From: an uncultured Acidobacteriota bacterium
GTDB taxonomy: Bacteria; Acidobacteriota; Thermoanaerobaculia; UBA5066; Gp7-AA6
Direction: 5' to 3'
DNA length: 64,000 nt
Assembly (NCBI GenBank): GCA_963824165.1
Contig: CAWGOM010000017.1
Location: 901,020 to 965,019 of the forward strand
Shown here piece by piece: positions 1 to 64,000 of the stretch; the first letter of the stretch is position 1; each line of letters opens with the position of its first letter. The notes under the pieces were generated by a model. It did not search any database. It was not told where the DNA came from and saw only the letters and a list, made by a program, of their open reading frames with translations. The translations under genes were made by a program, and so were the position numbers.

Positions 1-587
1 CGGGAAGTCGGGCTCCTCGACGCGCTCCTGCCGGAGCTGGCCTCGGTCCTGCGGGAGCTCGATCCCGACCACCCGAGCGGGACCGGGACACCTGTTCTGG
101 GCGCTGCTCGAGGTCCTCGACGCGGAGCGCCGCCGGGGCCGCAGCTACGACGACGCGCTCCTCTTCGCGCTCCTCTTCGTGCCGATCGTGCGGGCGCGCG
201 TTCGCGAGGTGTCTCCCGGGGCGGAACCGGATCCCGGGCGCCTATCGGTCATCATCGAGGACGTGGTCTCGCCGCTCGCCCTGCGGATGTCGCTGCCGCG
301 CGCGGCGACCGACCGCATCAAGCAGGCCCTCTCGATCGTCGGGAAGCTGTCGCACCGGCCCGACTCGAAGGTCGCGACCCGCCGCGTCGCCTTCCGGGAG
401 GCGTTCCCGATGGCGCTCGACCTCTTCGAGCTGACCGCCATGGCGACCGGCCGTCGGCCAGGAGATCGTGCGCGACTGGCGAAGCCTCCAGGCCCGCATC
501 GAGCGCGGCCGCGCGAGCGGCGAGATCCCCGCCCCGCCGGCTCCCCCGCCGCGCAAGCGACGCCGCCGCCGCGGCCCCCGAAAATAA
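1..587 (+). CDS. poly(A) polymerase / tRNA nucleotidyltransferase family protein, C-terminal part (5' end outside window, at least 2 frame breaks)
   Basis: Tracing frames 1->2->3 gives LLDALLPEL..., DDALLFALLFVPIVRARV, RRVAFREAFPMALDLFELTA, then EIVRDWRSLQARIE. It ends in the Arg-rich tail [16 protein letters not shown] (585-587), the layout of PcnB-type C-termini. Confidence 0.5.
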
Positions 588-589
588 AC

Positions 590-658
590 GGGGTCAGGTC
601 TCGAATTTTCGGATTGCCCTCGATCGCCCAAAAAACCGAAAAATCGAGACCTGACCCC
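590..658. repeat. long imperfect palindrome (23-bp arms, 23-nt loop), possible terminator or structured RNA
   Basis: GGGGTCAGGTCTCGAATTTTCGG (590-612) pairs with CCGAAAAATCGAGACCTGACCCC (636-658), 22 of 23 complementary. The loop contains CGATCG. It is A/T-rich relative to its surroundings. Confidence 0.8.
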
Positions 659-671
659 ATATGATTTCGGA

Positions 672-1571
672 ATGCAGCTCTACGACAACTTCCTCGGCAT
701 CCCGCCCGAAGACAGCACGCTCGAGAAGAGCCGCGTCGTCATCCTCCCGGTGCCCTACGAGCGCACCGTGTCGTACGGGCCGGGAACCCGCAACGGCCCC
801 GGGGCGATCCTCGAGGCGTCGCACTTCGTGGAGCTCTACGACGACGAGCTCGACGAAGAGGTCTACCGGATCGGCGTCCACACGCTTCCCGCCTGGCTGC
901 CCGACGACATGGAGCCCGCCTCCTGCGTGGCCGATCTCGAGAAGGTCGTCGCCGGGCTCCTCGCGCCCGGCCGGTTCGTCCTGACCCTCGGCGGGGAGCA
1001 CTCGATCGCGCCGGCCCCCATCCGCGCGCACCACGCGCGGCACCCGAAGATGTCGGTGCTCCACTTCGACGCGCACGGCGACCTGCGCGACGAGTACGAG
1101 GGCCAGAAGAACTCGCACGCCTGCGCCGCGCACCGCTGGGTCGAGCTCGGCATCCCGTCGGTCCACGTCGGCATCCGGTCGATCTCGAAGGAGGAGGTCG
1201 ACTACGTCCGCAAGACCGGCACGCTCATCGTCTCCAACCGCGAGATGCACCGCTCGGACGCCTGGATGGAGAAGGCCCTGGCGAAGCTGACGGGCGAGGT
1301 CTACGTGACCTTCGACGTGGACTTCTTCGACGGGTCGCTCGTCCCGGGCACGGGCACGCCCGAGCCGGGCGGCGGGACCTACGACCAGGCCCTCGCGATC
1401 CTGCGCCGGGTGGCCTCGGAGCGGAAGATCGTCGGCGCCGACGTCGTCGAACACTCGCCGCTGCCGGGCAACCGGGCCCCGGACTTCATGATCGCCAAGC
1501 TCTGCTACAAGCTGCTCGGATACGCCCATTTCCCGGAAAAGGCGAAAAAGCCCGTCCTGTCGCCCGGATAA
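672..1571 (+). CDS. speB: agmatinase (arginase/ureohydrolase family)
   Basis: Intact 299-aa ORF. Carries ureohydrolase Mn-ligand motifs: GGEHSI, HFDAHGDL, DVDFFD, GTPEPGG. Confidence 0.9.
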   Translation: MQLYDNFLGIPPEDSTLEKSRVVILPVPYERTVSYGPGTRNGPGAILEASHFVELYDDELDEEVYRIGVHTLPAWLPDDMEPASCVADLEKVVAGLLAPGRFVLTLGGEHSIAPAPIRAHHARHPKMSVLHFDAHGDLRDEYEGQKNSHACAAHRWVELGIPSVHVGIRSISKEEVDYVRKTGTLIVSNREMHRSDAWMEKALAKLTGEVYVTFDVDFFDGSLVPGTGTPEPGGGTYDQALAILRRVASERKIVGADVVEHSPLPGNRAPDFMIAKLCYKLLGYAHFPEKAKKPVLSPG

Positions 1572-1663
1572 GGCCCAGCGGTACAATGCTTTGCAGTGTC
1601 TGCTCCACCCCATCCCGGAGCGAACTTTCCGCCCCGAGCTGCGTTTGGTGAGTTGAGGCCAGA

Positions 1664-2278
1664 TTGAGCGACATCGACGAAAAGGACCTGGTCTCCCGCT
1701 GCCGTGACGGCAACGACGACGCCTGGAGGGAGCTGGTGGACCGGTTCGGCAACAGGGTTTACGCGATCGCCTACCACTTCACGCTGAAGCGGGAGGACGC
1801 GGAGGAGCTGTCGCAGGAGATCTTCCTGAAGCTCTTCGAGAACCTGCACCGCTACGACGGGGGCTTCCCCCTGGTGGCCTGGATCCTGTCGGTCTCCCGC
1901 AACCTCTGCATCGACCGGTACCGGCGCCGGAAGCGCGAGAAGTCCTTCCGCTTCGTGTCCGACGAGGCCGTTTCCTCGCTGCTGAAATCCGACGACGACC
2001 CGGCGAGCGTGGCCCTGAAGAAGGAACGCACGAAGATCCTCTTCTCGGCGCTCGCGGAGATCCCCGAGGACCTCGCCGAGATCCTGATCCTGCGGGACCT
2101 GAACGGTCTCGCCTACGACGAGATCGGCAAAGCGCTCGACCTTCCGGACGGAACGGTCAAGTCGCGACTCTTCCGGGCGCGCGCCGACGTCGCGCGCAAG
2201 ATTCGCGAACGCCACGAGTCCAAGGGCACGGCGAGCGCCTTCGCCTCGGTCGCGCTCGCGGCCGCGGGGATCGCATGA
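1664..2278 (+). CDS. ECF-type RNA polymerase sigma-70 family factor
   Basis: Region 2 (AEELSQEIFLKLF, WILSVSRNLCIDRYRRR) and region 4 (ILILRDLNGLAYDEIGKALDLPDGTVKSRLFRAR) are recognisable. TTG start. Confidence 0.9.
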   Translation: MSDIDEKDLVSRCRDGNDDAWRELVDRFGNRVYAIAYHFTLKREDAEELSQEIFLKLFENLHRYDGGFPLVAWILSVSRNLCIDRYRRRKREKSFRFVSDEAVSSLLKSDDDPASVALKKERTKILFSALAEIPEDLAEILILRDLNGLAYDEIGKALDLPDGTVKSRLFRARADVARKIRERHESKGTASAFASVALAAAGIA

Positions 2279-3099
2279 GCTGCCGCGAGCACGAGCGCCT
2301 CTTCGTCTCCGGCGCGTCCGACGCCGAGGTTGCCGCCCACCGCAAGACCTGCGGCGAGTGCGCGCGCCTGGGCTGGGACATCGACGAGGCGCGTTCGCTG
2401 ACCGGAGGCCTCGTGGCCCCGACCTTCCGCCCGGCCCTGCGCGCGGCGCTGCTCGAGATCCCGCGGCAGACCGTGAACTGCGAGGGCGCGGAGCTGCTCC
2501 TCGCGGCGGCCGTCGAAGACGAGGTCGCCGCCGCGGACCGCAAGCGCCTCGACAACCATCTCTCGCGCTGCGGGGCCTGCACGGCCGCGGCCAACGTCCT
2601 CTTCTCGGTCCGCGACCTCGAGGCGCCGGCGCCCCCGGCCTGGCTCGCGACGCGGCTCGCGGCCGCGCGGCCGGCGAAGCCCGCCTCCCGCTGGCGCGGC
2701 TTCTTCTCCGGCCGGGCCGTGGTGGCCTACGCCTACGCGGCGGCGATCCTGGTCATGGTGATGGGCTGGAACCCGACGGCGGTCGTCAAGAATGCGAGCT
2801 TCGCGAGTCTCGGCGTCAGCACCCGCAAAGCCGTCACGGTGGCGCAGAGCTCGCTGACCGACCGGGTCGGCGCCCTGCAGGAGAAGGCGGTCCGCACGCT
2901 CGCCGTGTGGAGGGGCCACATCGGCGGCTACGGCCGCGCCGCCGTCTCCAACGCAATCGCCATCGTGTCGCGGCCCGAGCCGAAGAAGACGCCGACCCGT
3001 CCGCGCCTCGGCAAGGACGGCGGCAACGCCACCGGTACCGACTTTTCCACGGCCCATGCCGCGCGGAGGGAACCTTTGCCCTCCCGATTTCGTGTCTAA
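2275..3099 (+). CDS. putative zinc-finger anti-sigma factor
   Basis: ATGA overlap with the sigma gene. H-x3-C-x2-C motifs (HRKTCGECA and HLSRCGACT). One hydrophobic segment (VVAYAYAAAILVMVMGW). Confidence 0.65.
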   Translation: MSCREHERLFVSGASDAEVAAHRKTCGECARLGWDIDEARSLTGGLVAPTFRPALRAALLEIPRQTVNCEGAELLLAAAVEDEVAAADRKRLDNHLSRCGACTAAANVLFSVRDLEAPAPPAWLATRLAAARPAKPASRWRGFFSGRAVVAYAYAAAILVMVMGWNPTAVVKNASFASLGVSTRKAVTVAQSSLTDRVGALQEKAVRTLAVWRGHIGGYGRAAVSNAIAIVSRPEPKKTPTRPRLGKDGGNATGTDFSTAHAARREPLPSRFRV

Positions 3100-3132
3100 G
3101 AGCGACGACAGACAGTCGACGAGGAGAAAGTC

Positions 3133-3708
3133 ATGAACGAATACGCCAACCCGCAACCTTCGGCCCCTCCGCCGGCGCCACCCGTGACGACGACGTTGGT
3201 CCAGCCTGTGATCGTGGACCGCAAGTCGCCGGGTCTGGCGGGCTTCCTGTCCGTCTTCCCCGGCCTCGGCCACGTGTACCTCGGGCTCTACCAGCGCGCG
3301 TTCGCCATCGGCGGCGCGTTCATCCTGGGGATCTCGATGACCTCGCACGGCAGCGCCGGCGAGTTCTTCGGACCGCTGATCGCGTTCATCTGGTTCTTCG
3401 CGATCATCGACGCGGTGCGCCAGGCCAAGGCCATGAACCGCGGCCAGCTCGCCGAGGCGGGCTTCGCCGGCGAGCAGCAGTTGAAGGCGGCCGCGGGCTC
3501 CGGCGGCCTGACCTGGGGCGTCATCCTGGTCGGGCTCGGCAGCCTCTGGCTGATCGACCGCTACTTCGTGATCGACTGGTCGTTCATGGAGGAGTGGGGC
3601 GGCCCGGCGGCCTTCATCCTCCTGGGACTCGTCCTGATCGTGAGCCACGTGCGCAAGCGCCGCCAGGAGAACGAGCGGCAGGTCGGGATGCCGCCGCGGA
3701 GTTCGTAG
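3133..3708 (+). CDS. membrane protein, third gene of the sigma/anti-sigma unit
   Basis: Intact 191-aa ORF with several hydrophobic helices. FPGLGHVYLG motif as in TM2-like small membrane domains. Confidence 0.55.
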   Translation: MNEYANPQPSAPPPAPPVTTTLVQPVIVDRKSPGLAGFLSVFPGLGHVYLGLYQRAFAIGGAFILGISMTSHGSAGEFFGPLIAFIWFFAIIDAVRQAKAMNRGQLAEAGFAGEQQLKAAAGSGGLTWGVILVGLGSLWLIDRYFVIDWSFMEEWGGPAAFILLGLVLIVSHVRKRRQENERQVGMPPRSS

Positions 3709-3720
3709 GCTGCAAGCAGA

Positions 3721-3780
3721 GTAGGGGCGGCCCTTGTCGGCCGCCCTTCCGGGACGGGCGGGCGCAAGCGCCGCCCCTAC
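3721..3780. repeat. REP-like double-hairpin element, copy A
   Basis: GTAGGGGCGGC...GCCGCCCCTAC, perfect 11-nt terminal inverted repeats. Internal hairpins GGGCGGCC-CTTGTC-GGCCGCCC and GGGCGGGCGC-AA-GCGCCGCCCC. Lies between convergent gene ends. Confidence 0.8.
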
Positions 3781-3785
3781 GTTTT

Positions 3786-5298
3786 TCAGGCGATCGTCGC
3801 CAGCTCCGCCAGGTACTCGGCGAAGGAGCGCGTCGCGCCCTCGTAGCCCTGGATCTTCGGGTTCGACGATTCCAGCACGTAGAACTCGTCCGGCGCGTGG
3901 GCCCCGCCGCCGTGGCCGAGGCCGAAGTGGCCGGCCGGCAGGCGCAGCGGCTCGCCCGTGAAGACGAAGCCGGGCCACGACCCCGCGTTGCGCGGCCACA
4001 GGATGGGCTGGAGACCGGCGCGGCCGTACACCGCCTGCTGGGCCCGGATGATCGCCGTGTCCGCGGCGGTGCTGTTCGGGTCGTAGCCGCCGGTCATGTT
4101 CACTTCGATGTCGCCGAAGCCCGCGTTTGGCAAGGTGCGCCTTCAGCGCCGCCAGCGCCTCGGACGCCTTCATGTCCGGCACGAGGCGCAGGTCGAGCTT
4201 GGCGACCGCCTTGTGCGGCAGGATGGTCTTGCCGCCGGGGCCGGTGTAGCCGCCCACGAGCCCCTCGATGTTGACGGTCGGCCGCGAGACCAGCATCTCG
4301 AGCGCCTCGGGCCAGCTCGCGTCGCCGATCCAGTGCGAGACGCCCATCTGCTTCTTCGCCGCGGCCTCGTCGAGCCGGCGCGCGGCCTCGGCGACCATCG
4401 CCTTCTCCGCGGGAGAGATCGGCCGCGCCCGGTCGGCGAAGCCCTCGATCGCCGGCGTGTTCCCGTCGGGCCCGACGAGCGTGTGCAGGGCCTGGACCAG
4501 GTGCCAGGCGGGGCTGTCGACCCGCGCCTTGTTGCTCGAGTGGATGTCCTTCGCCGGGCCCCGGCCCCAGAGCTCGCCGCTCGAGGTCAGCTCGCATTCG
4601 ACGATGCCCTTGGCCCCGAGGCTGACCGTCACGACGCCGTCGGGGCCCTGCGCGGCCGACGGCATGAAGACGCCGGCGCAGCGGGCGAGCGCCTTCGCGA
4701 CGTCCGGCTGGCGGACGACCTGCGAAAAGTGCGGCGAGCCGATCTCCTCCTCGCCCTCGGCCACGAGCACGAGGTTGACCGGGAGCTTCACGCCGGCGCC
4801 GCGATAGGCGTGGATCGCCGCGATCAGGGCCGACTCCGGGCCCTTCTGGTTGACGGCCCCGCGCCCGACGAGGACCCGCCCGAGCTCCGGCTTCTCGACG
4901 ATCGCGGCCTCGAACGGCGGCGAGGTCCACTCCGCCGGGTCGACCTGCTTGACGTCGTACATGAAGTACACGCCGACGGTGCGCGCCGCCCCGGCGTCGA
5001 GCGTCGCGAAGACGCCCGGCTGCCCGTCGGTCGGAACGCGCACGGCGTGCTGGAACCCGGCGTCCGTGAGCATCCGGATGAGGAGGTCGCAGCCCTCGGT
5101 CATCCCGCGGTTCTCGGCGGCGATCGACGGTTGCCGGACCCAGTCCTGCAGGCGCCGCACCGCCTCGGCGTTGCGCTTGCCGATCTCGGCGCGCACGCGG
5201 TCGAGGCCGGCGGGCGCGGGCCATGCGTCGGCGGCGGGAGCGAGGGCGAGCCCCGCGGCGCCCGCGGCGACGTCCTGCAGGAATTCGCGACGATCCAT
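3786..5298 (-). CDS. M20 family metallopeptidase (dipeptidase-like) with Tat signal; one frame break near 4130
   Basis: MDRREFLQDVAAGAAGLALAPAADA (twin-Arg signal), then GRGAVNQKGP and LVAEGEEEIGSP. The C-terminus continues in ORF 3786..4133 (GDIEVNMTGGYDP...GGGAHAPDEF). GGAGG lies upstream of the ATG at 5298. Confidence 0.85.
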
Positions 5299-5446
5299 GG
5301 ATTTCCTCCGGGCGCCTAGCGCCTTGCAATGAAACTCGTTTTCACGATCGGAGCGTCTCGACACCGGTCGGGCGGGCCCGCAGGGCGAGAGCCGCGCAGC
5401 CGATGCTGCACCGTGCCAACGCTATCAAGACTTCAGTGACAGAACA

Positions 5447-7186
5447 CTAGCGGCGCTTGAAGTGCTTCTCCAGCTCCTCCTCGCTCATCGCGAGGACCAC
5501 CGGCCGCCCGTGCGGGCAGGTGAAGCGGTCGCGGGTCTTCGACCAGTCGGCGATCAGGCGCCGGATCTCTTCCGGCGCGAGGTGGTAGCGGACGTCACGG
5601 CGGAGCGGCAGGCGACGCTCGCCGCGAGACGGTCGCGGCGCAGGGCCTCGTCGGCCGTGCCGGCCTCGGCGAGCGCGGCGAGGGCCGCGTGCAGCGTCTC
5701 GCCCGGATCGCGGTCGGTGGCCTCGGCCGGCAGCGCCGCGATCGCATAGGAGCTGCCCGACATCGGCTCGATCTCGAAGCCCGCCGCCGACAGGTCCTCC
5801 ATGCGCGCGGCGAGCGTCTCGGCCTCCTCCGGCGTGGCGTCGAAGAGGACGCGCAGCAGCAACCGCTGCGAGAGCATCCGCCCCGACGCGATCCGGTCGC
5901 GGATCCGCTCGTAGAGCGTGCGCTCGTGCGCCGCGTGCTGGTCGATGACGAGGAGGCCCTCCTCGCCCGAGGCCAGGATGTACGACTCGCGGTGCTGCCC
6001 GATCGGCACGATCTCCGGCAGGCGGCGGGCCGGCAGCGGCTCGGCCGGGGCCGGCGCCTCGGGCGCAGGCGGCGCGGGCGGAACGCCCACCGGCGCGCCG
6101 GGCGGCGCGGCGAACGGGTCCCGGTACGGGGCCGCGCCCTCGGCCACGACGCCGCCGGCGGGCACCGAGCGAAGCCTGCGCTCCTCCTTGCCCGCGAGCA
6201 GCGCGGAGTGGAGCGAGTGATAGACGAGGCGGAAGGCCGTCGCCGCGTCCGCGAACCGGACCTGGGTCTTCGACGGCGAGACGTTGACGTCGACCGCTCC
6301 GGGTTCGGCCGTGAGGTAGAGGAAGACCGCCGGGTGCCGGTCGATCCGGATTGCGTCCTTCGAGGCCTGCGTGATGGCGCGCGAGAGCGCCCGGTCCTCG
6401 ACCGGCCGGCCGTTGACGAAGAGGTACTGGTACCGGCGGCTCGGGAAGGTCACCGAGCCGCGCGTCGCGTAGCCATGGAGGCGCAGCGGGCCCGACTTGC
6501 GCCTCGAAGGGCTCGAGCTCCCCGAGCGTCGCGCGGCCGAAGATCTGCAGGATCCGGGAGCCCCGATCGACGGCGGCCGGGGCATCGAGCGTCTGGCGGC
6601 CGTTGGAGGTCAGCGTGAAGGCGACCGACGGATTCGAGAGCGCCGCCTTCGTCACCGCCGCGGCGACCGCCCGCGCCTCCGCCTCCGGCGAGGCGAGGAA
6701 CTTGCGCCGCGCGGGGGTCCTCGCGAAGAGGCTCTCGACGAGCACGTCCGTGCCGCGCGGGCGCGCCGCGGGCTCCTCCGAAGGAGCGGCCCCGTACTCG
6801 ATCCGCAGCCGCACCGCTTCCGGGCTCGAGCCGTCCGAGCAGGTGAGCGTCAGCCGCGACACCGAGGCGATCGAGGGCAGCGCCTCGCCGCGAAACCCGT
6901 AGGTGCCGACGCGCGCGAGGTCCTCGTCGGTGGAGATCTTGGAGGTCGCGTGGCGCTCGAGCGCCAGCCTCGCGTCCTCTCGCGTCATGCCCGAGCCGTC
7001 GTCTCGGACGAGGATCCGGTCCCCGCCGCCCCCGTCGACCTCGACGTCGATCCGCGACGCGCCCGCGTCCAGGGCGTTCTCGACGAGCTCCTTGACCGCC
7101 GAGGCCGGCCGCTCCACGACCTCGCCGGCGGCGATGCGGTCGATGACGGCGCTGGCGAGTCGGTGGATGCGCGGCATTCGATTCAT
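5447..7186 (-). CDS. mutL: DNA mismatch repair endonuclease MutL (frame breaks near 5595 and 6495)
   Basis: N-terminal GHKL ATPase (AAGEVVERPASAVKELVENALDAG, DDGSGM, GFRGEAL). Endonuclease motif DQHAAHERTLYE. C-terminal CPHGRPV. Alternative ATG at 7177. Confidence 0.9.
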   Translation of the reverse strand: MNRMPRIHRLASAVIDRIAAGEVVERPASAVKELVENALDAGASRIDVEVDGGGGDRILVRDDGSGMTREDARLALERHATSKISTDEDLARVGTYGFRGEALPSIASVSRLTLTCSDGSSPEAVRLRIEYGAAPSEEPAARPRGTDVLVESLFARTPARRKFLASPEAEARAVAAAVTKAALSNPSVAFTLTSNGRQTLDAPAAVDRGSRILQIFGRATLGELEPFEAQVGPAAPPWLRDARLGDLPEPPVPVPLRQRPAGRGPGALARHHAGLEGRNPDRPAPGGLPLPHGRTRSGRRQRLAVEDPGPVRGRGDGLPPRLSLAPLRAARGQGGAQASLGARRRRRGRGRGPVPGPVRRAARRAGGRSARAACARGAGPGRAAAGPPPAGDRADRAAPRVVHPGLGRGGPPRHRPARGARAHALRADPRPDRVGADALAAVAAARPLRRHAGGGRDARRAHGGPVGGGLRDRADVGQLLCDRGAAGRGHRPRSGRDAARGPRRARRGRHGRRGPAPRPSRGERRLPLRRDVRYHLAPEEIRRLIADWSKTRDRFTCPHGRPVVLAMSEEELEKHFKRR

Positions 7187-7318
7187 CCTATCGCGCAGCA
7201 TCGGGCGGACGCGCGCTCGGCCCCCCCAGTCCCTCGCGAATCCGCCGCCTCGCCCGCTCGCGACAATGAGTATGTCGAGAGATTCGCCGGCGAGCTCCCC
7301 TGAAAAGGAGTGGCGATC

Positions 7319-10300
7319 ATGACAAAGAAACTTACCCGGACGTTCGTACTCTGCCTCCTGGTGCTGGCCGACCGGCGCCTCGCTGCGCAGAACGGTCCCG
7401 ACAACGACGCCGACGCCGCGCCCGGCTACACGAACAGCGTCTTCCACCACGACGCGTTCGACTCGATCAACCTCTACAACGGCCAGCTCACCGTCCCGAT
7501 CGCCCTCGGCCCGTCCTACCCGATCGGGCCGAAGCTGCGGTTCCAGCTCACGCTGGTCTACAACTCGCGCGTCGACGACTACGGCGCGCCCAAGCCCGCC
7601 CAGCAGCAGGCGAGCTTCGTGTACAAGCCCCTCGCGGGGAATTCTTCGATGCCGATCGGCTGGGAGCTCTCGCTGGGCGCGATCAAGACGTGCCGCCACG
7701 GCAACACGACCGCCCCGTGCTACGTCGCGCCGGACGGGAGCCAGCACCTCTTCCTCCGCAGCCAGGGCAACGGCCGGGTCACAGGCGACGGGAGCCCGTA
7801 CTTCCTGAAGGGGTCGGGCCCCTACGAGATGTGGGACGGGGACGGCAACCACCACGTCTTCGACCAGCAGGCCTCGGGCTTCGACGACTCGCCCTTCGAC
7901 GGCTTCACGCACGACTTCGGGCGCGGCCGCGACGGCTGGTACCTCGGGTCCCTCACCGACCCGCACGGCAACGGCTACGGCGTCACCTACTGGACCGGAG
8001 CGCATCCGAGATGGACGTACGGCGCATCGACCTGCGACGCCGGGACGACCGGGCTCATGCAGATGCGCGCGCCGTCCGGCACGGGCGGATGGGTCCCCAG
8101 GGACATCACGCTGCCCTCCGGGCAGACGGTCCGCGTCGAGCGCGGACACAACGGCTTCCTCGACGGCATGGTGCTTTCGGCGACCTTTCCCGTCTTTGCC
8201 AACGGCGCCCTGACGACACGGACCTGGACCCTCGCCTACGACGCGCCCTACACGGGCTACGTGCACTCCTGCGGAACCGGGACGGTGCCGGCGAATCTCC
8301 AGCGCTTGAAGGAACTGCGGCTTCCCTCCGACCTGACCGCGAGCCCCAAGTTCCAGTTCGCCCAGACGAGCCTTCTCACCCGACTGACGCTGCCGACGGG
8401 CGCAACCGCCGAGTACTGTTACGGCGGCTACACGTTCTTTCACGGGCGCGCCGGCGCGGTCGTCCCGAACTGCCCGGGGCTGCCCGCCCCGTCCCAGGCG
8501 TTCACGACCATCTCCCCGACCGCTTTCCTTTGTGGGACATCGGCCGGCGAGCCGGAGCCTCCCCTCGACGCCACGGCGGCGTGCACCGAGGACAACGATT
8601 CGCGCTGGGTGGACTCGCAGACCGGGGTCCTGAAGCGGACCGTGACCGAACCGCTGCGGGGCCGTGTGTCGACGACGACCTACACGCAGTACGCCTTTCC
8701 GTTCGGCGAGTCCGGATCCGCCTCCTCGCCGGGGGAGCCGCAGACGCTGACGGTCGTCGTGCTTCCGCCGACCGATCAGAACGCGGTGGGCAGCGCCGGG
8801 GTGCGCCGCGCCCAGGCCACGCTCTTTCTCGCGAGCCCGAAGCTCGCGCAGGCGCCCCCCGGCACGACGCGCCCGAGCGTGCCCGGCGACCGCGTCGGCG
8901 CCGACATCGAGCAGCGCTTCTTCGAAACGGACCCGAACCAAGGTTCGCCGGCCTCGCCCGCCTGCCCCGGCACCTCCGCCGACGCGCCCTTCTGCGCGAG
9001 CAAGGCGCTGCGCACCGTCCGGCGGACGTTCGAGTACGACGACGCGGGCAACCTCGAGGGAAACCGGCGCCTCGCGAGCGAGCGCACGATCTTCGGGGCG
9101 GGGACCTGCTCGAGCTGCCCGTGGCACCAGGTCGCGTTCTCGAACTCCTCCGGCTCGTGGGAGTCCAACGGGCGGCACTACGAGAACGAGGCCCACTCCG
9201 GCACGCTCGGCAACGACGCGCGGACGACGTACACCGACTGGGCGCCCGTGAACTGGTCCTCGGGCCCGTCCGCCGGAGGCCTCGTGCTGCCGAACCTGTT
9301 CGCCGAGCGCCGGATCACCGAAGGCGCATCGGTCCGCGACGAGTATTTCGAGTTCGACGGCGAAAGCGGGTTCCTCAGGGGTTCCCTCGTCTACGACTCC
9401 GCCCGCGACGTCGCCTTCCTCCGCTGCCGTTACGACGACGGCGCGGGAAGCGTCGACCGGGAGTTCTCGAAGACGTTTTCCGCGTCGACCACGCCCTCCC
9501 GGACCTACTGCTCCGACAACCACCCCGTCTTCCCGGCTTCCGTCGGTACCGACGGCGACGCTTTCGGGAAGGCCTACACGTGGCGCAACGGCGAGCTGCT
9601 CTCCTCGCGCTGGATCAACGGCTCGGCCGGCACGTCCACGTTCTGGCTGCGCAGCTACGACCGCGACGCGACGACCGGGTGGGTCACCGCCTCCCGCGAC
9701 GGCGCGGGGCTCGCGACGAAGTTCTCGTACGACGTCCTCGGACGCGTCACGCAGATCACGCCGCCGGCCTCCGGCGAGCACCGGACTTTCGTCTGCTACG
9801 AGGGCCCCAACGCGACCACCGCCTACCGGGCCGCCTCGGCGCAGGCCTGCCCGGTCGCGCCCGGAAGCGCGAACGCGAAGACCTGGGAGCACTACGACTA
9901 CGACGGCCTCGGGCGCGTCGCCCGCGAGAAGGCGCTGCGCCCGGGCGCCGGCGTTTCCAAGCGGTTCAACCTGTTCGACGCGGCCGGCAACGCCCACTTC
10001 CGTTCCGAGTGGGTCGCCGACTCGACCTCCGAGTCGGTGTCGGCCGACCTCGGCACGGCCTGCGTCTTCTCGAACGGCAGCTTCGCCACGGCGCGGCCGT
10101 CCTCGGCGCCCGGGCACCTGGCAGATGTGCTTCGACCCGTTCGGCCGGCCCCAGCAGGTCGTGGGCTCGAAGCACTCGAGCCTCCAGACGGTCGACCGCA
10201 AGGACGGGTCGACCTGGTACAGCAACACGCTCGAGGCGATGCTGACCTACTGCCTCAACGCGACCTTCGCGAACCTCCAGTCGGCCGCGTGCTCCGCGGG

Positions 10301-13103
10301 CGGCCTGAACGCCACGACGAAGACCCGCAAGGACGCCTTCGGCCGGGCGACGAGCGTCACGGAACCGTCGAACGACGTCACCTCCTACGCCTGGGACGTG
10401 AACGCGAAGCTCACCCGGGTGACCCAGGGAACCCAGATCCGCAGCTTCGCATTCGACGCGGCCGGCATGCTGCGTTCCGAGACGACGCCGGAAGGCGGCA
10501 CCGTCACGTACGACTCGATCGGCAGCCTCGGCAACGTGCGCCAGGAGACCCGGCCCGGCAGCCTCGTGCTGACCCGGCGGTTCGACTTCGCGGGCCGCAT
10601 CACGCGCGAGGAGGCCGGCGCCACGAAGTACGCGGTCCACTGCTACGACGGCGCCGGAACGTGCGACGACGGCGCAGCCAACTTCGCAGGCGGCGCGAGC
10701 CCGGCCGGTAAGCTGACGCGGCGGTACGGCTACAACCACCTGCCGACGATCGGCCCCGTGGTGGACGAGACGCTCGAGTACAGCGGCCCCGGTGGCCGTC
10801 TCTCGAAGCTGACGACCGCCGCGGGCAACGGCGACCTCGCGACGTCGGCCTCGCAGACCTGGTCCTACGACGCCCTGGGGCTGCCCTCCTCGCACTCCCA
10901 TCCCCGCGCCGCGGGCGCCCCGGCGTTTCCCGTGACGTTCGGGTACGGCTACGGGCTCCCGACCTCGATCGCCGCCAACGGCCAGACCGTCGTGCCCGCC
11001 GCGGCGTACGGCCCCGCCGCCGCGCTGACTTCATGGACCGCCGGCAACTCCGGCACGCCCGTGGTCACGACGATCGCGCCCGACGCGAGCCTTCTGCCGC
11101 GTCCGGCGAGCATTTCAAACGCCCTCTGGAGCTCGGGCGCCTACGCCTACGACGGCGCCGGCGACATCCTGAAGCTCGGAACGACCGACGCGTTCACGTA
11201 CGACAGCCGGGCGCGGCTGACCTCGGCCAGGTTCGGATCGACGACCCGGGCCTTCGCCTACGACCGCTGGGGCAACCTCACGCAGAACGGCGCGACGGGA
11301 TTCACGCTCGATGCCGCGACCAACCGGATCACCTCGGGCGGCGCCCAGTACGACGCCCGCGGCAACATGACCGCCCGCACGGGCGAGACCATGAGCTACG
11401 ACCTCCTCGACCGCCAGTACCGCAACTCCACCGCCGGCGCCGACTGGGTCTATCTCTTCGCCGGCTCGGGCGAGCGCGTGGCCAAGTTCCCCGCGAAGGC
11501 CACCGTTCTCCGCCGCGAGATGGCGCGCTACGTCGCCGAGGCCAACGGCCTCGCCAAGGGCTGGACGCTGCCCGCCTGCACCGGCCCCGTTCTCCGACGT
11601 CTCCTGCTCCGACCCCGACGCCCGCCACATCCAGCTCGTCCACGACGAGGGCATCACTGCCGGCTGCGGCACGAACCCGCTTCAATACTGCCCCGACGCG
11701 ACGCTCACCCGCGCCCAGATGGCCGTCTTTCTCGTCAAGGGGTACAAGCCCGACGGCTTTTCGCCGCCGCCGTGCGCGGGCACGTTCCAGGACGTCTCGT
11801 GCTCGGGCGCCTACGCCGCCTTCGCGCCCTGGATCGAGCAGCTCTACCGCGACGGCGTCACCGCCGGCTGCGGCACGAGCCCCCTCCAGTTCTGCCCCGG
11901 CAGCACCGTCGGCGAGTGGGAGATGCTCGTCTGGCTCGCGAAGGCCCCCGGCGCGGCTCTCCGGGCTCGCTCTTCTGGAGCGCGTACCACCCCGTCCCCC
12001 GCGGCACGATCTATACTTTCCGCGACGACTCCAACCGCGTTGTGACCGAGATGGCGGGAGGCTCGACCGGGGCTTCGACGGCCACCCTTTCGGTGACCCG
12101 GGACAACGTGTTCCTCGGCAACCTCCTCGTGGCCTCGTACGTCGCGTCGCCTGCCGGCTGGCAGTACACGGCCTCCGACCATCTCGGCAGCCCCCGCGTC
12201 GTCTTCAACCAGGCGCGTCAGATCGTCGAGACCCACAAGTACTGGCCGTACGGCGAAGACACCACGACCACGCCCCCGACCCAGCGCCTCGCCTACTGCC
12301 TGATGGAGCGCGACTCGGAGAGCACGCGGTTCTACGACCACGCGCGAAACCACGACCACGGGCTGGGGAGGTTCCTGTCGCCGGATCGGGTCGGGGGCAC
12401 CCCGGCCAATCCGCAGTCATGGAACCGGTACGCGTACACGCTGAACAACCCGATGAAGTACGTGGATCCGGACGGGAGGCTGACGATCGTGGTGCACGGG
12501 ACATGGGCAGCGAGCAACCCAACGTTCACACCCGGTGGAGTCTTCTATCAACGCGTGACCGGGTCGGTGCCCGACCGCGCCTATGCGTCGTTCACCTGGT
12601 CCGGGGGCAACACCACCGGAGCCCGATCGCAGGCCGCGAACTCTCTCGCGAACTTCATCCGTCACTACAAGTTCGCGCCCGGGGAACAACTCAATCTCAT
12701 TGCCCACAGCCATGGCGGCAACGTCGCCATCGCGGCAGTCAACCTGGGACTCGGCCGCGCCGTGGACAATCTTGTCACGCTTGGAACGCCGGCCCGGGCC
12801 GACTTCGATCTATCCAACAAGAGCTCAGTGAGCAGCTTTCTGGCGGTCTCCGACACTAAGGACCCGATTCAGGTGCTCGGTGGACGGTGGTTCAACAGCC
12901 CGATATGGGGCGAGTGGGGTCCGGCAGGGCGGTCCCTGTCCGGCGCCGCGAACATCCTGGTCAATACGCCCCTGACCGAACTCTTCAAGGCGCACGAGCA
13001 ACTCCACGAGTCCGACCTTCTCTGGAGAACCATTTCGAGACTCATGAACACACCTGAAACGATGTCGACGCTGGATCGTCAGCACTATTGGATTCACGAC
13101 TGA
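7319..13103 (+). CDS. RHS/YD-repeat polymorphic toxin with Sec signal, SLH-like insert and alpha/beta-hydrolase C-terminal toxin domain (frame breaks near 10115, 11588, 11952)
   Basis: AAGGAG then ATG at 7319. Signal MTKKLTRTFVLCLLVLA. Many YD repeats (YDxxGR / FDxxG). RHS core GLGRFLSPD...NRYAYTLNNPMKYVDPDG. Confidence 0.9.
12476..13100 (+). other. RHS C-terminal toxin domain: lipase/esterase-like alpha/beta hydrolase
   Basis: Begins right after DPDG. LTIVVHGTW, nucleophile elbow AHSHGG, LVTLGTP, SDTKDPIQV, KAHEQLHES. GC is visibly lower than in the repeat shell. Confidence 0.65.
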
Positions 13104-13108
13104 CAATC

Positions 13109-13420
13109 ATGAGAGAACCATCTCGAGTCGATCTAGCGCCCGCCCTGATCGCCCTTGTTGTCGGAGCGTTGCTGTTCATTCCCGCTGCCCGGCTGCTCGA
13201 TTCCATGTACCCCGGGCCGCACGCCGGCTTCACTCTGATGGGCGTCTGGCTCTATTTGGTCGTCCCGGGCGCCGCCATCCTCGGCGCCGCCGCGCTCGCG
13301 ATTTACCCTCGTGCCGCAGCAAAGGGGGCCGCTTCCGCCGCGAGACTTCGGGTCTTTCTGTGGCTTGTCGTACTGCTTTTCTTCGTAGCAGCAATCCTCT
13401 GTTACCGAGCCACCGCCTAG
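13109..13420 (+). CDS. small three-TM membrane protein, candidate immunity protein 1
   Basis: ATG 6 nt after the RHS stop. 103 aa with three hydrophobic helices. No recognisable family. Confidence 0.5.
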   Translation: MREPSRVDLAPALIALVVGALLFIPAARLLDSMYPGPHAGFTLMGVWLYLVVPGAAILGAAALAIYPRAAAKGAASAARLRVFLWLVVLLFFVAAILCYRATA

Positions 13421-13441
13421 TCTCCTCCGGAGGAGGTCGCA

Positions 13442-13771
13442 ATGAGCTCAGACGGGATGCGCCGAACTGCCCGCGAGATTGAGTTCGGCTACGTACTCAT
13501 CGCGCTCCAGGCCCTGCTCTACATCGTCATACTCCGCGCATACCTGCGCGCCACTGGCACCTGGCCCGACGTCGGTAGTAATTTCCTCGCGTTCTGGGCC
13601 CTGGCGATCGTTCCAGCATCTCTGATCCTGGCCTTGCTCGTCCGTGTTGCATACCGGTCCTGGACAAGGGCCTCGCGCTCAAAAGGTGTGTTCTTCGCCG
13701 GAGCACTGCTGTTGGACGCCATGGTTTTGTATGCGTCGCTCGCGCTGTACGTAAGGCATCTCCACGGTTGA
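13442..13771 (+). CDS. small three/four-TM membrane protein, candidate immunity protein 2
   Basis: Intact 109-aa ORF with GGAGG upstream. Same size and topology class as the preceding gene. Confidence 0.5.
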   Translation: MSSDGMRRTAREIEFGYVLIALQALLYIVILRAYLRATGTWPDVGSNFLAFWALAIVPASLILALLVRVAYRSWTRASRSKGVFFAGALLLDAMVLYASLALYVRHLHG

Positions 13772-13783
13772 AACGGAGGGATT

Positions 13784-14338
13784 GTGACGCTCGCACCGCT
13801 CGCCATTCTTCTGGATCTCTCCATGCGGGCAAGTAGCCCTGAACCGACTCGCGCGTTCTCGCTTGTCCTTCAGCGGCTGGACGTTTCGTCGGCCCTGGTC
13901 GTTTCATCTCAAGCGGTCGACGAGCACCCCGTCTGGTCCCCGGACGGCCGCTTCCTCGCCGTCAGCGTCGACGAGGAATGGTCGAAACTCGACCTCGGCC
14001 CGATCTCGCTGATCAAGGGAACATGGCATGACGGAGACGGGATCGGCGTCGTCGATCCCCCGGCCTCCCTCGCCCCGATCCCCGAATCGGAGGTCCGTGC
14101 CTGGCGGAAGTCGGCCAGGTACGGCGCCCGAAGCGTCACAACCAAGACCGGGACGATCGTCGAGCTCGAGCAGGCGGGCCTCGGCACCGTTTTCCGGATG
14201 ACACGAAAGGGACGGGAGCCAGTCGTCCTCTGGAAGACCTCTCTCGAAAACTGTCATGGACTCGCACTCTCGCCGGACGAGACCCTGGTGGCCTTCGTTT
14301 GCGAGCTCAACGGCGTAATCTTGACGACCCTCGAGTGA
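13784..14338 (+). CDS. PD40/TolB-like beta-propeller repeat protein (short, no signal peptide seen)
   Basis: PVWSPDGRFLAVS and LALSPDETLVAFV resemble PD40 repeats. Intact 184-aa ORF. An internal ATG at 13823 is also possible. Confidence 0.45.
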   Translation: MTLAPLAILLDLSMRASSPEPTRAFSLVLQRLDVSSALVVSSQAVDEHPVWSPDGRFLAVSVDEEWSKLDLGPISLIKGTWHDGDGIGVVDPPASLAPIPESEVRAWRKSARYGARSVTTKTGTIVELEQAGLGTVFRMTRKGREPVVLWKTSLENCHGLALSPDETLVAFVCELNGVILTTLE

Positions 14339-14379
14339 CCGTCATCTCTTTCACTACCTGACGTCCGAGGAGGCTCGGC

Positions 14380-14616
14380 ATGAAAACGATCGGCGTCCGA
14401 GAGGCGCGCACCCACCTCTCCCGCCTCCTGAGGAGGGTCGAGCAAGGCGAGGAGATAACGATCCTGCGAGCCGGGAGGCCTGTGGCTCGCCTCGTTCCGC
14501 TCGAGCGGGCGCCTCGCGTGCCCGGGCTGCTGAAGGGCAAGATCCGCATCAGCCGCGACTTCGACGAGCCCCTGCCCGCCGACCTGCTGGCTCGGTTCCG
14601 CGGCGATCCGACCTAG
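14380..14616 (+). CDS. Phd/YefM-family type II antitoxin (no cognate toxin gene adjacent)
   Basis: MKTIGVREARTHLSRLLRRVEQGEEITILRAGRPVARLVP is a typical prevent-host-death N-terminus. GAGGAGG SD. The next gene is convergent, 30 nt away. Confidence 0.75.
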   Translation: MKTIGVREARTHLSRLLRRVEQGEEITILRAGRPVARLVPLERAPRVPGLLKGKIRISRDFDEPLPADLLARFRGDPT

Positions 14617-14646
14617 AACGTCGCCCGCCGCGCCGAGACCGCGCGG

Positions 14647-16306
14647 CTACCGCTCGAAGACGACGCGCCCGCCGACGATTGTCGCGTCCACCTGGATCTT
14701 GTCGATGGCGGCGGGCGCAACGGACAGGGGGTCCTCCGAGAGGACGACGAAATCCCCGAGTTTCCCGACCTCGAGCGACCCCTTCTCCTTCTCCTCGAAG
14801 GCGGCGTAGGCGGCCGTGACCGTATAGGCCCGGAGCGCCTCCTCCGGCCGGATCTTCTGTTCGGGCACCCAGCCGTTGGGCTGCTTGCCGTCGATCGTCG
14901 CGCGCGTGACGGCGGCCGCGATCCCGACGATCGGCGAGAGGGGCGCGACGTCCCAGTCGGAGCCGAAGGCGAGCTTGGCGTTCGCGTCGAGAAGCCAGCG
15001 GAACGCGTACGTGCCGAGGCTGCGCTCTCCCCCGCCGAGCTTCCGGTCGGCCCAGCGCCCGTCGTCGACGGCGTGGTAGGGCTGCATGGAGGCGATGACG
15101 CCCTGCGCGGCGAACTTCGGGATCTCCGCGCGGCGCATGTGCTGGGCGTGCTCGATGCGGAACCGGCGGTCCTTCGGCCCGTTCTTCTTCGCGACGCGGG
15201 CGAAGATGTCGAAGAGCTCCGCGATGGCCTTGTCGCCGATCGCGTGGACCTCGACCTGAAGCCCGGCGGCGTCGGCCCCGGCGATCCGCTCTTCGATCGT
15301 GGAGAGCGGGATGGCCTCGGCGGCGTAGACGCCGGTGTTGCCGGGATCGTCGGAGAACGCCTCGAACATCACGGCGGTGCCGGCTCCGAGAGCGCCGTCC
15401 ATGAAGCCCTTGACCCCGCCGACCTGGAGCCAGGCGTCCTGCTTGATCGTGGTCTGGGCCTTCTTCGCGGACTGCCAGTCGGTCAGCGATGGCCGGTAGT
15501 TCACGCGCACGGTCAGGCCGCCGGCATTCCGGATCTCGTCCCAGGCCGGCAGATCCAGCGCCGTGCCCGGCAGGTCCTGGACGGAGGTCACCCCGTTCTT
15601 CGCGGCGTGCTTCACGGCGGCCCGCAGCCCTTCGACGATCTCCGCTTTCGTGCGGGGCGGGCGGACCTTCCAGACGAGGTCCATGGCCGCGTCCTTGAGG
15701 ACGCCCGTCGGCTCGCCCGAGGCGTCCTTGACGATCACGCCGCCCGGCGGGTTCGGCGTCGACTTCGTGATCCCCGCGAGCTTCAGCGCCAGGCTGTTGC
15801 AGACCATCATGTGGCCGTCCTGCCGGCCGAGGCAGGTCGGCCGGTCCCCCGTCGCGGGGTCGAGGAGCGCCTTCGTCGGAAGCTGCGGCGGCGTCCACTG
15901 CTCGTGGTCCCAGGCGCCGTCCGTCAGCCACTGGCCCGCGGGCTTGCCCTTCGCGAACGCCGCGACCTGGCGCGTGAAGTCGGCCGGGTCCTTCGTCTTG
16001 CGCAGGTCGAGGGCGAGGAGGTTGAGGCCGCCCATCGACATGTGCGTGTGGCAGTCGATGAACCCGGGAACGACGCGGCGCCCCTTGCCGTCGACGACGA
16101 CCGTTCCAGGCGCCCTTGAGCTTCTCGATCTCGGCGTTCGTGCCGACGGCGACGATGCGGCCGTCCTTGACCGCGAGCGCCTGCGCCTCCGGGCGCGACC
16201 GGGTCGCCCGTCCAGACCTTCGCCGAGACGAGGATCAGGTCCGGCGGCGCGGCGCCCCGCGCCGCGAGACCGAGAACGACCGACGCGGCGGCAGTCATGA
16301 AGATGC

Positions 16307-16310
<4 letters not shown>
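14647..16310 (-). CDS. amidohydrolase family (YtcJ-like metal-dependent hydrolase), secreted; frame breaks near 16110 and 16205
   Basis: [17 protein letters not shown] signal. [30 protein letters not shown]. Its ATG overlaps the ppdK stop (ATGA at 16307-16310). Confidence 0.8.
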
Positions 16311-19024
<2,714 letters not shown>

Positions 19025-19028
<4 letters not shown>

Positions 19029-21104
19029 TTTTCCACCACGATTTCGGAAAAGTCCGCCAGCCGCGTGAATTCTTGCTGAATCGAGGCGAGGAGCGCCAGC
19101 CGGTTCCGGCGCAGGTCCTCCTCCGGGGCGTTGACGAGCACGTCGACGAAGAAGCGGTCGAGCGAAGGGGAAAGCGAGGCGATCGTCTCCATGGCCTCCC
19201 GGTAGTGCCGCTCGGCCGAGAAGCCGTCGATCGCCTGCTTGGCCTGCAGGAAGTCCGAGGCCAGCGCCCGCTCGGCGGGCTCGCGGTAGAGCTCGGGCGA
19301 GGGCGCGCCGGGAGTCGCATCGCCGACGATGTTGCGGATCCGCTTGGCGGCGAGGATCGAGAGACTTGAAGTCCATGTGCCGGCGGGCGTCGGAGAGCGC
19401 CCGCGCCCGGTCGGCCGCGTCGGCGAAGTCCCAGACGCCGACGTTCAGCACCGCCGAGATCTCGTCGTAGCTCGCGCCGCGCCGCTCGAGCAGGCTCCGG
19501 AGCCGGTCGGCGAAGAACCGTCCGAGCTCCTCGACGGCCTTCTCGGGCTCGAGGCCGGGCAGTCCCGCGGGGAAGAGCGACAGGGCCTTGCGCGCGATCG
19601 GCCGCCAGTCGGTCCGCCAGTTGCGTGCGATCGCGATCGACACGATGCCGAGCGCCGCACGGCGAAGCCCGTAGGGGTCCTTCGATCCCGTCGGCACGAG
19701 GCCGACGCGGAAGAGGCCGCACAGCGAATCGAACCGGTCGGCCAGCGACAGGATCGCGCCCGACGCCTCGCGCGGCGGATCGTCGGAGCCGGAGGCCGGG
19801 CGGTACTGGTCGTAGACGGCCTTCCACACCGAGTCGGGGTACCGCTCGCGGCGGGCGTAAATGCCGCCGATCACGCCCTGGAGGTCCGTGAACTCCTTGA
19901 CGACGAGGCTCGTCAGGTCCGCCTTGGAGAGCAGGCCGGCGGTGCGCGCCGCCTCCACGAGGTCGGGGCGGCCGACCTGGACGGCGATCGCCTCGGCGAG
20001 GTCCTGGATGCGCGCCGTCTTCTGGCGATAGTCGCCGAGCTTCTCCTGGAAGGTCAGGCGCGAGAGCTTCGGCAGCTGCGCCTCGAGCCTCCCCTTCGCG
20101 TCCTCCTCGTAGAAGAATCGGGCGTCGGCCAGGCGGGCGTTGAGGACCCACTCGCACCCCTTGGCGACGAAGCCCTTGCGGTCGGCGTCGTTGTCCATCA
20201 CGGCCACGAAGTGCGGCAGCAGCCCCCCGGGGCCGCGCACCGGGAGGAACTTCTGGTGTGTGCGCATCACGGTGACGTTGATCTCCTCCGGCAGCTCGAG
20301 GAACTCCGGCGCGAAGGTCCCGCGCACGAGGCCCGGCCACTCGACGAGGTCGGCCAGCGTGTTCGCGAGATCCGCGTGCGCTTCGATCTGGCCGCCGACT
20401 TCGGACGCCAGGGCGCGCGCCTTCTCGAGGATCGCGATCCGGCGGACCTCGGGATCGGGCTCGACGAAGGCCTTGCGGAGCTTGGCGAGGTAGTCGTCGG
20501 GGCCCGTGACGGCGAACTCGCCGTCCGAGAGCACGCGATGCCCCATCGTCCGGTCGCCAGCCGCGACGCCGTAGAGCTCGAGCGGGACGACGCGGCCGCC
20601 GAGAAGCGCCACGACGCCCCGCACCGGCCGCACGAACGACCGGTCGCCCGCGCCCCAGCGCATCGTCTTCGGGAAGGCCAGGCCGCCGACGACCCGCGGC
20701 AGGACCTCGGCGAGCACCTCGGCCGCCGCGCGGCCCGGAGTCGTCTTGCGCGCGGCGACGGTCCGGCCGCGCGGCGAGTCGACCACGACGAGATCGGCCA
20801 CGTCGACCTTCTGCGCCTTCGCGAAGCCCTCGGCCGCTCGCGTGGGCTTGCCGTCCTTGCCGAAGGCGCTCGCCTCGGGCGGGCCGAGGACCTCGGCGAA
20901 GCGATCCTCCTGGCGCTCCGGCAGCCCCCGGAGGATGAGCACCAGCCGCCGCAGCGTGGCGTACGTCTCGATCCCGGCCGGCGCGAGCCCTTCGCCGGCG
21001 AGGGCGTCGCCCGCGGCGCGGGAAAGCTCCAGGCGCGCCGGCAGCAGCGCCGGCGCCGGGATCTCCTCCGTTCGGATTTCCAGCAGGAAGTCTTGCGTGT
21101 TCAC
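19025..21104 (-). CDS. glyS: glycine--tRNA ligase beta subunit (frame break near 19365)
   Basis: [17 protein letters not shown] start (GTG). KTMRWG, and a C-terminal anticodon-binding part ending ...[14 protein letters not shown]. Its TGA overlaps the ppdK ATG. Confidence 0.9.
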
Positions 21105-21152
21105 TCTGGAGTCGTCTCGCCTCCGGCGTCAGGCCGCCGGCGGCCCGATGTT

Positions 21153-22041
21153 CTAGACCGCCGCGGGCTCCGGCTGCGCGGCCGGCGTCCGCTCCCCTTC
21201 CTTGCCCGAAACGTAGGCCCGCGCGCACGCGCAGGCGAGGTCGCGAATCCGCCGGATGATGCCGACGCGGTCGGTCGCGGAGACCGCACCGCGCGCGTCG
21301 AGCACGTTGAACTGGTGCGAGCAGACGAGGGTGGCCTCGTAGGCCGGGACGACGAGGCCCGCGTCGAGGCAGCGCCGCGCCTCCCGCTCGTGCCGGTCGA
21401 GCATGAGCTGCGCGAGCTCGGCGTCGGCGACCTCGAAGTCGTACTTCGACATCTCGACCTCGTCGCGCCGGCGCACCTGGCCGTAGGAGAGCGTCTCGTT
21501 CCACATCACGTCGTAGACCGAGTCGAGCTTGTTCAGGAACATGGCGATGCGCTCGAGGCCGTACGTGATCTCGGCCGTGACCGGCGACAGGTCGATGCCC
21601 GCCGGCCTGCTGGAAGTACGTGAACTGCGTGATCTCCATGCCGTCCATCACGACCTGCCAGCCGACGCCCCAGGCGCCGAGCGTCGGAGACTCCCAGTTG
21701 TCCTCCTCGAAGCGCACGTCGTGGTCCTTCAGGACCACGCCCAGCCGCTCGAGGCTCCGCAGGTACGTCCGCTGGATGTCCTCGGGCGAGGGCTTCAGGA
21801 CGACCTGGAACTGCAGGTGCTTGCCGAGGCGGAACGGGTTCTCGCCGTATCGGCCGTCGGCCGGCCGGCGCGAGGGCTGGACGTAGGCGCACTTCCAGGG
21901 CTCGGGCGTCAGGACCTTCAGAAAGGTCGCGGGATGCATCGTCCCGGCGCCGACGGGAAGGTCGTAGGGCTGCTCGATGAGGCACCCCTCGCCCTCCCAG
22001 AAGGCGGTCAGCTCCGCGATCAGGCGCTGCAGAGTGAACAC
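21153..22041 (-). CDS. glyQ: glycine--tRNA ligase alpha subunit (frame break near 21600)
   Basis: [59 protein letters not shown], then [16 protein letters not shown] in ORF 21153..21542. Confidence 0.95.
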
Positions 22042-22102
22042 TGGCGAAAGCTTACCGCATGCAACTGGAGCGGCTTCGCCCGAGGATGAATCGCCCCGGT
22101 CC

Positions 22103-22200
22103 GTAGGGGCGGGGCTCGTCCCCGCCCCCTCTCCGCGGTTCGAGAAGCGTGCGGCATCTCGATCGGCACGTGAGGGGGCGCCCGCAAGGGGCGCCCCTAC
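22103..22200. repeat. REP-like double-hairpin element, copy B (longer variant)
   Basis: GTAGGGGCGGGGCTCGTCCCCGCCCC...GGGGGCGCCCGCAAGGGGCGCCCCTAC. Same termini and first hairpin as copies A and C. Sits between the recO stop and the glyQ start. Confidence 0.75.
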
Positions 22201-22217
22201 TGTCCGGACGGTGGATC

Positions 22218-22956
22218 TCAGCGCAGGACGTCTTCCAGCACGCGCTGGCTCTTGAGCTCGTGCCCCAGGAAGTGCCGCCGCGCGAGGCGGGCGACGCGGG
22301 CTGATCTCGACGAGGCCCCGGGGCCGGGCGGCGGGATCGAGGGGGCCGGAGAGGAAGCCCGTGAGGGTGCGCCGGGCATCGACCGACAGGCGCAGCGTCT
22401 CGCCGAGGCGGCACTCGGCCCCGACGAACCCGGGGCGGCGCTCGTCGAAGAGAAGCGGCTCGGTCTCCTCGAGGGCGCGGCCGCAGCCCGCGCACTCGCG
22501 CGGCGTGGGAAAGAGGCCCGAGAGCTTGAGGATCCAGACGTCGAAGTAGGCCGCGGTCAGGGCCGCCGGCGCCCCGGCGAAGAGGGCGTCCATGGCGTGG
22601 CGCCCGAGGCGGTAGAAGGGCTCCGCCGGATCCGACTCCGAGACGAAGGTCTCGAGGCTCTCGGCCAGGGTCGAGAGGAGCAGCGCCTTCTCGAGCTCCG
22701 TCGACAGCGAGAAGGACGGCCGGATCGGATCCACGGCGTTGATCGAGACGAGCTCCCGCCCTTCCTTCTCGAAGTAGACGACGCGGGCCTCCGTCATCGG
22801 CTCGAGCGCCCCGGAGAAGACGCTCTTCGCCCGTCGGGCGCCGCGCGCCACGCCGCGCTTCTTGCCCGCGTCCCGCGTCAGAAACGAGACGATCCGGTCG
22901 GTCTCCCGCAGCGGGTAGGTCGCGAGGATGAAGGACTCGGAGCTCTGGAGCTTCAC
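22218..22956 (-). CDS. recO: DNA repair protein RecO (frame break near 22300)
   Basis: GTG start. [37 protein letters not shown]-fold N-terminus. Zn motif CAGCGR...GAEC. Confidence 0.85.
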
Positions 22957-22996
22957 GGGAAGCGATTATGATGAGGAGGCGGGCGCGATGCTCGCC

Positions 22997-23040
22997 TAAT
23001 AAAATTAGCTATTTCTAGCTAAATAGCCTAATTTTTTATG
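22997..23040. promoter_or_regulatory. AT-rich divergent promoter/operator region between recO and the MFS gene
   Basis: TAATAAAATTAGCTATTTCTAGCTAAATAGCCTAATTTTTTATG. Two palindromic TAGCTA hexamers sit 4 nt apart inside the near-palindrome TTAGCTATTT / AAATAGCCTAA. It is by far the most AT-rich stretch nearby. Confidence 0.5.
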
Positions 23041-23074
23041 GCACAGAGCCGGCACGAGAAGCTCGAACTCCGGC

Positions 23075-24238
23075 GTGGTCACGCTGGGCTGGGTCTCGTT
23101 TCTGACCGACGTCGCCTCGGACATGATCTATCCCCTCCTGCCCGACTTCCTCACCCGGACGCTCAAGGCCGGCCCCGCCGCGGTCGGCGTGATCGAGGGC
23201 GTCGCCGAAGGCGACCTCGTCCCTCACGAAGATGGTGTCGGGCGGTGGTCCGACCGCGCGCGCCGGCGCAAGCCGCTGATCGTCGCCGGCTACTCGATCG
23301 CCGCGCTCGTCCGGCCGCTCATCGGACTGGCGGCGAGCTGGACGCAGGTGCTCGCGATCCGTTTCACCGACCGCGTCGGCAAGGGCATCCGCACGTCACC
23401 GCGGGACGCGCTGCTCGCGGACCTGGTGCCGCCCGAGCAGGCGCGGCCGCGCCTTCGGCCTCCAGCGCGCGATGGACAACGCGGGCGCGGTCGTCGGGCC
23501 CGCTGCTCGCGGCGTTCCTCCTGAAGTTCGTCCTCGAGGACGAGCGCTCCGTCTTCCTGCTCGCGGCGATCCCGGGCCTGGCGGCCGTCGCCCTGCTCCT
23601 CTTCGCCGTGAAGGAGCCGCCGAGAGCGCCGCCGGCCGCCGCCTCGCCGCAAGCCGGCCGCCGGGCCGCTGCCGCGCCGGCTCTGGACGGCGATCGGCAT
23701 CTTCGTGCTGTTCACGCTCGCGAGCTCCACCGACGCCTTCCTGCTCCTGCGCGCGCGCGACGCCGGCATCGCGCTCTGGCAGCTGCCGCTGCTCTGGGCG
23801 TTCTTCAACGCGGTCAAGGCGGCCGGCGGCGTTCCGGGCGGCGCGCTCGCCGACCGGATCGGCCGAGTCCCGGCGATCGTCGCCGGCTGGGCGGTGTACG
23901 CGGTCTCCTACGTGGGGTTCGCCTTCGTGTCCGCCCCGGGGCGATGTGGGCCCTGCTCGGCTTCTATGCGCTCTTCTACGCGATGACCGAGGGCGCGGAA
24001 CGGGCGCTCGTCGCGGACCTCGCGCCGGCGCACCTGCGCGGAAAGGCCTTCGGCGCGTTCCACGCGGCCGTCGGGCTCGCGTCGCTGCCCGCCTCGATCC
24101 TCTTCGGCCTCTGGTGGAAGGCGTTCGGGCCGCGCGGGGCCTTCCTGATCGGCGCCGGGATCGCCGTCGCTGGCCACGGCGGCGCTCCTCGCCTTCCGGC
24201 TCGGCGGACCCGGATCGGCCGGCTGCCCGGGAGCCTGA
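23075..24238 (+). CDS. MFS transporter (at least 4 frame breaks)
   Basis: LGWVSFLTDVASDMIYPLLPDFL, RFTDRVGKGIRTSPRDALLADL, MDNAGAVVGPLLAAF, and later helices in ORFs 23705..23986 and 23038..24489. The end is inferred at TGA 24236-24238. Confidence 0.7.
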
Positions 24239-24264
24239 TAGCATTTCGGCCCGGGGGTAGCGGA

Positions 24265-24489
24265 ATGGGCCCGGTCTGGCGCCTCATCAAGGGACAGAAG
24301 GACATCTGCCACCGGTGCGGCCGGGAGATCGTGGATTTCCCCGCCGTCGGGCGCGTGGTCGACTTCCAGTTCCGCGCCGACGAGAAGTACTGCTGGGACT
24401 GCTACCGGTACCTGACGCCCTTCGTCGACGACGTCGCTCCCGTCTCCCAGGATCCCTTCCAGCCGGTCACGAAACCGGCGATTCCGTGA
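24265..24489 (+). CDS. small zinc-ribbon protein (CxxC...CxxC)
   Basis: 74 aa: MGPVWRLIKGQKDICHRCGREIV...EKYCWDCYRY. Its stop overlaps the GTG of the next gene (GTGA). Confidence 0.4.
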   Translation: MGPVWRLIKGQKDICHRCGREIVDFPAVGRVVDFQFRADEKYCWDCYRYLTPFVDDVAPVSQDPFQPVTKPAIP

Positions 24490-25622
24490 CGGACCTGCGT
24501 CTCCTCGTTTCGCCGATCCGAGCTTCTCCCCCTCGCCGAGAAGACGCTCGCGGGCGAGCGGCTCTCCTTCGAGGACGGCGTCCGGCTCTTCCAGACGCGG
24601 GACTTCCTCGGCCTCGGCCGCCTCGCCAACCACGTCCGCGAGGCGCGGCACGGCAACCTCGCCTTCTACAACGTCAACCGCTACCTGAACCCGACGAACC
24701 TCTGCTGGGTCGACTGCGCCCTGTGCGCCTGGGCCAAGAAGGTCAACGAGCCCGGCGGCTACGAGATGGCGATCGACGAGTGCGTGGCCGAGGCGGGCAA
24801 GGGCTACAGCGAGGCCGTCACGGAGTTCCACATCGTCGGCGGGCCTCCACCCGACGTGGCCCTTCGAGTACTACACGGGGCTCCTCTCCGCGCTCAAGGA
24901 GCGCTTCCCCGGCGTGCATCTGAAGGCCTGGACGATGGTCGAGCTCGACTGGATCGCGAAGGTCGGGAACCGGACGCTGCCCGACGCGATCCGGGAGCTG
25001 AAGGCCGCGGGATGGACTCCTGCCCGGGCGGAGGCGCCGAGATCTTCGCGAAGCGCGTCCGGGACATCATCTGCACCAACAAGATCTCGGGCGAGCGCTG
25101 GCTCGAGGTCGCGCGCGAGTGCCACCGGCAGGGCGTTCGGACCAACGCCACGATGCTGTACGGCCACGTGGAGACGGTCGAGGAGCGGGTGGATCATCTG
25201 CTGCGCCTGCGCGCGCTCCAGGACGAGACGGGCGGGATCCCGGGCCTGATTCCCCTGGCCTTCCACCCGAGAACACGCCGCTCGCCCACCTGCCCGCCTC
25301 GACCGGCCAGCTCGACCTGCGCGTGATCGCCGTCTCGCGGCTGCTGCTCGACAACGTCCCGCACATCAAGGCCTACTGGATCCAGATCGGGACGAAGCTC
25401 GCCCAGGTGGCGCTCTTCTTCGGCGCCGACGACCTCGTCGGCACCGTCGTCGACGAGATCATCACGCACGCGGCGGGCGCGACGACGGCCTCGGGACTGA
25501 CGCGCGCCGACTTCGAGCGCATCATCCGCGAGTCGGGCCGCGAGCCCTACGAGCGCGACTCGGAGTACCGGCGCGTCGAGCGGCGAGGGCCGCGCGCGGA
25601 GCCGGTCCCGGCGCTGGCGTGA
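24486..25622 (+). CDS. radical-SAM menaquinone (futalosine pathway) enzyme, MqnE/MqnC family (about 4 frame breaks)
   Basis: YNVNRYLNPTNLCWVDCALCAW (CxxxCxxC), TEFHIVGG, KAWTMVELDW, GGGAEIF, TNATMLYGHVE, IPLAFHPENT, DDLVGTVVDEIITHAAG. Confidence 0.75.
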
Positions 25623-26558
25623 TCCCGGGCCGCCGCCTTCGCGCCGGCGCCGGCGCGCTCGCGGCCGCCCTCTTCGCTCGCCTGCTCCAGCGGCGCCTAC
25701 GACACGAAGCCGCGCGTCGGCGTCGCCGACGGCGATCCCATCGTCCAGATGGAGAAGGCCAGACCGGGCCTCGTCGCCCCCCGTCTCGTTCCGCTCGCCC
25801 GGCACACCGACCCGCCGTTTCGCAACGAGCGGGTCCTGGGCGTCACCCTCGCCGAGCCCGCTCGGATGTATCCCGATCGGCCTGCTCGACGGGCACCCGG
25901 TCGTCGACGACGAGGCGGGCGGCGTGCCCTTCGTGGTGGTCCGCGATCCGATGACGGACCTCGCGACGCGTCCTCGACCGCCGCGTCGCCGGGCGCACGC
26001 TCACCTTCGACGACCCGGGAGCGGTCTGGCGGGGCGCCCTCGTCCTGCGGGACCGCGAGACGGGGACCTTCTGGTCGCCGGTCACCGGCAACGCGCTCGC
26101 GGGCCCGCTCGCCGGAGAGGCGCTGACCGTCCTTCCGGCGGCCGTCACGACGGCCGAGGCCTGGCGGGAGCTCTACCCGTCGACGCTGTGCCTCGAGACG
26201 GGCGAGCTGACGGCCGTGTCGCTGACGCTGCGCCTCTACGCGGCCTCGGCGACGGAGGGCGTTTCCGGCGGAAAGACGAAGGACACGCGATTCGCGCCCG
26301 AAGGAGACGGTTTTCTTCGTCGCCGGGCGGAACGAGGCGCTCGCCTTCGCCGCCGCGTACGTCCGCGAGAAGAAGTCCGTCCCGGCCGCCCTCGAGGGCG
26401 ACGCGCTGACGATCGAGTGGGACGGCGCCGTGCGCGTTCCCCGCGCCTTTCGCCAGGTCGAGGCGGCGCGCCAGGAGCTTCCCGTCGTGCCGATGTACTG
26501 GTTCGCGCTCCTGGAGCAGTTCCCTACGGTCCGGGCGCTGGGGGCCCCGGGGTCGTAG
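25619..26558 (+). CDS. DUF3179-like lipoprotein (about 4 frame breaks)
   Basis: Lipobox LFA-C. VLGVTLAEPARMYPIGLL, VVDDEAGGVPFVV, LTFDD...LVLRDRETGTFWSPVTGNALAGPLAG, AWRELYP. The TAG stop is embedded in a GTAGGGGC motif. Confidence 0.55.
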
Positions 26559-27483
26559 GGGCAGGGCTTTCCCCCGCCGCCCCCGGCTCCCCGGCTCCGT
26601 CTCCGGCGTGATCTCCTCCTCCGTGCCCACGGAGAACTTCTTGTAGTCGGAATACGCCGAGAAGATGTCGACGCGGGTGCTCGAAGACGAGAAGCGCCTT
26701 GGCCGCGCCGGTGAAACGCGCTTCGGAGGGAAGCCAGATCTCGCCGTTGACCTTGCGGCGCTGGAAGTAGGCACTCGCCCCCTTCTGCAGGCGGGCGACC
26801 CGGATCGGGCCGACGCCGAGCGTGTCGAGCAGCCGCGCCTCCAGGCGCACGAGCTGCCGGTCCTCCTCGTCGATCCAGGCCTGGCCCGAGAGCTTCTGGA
26901 TGACCTTGCCGCCCTCGGTGACGGGCTTGAACCCCGGCTTCGGCTCGAACGACAGGATGATGGTCGGCCGCCCGTCGACGACTTCGCGCCCGACGATGCG
27001 GATCTCGTCCATCCGGAAGACCTCGTCGACGACGGCCTGCTCCTCCGCCTGTTTCTGTTCTTCCTTCGCCCGGCGGCGCGCGCGCGCGGCTTCGTCTTCC
27101 TCGGCCCGCCGCCGCGCGCGCCTCTCCGTCTTCTCCTCCTGCTTGCGGTCCTGGTCGGCGAGCTCCTTGTCCGAGAGCTTGCTGCCCGTCGCGCGCGACG
27201 AGGCGGCGGTAGAGCCGCCCGGGCTCGGCCGAGGGGTAGACCTCGTAGGTCTCGACCTTCGTCTTCTTCACGGCGCCCTTCGAGTCGAGCTTCTTCTCCG
27301 TGTAGTCCTCGGTGAACGTGTACTGCTCGAGGAGCGAGTTGTCGCTCTTCAGGTTCTGCGCGCACTTCGTCGAGAAACGTCGCGCGTGTCCGGAAGCGGG
27401 GGCGCCGGGGTCTCCTGCGCGAGCGCAGCGGCCACAGAGAGCGCAAAGGACGCGGCAACAGCCGGCACCCGGGCCTTCCTCAT
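26524..27483 (-). CDS. secreted hypothetical protein (LolA-like / lipoprotein-sorting fold suspected), several frame breaks, 3' end uncertain
   Basis: Signal MRKARVPAVAASFALSVAAALA. A Lys/Glu/Arg-rich coiled segment. IVGREVVDGRPTIILSFEPKPG...GQAWIDEEDRQLVRLEARL. Confidence 0.4.
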
Positions 27484-27566
27484 CGAATTTCCGGAACAGG
27501 GAGGCAAAGGCGGGGAATTCCCGGGCGGATGAGTCAGATGCATTACGGGAAACCCGGGCGCCTGCA

Positions 27567-27572
27567 TATAAT
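27567..27572 (+). promoter_or_regulatory. perfect TATAAT -10 box 10 nt upstream of the likely sdhC start
   Basis: cctgcaTATAATtcgcacccggATG. No SD is present. This suggests a leaderless or very short-leader sdhCAB mRNA if 27583 is the true start. Confidence 0.35.
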
Positions 27573-27582
27573 TCGCACCCGG

Positions 27583-28245
27583 ATGCATCAGCCGAGCGGG
27601 TTCATCGGGTCGTCCATCGGCCGAAAGGTCGTCATGGCCGTCACCGGCGCCATCCTCTTCGGCTTCGTCCTGGTTCACATGCTCGGCAACCTGCAGGTCT
27701 ACCTGGGGCCCGAGTCGCTCAATGCCTATGGGGAGTTTCTCCGGCATCTCCTCCACGGGGCCGGGATCTGGATCTTCCGGGCCGTGCTGCTCGCCGCGGT
27801 GCTCCTGCACATCTGGTCGGCGACCTCCCTGACGCTGACGAGCCGCCGGGCGCGCCCGGTGGCGTACCGCGAGCAGAAGTGGAAGGAGTCGACCTACGCC
27901 TCCCGGACGATGCGGTGGAGCGGGGTCATCCTTTTCTTTTTCATCGTGTACCACCTGATGCATCTCACGTTGGGCAACGCGCACCCGAGCTTCATCGAGG
28001 GCGACGTCTACCACAACTTCGTCGCCGGCTTCCGGAGCGTCCCGGTCTCGTTCGTCTACATCGTCGCGATGGTCCTGCTCGGCATGCACCTGCGCCACGG
28101 CGTCTGGAGCATGTTCCAGACGCTCGGCGTCTCGCACCCCCGGTACATCGCGATGGCGAAGACGGGAGCCTGGATCTTCGCCGCCATCATCGTGCTCGGC
28201 AACATCTCGTTCCCGCTGGCCGTGCTCGCGGGGATCATCCGGTGA
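27583..28245 (+). CDS. sdhC: succinate dehydrogenase cytochrome b558 subunit (type B single anchor)
   Basis: [28 protein letters not shown] and further His-bearing helices. The ORF track starts at 27529; I prefer the ATG at 27583. Confidence 0.8.
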
Positions 28246-28258
28246 CCGGAGGCAAGCC

Positions 28259-30178
28259 GTGAAGCTCGACTCCAACGTCCCCTCCGGGCCCCTCGAGAAG
28301 CAGTGGGACAGGCACCGCTTCGAGATGAAGCTCGTCAACCCGGCGAACAAGCGCAAGTACACCGTGATCATGGTCGGCTCGGGCCTGGCGGGCGCCGGCG
28401 GCGCGGCCTCGATGGCCGAGCTCGGCTACAACGTCAAGTGCTTCTGCTACCAGGACTCGCCCCGCCGCGCGCACTCGATCGCCGCGCAGGGCGGCATCAA
28501 CGCCGCGAAGAACTACCACAACGACGGCGACAGCATTCAGCGCCTCTTCTACGACACGATCAAGGGCGGCGACTTCCGGGCGCGCGAGTCCAACGTCTAC
28601 CGGCTCGCCCAGGTCTCGGTCGACATCATCGACCAGTGCGTCGCGCTCGGGCGTGCCCTTCGCGCGCGAGTACGGCGGACTCCTCGACAACCGCTCCTTC
28701 GGCGGGGCGCAGGTCTCGCGGACCTTCTACGCCCGCGGCCAGACGGGCCAGCAGCTCCTGCTCGGCGCCTACCAGGCGCTCGAGCGCCAGGTCGGCCTGG
28801 GCTCGGTCGAGATGTACCCGCGCCACGAGATGCTGGAGCTCGTCGTCGTCGACGGCCGCGCGCGCGGCGTCGTCGTGCGCGACATGGTCACCGGGCGAGA
28901 TCCAGACCCACATGGCCGACGCCGTGTGCCTGGCGACCGGCGGCTACGGCAACGTCTTCTACCTCGCGACCTATGCGAAGGGCTGCAACGGGACCGCCAT
29001 CTGGCGCGCGTACAAGAAGGGCGCGGCCTTCGCCAACCCCTGCTTCACGCAGATCCACCCGACCTGCATCCCCGTCACGGGCGAGTACCAGTCCAAGCTG
29101 ACGCTCATGTCCGAGTCGCTCCGCAACGACGGGCGCATCTGGGTGCCCAAGGGCAAGGCCGACAAGCGCCCGCCGGGCGAGATCCCCGAAGAGGAGCGCG
29201 ACTACTACCTGGAGCGCATGTACCCGAGCTTCGGGAACCTCGCGCCGCGGGACATCTCCTCGCGCGCCGCCAAGAAGGTCTGCGACGAGGGCCGCGGCGT
29301 CGGGCCCGACGGGATTCGGCGTGTACCTCGACTTCAAGGACGCGATCGCCCGCCTCGGCAAGAACACGATCGAGGAGAAATACGGCAACCTCTTCGAGAT
29401 GTACGAGCGCATCACCGACGAGAACCCGTACGCGGTTCCGATGCGGATCTACCCCGCCAGCCACTACACGATGGGCGGCCTGTGGGTGGACTACAACCTG
29501 ATGTCGCACGATCCCGGGGCTCTTCGTCCTCGGCGAGGCGAACTTCTCCGACCACGGGGCCAACCGCCTCGGCGCCTCCGCGCTGATGCAGGGCCTGGCC
29601 GACGGATACTTCGTCATCCCTTACACGATCGGCAACTACCTCGCCCGCGAGAAGTTCGAGAAGGTCCCCGAGAGCCACCCCGAGATCGCCGCGGCCGAGG
29701 CGGCCGTGGCGGCGCGCACCAGGCGCCTGCTCGACGTCAAGGGCGGCCGGACCGTGACCTCCTTCCACCGCGAGCTCGGCAAGATCATGTGGGACCACTG
29801 CGGCATGGCTCGCGACAAGAAGGGCCTCGAGCACGCGCTCGGCAAGATCCCCGCCCTTCGCGAAGAGTTCTGGAAGAACGTGACCGTCCCGGGCTCCGGC
29901 CAGGAGCTCAACCAGTCGCTCGAGGCCGCCGGCCGCGTCGCCGACTTCCTCGAGCTCGGCGAGCTGATGTGCCTCGACGCGCTCGAGCGCGGACGAGTCC
30001 TGCGGCAGCCACTTCCGCCTCGAGCACCAGATGGCCGACGGCGAGGCGAAGCGCGAACGACAAGGACTTCTGCCACGTCGCCGCGTGGGAGTACACGGGC
30101 GACGGGGTCAAGCCCAACCGCCACGTGGAGCCGCTGACCTACGAGAACGTCGAGCTCGCCGTCCGGAGCTACAAATGA
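28259..30178 (+). CDS. sdhA: succinate dehydrogenase flavoprotein subunit (at least 5 frame breaks)
   Basis: [22 protein letters not shown] (FAD-His), [57 protein letters not shown]. Confidence 0.9.
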
Positions 30179-30959
30179 AGATCACGCTGAAGGTCTGGCG
30201 GCAGAAGGACGCGAAGGCCGAAGGCGGCTTCGTCGACCTACGCGGCGTCCGACGTCAACGAGGAGATGTCGTTTCTCGAGATGCTCGACGTCGTCAACGA
30301 GGGCCTGATCGGGAAGGGCGAGGATCCGATCGCGTTCGACCACGACTGCCGCGAGGGCATCTGCGGCACCTGCGGCGTCGTCATCAACGGCCGCGCCCAC
30401 GGCCCGCGCGCGAAGACGACGGCCTGCCAGCTCCACATGCGCAGTTTCGCCGACGGCGACGTCCTGACGATCGAGCCCTGGCGCGCCGGGGCCTTCCCGG
30501 TCCTGCGCGACCTCGTCGTCGACCGCACGCGCCTTCGACCGCATCATCGCGGCCGGCGGATTCATCTCCGCCGCGATCGGCGGCGCGCCCGACGGCAACG
30601 CGATCCCGATCCGCAAGGAGAACGCCGACCTCGCCATGGACGCCGCCGCCTGCATCGGCTGCGGCGCATGCGTCGCCGCCTGCCCGAACGCCTCGGCGAT
30701 GCTCTTCGTCTCCGCCAAGATCTCGCAGCTCGCCCTGCTGCCGCAGGGCCAGCCCGAGCGCCCCGACCGGGCGCGCAAGATGGTCGCGCAGATGGACGCC
30801 GAGGGCTTCGGCACCTGCACCAACCACGGCGAGTGCGAGGCGGCGTGCCCCAAGGGGATCCGCATGCAGTTCATCGCGATGATGAACGCCGACTACGTCA
30901 AGGCGAAGCTCACCGAGGGGCGGCGCCCGAGCGGCCTGTCCGACGGCGGGTCCGGCTAG
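30175..30959 (+). CDS. sdhB: succinate dehydrogenase iron-sulfur subunit (about 2 frame breaks)
   Basis: ATGA overlap with sdh[35 protein letters not shown] cluster motifs. Confidence 0.9.
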
Positions 30960-30990
30960 GGTCGAACGCACGGCGTCCGGGACCGCGGTC

Positions 30991-31018
30991 GGTATGGTAG
31001 TATTGCTCGGGTATGGTA
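30991..31018 (+). promoter_or_regulatory. direct repeat GGTATGGTA x2 upstream of / overlapping the vapB start (candidate RHH operator)
   Basis: GGTATGGTA at 30991-30999 and 31010-31018. Confidence 0.35.
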
Positions 31019-31294
31019 AAGATGACTTTCTCCCTGGACGAGGCCACGGCCGACCGGCTGCGGACCTCCGCCGACCGGCTCGCCCGGCCGCAGAGCGCCG
31101 TCGTCCGAGAAGCCATTCGCGAGTACGCGGAGCGTCTCGGTAATCTCGGCGAGGCCGAGCGCCGCCGCCTGCTCGCGACGTTCGACGACGTGGTGGCGAA
31201 GATTCCCCGGCGCGCGGCCTCCGCCGTCGACGCCGAGATCCGGGCCATCCGGGCCGCGCGTCGCCGCGGCGGCCGGCGCAGCGCCGGACGGTGA
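31013..31294 (+). CDS. vapB: ribbon-helix-helix (CopG-type) antitoxin
   Basis: MTFSLDEATADRLRTSADRLARPQSAVVREAIREYAE is an RHH N-terminus. Alternative ATG at 31022. Overlaps the PIN gene (GTGA). Confidence 0.75.
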   Translation: MVKMTFSLDEATADRLRTSADRLARPQSAVVREAIREYAERLGNLGEAERRRLLATFDDVVAKIPRRAASAVDAEIRAIRAARRRGGRRSAGR

Positions 31295-31665
31295 TCCACC
31301 TCGACACCTCGGTTCTCGTCGACGCGCTCTCGGGGCCCCTCCGATCCGCCCCGGCGCTGCGCGCAGCGATCGCCGCCGGCGAGCGCATCGAGATTTCGAG
31401 CCTCGTCCTCTACGAGTGGCTTCGTGGCCCCCGGCGTCCCGAAGAGGTCGCCGCGCAGGAGGCGCTCCTTCCTCGCGCGGCGGCCGCCCCCTTCGGCAGC
31501 CCGGAAGCGCGCGTCGCGGCGGAGCTCTACCGGGCGGTCGCGCGTCCGCGCGGACGGGAGATCGATCTGGCGATCGCGGCCTGCGCCATCGTGCGGGGCG
31601 CCCGCCTCTGGACCCTGAACGCCGGGGACTTCCGGGGCGTGCCGCGCCTCCAGCTCTACTCCTAG
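31291..31665 (+). CDS. vapC: PIN-domain ribonuclease toxin
   Basis: IHLDTSVLVD (first acidic residue), SSLVLYEW, DLAIAACAIVRGARLWTLNAGDF. Intact 124 aa. Confidence 0.8.
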   Translation: MIHLDTSVLVDALSGPLRSAPALRAAIAAGERIEISSLVLYEWLRGPRRPEEVAAQEALLPRAAAAPFGSPEARVAAELYRAVARPRGREIDLAIAACAIVRGARLWTLNAGDFRGVPRLQLYS

Positions 31666-31693
31666 CGCGCGCCGGATCGGATAGCATTCGGCC

Positions 31694-33105
<1,412 letters not shown>

Positions 33106-33107
33106 GC

Positions 33108-33581
33108 GTGCCCGAGCCCGTCCCGGTCTTCTCCTCCCTCCACGTCGACTTTCTCCTGCTCGCTTCGGCCCGGCTCGCCCTCGCCGCCCTGCTCGGCGCT
33201 CTCCTCGGCATCCAGCGGGAGCGCGTCCACAGCGCGGCCGGACTGCGCACGCACATCCTCGTCGCGGTCGGAGCGGCGCTGATCGTCCTCTCGGGAATCC
33301 AGTCGGGCTTCGCGCACGACGCGTCGAGCCGGGTGATCCAGGGAATCGTCGCGGGCATCGGGTTTCTCGGCGCCGGAACGATCCTCAAGATCGGCGAGCG
33401 CGTCGAGGTGCTCGGACTGACGACGGCGGCGAGCATCTGGATGACGGCGGCCGTCGGCGTCGCCGCGGGCCTCGGCCACCTCTGGCTCTCCGGGGTCGCG
33501 ACGGTGATCGGCTGGCTCGTCCTGGGGCCGTTGAAGCGGCTCGAGAAGCGCCAGCCGGGCGAGGGTCCGCCGCGGGGCTGA
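33108..33581 (+). CDS. MgtC/SapB family membrane protein (reads in frame with the fumC tail in this sequence)
   Basis: [17 protein letters not shown]...[17 protein letters not shown]...[15 protein letters not shown]...[19 protein letters not shown]. Possible GVG start at 33108 (GTG). Confidence 0.7.
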
Positions 33582-33589
33582 CGCCGCCC

Positions 33590-35460
33590 CTACCGCAGCA
33601 GCGCGGCGAGCTTCGTCTCGGCCTCGGCGTGAAGGCCGGGGGGCGCCCCGTAGAAGGCCCCCGCCGCTTTCCCCTCCCGGTCGAAGACCAGCAGCGTCGG
33701 GACGGCGCTCACGTCGCCGAAGGAGCGGACGAGGTCGGGCGGCCCGAGCACCCAGGTCAGCGGCAGGTCGAGCTCGCCCACGAGCTTGCGGACCTTCGCC
33801 TCCTCGGATTCGATCGCCACGGCCGCGACGACGATCTTCTCCCCGTAGCGCTTCTTGAGCTCGCCGAGCCAGCCGAGCGTGCCGCGACAGGGAGGGCACC
33901 AGGTCGCCCAGAACTCGACGAGCACGACGCGGCCCTTCAGGTCCTCGGGCGAGAGCTTCCTTCCGTCGAGGTCCGTCAGCGTCACCGCCGGATAGGCCGC
34001 GACCTCGCTCGACTTCGACGGCGCGGCCGCGGCGACGCGCGTCGGCCCTGCGCCCGGCAAGAAGCAGGTCGATCATGCGCGTCAGGTCCGCCTGGAACCG
34101 TTCGTGGGCGGCGGCGCTCTTGAGCGGCGCGTAGCGGCCGCCCTCTTCCTTCTGGCCCTTTCCGTAGAAGCCGAAGTCGTTGGGAGTCGCGACGAGCACG
34201 TCGTCGACGAAGATCGCCGGATAGCGCGTCACGCCGAAGCGCTTCGCGAGAACGGAGTCGCCGTAGTTCTCCGAGACGAACCGCGCCCTGCCTCCGAACT
34301 TCTGGACGACGCTCTGGGCCAGCAAACTTGCCGGGTCGGAGAGATTTCAGGTGTAGGGCCAGCGCACCAGGGTGACGGTGACCGTCGCGGGCGGCGGACG
34401 CCGGGCGGGGCCGGGCCGGCTCGAGCGCCGCGAAGTAGCGCGGCAGGACCTCGGCCACGACCGCCGAGGCCTGCGCGGGGGAGGCCCCCGCGGCGGCGGA
34501 CGCGGTCGTCGGCCTCGCCGGCCTCGAGGAACATCCGCCCGATGCTCTGGTCCACCCCGCCGGTCTCGGACAGCCGCGGGCGGAATTCCGCGAGGCGCGC
34601 CTTCGCCTGATCGGTCGTGAGCGAGGGGACGCGGCCGGACAGGGGTGCGGCGCGCAGGACCGCCTGGAGGTAGCGCAGCATCGCCCCGTACGAAAGCCCG
34701 GCGGCGTCGAGCTCGCGCGCCTCCTTCAGCGTCGAGCTCGCCGCGATGAACTCGCGGTGCCTGTCGATCGAGGCCGGGGGCCGGTAGGCGGACAGGAGCT
34801 CCCCTTCGAGCGCGTCGAGCTCGCCCTGGAGGCTGCGCACCGGCGGCGGGACGCAGGGCCGACGGCGTCGACAGCGTGCGGCAGAAGACGGCGAGGTCCC
34901 GCTGCGCCTGCGCGACCCCGAGGTAGTAGAAGCCGACCTCGGGCATCGTGTTGCGCTCGTACTCGAGGCTCGCCTCGTAGAAGACGCGCACGGCCGGCAC
35001 CGAGGCCTCGCCGACGGCGCGCACCGCGGCCGGCGTCACGCCGTCGAGGGCCTTCGGCGAGGGAGCGCCGAGCTCCGTCGCGAGGTCCGTGCCCATCCGC
35101 GCCCACGCGGCCTCGAACGCCGCGTCGCTCTTGCGCTCGGCCGCCGGCAGCCGCCCGAGATACTTCGAGGCTTCGAGGTCCGGCTGAACGCCGGCCAGGC
35201 GCTGAAGGGCGAGCAGGCGCCTTCCGTCCCGCATGGCCTCCTCGACGCGGCCCATCGCGGGCGTCGCGCTCTCCTTGATCTGGAGCCACATCTCGTCCTT
35301 CGAGTCGTTCGACCGCGAGGTACTGCGACCAGCTCTGGATCGCGGCGGCCAGCGGATCCGAGTGCGGCGGCGCGGCCGCGATCGAGGCCAGCGACGCCGT
35401 GGCGACGGCCGCGGCCGCGAGGAGGACGAGTCGAGCCGGGCGCATCGCGCCCCGGAGCAT
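33590..35460 (-). CDS. secreted multidomain thiol-disulfide oxidoreductase: helical N-domain, Trx-like domain with in-frame TGA (34349..34347), and TlpA-like domain (WCPPC); about 5 frame breaks
   Basis: Signal [46 protein letters not shown]...[11 protein letters not shown]-terminal [17 protein letters not shown]...VPTLLVFD. Confidence 0.6.
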
Positions 35461-35525
35461 CGCACGGGAGCCGGCCGCGAATCGCCGGGCGGAGCTCTCG
35501 GGCTCTCATGGGAAAGTCCTCGGGC

Positions 35526-36432
35526 CTAGTCGGACTTCCCGCCGGCCATTCGCTCGAGCTCCGCGACCTCGAGCGCGCGGACCTCGCGGGCGTCAGGGCG
35601 GCGAGCTCCTCGAGCGTGCGGGTCTTCCCCGCCTCGCTCGCGATCCGATAGCCCAGGGCGTAGCCCGGAGCGCGACGGGATGTCGAGCTCGGCGCCGCCC
35701 AGGAAGTAACCGCGCGTAGTCCTCGCGCTTCTCGCTGTCGAGCAGGCGCAGGACCTCGCCCGCGAGCCGGGGGACCATCCGCCTCGGCGATCGACGGCAT
35801 GCAGCAGATCTGCGACTCCGGCAGCTTCGGGTTCAGCCGCCGGCTGACGTAGGTCGCGAGACCCTCGGCCCACAGCGCCCAGCCGAACGGTGTCCGGATC
35901 CTCGGCCACGGCCTCGCTCGTGGTAGACGTGAAAGAGCTCGTGCACGACGAGCGGCGAGAGCTCCTCCTTCAGCCGCGCGATGACGTCGAGACCGAACAT
36001 GAGCGCGGTCTTCCCGTTCACGTCGCGCGTCGCGCCGTCGAAGGCGCCGGCCGAGTAGAGAAAGTACACGGGCGTCGAGCACTGAAAGCGCGGGAACGTC
36101 TTGCGGAACGCGTCGAGCTCCGCCGGCAGCTCCGCGGAGAGCCGTTGCGAGAGCTCCCGCATGGAAGCCTCGATCGCCGGGACCCCCTCGAGCGACTTCG
36201 GTACGAACTCCGCCGGCGGCTTCGGCACGCCGTGAAAGACGCCTTCGTAGACGGCGGCGTTGGGCTTGCGGACGAGCTCCTCGAAGAGGCGGTATTGCTC
36301 GGCCGCGGGCCTGCCCTGCGGGCCTGCTCCCAGAAGCTCCAGAACGCGGGCATCAGGTCCTTCGTCCGACAACCCGGTCCGGCAGGCGAGGGCCGCCGCC
36401 AGGGACGAGCAGTGCGGAGCGAACGGAGTCAC
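35526..36432 (-). CDS. putative Zn-metalloprotease (HExxH), DUF2268-like; several frame breaks
   Basis: SPLVVHELFHVYHE, then WAEGLATYVSRRL and GYALGYRIASEAG, traced through three frames. Confidence 0.45.
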
Positions 36433-36474
36433 GCCGTCAAGTACGGGCCGCCGCGAAGAAGTTCGCGTAGCGCG

Positions 36475-36835
36475 TTACGGTGCGCCGGCGGGTGCCAGGC
36501 CCGGTAGACCGCGAGCGACCGCGAAGGCCACGGCCGTCGCCCCGGTCACCCAGGGCAACCAGCGCTTGCCGGCCTCGACGTAGAGCCAGGTCATCGCGGC
36601 GAGAACCACGGACTCGAGCAGGTAGAAGAGCGCCTCCATGTGAGGAAAGCGAGGCTCGAGCCGGCGGTGCAGTGCCGTCCCGGCGAAGACCACGACGCCG
36701 GCCGCGACGAACAGGACGACGAAGACCCGCGTGCTCCGGCCAGTGGTCGGCCTTCGAGACGCCCTTGAGCACGAACACGATGCCGAGCAGGGCGTGGCCG
36801 ATCGAGATCATCCTCTCCTGCACTTTCGGGTTCAC
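36475..36835 (-). CDS. small membrane protein (one frame break)
   Basis: GTGA overlap with the upstream gene's stop. ISIGHALLGIVFVLKG..., ...LFYLLESVVLAAMTWLYV...VTGATAVAFAVA hydrophobic helices. Confidence 0.4.
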
Positions 36836-37593
36836 GTCAGCTTCCCCACTTCTTCCCGGCTTCGGCGGCCGCTTCCTGCATCGTCCGCGCGTGCGGCGGG
36901 CGGTAGGTCGAGCGGCGCCGCGCCCGGGAGCGCCAGCTTCGCCGGAAGGCCGACCGGCGACTGTCCGTAGAAGAGGCCGAAGAACGTGAGCGCGGCGAGA
37001 TACGTCCCGGCCGCGGTCGGATGCAGGCCGTCGGCCGAGTAGAGCTCGAGCTTCGGGTCCTTCTTCCACGCCAGGCGCCAGGCGTCTCCGGCCGGGCACA
37101 GGAGGCCGCCGACCGACTTCGCCGCGCCGGCGTAGGACTGCACGACGCCGTCGAAGTCCTGCGGCCGGGCTCGTCGAGGGCCAGACCATGTAGAGGACCG
37201 GCCGGCCCTCCCACGGCGCGGATCTCCTTCGCGAAACGCTCCGCGTACGCGCGCAGGACCGAGATCCCCTCCGGCGACGCGGACGGCCCCTGCTGCAGGA
37301 CCACGTAGTCCCAGCTCCCGACCGCGATCGCCTTCTGCGCGTCGCCCATGTTCCACTGGTCCTCGAGGCTGAAGCCCGGGCCCGTCACGGCGCGCACGAA
37401 GGGCCGCGACTTCCCGGCCGCCTCCGCGAGCGCCCGGAACATCGCCGGCAGATCGTTCGTGTAGGTCAGGCTGTTGCCGATGAAGAGGACGTGGAGCGGC
37501 GCCTCGAGCTCTTCGTCGGCCGGCTGCCTGCGCCGCGCCGCGCGGGCCGCCGCTACGAGAGCCGACGACGAGGGCGATACGAAGCCGTCTCAC
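36832..37593 (-). CDS. SGNH/GDSL-type hydrolase, secreted (about 3 frame breaks)
   Basis: Block I VLFIGNSLTYTND, GSWDYVVLQQG, and C-terminal DGLHPTAAGTYLAALTFF (the DxxH-like block). The GTG overlaps the preceding stop. Confidence 0.6.
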   Translation of the reverse strand: MRRLRIALVVGSRSGGPRGAAQAAGRRRARGAAPRPLHRQQPDLHERSAGDVPGARGGGREVAALRARRDGPGLQPRGPVEHGRRAEGDRGRELGLRGPAAGAVRVAGGDLGPARVRGAFREGDPRRGRAGRSSTWSGPRRARPQDFDGVVQSYAGAAKSVGGLLCPAGDAWRLAWKKDPKLELYSADGLHPTAAGTYLAALTFFGLFYGQSPVGLPAKLALPGAAPLDLPPAARADDAGSGRRSREEVGKLT

Positions 37594-39473
37594 GCCGGAG
37601 GCTTGACCAGGACGGGAATCGCGACGTGCGACGGGTGCGCGCTCGAGCGATAGATGCGGTGGGTCGCCGCGCGGAAGTCGGAGGCGCCCGCCTCGAAGAT
37701 GTTGGGAACGAAGGTCTGCGGGTTGCGGTCGATGACCGGAAACCACGTGCTCTGGACCTGCACCATGATCCGGTGCCCCTTGCGGAACGCGTAGCTCTGG
37801 GTGTGCAGGCTGTACGTGTAGTCGAGCACCGCGTTCGGGGCGATCGGCTCGGGCTTCTCGAAGGACTTCCGGTATCGACCGCGGAAGACCTCGTTGGAGA
37901 CCATGAGCTGATAGCCGGCGAGGTCCCAGTTCTCGGGGTAGCGCTCGGGGTAGACGTCGATCAGCTTGACGACCCAGTCGGCGTCGGAGCCGGTCGTCGA
38001 GGCGAAGAGATGCGCGACGACCTCGCCGGCGATCGTGACGTCCTCCGTCAGCGGCGCCGTCTCGAAGCTCAGCGACGTCCGCCCGGTCGTCGACGAAGCG
38101 CTGGTCCTCGACGAGCCAGGTCGGCCACTTCGAGCCGCCCGGAAAGTAGGTCGTCTGGATCGGGCGCTTGCGGTACGGGCACCGGGTGGGCGGGATCGGA
38201 GACGTAGGCGTCGAAGGCCTCCGCGGCCTTACCGGCGCCGGCCGCCGGCGGCTCGAAGGAGAGCGAGCCGTCCGGGCCGAAGTAGAGGTTGCGGACCTCG
38301 GTCCGCGCGACCGGCGGCCAGGCCTCCCAGCGCCGCCAGCGGTTCGCGCCGGCCTCGAAGGTCAGGGCCTCGGGGAGCGGCTGCGGGCCGCGGTCCTTGA
38401 GGTAGTGCGCGAACCAGGGCGCCTGGATCTCCTCGCGGAAGTGCTTCGAGGTCGCGCTGTCGAAGGGAATCGCGCCGAGCCGGTCGCCGTCGCCGCGCGT
38501 CCAGCCGCCGTGGTTCCACGGGCCGACGACGAGGCGGTTGAGGTTCTTCGGATCGCGCTTCTCGAGGGCCGCGTAGATCTGGAGAGGGCCGAAGAAGTCC
38601 TCCTGGTCCCACCAGCCGGCGACGTTCAGCGTCGGGACCCGGACCTCGCGCAGGTGCGGGATCAGCGTCTGCTTCTTCCAGAACGCGTCGTAGTCGGGGT
38701 GCTCGACGAAGTCGTTCCACGTGGGGATCTTCCCGTGGAAGAAGCGGGCGTTGACGTTGGAGAGCGGGCCCAGGTCGAGGTACCAGCCGGTAGGTGTCGT
38801 AGCGGTCGAAGTCGAAGTGCTCCAGGGCTTTTCCGCTCTCGAGCCAGTACGCGAACTCGAAGCCGTAGCTCAGGCGAAAGGCGCCGTTGTGGTGGAAAGT
38901 CGTCGCCGAGCCACATGTCCGAGGGCGAGGCCTGCGGCGAGATCGCCTTGAGCGCCGGGTGCGGCTCGAGCGCGCCCATGATCGTCGTCCAGCCCTCGTA
39001 GGACACGCCGAGCATGCCCGACCCGGCCGTTGTTGCCCGGGACGTTCTCGAGAAGCCACGCGATCGTGTCGAAGGTGTCGGTGCCCTCGTCCAGCGTCTT
39101 CGTGTCGCCGGGCGCGCGGGCCGGCCGCTGCATCACGAAGACGCCCTCCGAGCCGAACTTGCCGCGCAGGTCCTGGAAGGCGAAGACGTAGCCGTCGTCG
39201 GCGAAGGCCTTGAGCGGCCCGTCGAGCCGCTTGCGCGCCTCGCGCGATGCCGTAGGGCGTGCGCTGCATGCAGGATCGGCAGCGGGCCCGTGCGCCGCGC
39301 GCGGCGCGAAGATCTTCGTGTGGAGCTTCACGCCGTCGCGCATCGGGATCATCACGTCCGCTCGACGTAGGGCGTCCTCGACCCGGCCGGGCTGCGGTCC
39401 GGCCGCGACGGCGGCGAGCGCCGCGCACACGACGGATCGCGAGGAGAGCGAGACGGCTTTTCACGGGGCGCAT
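37590..39473 (-). CDS. CocE/NonD family hydrolase (X-Pro dipeptidyl-peptidase S15-like), many frame breaks
   Basis: VMIPMRDGVKLHTKIFAP, DDGYVFAFQDLRGKFGSEG, nucleophile motif LGVSYEGW, and a C-terminal beta-sandwich ...YRSSAHPSHVAIPVL. Confidence 0.7.
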
Positions 39474-39499
39474 TGTAGCGCCGCGGGCTCCGGTCCCCG

Positions 39500-39959
39500 C
39501 TACGTCTTCGGGTTGGCGGTCAGCGCGCAGGCGGCGATCCGCCACTTGCCGTCGGCTTCCTTCTTCCAGACGATCAGGAACTTGCTCGTCGACGGCGGGC
39601 CCGATGCGTTCGGCAGCGTGACGGCCGTCGAGCCCGTCTCCCACGCGAGGTCCCCGCCCGGCGCGACCTGAATCGAGTCGCTGTACGGCGCGGAACGTGT
39701 CGAGGCGCGGCAGCCGCTCGGCGTACATCTTCCGGATCGCGTCCTTGCCCTTCAACGCCGCCTCGCCGTTGAAGTGGACGACGGCATCCTCGGCCCAGAA
39801 CGGCATCACGGCGAGCGCGTCCTTGCGGGCCTCGGCGTCGGCGACGCCGCGGCTCGCCGCGCGGACCTCCGCCTCGGCGGCGGCCGTCGAGCCCCGGGGC
39901 GCCTCGGGAGCGTCCCGCCGGCAGGCGCACGCCAGGACCGCCGCGCCGAGAATCATCAC
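39500..39959 (-). CDS. DUF4440/SnoaL-like (NTF2 fold) protein, one frame break near 39670
   Basis: AAAEAEVRAASRGVADAEARKD...FWAEDAVVHFNGEAALKGKDAI, and the tail KFLIVWKKEADGKWRIAA. Confidence 0.5.
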
Positions 39960-40003
39960 CGGTCCGGGAAATCCTCATGTCGCTCTCCCCTGCCGCGGAA
40001 CGG

Positions 40004-40574
40004 TCAGTGCTTGTTCACGTCCTCGACCGCCCCGGTGTTCGCGTCGACGATGACGGAGAGGGGGGCGTCCCTGCCGCTCTCCTTGCTGTAGTTGATGTAC
40101 CAGGTGGCGTGCCGGTCGCTCGGCGCGGCCGCCGTGCCGAGGGAGACCGTGTAGCCCTCCTTCAGGAACGCTTCGCCGTGCGTCTTTGCGAGCGCGTAGA
40201 GCGCGGCGCCGTCCCGGTAGAAGTCCGGCTTCAGGTCCGGGATCCGGCCGGCCGACCCCGGGTTCGCCCAGCAGGTCAGCGACCCGCGGAACGTGCTGAT
40301 CGAGACGTTGGCGTTGGCCTGCGCCGAGAAGAAGGTCAGGCTCCAGGCGGTCGAGGACCCGTCGGGCTGGAGCGGACCGAGGCTGGTGTTCGTGATGCGC
40401 GCCGGCACCGCGTCCGCCTTCCAGGCCTTCGCATACTTCTCCGCCATCGCGTACATCTCGCGCGAGCTTGACCGCCGGGTTCTTCAGCTGAAGGGTCTTG
40501 CAGGCTTCCTGGGCCGGGGCGGGGCGCACGAGCAGGACTCCGGCGACGAAAAGCAGCACCCGGGTCTTCTTCAT
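40004..40574 (-). CDS. secreted hypothetical protein (one frame break near 40460)
   Basis: Signal MKKTRVLLFVAGVLLVRPAPAQ joined to ORF 40004..40456 (AEKYAKAWKADAVPARI...). No family recognised. Confidence 0.45.
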
Positions 40575-40634
40575 GGCGCGATTCTCCTTCACCTTGTTCT
40601 CGTCGTCCGGCCGGCCCCGGGGGCCAGGCCGCCG

Positions 40635-41117
40635 TCAGCCATCCGTCCGCTTCACGCCCGACACGTGCGACGAGACGGCCTTCCAGGCGCCGCCGCGCTT
40701 GATGAGCACGTTGGTGGACTGGTACTCCGACACGTACGGCCCCCTGGCGTCCTTGCCGCGAACGATGCCGGTGCCCGCGACGATCGCGGTCCCGTTCTCG
40801 AAGACCTCGAGGCGCTTGATGACGAACTGGAGCGAATCGTAGGACGGCTTGCTCTTGCGGACCCGCTCGAGCTGCTGCGCCTTGGTGGACCAGGTCCCGT
40901 CGTTGCCGATCATCTGGAACTCGTCGGCCAGGATCCGGTCGAGGAGCGCCGCGTCCTGCTCGAAGTAGGCCTTCGGCCACAGGACTTCCTTCAGGTGGCG
41001 CAGGGCCGCTTCGTCCTCGCTCTCTCGAGCGCCGGCCGCGGCCGGCCCGAAAAAAGCGGCGCCGGCGAGAACGAGCAGGCCGATCTTCGAGAGCCAACTC
41101 CCAAGCGGGCAGGTCAT
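40635..41117 (-). CDS. SnoaL-like/DUF4440 (NTF2 fold) secreted protein
   Basis: Intact. LLDRILADEFQMIGNDGTWSTKAQ...NVLIKRGGAWKAVSSH is a typical NTF2-like pattern. Confidence 0.55.
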   Translation of the reverse strand: MTCPLGSWLSKIGLLVLAGAAFFGPAAAGARESEDEAALRHLKEVLWPKAYFEQDAALLDRILADEFQMIGNDGTWSTKAQQLERVRKSKPSYDSLQFVIKRLEVFENGTAIVAGTGIVRGKDARGPYVSEYQSTNVLIKRGGAWKAVSSHVSGVKRTDG

Positions 41118-41569
41118 CGGACACCTCCATGGCGAGCGGACGGGCGCCACCGGAACCGGGGAAGGGCGATCGTACCGTTCTCGCCGAACCGCACGCCCTC
41201 CCTCTCGAGCAGGAATCGCTGGATCTGCCCCATCGGGCGCTCGCCGGACCGAAGGCTGATCCGTCCGGCGGCGTTGACGATCCGGTGCCAGGGCACGCGG
41301 CTGCCCTCGGGCAGCGCCGAGAGGGCGTAGCCGACCATCCGCGCCTGCCCCGGAAGCCCCGCGACGCCCGCGACCTGTCCGTAGGTCGCGACACGGCCCC
41401 GCGGCACGCGCGACACCGCGGCGTAGATCCGGGCGTACGACGCGCGCGGCCCGCCCTCGGCTCTCGTGACCTCCTCCTGCGAAGCCGGGCGGAAGTAGCC
41501 GGGATCGCCCGGGCCGGGGTCCAGCGGGGTTTGATCATAGCCTGAGCCTATCGAGAGGCTTCCATCCAT
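41114..41569 (-). CDS. alkyltransferase-like (ATL, MGMT-family DNA-binding domain without catalytic Cys)
   Basis: IPRGRVATYGQVAGVAGLPGQARMVGYAL and VPWHRIVNAAGRIS: Trp replaces the Cys of the PCHR motif. Start uncertain. Confidence 0.7.
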   Translation of the reverse strand: MDGSLSIGSGYDQTPLDPGPGDPGYFRPASQEEVTRAEGGPRASYARIYAAVSRVPRGRVATYGQVAGVAGLPGQARMVGYALSALPEGSRVPWHRIVNAAGRISLRSGERPMGQIQRFLLEREGVRFGENGTIALPRFRWRPSARHGGVR

Positions 41570-41578
41570 AGCCTCTAC

Positions 41579-43191
41579 CTATCGATCGGCTCCCGGCCCG
41601 TAGAGGACGCGGCCGGGCCGCGCCGCCGTGACCGAGCCGTTCTCGAGGACGATCTCGCCGTTGACGACGACGAGCGAGAACCCCTCGGAGTACTGGTGCG
41701 GCTTCTCGAAGGTCGCGGCGTCGCGCACCCGCGCCGGGTCGAAGAGGGCGAGGTCGGCCTTCATGCCCGGGCGCACGAGCCCCCGGTCGGTCAGCCCCAG
41801 GCGCGCCGCGGGGAACGACGACATCTTGCGCACGGCCTCCTCGAGCGTCAGCACGCCGCGCTCGCGGACGTAGACGGCGAGGACGCGCGCGAACGTCCCG
41901 TAGCTGCGCGGGTGCGGCACGCCCTCGCCCGGGATCGGGATCCCGCCGTCGGAGGCGATCATCGTCGCCGGGTGGCGGAGGATCCGCTCGAGGTCCTCCT
42001 CGCCGATGGCGTGGAAGATGCCGGAGCAGTCGCCCTGCGCGACGATCCAGAGCGCCGCCTCGGCCGCGCCCTCGACTGTCGGCCGGCAGCCCCCGCCTCG
42101 CCGGCCGCCTCGGCGAGGTTCTTCCCGTCGAGCGAGGCGTCCCACTCGCACTGCGCGAGGACGACGCGCTTCGGGTCGCCGCCGCCCCGCTCCTCGCGGA
42201 TGAGGCGCTCGGTCTCCTTCCGGATCCTCGCCCGCTCCTCCGGGTCGGCGAGCCGCGCAAGCGTCTTCGTCTTCGCCGCCCTCCTGCGCCCAGGCCGGCA
42301 TCAGCGCCGCGCCGACGCTCGTGGACGAGGCCGTGTAGGGATACTGATCGATGGTCGCGTCGATCCCGCGGGCGCGCGCCTCGTCGACGAGCCGCAGCGT
42401 CTCGACGCTACGGCCCCAGTTCTTCGCGCCGATGACCTTGTGGTGGGTGACCTGCGTCGGCAGCCCGCCGCGCTCGCCGATCGCGATCGTCTCCCGCACG
42501 CTCTCGAGGATCCGCCCCGCCTCGTCGCGCATGTGGGAGACGTAGATGCCGCCGCGGCACGCCGGCCACGCGCGCGAGCTCGACCACCTCGTCGGTCGTC
42601 GAGAAGGCGCCCGGCACGTAGAAGAGGCCGGAGGAGAGGCCGAAGGCGCCGTCCGCCATCCCCTGCGCGACGAGGGCGCGCATCGCGTCCATCTCGGCGG
42701 GCGTCGGGGCGCGGTCCTCCTCGCCGAGGACCTTCTCGCGAACCGAGCCCTGGCCGATGAACGTCGCCGACGTTGACGGACTTTCGGCAGCAGCTCCAGG
42801 TCGGCCAGGAACGGCGCGAGCGGCACGGGCGAGCTGCCGTCGGGCCCCTCGACGAACGTCGTCACGCCCTCGCGCAGATAGTTCTCGGCGGTCGGGACCT
42901 CGAAGATGCCGCGCCGCGCGTGACTGTGGATGTCGATGAAGCCCGGGGCGAGGACCTTGCCGCCGGCGTCGATCGACGCGCCGCGCCGGCTCGCGGATCG
43001 ACGGGGCGACGCGAACGATCGTGTCGCCGCGGATCGCGACGTCGCCGCGATACCAGGGGCTGCCGCTGCCGTCGACGATCCGGGCGTGGCGGATCACGAG
43101 GTCGTAGGGCGGCGGCGGTGTCCCGGCATCGGACCGCCCCGGCGAGACCCAGCACGGCGGCGAGGACCGCCGCGAGGGCGCCCCGGGTCAA
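41579..43191 (-). CDS. N-acyl-D-amino-acid deacylase (D-aminoacylase) family amidohydrolase, secreted; about 5 frame breaks
   Basis: VIRHARIVDGSG, APGFIDIHSH, GGIYVSHMRDE, PTQVTHHKV, IDQYPYTASST, IASDGG, ADLALFDP. Confidence 0.75.
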
Positions 43192-43379
43192 AAGTGGGCC
43201 GGCGTCAACGCTTCGTGGGGGCCCTCCGCGAGGCGCTCCTTGAAGCAGCGGCCGTGGCAGAACCAGGCCTGCGTCATCCCCTCCTCGGTCTCGACGCTCA
43301 CCGCGCACGGGTCGACCGCCGTGCGCTCGATCGCGTGACCGCAGAAGCAGCAGGGGCCGCCGATCTCCACTTCGCTCAT
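43188..43379 (-). CDS. small Cys-rich protein (63 aa)
   Basis: GGAG SD 7 nt before the ATG at 43379. MSEVEIGGPCCFCGHAI...WFCHGRCF. Its stop overlaps the TTG start of the D-aminoacylase gene. Confidence 0.4.
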   Translation of the reverse strand: MSEVEIGGPCCFCGHAIERTAVDPCAVSVETEEGMTQAWFCHGRCFKERLAEGPHEALTPAHF

Positions 43380-43425
43380 CGGTTCTCCATTCCGCCCGGT
43401 CGCGCCGGGCACGACGCATGAAATA

Positions 43426-43962
43426 TCACAGCGGGCACTTCGCGGCGATCTTCCGCACGGTCGTCACGTTGCGCAGGGTCGTCGGCATTCCGAGCGTCTT
43501 CTCCAGACGCGAGCCCCGGAGAACAGCGACTCGGAGAAGCTCGTGCGAGCAGTGCCAGTAGAGCTCGCGGCCGAAGACGCGGAAAGTCGTCCGTCGCGGT
43601 CGCGCCCGCGCGCAGCGCCCGGACGGCGGCCGCCGGGGGCCTGCCGGACAGGAACCCGACGTAGAGCCTGTCCCCGTCGCCGAGCTCGAACGGCTCTCGC
43701 CTCGCGGCCTCGGCGAGCTCCGCGGGCGTGCGCAGGAACGTCGCCACCTCGTAGCCGAGAGCCGTCTTCGAGGCTCGCCGGCGAGCTTCGCCGCCAGCGC
43801 CGGCTCGCTCTGCGAAGGCGAGGAGAAGATCACGTTGCCGCTGGCGATCACGGTCTCGACGTCGGTGCAGCCGGCCTTCTCGAAGATCCGCCGGAGCGCG
43901 TCCATCTTGACGACGTGGCCGCCGACGTTGATGGCGCGCAGGAATGCGACGTACCGGGCCAT
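43426..43962 (-). CDS. DUF1697 family protein (2 frame breaks)
   Basis: MARYVAFLRAINVGGHVVKMDALRRIFEKAGCTDVETVIASGNVIF is the characteristic DUF1697 N-terminus. C-terminus ...TLRNVTTVRKIA. Confidence 0.65.
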   Translation of the reverse strand: MARYVAFLRAINVGGHVVKMDALRRIFEKAGCTDVETVIASGNVIFSSPSQSEPALAAKLAGEPRRRLSATRWRRSCARPRSSPRPRGESRSSSATGTGSTSGSCPAGPRRPPSGRCARARPRRTTFRVFGRELYWHCSHELLRVAVLRGSRLEKTLGMPTTLRNVTTVRKIAAKCPL

Positions 43963-43964
43963 GC

Positions 43965-44250
43965 CTACCGCAAGCGCCACGCCGCAGCGCGGGCAGAAGC
44001 TCGGGTTGGCGCCCCTCCCGAGAGTAACGCCCGCACGCCGGGCAGCGCCAGTTCTGGAGACGTGAAGACGAAGATCGCCGCCATCGCGCCGAAGAGAAGC
44101 AGGATCCCCGGGGCGCGGTTTACGAAGCCTGGCGGTCGGGCATGATCAGGAGCAGGATCGCGCCCAGCCCGATCACGACCGCGACGGCGATCTGGCGCCG
44201 CCGCCGCGTCGCGAACTCGGCCTTGAATCCCGAGAGCTGCTCCTGCGTGT
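43965..44250 (-). CDS. small membrane protein with C-terminal zinc ribbon (frames broken; ends uncertain)
   Basis: VEYTQEQLSGFKAEFATRRRRQIAVAVVIGLGAILLLI, a second helix ILLLFGAMAAIFVF, then WRCPACG...FCPRCG. Confidence 0.3.
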
Positions 44251-44308
44251 ACTCCACCGTGCCTCCGTCCACCCGAGCCGCCGCGAGAGTGTAAATCACG
44301 CTCGGCGC

Positions 44309-44682
44309 TCAGGGGTCGCGCAGCATCGCGACCAGGCGCTTCGGGGCGACCTCGAGGTACCCGTCCTTCACGAGGCCCGCGAGCACGCCCCGGTCGAGCC
44401 CCTTGTCGAGGTGGATGCCGATCCAGCCCGCGGTCCCGACGTAGGGCGGCACGAAGAAGTGCTCCGGGTCGGCCCGGACGAGGTCCTCCTGCGCGCCCGG
44501 GCGCGGCCTTGCACCAGATGGCGATCCGGCCGTCGCCGTGATGGTTGTTCGCGAACATGACGAACATCCGGTCGCGCACGCGAAAGGTCGGCTCGCCCCA
44601 GGCGATCTTCTCGTGCGCCTCGGGCAGGGCGAGGCAGATCCGGCGGACGCGGTCGTAGAGGCGCTTGCTCGGGACCGGCCAT
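44309..44682 (-). CDS. MmcQ/YjbR family protein (2 frame breaks)
   Basis: [36 protein letters not shown]...[18 protein letters not shown]. Confidence 0.55.
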
Positions 44683-44684
44683 CA

Positions 44685-45243
44685 CTCGGGCCGGGCAGGC
44701 GCATCGCGTCATCGGCCTCGACGGCCGGCGCGAGCCGCAGGGAGTCGAAGAACGCGTCGACCTCGGCCTCGTGCAGGATCGTCCGGGTCTCCGCGGTGTA
44801 GGTGATGCTGTAGAAGCCGTCGCCCGAGTCGATGATGATGACCCGGTGCGGCGGCGGCCGGTCGGGCTTCGAGCCGTAGAGCTCGACGCTCAGGTATCGG
44901 ATCTTCGCCGGATCGAGCCCCTTCGGCTGCCAGCGCTCGGCGAGCATGTCGGGAAAGGACTGGCGCGTGACGGCCATGTCGGCGCGGACGAAGGACTCGA
45001 GGTCCGCGAGCGCCGGCACCTTCGGGTCCTTCGCCTGGTACGCGATGGCGATGGCGCGGTCGGTCGACTCGGGCGTCTTGCCCTTCGGAAGGAACATCAG
45101 CTCGACGTTGGCCTTGCGCGCCCCGGGCGCGTCCATCACCCAGCCCCGCGGAACGTCGTAGCGAGCGTGACGGGCGGCGGTCTGGGCCGGGGCGGCGGCC
45201 GCGGGGCGAGGAAAACCAGGCAACGGCGCGCGACGGCTCGCAC
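44685..45243 (-). CDS. secreted hypothetical protein (ends approximate)
   Basis: GTG at 45243, 4 nt after the argF stop. [27 protein letters not shown]...[19 protein letters not shown]. Confidence 0.4.
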
Positions 45244-45246
45244 GGC

Positions 45247-46256
45247 TCAGGCCAGCGTGGCCACGAGGATGGCCTTGATCGTGTGCATGCGGTTCTCGGC
45301 CTGGTCGAAGACGATCGACGCCGGCGACTCGAAGACGTCCTCGGTCACCTCGAGGCCCTCGAGGCCGAACTTCGCGTACAGCTCCTCGCCCTTGGTGGTC
45401 TCGCGGTTGTGGAAGGCCGGCAGGCAGTGCATGAACTTCGCCCGCGGGTTGCCGGTCGCCTTCATGAGCGCCGCGGTGACGCGGTACTTCTTGAGCGCCC
45501 GGATCCGCTTGCCCCAGGCGTCGGCCGGCTCGCCCATCGACACCCAGACGTCGGTGTGGACGAAGTCGCAGCCCTTCACGCCCTTCTTCGGGTCCTCGGT
45601 GAGCGTGAGCTTCGCGCCGGACGTCCTTCGCGAGCGCGCGCGCGCGGGCGACGACGCCGGCGGCGGGCCAGAGGGACTTCGGCGCGGCGAGGCGCACGTC
45701 CATGCCCATGCGGGCCCCGACGAGAAGCAGCGAGTTGCCCATGTTGTTGCGCGCGTCGCCGAGGTAGGCAGTAGGCGACCTCGTGGAGCGGCTTGTCGGA
45801 GTGCTCCTCCATCGTCAGCAGGTCCGCCAGCATCTGCGTCGGGTGGGACTCGTCGGTCAGGCCGTTGTAGACGGGCACGCCGGCGTGCCGGGCGAGCTCC
45901 TCGACGACGGTCTGCTTGAAGCCGCGGTACTCGATCGCGTCGTACATCCGCCCGAGGACGCGCGCCGTGTCCTTGATCGACTCCTTGTGGCCGATCTGCG
46001 AGCCCGAGGGGTCGAGGTACGTCACGCCCATCCCCTGGTCGTACGCGGCGACCTCGAAGGCGCAGCGCGTGCGGGTCGAGGTCTTTTCGAAGATCAGGCA
46101 GAGGTTGCGGCCCTTCAGCCGCGGCACCTCGGTGCCGGCGTACTTGGCGCGCTTCAGGTCCTTCGACAGGTCGAGGAGGAAGCGGATCTCCTCGCGCGAG
46201 AAGTCGGACATCTCCAGCACGCTGCGGTTCTTCAGGTTGACGGGCATGGGCGACAT
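45247..46256 (-). CDS. argF: ornithine carbamoyltransferase (2-3 frame breaks)
   Basis: [44 protein letters not shown]. Confidence 0.9.
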
Positions 46257-46378
46257 TCTCTCCCGAGTTCGAGGCGGCGGAGACGAGCCGCCCACCGAAG
46301 GCAAACTCCCGGCAGCAGACAACGCCGGGCGCGGCCCGGCGGTACCCCGCCCCGACGACCGGGAGCCACGGACAGGGA

Positions 46379-47042
46379 TCAATCGACGGGGGCCCAGGGG
46401 GGCGGCGGGCGGATGCCCGTCTGCCCGGTCGGTCTCGAGCGTGATCGCGTCGACCGCGGCGGCGATCCTCGCGAGCGCCTCCGCGTCCGACATGGTCGAC
46501 GGGATCGGAAACGGCTCGCCATACCCCAGCACGCAGCGCGAGAACGGCTTGGGCAGGAGATACCGGTCCCAGGACCTCAGGAACAGGGGCCGCGTGCACG
46601 AATACGCGTGCGGGAGGATCCAGGCGCCGGTTTCGCGCGCCAGGCGCAGGATCCCCGGCTGCACGACGCGCGGCGGTCCCTTCGGGCCGTCCACCGTCAG
46701 GGCGGAGGTATGCCCGGCGCGCACGCATTCGATCATCTCGTGGAGCGCCGTGCCCCCGCCCTTTCCGGTCGAGCCGCGGGCGGCGATGTAGCCGTGCCGG
46801 ACGAGCCACCGCGCGATGATCTCGCCGTCCTTCGAGCGCGAGGCCATGGTCACCATGCTCTCGTGGGTATGGGCCATCGTCGGGAGGATCAGCCGGCCGT
46901 GCCAGAGGGCGTAGACGACCGGGACACCGCGCTTCAGCACGGCCCGCTCGTGCTCCGGGTGGAGCGTCTCGATCCGGAGCGTCGCGCGCAGGCCGAAGAC
47001 GCCGGCGCCGACGAGGCCGGCCTTGACGCGGGCGCCGAGCAT
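46379..47042 (-). CDS. DUF374 / lysophospholipid acyltransferase-like protein (3' end inferred through a frame break)
   Basis: [28 protein letters not shown]...[22 protein letters not shown]. Confidence 0.55.
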
Positions 47043-47047
47043 GCTGC

Positions 47048-48010
47048 CTACGGGCGGCGCGGCGCCGCGAAGTGCGCCGCGACCCTCGCGTACACGCTCG
47101 GGATGACTTCGGGAACCGTCTTCACGCCCTTCGTGAACACGGCCACGATGAAGTCCGAGCCGTTCGGCAGCGCGACCCGGGCGACGAGGTGGTGGAAGTC
47201 GTAGGCGTCGCCGGACTTGGCCCAGACGCGGCTGCCCTTCGGGAAGGCCCTGCCCCGCCAGGCGCGCGTCCTCGAGCTCGACGTCCTCGAGTGGCTCGTG
47301 CGCCGTGATGTCGCGCGCGAGCAAGGCGAGCATCTCGTCGGTCAGGGCCTCGCCCGCGACCTCGCCCCGCACGATCTCCTTGAAGATGCGGGCGGCGTCG
47401 GCGGCGGTCATGCGATTGCGGTTCTTGCCGCCGTCACGAAACGCCTGCTCCCGGCCGTAGGCGTCCTCGCAGAAGGTCTTCTGATTGGCGTTCAGGTTCG
47501 TGTAGCCGCGGCCGCGGTACCAGTCGTTGACGGCGTTGCGTTTGGCCTTCCAGCGCTCCCACTCGAGCCCCGAGAGCTCGGGCCCGGAGGTCGTGCCCGT
47601 GATCGAATCCACCACGAACCCGGTCGCGTCGTTCGAGGAGACCGTGATCATGTCGTGGACGGCCCGGGAAAGCTCCGGCGTGTCGTCGAGCTTGCCGGAC
47701 TGCCTGCGCGCCTCGTAGTAGGAGAGGTAGCAGATCTTCACGACCGAGCACGGGTAGTAGGACACGTCGCCGCGCCAGGCGCCGGCGGGGAACGATCCTC
47801 CCGGGACGGGCCCCGTCATGTCGATGACCGCGATCGAGAGGCCCTCCTCGGCCAGGCCCTTCTCGGCGAACGCGGCCACCGTCTCGGCGGCGATCTTCGC
47901 CAGCGCCTGGTCGAGGGCGGGAGAGGGATCGAGCTTCGAGATCGGCGCGGGCGCTTCCGCCGCCTCGAGGGCCGCCGCCACGGCGAGGGCGGCGGCGAGA
48001 CCCGCGAGAC
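47048..48010 (-). CDS. class A beta-lactamase-related serine hydrolase, secreted (start uncertain, 1-2 frame breaks)
   Basis: SxxK (CSVVK), SxN (VSSNDA) and KSG (WAKSGDAY) motifs in the canonical order. Confidence 0.6.
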
Positions 48011-48013
48011 GCC

Positions 48014-48307
48014 TCAGGGGCGCGCCTCCCGGGACTCCGGGAAGGGCAGCGGGACCTTCGCGGCCGGAAGCGCGGCCGCCTGCCGCCGCTTCGCCCGCAG
48101 GACGAGCAGGACGACCGTGCCGGCCGCGGCAAACGGCATCGACATCATCAGGAGGATCGACCAGAACATCCCGCGCCACATGCCGGGGCCGGCGTTCGGG
48201 GTCTCCTCCTTGCAGAGCGGGCAGGCCGACGCGGCCGCCGTCAGGACGATCGCGGCGAGCACCGCGATCGCGACCGTGCGAAGGGCTTTCCTCCCGGCCG
48301 GGCTCAT
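48014..48307 (-). CDS. small two-TM protein with CPLC motif, oxidase-operon associated
   Basis: [35 protein letters not shown]...[24 protein letters not shown]. Intact, 97 aa. Confidence 0.45.
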
Positions 48308-48312
48308 CGGCG

Positions 48313-48753
48313 TCACCTTACCCGAATCGGGCCGGGATCGTAAAGCTGGTAGAGCATCAGGTAGATCACGACCCCGGTCACCGAGACGTAGACCCAGAGC
48401 GGGAAGGTCCAGCGCGCCAGCCGCCGGTGGGTCTCGTCCCGGCGCTTCAGGCCGAGATACAGGGTGCGCAGCACCATGGGCACGATCGCGGCGGCCAGCA
48501 CCGTGTGGGTGAGCAGGATCCCGAAGTAGACCGTGCGCACGGCGCCCTGCCCCGTGAAGCGCACCGAGCCGACGGCGGCGTGGTAGACGAGGTAGCAGGC
48601 CAGAAACACCGTCGAGGTCGCGGCCGCCGACAGCATCAGCTTCCGGTGTCGCTCGATCGCGTGCGCGCGCACGGCCCGATAGCCGAGGATCAACAGGACC
48701 GCGCTCGCCGCGTTCAGCGTCGCGTTGACGGCGGGAAGCTGGGTGACGTCCAC
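48313..48753 (-). CDS. DUF420 (CtaM-like) membrane protein
   Basis: Intact, 146 aa. [19 protein letters not shown]...HRKLML...[13 protein letters not shown]...[23 protein letters not shown]. Confidence 0.65.
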
Positions 48754-48774
48754 GGGCGACTGGGCCGTTCCGGC

Positions 48775-48826
48775 GTAGGGGCGGGGCTTGTCTCCGCCCT
48801 CGGGCGGCCACGAGGGCCGCCCCTAC
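48775..48826. repeat. REP-like double-hairpin element, copy C
   Basis: GTAGGGGCGGGGCTTGTCTCCGCCCTCGGGCGGCCACGAGGGCCGCCCCTAC, between the ctaE stop and the DUF420 start. Confidence 0.8.
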
Positions 48827-48834
48827 GACGGGAG

Positions 48835-49437
48835 CTAGATCAGGTACACGATTGCGAAGAGCAGGATCCACACCAGGTCGACGAAGTGCCAGTAGAGGCC
48901 GAGCGTCTCGATCCCGAGGTGGTGCTCCGGCGTGTACTTGCCGAGGAAGAGCTTGCCCGTGCACCACGCGATGCAGACGACGCCGCAGAACACGTGGAAG
49001 CCGTGGAAGCCGGTCATCGTGTAGAAGGTCGACCCGAAGAGGGAGACGTGCGGGTTGAAGCCCGCGTGGAGCAGGTGCTTGTACTCGTAGACCTGGACGC
49101 CGAGAAAGACCGAGCCGCCGAAGAGCGTCAGGCACATGAAGAGCTTCGCCTTCGCGACGTTGCCCCGCTGGATCCACTCGAGGGCCTTGACCATCGTGAC
49201 CGACGAGCAGATCAGGATGAACGTGTTCGCGGCCGTCAGCCAGATGTTCAGGACGGTCTTGGGGTCCGGCCAGGTCGAGCCGTAGCGCAGGACGATGTAC
49301 GAGCCGATCAGCCCCGTGAAGAACATGACCTCCGAGCAGAGGAAGACCCACATCCCCATCTTGTCGTGGGGAATGCCGGTCGAGGTCCGGTCTTCCTCGG
49401 CGTGCGGGTCAAACGTGATCGCGGCGGCGTGATCCAT
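48835..49437 (-). CDS. ctaE: cytochrome c oxidase subunit III
   Basis: Intact. MWVFLCSEVMFFTGL, FYTMTGFHGFHV, LYWHFVDLVW. Confidence 0.9.
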   Translation of the reverse strand: MDHAAAITFDPHAEEDRTSTGIPHDKMGMWVFLCSEVMFFTGLIGSYIVLRYGSTWPDPKTVLNIWLTAANTFILICSSVTMVKALEWIQRGNVAKAKLFMCLTLFGGSVFLGVQVYEYKHLLHAGFNPHVSLFGSTFYTMTGFHGFHVFCGVVCIAWCTGKLFLGKYTPEHHLGIETLGLYWHFVDLVWILLFAIVYLI

Positions 49438-49459
49438 GTCGTTGTTCGCTCCTGCTCTG

Positions 49460-49759
49460 TTACGGCCTGGGCAGAACCAGCTCGCCGATCCCGACGGACA
49501 CCAGGATGCATCCGAGGATCAGCGTCGACGCGAAGAGGATGCCCATGATCCGGCGCTCGAACTTCAGGTGCATGAAGTAGAGAGCCACCAGCACGGCCTT
49601 GATGATCGCCATGCCGACGATCCCCGACGCCAGGATGAGCTCCGAGCGGTGCGGGATGATCGCCCAGGCGACCTCGGCGATCGTGAGCCCGAGCAGCCAC
49701 CAGAAGATGGCCATGTAGTTCGGAATCTGGTGGGTGTCGCTCTTGGCGTCGGACGACAT
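49460..49759 (-). CDS. cytochrome c oxidase subunit IV (bacterial small subunit family)
   Basis: Intact, 99 aa, three helices. YMAIFWWLLGLTIAEV...IKAVLVALYFMHLKFE. Confidence 0.7.
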   Translation of the reverse strand: MSSDAKSDTHQIPNYMAIFWWLLGLTIAEVAWAIIPHRSELILASGIVGMAIIKAVLVALYFMHLKFERRIMGILFASTLILGCILVSVGIGELVLPRP

Positions 49760-49770
49760 GCCTTACCCCC

Positions 49771-49878
49771 TCAATGCGCTCGCGAAATGATGAAGAGAAT
49801 CGACCCGAGAAAGAGGCCCGCCCCGAGGCTCACGAGGATCCACAGCAGGCGGCGGTTGCCGGCGGCGGTCGCACTCAT
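49771..49878 (-). CDS. 35-aa single-TM peptide in the oxidase operon
   Basis: ATGA overlap with the ctaB stop. MSATAAGNRRLLWILVSLGAGLFLGSILFIISRAH. Confidence 0.35.
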   Translation of the reverse strand: MSATAAGNRRLLWILVSLGAGLFLGSILFIISRAH

Positions 49879-50772
49879 CGGTCGAACACCATGAGCCCCA
49901 GCAGGGCCGGAAGGTAGAGCACGGACACGAGGAAGAGGCGCCGCGCCGCCGGCACCGTGCGCTTCCACGCGAAGACGCCGGCGAAGGCCAGGAACGTGAC
50001 GCCGAGCAGCAACGCCCCCCATAGGTAGCCCCGGCCCGCCGAGGCGAGCATTCCCGCCGCGAGCGTGACGGGCAGGAGCGCCGTCGCGTAGAGGACCGCC
50101 TGGCGGCCGGTCGAGCTGCCGTCGCGGTCGGTCACCGCGAGCATCGGGAACCCGCCGCGTGCGTAGTCGTCGCGATAAAGCCACCCGATCGCCAGGAAGT
50201 GCGGGAGCTGCCAGAGAAAGAGGATGGCGAAGAGGCCCCATCCCGCCGGTCCGAGCGAGCCGCGGGCCGCGGCCCAGCCCATCAGGGGCGGCAGGGCTCC
50301 GGGCACGGCGCCCACGACCGTGCAGAGCGAGGTCACGCGCTTCAACGGCGTGTAGGCGAACACGTAGGAGGCGAGCGACGCGGCGCCGAGGGCGAGGGTC
50401 AGCGGGTTGACGAAGGCGAGGAGAAGGAGCCCGACGGCCGAAACCGCGATGCCGAAGGCGCGGGCGTCCTCGGGCCGCAGCCGCCCCGACGGGATCGGGC
50501 GCCGGCTGCGTCCGGTGCATGAGGGCGTCCGTGTCGCGCTCGACGTAGTTGTTGAGCGCCGAGGCTCCGCCGCACAGGAGGGCCGTGCCGACCATGAAGA
50601 GCAGAAAGGCCAGGCCCGAGAAGCTCCCCGGACCGCCGCCGACGGCGTAGCCGACGCCGGCCGTCACCAGGACGAGCATGGTGATCCGGGGCTTCGCGAG
50701 CTCGAGATAGTCGGAGAAGCGCGACGTCGCCTCTTCGACCGGCAGCGCCGCCGCGGCGCGCGCTACTTCCAT
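49875..50772 (-). CDS. ctaB: protoheme IX farnesyltransferase (heme O synthase), about 2 frame breaks
   Basis: YLELAKPRITMLVL, ASALNNYVERDTDALM, YTPLKRVT, LWQLPHFLAIGW. Confidence 0.85.
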
Positions 50773-51747
50773 CCGGCCGCCCTTCCCGGCATCGACGGCC
50801 GGATCGGCACGACGTTGTTGCGGCGCCGCTCGAGGGCGAGCGCCGAAACCGAGAGCGCCAGGGTCGAGCCGAGTAGCAACGCTCCCGTCGCGACGTGCGC
50901 CGTCGTCAGAACGACGTCCTTCTTCGAGAGCACCGTGAGCGCGCCGAGCGTGACCTGGACGGCGACCAGGGCGCCGAGCCACGCGGCCGCTTTCCGGAGG
51001 CCGGGACGTCCCGAGCGGAAGGCGCGCACCACGGAGGCGGCGACGAGCCCGGCCACGCAGAGGGCGCCGATCCGGTGCGCGAAGGCGATCGCGACCGGGA
51101 AAGCGTCGAGCGGCGGAACGATCCGGCCGAGCGCGAGCGGGAAGTCCGGGATCGCGAGGCCCGACTTCGTGTGGCGCATGACCGCGCCCACGAGAAGCTG
51201 CACGAAGACGACGCCGGCCGTCGCCGCCGCGATCCTCGAGACGGGGTTCGCGCGGAAGGCGGTCGCGAGGCTCGCCGGCGCAAACTGCCGGAACCGCGGC
51301 GAGGTCACGACGGCGATCGCGACGGTCAGGCAGAAGAAGATCTGGGCGAGGCAGCCGTGCGCCACGGAGATGGGCGTGGGCAGGTAATAGAGGACCGTCA
51401 ACCCGCCGAGCAGGCCCTGCGCGACGACGGTCAGCGAGCGCGACGTAGCCCAGGCGGCGCACCCACCGGCGCTCCTCGCGCCGGGCCAGCCAGACCGCGA
51501 GGACGATCGTCAGCAGCCCCACGGTCGAGGCGATGAGCCGGTGCGTGTGCTCGAACTTGATCCCGCCGACCATCTTCGAAAGCGGGAACGTGAACATGTT
51601 CCAGCCGTAGGTCGTCGGCCAGTCGGGAACCGAGAGGCCGGACTCGGTCGACGTCACGAGGCCCCCCGCGACGATCAGGACGAGCGTCGCCGCGGCAACG
51701 GCGACGGCGTAGCGGTGCAGGCCGCGTGCCTCCGGGGAACTAGCCAT
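50763..51747 (-). CDS. ctaA: heme A synthase (COX15/CtaA), one frame break near 51430
   Basis: GGLVTSTESGLSVPDWPTTYG, EHTHRLIAS, second half AVMRHTKSGLAIPDFP...AFAHRIGA. Its ATG overlaps the ctaD stop. Confidence 0.8.
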
Positions 51748-53535
51748 GCGCCTTCGCGGGAGCCGGGCCCGTCGGGGCCTCGGACTGCGGCCAGTAGTCC
51801 GAAGCGCGGCCGGGGACGCTGAACTCGTAGGGCCCGCGGTGCACCGTCGGAATGCGCCCCGTGAAGTTCTCGTGGGGCGGCGGCGAGGAGGTCTGCCACT
51901 CGAGCGTGTTGGCGTGCCAGGGGTTCGGGCCCGCGACCTTGCCGCGCCGGAGCGACAGGAAGAAGTTCAGGACGAGGATCAGCTGCGCCGCGCCGAGGAC
52001 GAAGAGCGCGATACGTCATCATCTGGTTCATCGGCTGCAGGTTCTTGAAGAGCGAGTACTGCGTGTAGTCGTAGATCCGGCGCGGCATGCCCCGCATGCC
52101 GAGGAAGTGCATCGGGAAGAACACGAGGTTGAACGTGACGAAGGTGATGGCCCGAAGTGAATCTTGCCCCACGTCTCGTTCATCATCCGGCCGAACATCT
52201 TCGGGTACCAGAAGTAGAGGCCGGCGAACGCGCCGAAGAGCGAGCCGCCGAAGAGCACGTAGTGGATGTGGCCGACGATGAAGTAGGTGTCGTGGATGAA
52301 GATGTCGACCGGCGTCGAGGCCATGAAGATGCCGGAGAGGCCGCCGATGACGAACATCGACACGAACGACAGGGCGTTGCAGCATCGGCGTCGTGAAGCG
52401 GACGTCGCCGCCCCAGAGCGTCCCCAGCCAGTTGAACGTCTTGATCGCCGACGGGCACGGCGATGACCATCGTCGAGATCATGAAGGTCGTGCCGAGGAT
52501 CGGGTTCATGCCGCTCTGGAACATGTGGTGTCCCCAGACGATGAACCCGAGGACCGCGATCCCCATCATCGAGTACGCCATCGCGCGGTAGCCGAAGATG
52601 GGCTTGCGGCAGAAGACCGGCAGGATCTCCGAGGCGATGCCCATCGCGGGCAGGATCATGATGTAGACCTCGGGGTGCCCGAAGAACCAGAAGAGGTGCT
52701 GCCACAGCAGCGGCTGGCCGCCGCCGGCGTTCGTCAGCGCCTGCCCCGAGACGACGAGGCCGGCCGGCAGGAAGAACGTCGTGCCGAGCGTCCGGTCGAA
52801 GAGCAGCATGATCAGCGCCGCCGAGAGCACGGGCAGCGCCAGCAGCAGCAGGATCGCCGTGATGAAGAGCGCCCAGATCGTCAGCGGCATGCGGAAGAAG
52901 GTCATGCCCGGGCGCGCGCATGTTGATGATCGTCGTGATGAAGTTGACCGACGTCAGCAGCGACGAGAGGCCGAGGATCAGGAGCGAGATCAGCCAGAGC
53001 GTCTGGCCCTCTCGGCTGGATCGCCGAGAGCGGCGCGTAGGAGGTCCAGCCGCCTCCGGCCGCGCCCCCGGTCACGAAGAAGCGACCAGATGATGATGAC
53101 CGCCGCCGGCACGGCCACCCAGAACGACATCATGTTGAGCCTCGGGAAGGCCATGTCGCGGGCGCCGATCTGGATGGGCACGACGAAGTTGCCGAACGCG
53201 CCGATCAGGATCGGCATGATCGCGAAGAAGATCATGATCGTCGCGTGCATCGTGAAGAGCGAGTTGTAGAACTCGGGCAGCATCACGCCGCCGGGCATGC
53301 CCTCCGGGGCGAGCTTGCCCATGAACGGCAGCGGCCGGCCGGGCCACGCGAGCTGATACCGCACGAGGGTCGCGAGCAGCCCGCCGACGACGAGCATCGC
53401 CAGGGCGTAGAACATGTACTGGATGCCGATCACCTTGTGGTCGAGCGAGAAGACGTACTTGCGCCAGAACGACGTCGGCGCCGCATGGACGCCCGCGTGG
53501 GCGTGCGCTTCGCGGGGGACCGCGACGGTGCTCAA
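51740..53535 (-). CDS. ctaD: cytochrome c oxidase subunit I (at least 5 frame breaks)
   Basis: DHKVIGIQYMF, GFGNFVVPIQIGARDMAFPRLN, FWFFGHPEVYIMILP, GHHMF, HDTYFIVGHIHYVLFGG, traced through ORFs 52990..54183, 52183..52905, 52028..52921 and 51675..52385. Confidence 0.9.
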
Positions 53536-54356
53536 GAATTGCCTCCCTTTTCCGCGGCCGCGACCGCCTGGGCCGGCGCGGGCTGCCGTTCCGCTTCCTG
53601 CGCCGCGGCCTGCTCGGCCAGCCATTTCTGGAAGTTCTCGGGCGTGTCGACGGTGACGAAGCCCTTCATCCGGTAGTGGCCGAGCCCGCAGAGCTCGGCG
53701 CACGCGATCTCCCAGTTTCCGACGCGGTTGGCCTCGAACCAGATCCGCGTCTTCATGCCCGGCACGGCGTCCTGCTTGACGCGGAACTCCGGCAGGAAGA
53801 ACGAGTGGATGACGTCCTTGGAGGAGAGCGTGGCGACGACGGGCTTGCCGACCGGAAAGTGGAGCTGGTTGAGGGTCAGAACGTCGTCGGGCGTGTCGAA
53901 CTTTCCGTCCGCCCCGGCGTAGCGGAAGTTCCACGCGAACTGCTCGCCCGTGATCTGGACCTGGACCGCGTCGGTGGGCATGCGCTCCTTGATCTCCGTC
54001 CAGATGCGCCGCGACAGGAGCGCCAGCATCACGCAGATCAGGGCCGGCACGATCGTCCAGATCACCTCGAGCCGGTTGTTGCCGTGCGTGTAGTGCGCCC
54101 GCCGGCCCTCGCGGTGCCGGTACTTCCAGAGGAAGTAGAGCAGGAGCACCTCGACGATCACGAAGATGACGCCGGTGATCCACATGATGAGGTGAAAGAT
54201 CGCGTCGATCTCGTGGGCATAGGTCGAGGCCTGCTCGGGCAGGCGCAGCCAGAACGGCAGCGCGCCCGCGGCCGCCGGGGCGAGCGCCGCCGCGAAAAAG
54301 AAAAGCGCCGGCCGGAGTGCCCGGACGGCGCGCGAGAACCGCAAAGTGTTGTTCAC
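53532..54356 (-). CDS. ctaC: cytochrome c oxidase subunit II (CuA domain only, no fused cytochrome c)
   Basis: Intact. Two N-terminal helices. DVIHSFFLPEF and CAELCGLGHYRM CuA motif. The C-terminus is an Ala/Gln-rich tail. Confidence 0.9.
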   Translation of the reverse strand: MNNTLRFSRAVRALRPALFFFAAALAPAAAGALPFWLRLPEQASTYAHEIDAIFHLIMWITGVIFVIVEVLLLYFLWKYRHREGRRAHYTHGNNRLEVIWTIVPALICVMLALLSRRIWTEIKERMPTDAVQVQITGEQFAWNFRYAGADGKFDTPDDVLTLNQLHFPVGKPVVATLSSKDVIHSFFLPEFRVKQDAVPGMKTRIWFEANRVGNWEIACAELCGLGHYRMKGFVTVDTPENFQKWLAEQAAAQEAERQPAPAQAVAAAEKGGNS

Positions 54357-54375
54357 GGCGGGGTAGATTACCGGA

Positions 54376-55179
54376 CTATCCCTTGAAGGTGAAGTCGAGC
54401 GTTTTCGCCTCGGCCCCGCTGATGGTCACGTTCTGCGTCTGCGGGCCGTACTTCTCGTGCCAGGCCTCGATGACGTAGTTGCCCGGCGGGAGGTTCTTGA
54501 TCTCGAAGGCGCCCTGGTCGTTGGTCACCGCGAAGAACGGGTGGTTGAAGACGCCGGTGTACGCGCCCATCCACTTGTGAACGTCGCACTTGAACCGGAT
54601 TCCGAGCTCGGGGTTCTCGAACTTCTTGACCGTCTCCATGCCCTTGAAGGGCTGACCGATGTTGAACTCGGTGTTCTTCTTCGGCAGCGCGTGGATGTTG
54701 TGGAGCGTGCCGTCGCTGTTGAGGATCTTGATGGGCTGGCCCGCCATCACGCCGAAGACGTGCGGCCGGTACTGGCAGCCGTGCTGGTCGAGGGTCACGG
54801 GCTCGGTCGGCACCGGGTAGCTGCCTGCCGCGCCCTCCTTGACGTAGACGAGCACCCACTGGAGCGTCTTGTTGGGGTTGACCACGACTTCCTGGTCGTA
54901 CACGGGCTCCTTGTGCTCGGACTTGCAGAACGCGTCGGCATCCATCTTGATCGGCGGCATCGCCGGGGCGGCGCCGTCGAAGTTGATCTTCCCCGTCAGG
55001 GTCGCGCCGCCGGCGGCGGGAGCCGCCGGGGCGCCGCGGACGCGCCGGCCGGGGCGGCCGCGCGAGGCCGCCGGGGCCTCGTCTTCCATCAACGCGTCCT
55101 CGTCCTTCTGGCCGCCGCAGGCCAGGATCGGCAGGGACGCGGCCGCCGCCAGAAGCAGAAATCGAGCGCGCTTGGACAT
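54376..55179 (-). CDS. lipoprotein with type-1 copper (plastocyanin/amicyanin-like cupredoxin) domain plus carboxypeptidase-regulatory-like beta-sandwich
   Basis: AAGGAG SD. MSKRARFLLLAAAASLPILAC lipobox. PIKILNSDGTLHNIH ... KCDVHKWM (His, Cys-x2-His-x2-Met). C-terminal AFEIKNLPPGNYVIEAWHE. Confidence 0.7.
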   Translation of the reverse strand: MSKRARFLLLAAAASLPILACGGQKDEDALMEDEAPAASRGRPGRRVRGAPAAPAAGGATLTGKINFDGAAPAMPPIKMDADAFCKSEHKEPVYDQEVVVNPNKTLQWVLVYVKEGAAGSYPVPTEPVTLDQHGCQYRPHVFGVMAGQPIKILNSDGTLHNIHALPKKNTEFNIGQPFKGMETVKKFENPELGIRFKCDVHKWMGAYTGVFNHPFFAVTNDQGAFEIKNLPPGNYVIEAWHEKYGPQTQNVTISGAEAKTLDFTFKG

Positions 55180-55304
55180 CGAACTCTCCTTAACGTGAAA
55201 TCTCGGCAGACCGTGCTTCCGGGACCGACGCGCTTCTTCGAAGGCGCCGCCGAGAGCGCCGGCATCATACCCAAGCCGTCGCCGGGTTTTCAAGCGGGGG
55301 CGGG

Positions 55305-55967
55305 ATGGTATCGTCAATCGACAGAGTGCTTTCGACAACGCTGTTCGCCGAGAACCTCGAGAAGTCGTTCGCCGGGCCTCCCCTCTTCTTCGGTCTGTCC
55401 GTCCGGGTCGAATCCGGACTGACGGCGGTGACGGGGAGAAACGGGAGCGGCAAGACGACCCTGTTGAAGATCCTCGCCGGCCTGCTGCGCCCGACCGCGG
55501 GCCGCGTGCACGTCGAGCGGGAGGGCCGGAGCCTGGCCGGAGCCGAGCGCCGGCTGGCGATCGGCTGGTCCGGGCCGGACCTCGCGTTCTACGGCGAGCT
55601 GTCCGGGGTGGAGAACCTGCACTTCTTCCGCGAAGCCGCGGGCCATCCCCTGCCGGTAGCCGACATCCGGCGGAGACTGGCGGAGACGGGCCTGGCCGAC
55701 ACGGCCGCGGATCGGCGCGTCGACGAGTACTCGACCGGCATGCGGCAGCGCCTGCGGATCGCCTTCGCCATGCTCTTCGATCCGGCGATCCTCCTGCTCG
55801 ACGAGCCCTTCTCGGGTCTCGACGTGGAAGGCCGGGAGATCGTCCACGGCCTCGTCGGGGCCGCGCGGCGCCGCGGCGCGGTGGTCCTCGCCTCCAACGA
55901 CGAGCGGGACCTCGTCGAGCCCGACCGGCGGGTCGAGCTCGGCGCCCGGCCGGAGAGCCCCGCGTGA
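55305..55967 (+). CDS. ccmA: heme/ABC exporter ATP-binding protein CcmA
   Basis: Intact. Walker A GRNGSGKTT, signature YSTGMRQRL, Walker B ILLLDEP. Followed by ccmB and ccmC. Confidence 0.8.
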   Translation: MVSSIDRVLSTTLFAENLEKSFAGPPLFFGLSVRVESGLTAVTGRNGSGKTTLLKILAGLLRPTAGRVHVEREGRSLAGAERRLAIGWSGPDLAFYGELSGVENLHFFREAAGHPLPVADIRRRLAETGLADTAADRRVDEYSTGMRQRLRIAFAMLFDPAILLLDEPFSGLDVEGREIVHGLVGAARRRGAVVLASNDERDLVEPDRRVELGARPESPA

Positions 55968-56637
55968 GCCTGGCCGCGCAGGTCTGGACCGTCTGCGCCA
56001 AGGACGCGCGCCAGGAGCTGCGCCGGCGCATCGCGACGCTCGCCGTTCTCTTCTTCGCCGCGACGTCGCTGGCGCTGACCTCCTACGCGATCGGGCCGTT
56101 CGGCCTTCCCGCAGGAGGACCGGCCGCCGCTGCAGGCGGCGCTCCTGTGGATCATCCTCTTCTTCGCGGCCGCCACGGGACTGCCCCGCGCCTTCGTGCA
56201 GGAGGAGGAGACGGGGACCGGGCTCGCGCTTCGCAAGACGCTGTCGGGCTCCCTCGTGCTGGCCGGGAAGGCCCTCTTCAACTTCGGGCTCTTCCTGGCG
56301 ATCGCCGCGGTCGTGATCCCCGGCTTCTTCCTCCTGCTCGACTGGACGGTCGCCGCGCCGGGCACCCTCGCTCGCCGCCGTGCTCTTCGGCGGGTTCGGG
56401 CTGGCGGTGGTGTCGACGTTCCTGTCGGCGCTGACGGCGCGGGCCGGCCAGAAGAACGTGCTGTTCGTGCTCGTCGCGTTTCCGCTCGTCCTGCCGCTGC
56501 TGCTCACGGCCATCTCCGCGACGCTGGCCGCGACGCGCGGCGGCGACGCGTGGACGCCGCTGCGCGTGCTGATCGCCTACGACGGGGCCGCGTCCTGCGC
56601 CGCGTATCTGCTTGCGGAAGTGGCGTGGGAGGATTAG
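55964..56637 (+). CDS. ccmB: heme exporter protein CcmB (about 2 frame breaks)
   Basis: GTGA overlap with ccmA. VWTVCAKDARQELRRR, LLWIILFFAA...FVQEEETGT, LLTAISATLAATRGG. Confidence 0.75.
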
Positions 56638-56659
56638 AACTCCGGATGCAGGAGGCCGG

Positions 56660-57318
56660 ATGAAGATCCTGAAGCTGGCGTTGCTGCCGTACATGGCCGC
56701 GATCGTCGCGGCGGCCTTCCTGTGGCCCAAGCCCGCGGAGGGGTTCATCGGCGAATCTTCGCGGATCGTCTTCTTCCACGTCCCCTGCGCCTGGACGTCG
56801 ACCCTGGCGTTTCTCGTCGCGGCGGGCTATTCGCTCGCGTACCTGCGGCGGCGGGATCCCTGGCACGACGAGGTCGCATACGCGGCGGTCAAGCTGGGCC
56901 TTCTCTTCGGCGTGCTGACGCTGGTCACCGGGTCGCTCTTCGCCAACATCATGTGGGGCTCCTGGTGGAACTGGGACCCCCGGGAGTCCTCGTACCTGCT
57001 GCTCGTCTTCCTGTACGCCGCCTACATGTTCCTCCGGGCCGCCGTCGACGACCCCGAGCGGCGCGCGCGGATCGCGGCGGCCTATGCCCTCTTCGCCGCC
57101 GTCCTGATGCCCTTCCTGGTGTTCATCGCGCCGCGGGTGACGGCCTCGCTCCACCCGCAGACCGTCATCAATCCGCAGGGCAAGATCCTGATGGACACGC
57201 CCACGCGGGTCGTCTTCTTCGGCGCCCTCGCCGGCTTCTCCGGCCTCTTCGTCTGGATGCTCTCGCTCGAGGCCCGCGCGGCGCGCCTGGCGCGCGGGCG
57301 CGGCTCAGTCGAGCTTGA
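56660..57318 (+). CDS. ccmC: heme exporter protein CcmC (3' end uncertain)
   Basis: GGAGG SD. RIVFFHVPCAW, W-rich motif WGSWWNWDPRE, LFAAVLMPFLVFIAPR. Confidence 0.8.
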
Positions 57319-57639
57319 GGGAGCTGACCTGGATCTCCCCGCCGGCGAGCGTTCCCTCGACGGTGGCCCGGAGGGGTCTTCTTCTTCGTCGCCTGGAGGG
57401 CCGCCACGGCCCTGGCGTTGCCGGCGGCGTCGAACTTCAGGAAGGCGCCGTCCGCGGCCAGGATCCCGTAGCCGCCGTCTTCGCACGCCAGGGCGCACTT
57501 GGCGGTGTGCTTGTCGGGATCGCCTTGACCTTGTCGACGCACTGCGCGTCGAGAGCGGCACGTTTGTCCAGGTCTCGGCCGAGAGCGCGAGGCTCCCGGA
57601 GAGGGCGGCCAGCGCGAGCAGGAAGTCCGCGATCTTCAC
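57305..57639 (-). CDS. small secreted Cys-containing protein on the opposite strand inside the ccm cluster (about 3 frame breaks)
   Basis: AAGGAG 7 nt before the GTG at 57639. Signal MKIADFLLALAALSGSLALSA. DKHTAKCALACEDGGYGILAADGAFLKFDAAGN...VEGTLAGGEIQVSSLKLD. Confidence 0.45.
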
Positions 57640-57832
57640 GACGCTTCTCCTTTCTCACCGCCATCCCGAAGCCGGACCCCGAGGCCGTCTTCGGCCCCGC
57701 ATCTACTCCCGAACCCGTCGGACCCGAAAATCGGCCCCGGCGTCCCCGGAGGCCTAATGCATACGCATCAGAGCCGTGGCCCTGTCCCCTGCGACAGTTG
57801 AACTGGCTCGAAAGAAGGGAGAGACTCAACCC

Positions 57833-57944
57833 GTGAGAAGCCTCGTCTACCTGGCGGCCGTCAACGTGGTGATCTGGGTGGGGCTCTTTTGTCTATCTCT
57901 GGCGCCTCGACCGGCGCCTGTCCGAATCGGAGCGCAAGCCATGA
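57833..57944 (+). CDS. ccmD: CcmD-like small membrane protein (one frame break)
   Basis: VRSLVYLAAVNVVIWVGLF then YLWRLDRRLSESERKP. The TGA overlaps the ccmE ATG. Confidence 0.55.
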
Positions 57945-58355
57945 AACGAGGCTACTGGATCGCCGCGGTGCTGACGCTCGCCTTCCTGGGCTTCGGCCTG
58001 AGCGCCTTCCAGAAGACGCTCACGCCGTACCTCTCCTTCGACGAGGCCCGCAAGTCCAAGGGCGTCGTCCAGGTGATGGGCGGCCTCGACAAGGAGAGCG
58101 ACCGCTACGACACCACCCGCGAGGAGCTTTCCTTCGATCTCGTGGATCCCGCGGGCCACCGGATGCCGGTCGTCTACCGCGGCACCCGGCCCGGCAACTT
58201 CGAGGACGCCATCTCGATCGTCGCCATCGGCCGCTTCCAGGACGGCCGAATCGAGGCCGAGAAGCTGCTCGTGAAGTGCCCCTCCAAGTACCAGGGCGCG
58301 GAGGTCGAGAAGGCCTACCCGGCGCAAGCCCGTGGCCCCGGCGGCGACCAGCTGA
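57941..58355 (+). CDS. ccmE: cytochrome c maturation heme chaperone CcmE, CxxxY variant
   Basis: N-terminal anchor MKRGYWIAAVLTLAFLGFGL, OB-fold, then LLVKCPSKY aligned with the canonical VLAKHDENY heme-binding motif. Reads through into ccmF in this sequence (a TGA at 58353 is out of frame). Confidence 0.75.
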
Positions 58356-60703
58356 TGTACGTCTGGCCCGGGGTGGTCGCGATCTGGGGCGCGCTCTTCG
58401 CGGGCCTCGCGTCGGTCGGGCGTGTATTTCGCCGTCGATCGCGGGCGGCGCGACCTGCTGCCGCTCGCCCGCACGACCTACACGGCGTTTGCGACGTGCG
58501 TGATCGTGGCGTCGGCGATCCTGATGACGCTGCTCCTGCAGCACCGGTTCGACGTCGCCTACGTCAACTCCTACTCGAGCCTCGACCTTCCGTTCCACTT
58601 CCTGATCTCGACGTTCTGGGCCGGCCAGGAGGGCTCCTTCCTCCTGTGGTGCTTCTTCGGCGCCCTGATCGGCCTCTTCGTCTGGCGCAGCGCCAAGGAG
58701 CAGGAAGCGCCGGTCATGATCGTGTACCTCGCGACCTTCCTCGGCATCATCGCGATCCTCTGCAAGCAGAGCCCGTTCAAGCTGCTCCCGCCTCCCGTGC
58801 CGGCCGACGGCGTGGGGCTCAATCCGCTGCTCCAGGACCCGTGGATGGTGATCCACCCGCCCGTGATGTTCATCGGCTTCGCGTCGCTCTCGGTGCCGTT
58901 CGCCTTCGCGATCGCCGCCCTCTGGAAGAAGCGCTGGGACGGCTGGATCGCGCGGACGCTGCCGTGGGCGCTGCTGACGTTCCTGACGCTCGGCACGGCG
59001 ATCCTGATGGGCGGCTACTGGGCGTACAAGACGCTCGGCTGGGGCGGATACTGGGGCTGGGACCCGGTCGAGAACACGAGCCTCGTGCCCTGGCTCTTCA
59101 CGACGGCGCTCGTGCACGGGATGTTCCTGCAGAAGGCGCGCAAGCGCCACCGCAAGGTCAACCTCATCCTCGCCTGCACCGCCTACGCGACGATCCTCTA
59201 CGGCACGTTCCTGACCCGCTCGGGGGTGCTCGCGGACTTCTCCGTGCACTCGTTCATCGACCTCGGGATCACGGGCTGGCTCGTCGCGATCCTCGGGACG
59301 TTCCTCGGCCTGTCGATCGTCCTGATCGCCTGGCGCTGGCGGTCGATCCCCACGGCCTCCGACGAGGAGGGACCGCTCCTGTCCCGCAGCGTCCTCTTCA
59401 TCCTCGGCATCGCGACCTTCTGCGCGCTCGGCCTGGTGATCCTGCTCGGGACCTCGGCCCCGCTCCTGACGCGTCTCTCCGGCACGCCCTCGCAGGTGCA
59501 GATCGCCTTCTACGGCCGGACCACCACCCCGGTCGGGTTCCTGCTCCTGCTCCTGTCGGGCATCGTCGCCTACGTGTCCTGGAAGGGGACGACGCTGAAG
59601 GAGCTCTTCGCGAGCTCGCGCCGGTCGCTCGTCGTCGCGGCGGTCGTTCTCGCCGCGGCCCTCGGGTTCGGCGCGCGTGGGGTCGAGCCGCTCGCTCCTG
59701 ATCTTCACCGCGGCCTTCTCGGCCGACATGAACCTGCGGGCCGTCGCTGCGCAAGGCCTCGACCGGCAAGCTCGGCGGAGCGGGCGGCTACCTGGCGCAC
59801 GTCGGCGTGGGCATCATGCTCGCCGGAGTCGTGATCTCCGGGGTCTACGCGCAGACGCAGCGGCTGACGCTCAAGATCAACACGCCGATGAAGGCGGGCG
59901 ACTCGAAGCTGACCTTCCTGCGGGTCGTGCCCGCGACCTCCCGGAGCAAGCAGGCGATGGAGGTCAAGGTCGAGACGGCCGCCGGCAAGACCTTCTACGC
60001 CTACCCCAAGATGTACGAGAACAGCCGCACCGGCCAGCTCATGGCGAACCCGTCGATCAAGAGCTCCGCCGTGACCGACCTGTACATCGCGCCCCAGCAG
60101 TACGACCCGGGCCAGCCGCGAGATGGTCGGCCGCGACGTCCGGCTGACCAAGGGCACCACGACCAACATCGACGGCACGGGTTTCACCTTCCGCGACTTC
60201 AACGCCGACCGCTCGGCCATGATGCGCGGCGAGAAGACCGTCCTCGTGCTGACCGACCTGACGATCACGCCGCCGGACGGCTCGCAGCACGACATGACCG
60301 TCAAGTACGTCTTCCACCTGGACGGGATCCAGACGCAGGGGGAGGAGTTCGAGATCCCGGGCGTGCCGGGCGGGAAGCTCCGCGTCCTCGCCGTTTCGCC
60401 CGAACGACGGCGCCGTCGTCGTGCGGCTGACGGGCGTGTCGAAGAACCCGGCCGACGAGTTCCAGGCGGCGACGGTCGAGTCGCTCTCCGATCGAGGTCA
60501 CGCGCAAGCCCCTCATCGCGCTCGTCTGGGGCGGCTTCTACGTCATGATGGCGGGAGGCCTTCTCGCCTTCATCAAGCGCTCGGGCGAGGCGCGCCGCGC
60601 CGTCGTCGAGGCCGGGCACGCCATGGCCGAGGCGCGGCCCGAACCGCCGGTCGGCGCGACCGGACCCGCCCTGCCCGCGCACGACCGCTCGCGGCTCGAG
60701 TAG
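58355..60703 (+). CDS. ccmF: cytochrome c-type biogenesis protein CcmF (at least 5 frame breaks)
   Basis: ISTFWAGQEGSFLLW, WWD motif GWGGYWGWDPVEN, conserved His (VHG, SVHSF), and the C-terminal CcmF_C region ending ...PLIALVWGGFYVMMAGG. Confidence 0.85.
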
Positions 60704-60719
60704 ACGCCCCGGGCCAGTC

Positions 60720-61109
60720 TCAGTCCCGCCGCACGAGCCGCTGGCGGAACCAGATCGTCAGCGCCTCGATTTCCATCTCTCCGCGGGCGATGGCCATCGT
60801 CGTTTCCTCGAGCTCCTTCGGCGTGATGTCGGTTTCGAACTCATTGAGTGCTACGAAGACCACGGCCGCGTGCGCCCCGACCCTCTTGTTCCCGTCGACG
60901 AATGGGTGGTTCATGACGAGCGAGTGCATGAGGGCGGCCACTTTCGCTGGAAGGTCCGGGTACAGATCGTCTCCGCCAAACGTCATCGCCGGACGCGCCG
61001 CAGCCGATTCGAGCCCGCCGCGATCTCGAAGGCCGCCGCTCCCTCCGTAGTGCGCGATCTGCACCGCGTGAAGCTCGAGGATCTGTTCGGGCGAAAGGTA
61101 GACGACCAC
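60720..61109 (-). CDS. doc: Doc (death-on-curing) Fic-family toxin
   Basis: Intact. Fic motif HPFVDGNKRVG. N-terminus LSPEQILELHAVQIAHYGG. Confidence 0.85.
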   Translation of the reverse strand: MVVYLSPEQILELHAVQIAHYGGSGGLRDRGGLESAAARPAMTFGGDDLYPDLPAKVAALMHSLVMNHPFVDGNKRVGAHAAVVFVALNEFETDITPKELEETTMAIARGEMEIEALTIWFRQRLVRRD

Positions 61110-61354
61110 TACTTCGCCAGGACCCGGAAGGCCTCGTCATAGCGGCGCCGCGTCTCCTCGACGATCTTCTCGAACCGCTTCGTAACCTTGCCGTCCTCGA
61201 AGTACTTCACGCCCGCACGGATGGTGACCGCCCCGGTGACGGGATGGACCGATACCTCGACGGTCTGCCCCTTCTTGAGCTTGAAAGCGTGAACGACCTC
61301 GGAGGGCAGCGTGACCGCCAGGGAGCTTCCGACCTGGACCAGCTTTCTATCCAT
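61109..61354 (-). CDS. AbrB/MazE (SpoVT) fold antitoxin
   Basis: MDRKLVQVGSSLAVTLPSEVVHAFKLKKGQTVEV swapped-hairpin motif. 1-nt overlap with doc (TAGTG). Confidence 0.8.
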   Translation of the reverse strand: MDRKLVQVGSSLAVTLPSEVVHAFKLKKGQTVEVSVHPVTGAVTIRAGVKYFEDGKVTKRFEKIVEETRRRYDEAFRVLAK

Positions 61355-61389
61355 ATTAGTATTTAATACTAACGAGATTCAGCGGTCAA
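61355..61389 (-). promoter_or_regulatory. candidate promoter plus palindromic operator of the antitoxin-doc operon (leaderless-type)
   Basis: Minus-strand read: TTGACC (61389..61384), an 18-nt spacer, TAAATA (61365..61360), 5 nt, then ATG. Perfect palindrome TTAGTATT-N-AATACTAA at 61356-61372. Confidence 0.45.
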
Positions 61390-62124
61390 GGCGTCCCGAG
61401 CTCGAGCTCCAGCCCGTCGTGGGCCGCGGTCACCGAGCAGCCGGGAGGCTTCTCGGCCGCCAGCACTTCGAGCGCCGCTTTGAGGGCCTCCTCCCCCATC
61501 TCGATCGGGCCCTTGCCGAAGTGGGAGAAGATCGCGCGCAGGATCCCGAAGCGCGAGAGCCAGCCGAGCTGCGCGCGCACGGTCGTGTGGCCGATCAGCA
61601 CACCGCTCGGATGGCGCCGCACGAGGGAGCCCCGGAGGGTCGAGCCGTCGCCGATGTAGAGGTCGGCGCCCGTCAGCGCCGCCTCCGGGTGCTCGAAGGC
61701 CACGATGTCGCCCGAGTAGACCAGCGTGAACCCGCCGCTCTCGATCCGCGCCGCCACGCACGGGCAGCGCACGGAGTGGACGACCGGGTGCGCGCTCAGC
61801 CGGAACGGGCCGATGTCGACCGGCGTCCTCCGGCTCGAGCGTCACCCGGTTCAGGATCGGCAGCTCGCGCAGGAGCTCGTGGGTCACGGCCGAGGCGTGG
61901 ACGGGCGCCTCGGTGCCCTCCCAGAGCCCCCAGCCGTGGTCCGGGTGCGCATGCGAAACGAAGATCGCGTCCGGGCGGATCTTCGCGAGCATGCCCTTGC
62001 GGTTCTCGCCGAAGTCGCAGAGCAGGCGAAACCCGCCGTACTCGAGCACGAACGCCGAGTGGCCGGCGTGCGCCTTCGAGGACTCCTCGACGAAGCCTTT
62101 CGTGCCGTAGAACTGGATCCGCAC
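61386..62124 (-). CDS. MBL-fold metallo-hydrolase (one frame break near 61810)
   Basis: IFVSHAHPDHGWG motif (HxHxDH). C-terminal part in ORF 61386..61772. Confidence 0.7.
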
Positions 62125-62150
62125 GGCACGAGTCTACGGGGTCGCCCCGA

Positions 62151-63327
62151 CTAGACCTCGCGAAGGGCGGTGGTGATCTTGAGGCGCGCGGCCCGGAAGG
62201 CCGGGAAGAAGCCGCCGAGGACGCCCATGGCGAGGGCGAACCCGAGGCCGCCGGCGATCAACTGCGGCGTCATCCGGAAGTTGAACAGGACCTCGGAGAA
62301 CGTCCGGAAGTTCATCGTCCCGGTCGGCTGCGTCAGGAAGAGCTTGAAGACCAGGAACGTGAAGACGACCCCGAGGATGCCCCCGGCCAGGCAGAGCATC
62401 AGGGCCTCGATGACGAAGGAGACGAGGATCGAGCGCCGCGAGAACCCGATCGCCCGCAGGGTCCCGATCTCCCGGGTGCGCGCCGAGACCTGCGCGTACA
62501 TGGTGTTCATGGCGCCGAAGGCGGCCCCGATCGCGGTGAAGATGCCGACGATGAACGCGAGCGCCTTGATGGGCGCGCCCGTGATCATCTGCTCGTCGTA
62601 GTACTTGCGCTCGGTCTTGCCCTCGAGCTTCAGGCGCTGGTCGCCCTTGACCGTCTCGATGTAGCGGCCGGCCGCGTCGGCGTCCGGACGTCCGCACGAA
62701 GACGGACGAGTAGATGTTGCGCTTGGTCTGCTGCTGGAGGTCCGACACGTCGGTCCAGATCTCCGACTCGTAGGCGCTGCCGTCGGCGGCGAAGAGGCCG
62801 ACGACGACCCACCGGAAGCTTCCCGACTTGATCGTGTCGCCGACCTTCATGCCCGCGAACCGCTTCGAGAGGTTGCGGGAGACGATGGCCTCGTTGGTGG
62901 CGGGGTTGAACATCCGCCCGTCGACGATCGTCACGGCCGGCCGGATCTCGACCCCGATCGGCGCCATGCCGCGGACCTGGACGTTGGAGAACGACTTGCC
63001 GTCGGAGCGCGGAACGTTGATGAGCGTCAGCAGCTCCGGCGAGACGTAGGGCTTTCCCGTGGCGTTGCGCTCGATGCCGGCCAGGGCCTGGATCTGGTCG
63101 GCCTGGTCCCGCGTGATGACGCTCTGCATCTCGGCCTGCGAGCCCACGCGCATCGTCAGGACGTTGCGGTTCGAGGCCGTCACCGAGAGGGTCCGCGTCA
63201 CGCCCTGGACGAGCGCGAGCACGCACAGGAACACCGCGACGACGAGGCCGATCACGAAGGCCGTCATCCCGGTCGAGGTCTTGCGGGCGACGAGGTTGCG
63301 GAGGTTGTACTTGACGGGGATGGCCAT
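62151..63327 (-). CDS. ABC transporter permease, FtsX/MacB-like (about 2 frame breaks)
   Basis: N-terminal NLRNLVARKTSTGMTAFVIGLVVAVF, a large periplasmic loop, and the C-terminal FtsX domain REIGTLRAIGFSRRSIL...GFFPAFRAARLKI. Confidence 0.8.
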
Positions 63328-63329
63328 GG

Positions 63330-64000
63330 CTACACCACCTTCCGCAAGCCGTCGACGATGTTCAGCCGCGAGGAGCGGATGGCCGGCACGAAGCCCGCCA
63401 GGATCCCGACGCCCACCGAGACGCCGAAGGCGAGCAGCAGCGTCTCCGGCGAGACCCGGAAGTTCGTCAGCCAGATGGAGATCGAGGTCTTGTTTCCGAC
63501 CGCCAGCAGCATCGGGATGAAGAAGAACTTCGCGAGCAGGACGCCGAGACAGCCGCCGAGCAGCGCCATCAGAACCGATTCCGACAGGATGAACCCCAGG
63601 ATGTGGGTCCGGCCGAAGCCCAGGGTCCGCATGACGGCGATCTCGGTGACGCGCTCGCGCGCGGACATGGCCACCGTGTTGGCCACGATCAGCGTCACCG
63701 CGAACAGGATGATGAGCGAGATGCCGTTGATGAGGAACTTGACGTTGCCCATCATCTCCATGAACTGGAGCTGGAACTGCTTCTCGGTCAGCGTCTTCGT
63801 CGGGGAGTCGCTGTTCTCGAACATCTGGTCGATCGTGGCGGCGACCCGCGGCACGTTCTCGCCGCTGTCGACCTTGAGGTAGTAGATCCCGGTCACCTTG
63901 TTCGCTCCGAACCAGTCCGCCTGGTTCAGGTACTCGTTGTGAAAGAAGATGTTCGTCTCGTCGCCGGCGTTGAAGGGGCCGACGTAGACGAGCTCCGGCG
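63330..64000 (-). CDS. ABC transporter permease, FtsX/MacB-like (5' end outside window)
   Basis: RERVTEIAVMRTLGFGRTHIL...GFVPAIRSSRLNIVDGLR. Continues upstream past 64000. Confidence 0.8.
   Translation of the reverse strand, partial: PELVYVGPFNAGDETNIFFHNEYLNQADWFGANKVTGIYYLKVDSGENVPRVAATIDQMFENSDSPTKTLTEKQFQLQFMEMMGNVKFLINGISLIILFAVTLIVANTVAMSARERVTEIAVMRTLGFGRTHILGFILSESVLMALLGGCLGVLLAKFFFIPMLLAVGNKTSISIWLTNFRVSPETLLLAFGVSVGVGILAGFVPAIRSSRLNIVDGLRKVV

Follow-up and report, generated by a model that had tools for sequence, protein, structure and literature searches.

Is the TGA that interrupts a minus-strand gene of an uncultured Acidobacteriota bacterium a stop codon, or does it encode selenocysteine (Sec)? 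The question concerns one locus in a DNA stretch of 64,000 nucleotides (below, the window), for which an initial annotation proposed a selenoprotein with the TGA in place of the catalytic Cys of a thioredoxin fold and with a hairpin similar to the SECIS element directly after it. We believe that the answer is positive: judging from the comparison of related sequences, this conserved in-frame TGA almost certainly encodes Sec, in a presumably exported oxidoreductase of soil Acidobacteriota. The explanation as a whole (i.e., one exported polypeptide of ~620 residues, with the UGA decoded as Sec via the downstream hairpin and with a fused CPPC domain) has in our estimate a probability of about 0.85. 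The features of the locus are listed in Table 1, where L and P numbers denote related loci and homologous proteins, respectively.

Table 1. Features of the selenoprotein locus in window coordinates
Feature	Coordinates	Strand	Basis and details
Whole gene	33590..35460	minus	ATG 35460..35458, stop TAG 33592..33590; three-frame translation, L001 synteny and gene calls, P0010
Predicted signal peptide, 28 residues	35377..35460	minus	N-terminal; predicted from the sequence
All-alpha N-domain, ~320 residues	34399..35376	minus	AlphaFold model of P0002
Sec-bearing thioredoxin-fold domain, beta1 (TVTVTLVR) to alpha3	34036..34398	minus	structure model and Foldseek
In-frame TGA, inferred Sec codon, motif WPYT-U-N-L-S-D-P	34347..34349	minus	comparative conservation
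SECIS apical hairpin CCGGCA-AGUU-UGCUGG, nt 16-31 from the U of UGA	34319..34334	minus	pairing, covariation, codon freezing
Hairpin loop	34328..34325	minus	G23 at 34327, U24 at 34326
Cis-Pro candidate RYP	34226..34218	minus	proline 34220..34218; weak HMM alignment puts RYP on TrxA P76
TlpA/ResA-like thioredoxin domain	33593..34030	minus	Pfam; WCPPC at 33901..33887
Span of five window-specific single-base insertions	34035..35317	minus	multiple alignment with five relatives

From its N-terminus, the encoded protein comprises the predicted signal peptide, the all-alpha N-domain, the thioredoxin-fold domain with Sec and, last, the TlpA-like domain with CPPC; the full-length homologue with Cys, P0010, has 621 aa. 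The landmarks named in the initial annotation were all found in place: the TGA is preceded by ...VTLVRWPYT, so that a Trp stands at -4, the proline of RYP is at +43, and the WCPPC motif follows further on in the polypeptide. In every public record examined the gene callers annotate the locus as two genes split at the TGA. Export is predicted from the signal peptide; the N-terminal helix has low confidence in the structure model. The homologue P0209 carries a lipobox-like LLVVIAGC.

The codon in question is TGA in 82/82 related loci (~80 species-level genomes); TAA or TAG never occurs, and TGC (Cys) is observed in one. The products annotated upstream reflect this position, with 118 of the 120 best N-domain homologues ending exactly at RWP[YF]T. 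Protein-like translation on both sides of the TGA, as originally claimed, is confirmed across the relatives, where conservation resumes directly after it. The codons there vary synonymously (AAC/AAT, TCC/TCG/TCT, GAC/GAT, CCG/CCA) while the residues stay fixed, and hence the region downstream of the TGA is translated; codon +2 shows the conservative exchanges L/I/V. The initial annotation recommended checking whether homologues have Cys or TGA in the aligned column, and both are found. In addition to the TGA loci, seven read-through homologues have Cys there, namely P0010 (TGC in L003) and the more distant P0209, P0221, P0223, P0228, P0234 and P0239, always within C-x-L-S-D-P. Cys forms were also sought in JGI metagenomes (RWPYTCN), with 27 chance matches and no family member. 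When ~742 kb of related loci were scanned for other in-frame TGAs with the U/C signature, this family alone qualified; the other candidates were rejected as antisense or off-frame artefacts.

The second line of evidence concerns the RNA. The hairpin proposed for the window is present, and its loop contains G23 and U24 when the numbering starts at the U of UGA. Its consensus in the family at nt 16-31 after the U is CC(G/A)GCA-(A/G)GU(U/C)-UGCUGG, which is paired in 75/75 sequences counted. G23 and U24 are invariant (78/78), the pair 18:29 alternates between GU and AU, and the loop positions 22:25 covary: AU is found in 42 sequences and GC in 33, with no exception and no intermediate. According to a neighbour-joining tree, at least ~10 of the AU/GC switches are independent. 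The third-position entropy is zero at codons +6 to +9 (GCA, (A/G)GU, (U/C)UG, CUG), and most other four-fold sites have 1-1.75 bits.

The published consensus of bacterial SECIS elements includes a loop of 3-9 nt, an upper stem of 4-16 bp, G in the first two loop positions, a distance of 16-37 nt from the UGA and an MFE of at most -7.5 kcal/mol (PMC13188914). All these constraints hold in the family, which has a 4-nt loop, a 6-bp stem, G as the second loop base (78/78) and a spacing of 18 nt; the MFE of the UGA plus 45 nt lies between -9.3 and -20.6 kcal/mol across the family and is -12.2 kcal/mol in the window. In 74/78 sequences the MFE structure includes the hairpin, which taken alone has -7.2 kcal/mol in the window variant. 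The agreement with the published model, together with the frozen synonymous sites, the covarying loop and the apex matching that of fdhF, is a favourable outcome of the SECIS search suggested in the initial annotation.

The significance of the hairpin comes only from the comparison with relatives, because the fold of the window segment 34280-34352 alone is no better than that of shuffled sequences (z = +0.93; 165/200 shuffles fold at least as well). A permissive Rfam scan of 33000-36000 found no SECIS family and returned three chance matches, two of them to miRNA families and the third to a CRISPR repeat. A possible lower stem of the SECIS (CUCU/AGAG) was considered and rejected: it is paired in just 82% of cells and is broken in many. 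The Cys forms provide a clean natural control for the SECIS. In the divergent L118, L119 and L120 most or all of the hairpin pairing is lost; L118 encodes the same DPASLL using GCG AGC CTG CTT, and hardly any hairpin is left in it (-1.1 vs -7.2 and -7.9 kcal/mol). The same peptide is thus written in frozen codons in the Sec forms and in free codons in the Cys forms.

The resemblance to the E. coli fdhF element is close. Nucleotides 19-28 of fdhF, GCAGGUCUGC, are identical in 34 family members at the same distance from the UGA. The spacing of G23/U24 in fdhF given in the initial annotation agrees with the fdhF sequence, where both are in the GGUC loop in the same register. The generalized string GCARGTYTGC occurs 86 times in ~760 kb, with a TGA exactly 18 nt upstream in 82 cases. 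In fdhF and in the family alike, the hairpin lies within the coding sequence directly after the UGA; Ala-Gly-Leu is encoded at the apex of both. There are also differences. The stem below the apex is GGUU/ACC in fdhF and CC(G/A)/UGG in the family, whose positions 16-18 pair continuously with 29-31 and thus lack the bulged U17, which matters for SelB binding in E. coli; the loop of the window variant is AGUU rather than GGUC; no supported lower stem was found in the family hairpin; and the host protein of the fdhF element (formate dehydrogenase H) is unrelated to the family protein. Since the apices are nearly identical, the element of the family could readily be examined in E. coli itself.

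Presumably, Sec is inserted at the UGA in the way that is standard for bacteria. The hairpin 16-31 nt downstream of the UGA would recruit the complex of SelB with Sec-tRNA(Sec), exposing G23 and U24 in a small loop that the covarying 22:25 pair closes, as in fdhF. A search of the 64 kb window and of ~742 kb of related loci (tblastn with the E. coli proteins SelA, SelB and SelD; ARAGORN) revealed neither selA, selB or selD nor a gene for tRNA-Sec; this says little, because the sample covers far less than 1% of those genomes. Near L088, a gene with an AIRS domain was considered as a SelD candidate and discarded, as it resembles ThiL and has 29% identity to SelD. The use of Sec is documented within the phylum Acidobacteriota (PMC1794560; PMC12013277; PMC13582414).

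Three other explanations are considered below in the order of decreasing probability. The UGA may be recoded to a residue other than Sec, either to Cys via the SelB-dependent tRNA(ReC)/SelC* or to another residue via an acidobacterial allo-tRNA suppressor. For Acidobacteria there are reports of allo-tRNAs with a possible role in nonsense suppression (PMC5389517), SelC*/tRNA(ReC) inserts Cys at a UGA that has a SECIS after it (PMC13582414), and sequence comparison does not distinguish Sec from Cys in the protein. However, the reports of SelC* concern Firmicutes, Thermodesulfobacteria, Nitrospirae and Proteobacteria, not Acidobacteria (PMC5389517), and for a general suppressor a hairpin with G23/U24 at a fixed spacing would be superfluous. 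The UGA and the SECIS are kept in ~200 species although a single-base change gives Cys, and we therefore argue that the product differs from Cys. On these grounds recoding to another residue is very unlikely, and we infer the insertion of Sec.

The next explanation concerns the quality of the window copy. The initial annotation treated 35460..33590 as one gene. In the window, however, this is not a single open frame: it is broken by five window-specific 1-nt insertions (near 35317, 34851, 34506, 34399 and 34035), each of which shifts the frame by +1. For the same reason, the open reading frames 34347..35465 and 32484..34325, described as two pieces of the gene in one frame, are in the true frame only from ~34398 to 34036; the TGA is inside this stretch, which has ~16 codons before it and ~103 after it. 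The window gene might accordingly be a decaying pseudogene, or the record might be too error-ridden for the TGA to have any meaning there. Such an explanation is suggested by five frame-breaking insertions within 1.9 kb of the gene and, in the alignment of 31700..36400 with the relatives, by 14 window-specific insertions of 1-2 nt and one deletion. We consider it highly improbable. The neighbouring housekeeping genes are broken in the same way (fumC next door is split over four frames by the same kind of insertion), which suggests sequence noise more than a decay of the Sec gene; the TGA and hairpin of the window are identical to those of its closest intact relatives L004 and L001.

The least probable explanation, that the TGA is a true stop, so that the N-domain is made as a protein of its own with WPYT at its end and the thioredoxin-TlpA part as another one from an internal start, e.g., TTG 34325, conforms to the annotation by all gene callers, to TGA being the commonest stop in these genomes (it ends 19/23 other genes in L001) and to Sec machinery not being seen in the sampled DNA; but the TTG, which the initial annotation itself named as a possible start, is CUG in 34/78 members with no other start conserved, and the stretch from the TGA to this codon shows protein conservation combined with synonymous changes, so that a separate gene from TTG 34325 is not viable, while the split would strip strand beta1 and the reactive residue from the thioredoxin fold, seven homologues read through with Cys, the naive chance of TGA in all loci at ~83% of stops is ~2e-7 (with shared ancestry ignored), and the frozen synonymous sites and the covariation would be left without explanation.

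Returning to the selenoprotein, we consider its domains. The model of the Sec domain (the equivalent region of P0010) has pLDDT 73 and the topology b-a-b-a-b-b-a. Each of the top 50 Foldseek matches in PDB is to thioredoxin, PDI or a Trx domain of QSOX; E is ~1e-2 and the probability 0.95-1.0 (>= 0.98 in 49 of them). The assignment of the TGA-containing domain to the thioredoxin fold, originally made by reading the translation, is thereby supported by both the model and the structural search. The sequence-only Trx tests of this domain were sub-threshold, and a profile search in PDB listed Trx and PDI mixed with endoplasmin; a relation of the Sec domain to the TlpA domain at the level of sequence profiles was rejected, since the hhalign probability is just 7%. 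It is plausible from the models, if ambiguous, that Sec is the exact structural equivalent of Trx Cys32. In a weak HMM alignment to E. coli TrxA RYP falls on P76, and the ungapped extension puts U on C32; a MAFFT alignment with TrxA puts the Ser at +3 on C32, with a shift of four residues. The pLDDT around Sec is ~61, and Sec is located five residues before the modelled helix start.

The N-domain has no match in Pfam and none in NCBIfam. Its AlphaFold model (P0002; pLDDT 89.7) consists of helices throughout, and the Foldseek search against PDB gave no structural match (best E 0.8). As modelled, it is a novel all-alpha domain with no known relative.

The C-terminal domain has three Pfam matches, all above the cut-off: Redoxin (1.2e-15; 58 bits vs the cut-off of 26.6), AhpC-TSA (1e-11) and Thioredoxin (4.5e-10). 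It is well below the NCBIfam cut-offs for TlpA (NF047696; 56 vs 230 bits) and ResA (NF002854; 62 vs 170 bits). These Pfam matches, the WCPPC motif and the predicted export make it similar to TlpA, ResA and CcmG; the difference is that in the family this domain is fused behind two more domains and Sec is outside it. Selenoproteins with a TlpA-like domain are described, i.e., the ResA-like WAxxUGC family (NF041054) and the UGC TlpA proteins (PMC13188914). In those, however, Sec replaces Cys inside the TlpA active site, whereas the TlpA site of our family is an ordinary CPPC and its Sec belongs to a separate upstream domain.

There is also a likeness to proteins with a single Sec, the GPx-like UxxT, the Prx-like cd02970 UxxS and ArsC UxxS, which have a thioredoxin-type fold with one reactive Sec near the start of alpha1, Ser or Thr at +3, no second Cys, and an external or fused reductant (PMC13188914). 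Their similarity to the Sec domain is undetectable at the sequence level in Pfam or NCBIfam, and unlike them the family has its particular WPYT-U-x-L-S-D-P and a long beta1-alpha1 loop. A fused arrangement is found in Neisseria PilB/MsrAB, where a TlpA-like domain is joined to periplasmic methionine sulfoxide reductase domains. There, too, a DsbD-fed TlpA-like recycling domain is fused to an exported redox enzyme, but the domains are arranged in the opposite order, those with catalytic function have no relation to ours, and selenium is absent.

By analogy it is tempting to propose a catalytic cycle. Sec would attack an oxidised periplasmic substrate (peroxide, sulfenic acid or disulfide) and, because its own motif has no partner Cys, would be regenerated by the fused CPPC domain; the latter may be kept reduced by a membrane electron donor of the DsbD/CcdA type.

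As for the family as a whole, it is nearly confined to Acidobacteriota and is nearly always in the Sec form. None of the selenoprotein models of NCBIfam release 20 is above the cut-off for the family; the best scores are 28 vs 300 bits for WAxxUGC_long (NF041054), 11.6 vs 52 for TsoX and 10.6 vs 185 for PDO_seleno_TRX. The Sec domain in NCBIfam has nothing beyond a chance match to TIGR03757 (E 0.02), and a literature search for the motif gave nothing relevant. This is apparently an undescribed family of thioredoxin-fold selenoproteins. It would be an addition to those covered by the NCBIfam models tested, and is set apart from the families of a 2026 review by its motif and domain. The Sec:Cys ratio among close relatives is ~80:1, the reverse of the usual pattern; such an excess of Sec forms is uncommon and offers a way to ask what keeps Sec in place.

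A broader statement can be made, to which we give even odds: that this undescribed, Acidobacteriota-wide and essentially obligately Sec family is a new exported selenium-dependent redox enzyme with built-in TlpA recycling and with a novel fold in its substrate-binding domain. In that case selenium would be required in the cell envelope of many abundant soil bacteria, selenium use would be placed in that compartment for widespread soil Acidobacteriota, and the SECIS of the family would be close enough to that of fdhF for decoding in E. coli. There is also a consequence for databases: the mis-annotation of such genes as a hypothetical protein plus a truncated "TlpA family" protein appears to affect ~200 species-level genomes and ~2,000 database proteins.

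In the neighbourhoods of the related loci no operon partners conserved beyond close relatives were found. A neighbouring gene with DUF3179, a family with known Sec members, was examined and set aside, as its L001 copy has neither a Cys nor a Sec motif. One Cys-form member adjoins ccmB and ccmC.

We believe that the UGA of the gene under study would be decoded as selenocysteine (Sec) by a SelB-type route through the hairpin downstream of it, and on the comparative analysis we put the probability of this step at roughly 0.85-0.9. In bacterial Sec insertion, a hairpin immediately 3' of the UGA is the binding site for SelB carrying GTP and Sec-tRNA(Sec). The positions of the TGA and the hairpin in the initial annotation, as well as the Trp at -4 and the RYP proline at +43 from the TGA, were borne out on checking, and the WCPPC motif of the C-terminal domain was located. 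The claim of one gene stands in part: one long protein is encoded, but its frame is broken by five single-base insertions, which are private to the window in the alignment with five close relatives; in the three-frame translation, the protein-like reading switches frame five times. The region around the gene holds 14 private insertions of 1-2 nt and one deletion relative to these relatives (about one per 300 nt), of varied bases and none in homopolymers; the gene under study, the one upstream of it and fumC are each split among several frames by them, four in the case of fumC. Since the same insertion type breaks neighbouring housekeeping genes, we read the insertions in the gene under study as probable noise in the record rather than decay; assembly or read noise may be the cause. 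Similar indels are probably present throughout the window.

Coordinates of the features discussed, as positions of the window
Feature	Position	Strand	Remark
Gene under study	35460..33590	-	ATG to TAG, more than one frame
Private single-base insertions	near 35317, 34851, 34506, 34399, 34035		within the gene
Unbroken frame	34398 to 34036	-	
TGA	34349..34347	-	proposed Sec codon
Hairpin	34334..34319	-	nucleotides 16-31 from the U of UGA
TTG	34325	-	start used by gene callers
WCPPC motif	33901..33887	-	C-terminal domain
Region of counted private indels	31700..36400		
Upstream gene	35833..36432	-	
fumC region	31694..33581	+	class II fumarase
303-aa ORF	32670..33581	+	last fumC piece and MgtC-like protein
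Two-gene pair	31013..31665	+	between sdhB and fumC
DUF3179 gene	about 25600..26550	+	
RHS/YD-repeat-like protein	about 7300..12530	+	several frames

A query built from the reconstructed first two-thirds of the protein matched 2,030 proteins. Among the best 120 of them, 118 terminate exactly at RWP[YF]T; the exceptions are one frameshifted call and P0010, a homologue of 621 residues that reads WPYT-C-NLSDPAALL and runs on into the WCPPC domain. A one-genome-per-species scan gave 201 stretches encoding relatives, of which 80 were kept, nearly all from Acidobacteriota MAGs (Thermoanaerobaculia, Holophagales, Vicinamibacteria). The codon after WPYT is TGA in 82/82 loci with DNA and TAA or TAG in none; TGC is found at this position only in the P0010 locus, and three more distant members (57-60% identity) likewise carry TGA. 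An exhaustive HMMER search for the Sec domain, run over 1.84 billion representative proteins, yielded no more than 128 relatives, 112 of them new compared with the earlier search; 104 of the new ones start just after the TGA position, and those that read through it have Cys in six cases (always C-x-L-S-D-P), Asp in one and Arg in one. The initial annotation had asked whether homologues have Cys or TGA in the aligned column; P0010 and the six more distant proteins have Cys there.

A separate downstream gene starting near the TTG used by gene callers is not sustained by these data: this codon is CUG in 34/78 members, and the residues right after the TGA are conserved as protein (N/G, L/I/V, S, D, P, A), their codons differing synonymously, which is the signature of a translated sequence. 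Nor is the code reassigned, since TGA is an ordinary stop in the relative L001, where 19 of the 23 other genes end in it.

All 78 distinct Sec-form sequences have GCA, (A/G)GU, (U/C)UG and CUG as codons +6 to +9; their entropy at the third position is zero, compared with 1.0-1.75 bits at most other four-fold sites of the gene, and they are the rarer choices for a genome with 70% G+C. They fall in the hairpin CC(G/A)GCA-(A/G)GU(U/C)-UGCUGG, which is 100% paired in a count over 75 sequences. In the same set, the pair 18:29 switches between G-U and A-U, and the loop-flanking positions 22/25 are A-U in 42 and G-C in 33 without exception; this double change requires at least about ten events on the neighbour-joining tree, with zero intermediates. 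The hairpin, proposed initially as SECIS-like, agrees with the published bacterial consensus model (PMC13188914) in every constraint: an apical loop of 4 nt (model 3-9 nt), an upper stem of 6 bp (4-16 bp), a G among the first two bases of the loop (here G23, the second of them), a distance of 18 nt from the UGA to the loop (16-37 nt) and a minimum free energy of -9.3 to -20.6 kcal/mol for the UGA plus 45 nt (at most -7.5 kcal/mol). The minimum free energy structure contains the hairpin in 74/78 sequences. A bulged U17 is absent from it, pair counting over the 75 sequences gave no support for a lower stem, an Rfam scan of the locus found no match to a SECIS family, and the window sequence by itself folds no better than shuffles.

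The E. coli K-12 fdhF stretch fetched for comparison is UGACACGGCCCAUCGGUUGCAGGUCUGCACC; its nucleotides 19-28, GCAGGUCUGC, are identical in 34 family members and in the same register. In the roughly 760 kb of sequence analysed there are 86 copies of the 10-mer GCARGTYTGC; 82 of them, in 81 family genes and in fdhF, have a TGA at exactly 18 nt upstream.

The Cys forms serve as a natural control. In L118 the peptide DPASLL is the same, the codons are other (CCC GCG AGC CTG CTT), and the hairpin is almost without stability (-1.1 kcal/mol vs -7.2 and -7.9); it is lost likewise in L119. L120 retains a weaker outer stem (five pairs, -4.2 kcal/mol) but lacks the G23/U24 loop, and L003, a close Cys form, retains most of the stem with G23 gone. 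The nucleotide freeze thus goes with the UGA rather than with the protein.

Searches for SelA, SelB and SelD (E. coli queries, tblastn) and tRNA-Sec (ARAGORN) gave no hits in the window and the sampled loci (about 742 kb), a tiny sample. Three selenoprotein families are described in Acidobacteria (PMC1794560), Occallatibacter riparius is counted as a Sec user (PMC12013277), and there are Acidobacteriota MAGs with Sec-type hydrogenases (PMC13582414). We consider reading of the UGA as Cys via tRNA(ReC), or its suppression by allo-tRNAs, a minor alternative to Sec insertion.

The N-terminus resembles a signal peptide on sequence inspection, and one homologue has a lipobox. The N-domain that follows (about 320 residues) gives an all-alpha model with pLDDT 89.7; neither Pfam and NCBIfam families nor a structural match in the PDB (best E 0.8) were found for it. 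The Sec domain, modelled on P0010 (pLDDT 73), has the order beta1, a nine-residue loop with the Cys, alpha1, beta2, alpha2, beta3, beta4, alpha3; thioredoxins or thioredoxin domains of PDI/QSOX make up all of its top 50 PDB matches (probability 0.95-1.0, at least 0.98 in 49/50, E about 1e-2). A weak profile alignment to E. coli TrxA places RYP on cis-Pro76, and its ungapped extension sets Sec on Cys32; in a MAFFT alignment, Ser at +3 instead of Sec falls on Cys32. The C-terminal domain has a clear Redoxin/AhpC-TSA/Thioredoxin match and scores under the TlpA and ResA cut-offs of NCBIfam.

CPPC domains of this kind are kept reduced in the periplasm by DsbD/CcdA. The Sec domain has Ser at +3 from its single Sec and lacks a partner Cys, and a CPPC domain is fused to it. 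This suggests a scheme in which Sec would attack as the nucleophile and the selenenylsulfide or selenenic acid so formed would be resolved by the CPPC domain.

The family, with a canonical insertion system, is apparently undescribed, considering the comparisons with a review table, NCBIfam and the literature. In the 2026 table of prokaryotic selenoprotein families, U-x-x-S appears only for a rhodanese form, ArsC and a Prx-like family (PMC13188914); its TlpA-type selenoproteins have Sec inside the TlpA motif, whereas here Sec lies in a domain of its own, upstream of an ordinary TlpA domain. No curated selenoprotein model of NCBIfam release 20 scored near its cut-off with the full-length Cys homologue, the N-domain or the Sec domain, and the motif was not found in the searchable literature. 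It is unusual that close relatives use Sec almost exclusively, that the Sec domain is separate from the normal TlpA domain joined to it, that the N-domain is novel and that the SECIS apex is fdhF-like.

Beyond close relatives, no conserved gene neighbourhood was found. L118 (GCA_018268315.1, contig JAFDWU010000002.1) encodes P0221, a full-length Cys-form homologue flanked by an exbB-exbD-tonB-TonB-receptor cluster and the cytochrome c maturation genes ccmB and ccmC, a possible hint at a cell-envelope function. The Sec-type domain with Cys has other architectures (P0239, P0223, P0228, P0209, P0234, P0263; Asp replaces Cys/Sec in one of them): on its own after a signal peptide (131-173 aa), together with the N-domain in the absence of TlpA, or behind an apparent ECF-sigma-like region with a membrane segment.

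The upstream gene, whose conservation is limited to close relatives, forms a fusion with the N-domain in the database protein P0006, which has PF10026. Known selenoprotein families include DUF3179 (U-x-x-C/T); the L001 copy of the neighbouring DUF3179 gene (18222..19151) was examined and has no Cys or Sec motif, and hence does not represent a selenoprotein form. The last fumC piece runs stop-free into the MgtC-like membrane protein; in L001 the two are called as separate genes. By eye, the pair between sdhB and fumC resembles a type II toxin-antitoxin module: a 93-aa ribbon-helix-helix-like antitoxin and a 124-aa PIN/VapC-like protein with a 4-nt overlap. The RHS/YD-repeat-like protein, also recognized by eye, has about 1,700 residues and a segment like S-layer-homology repeats near its end.
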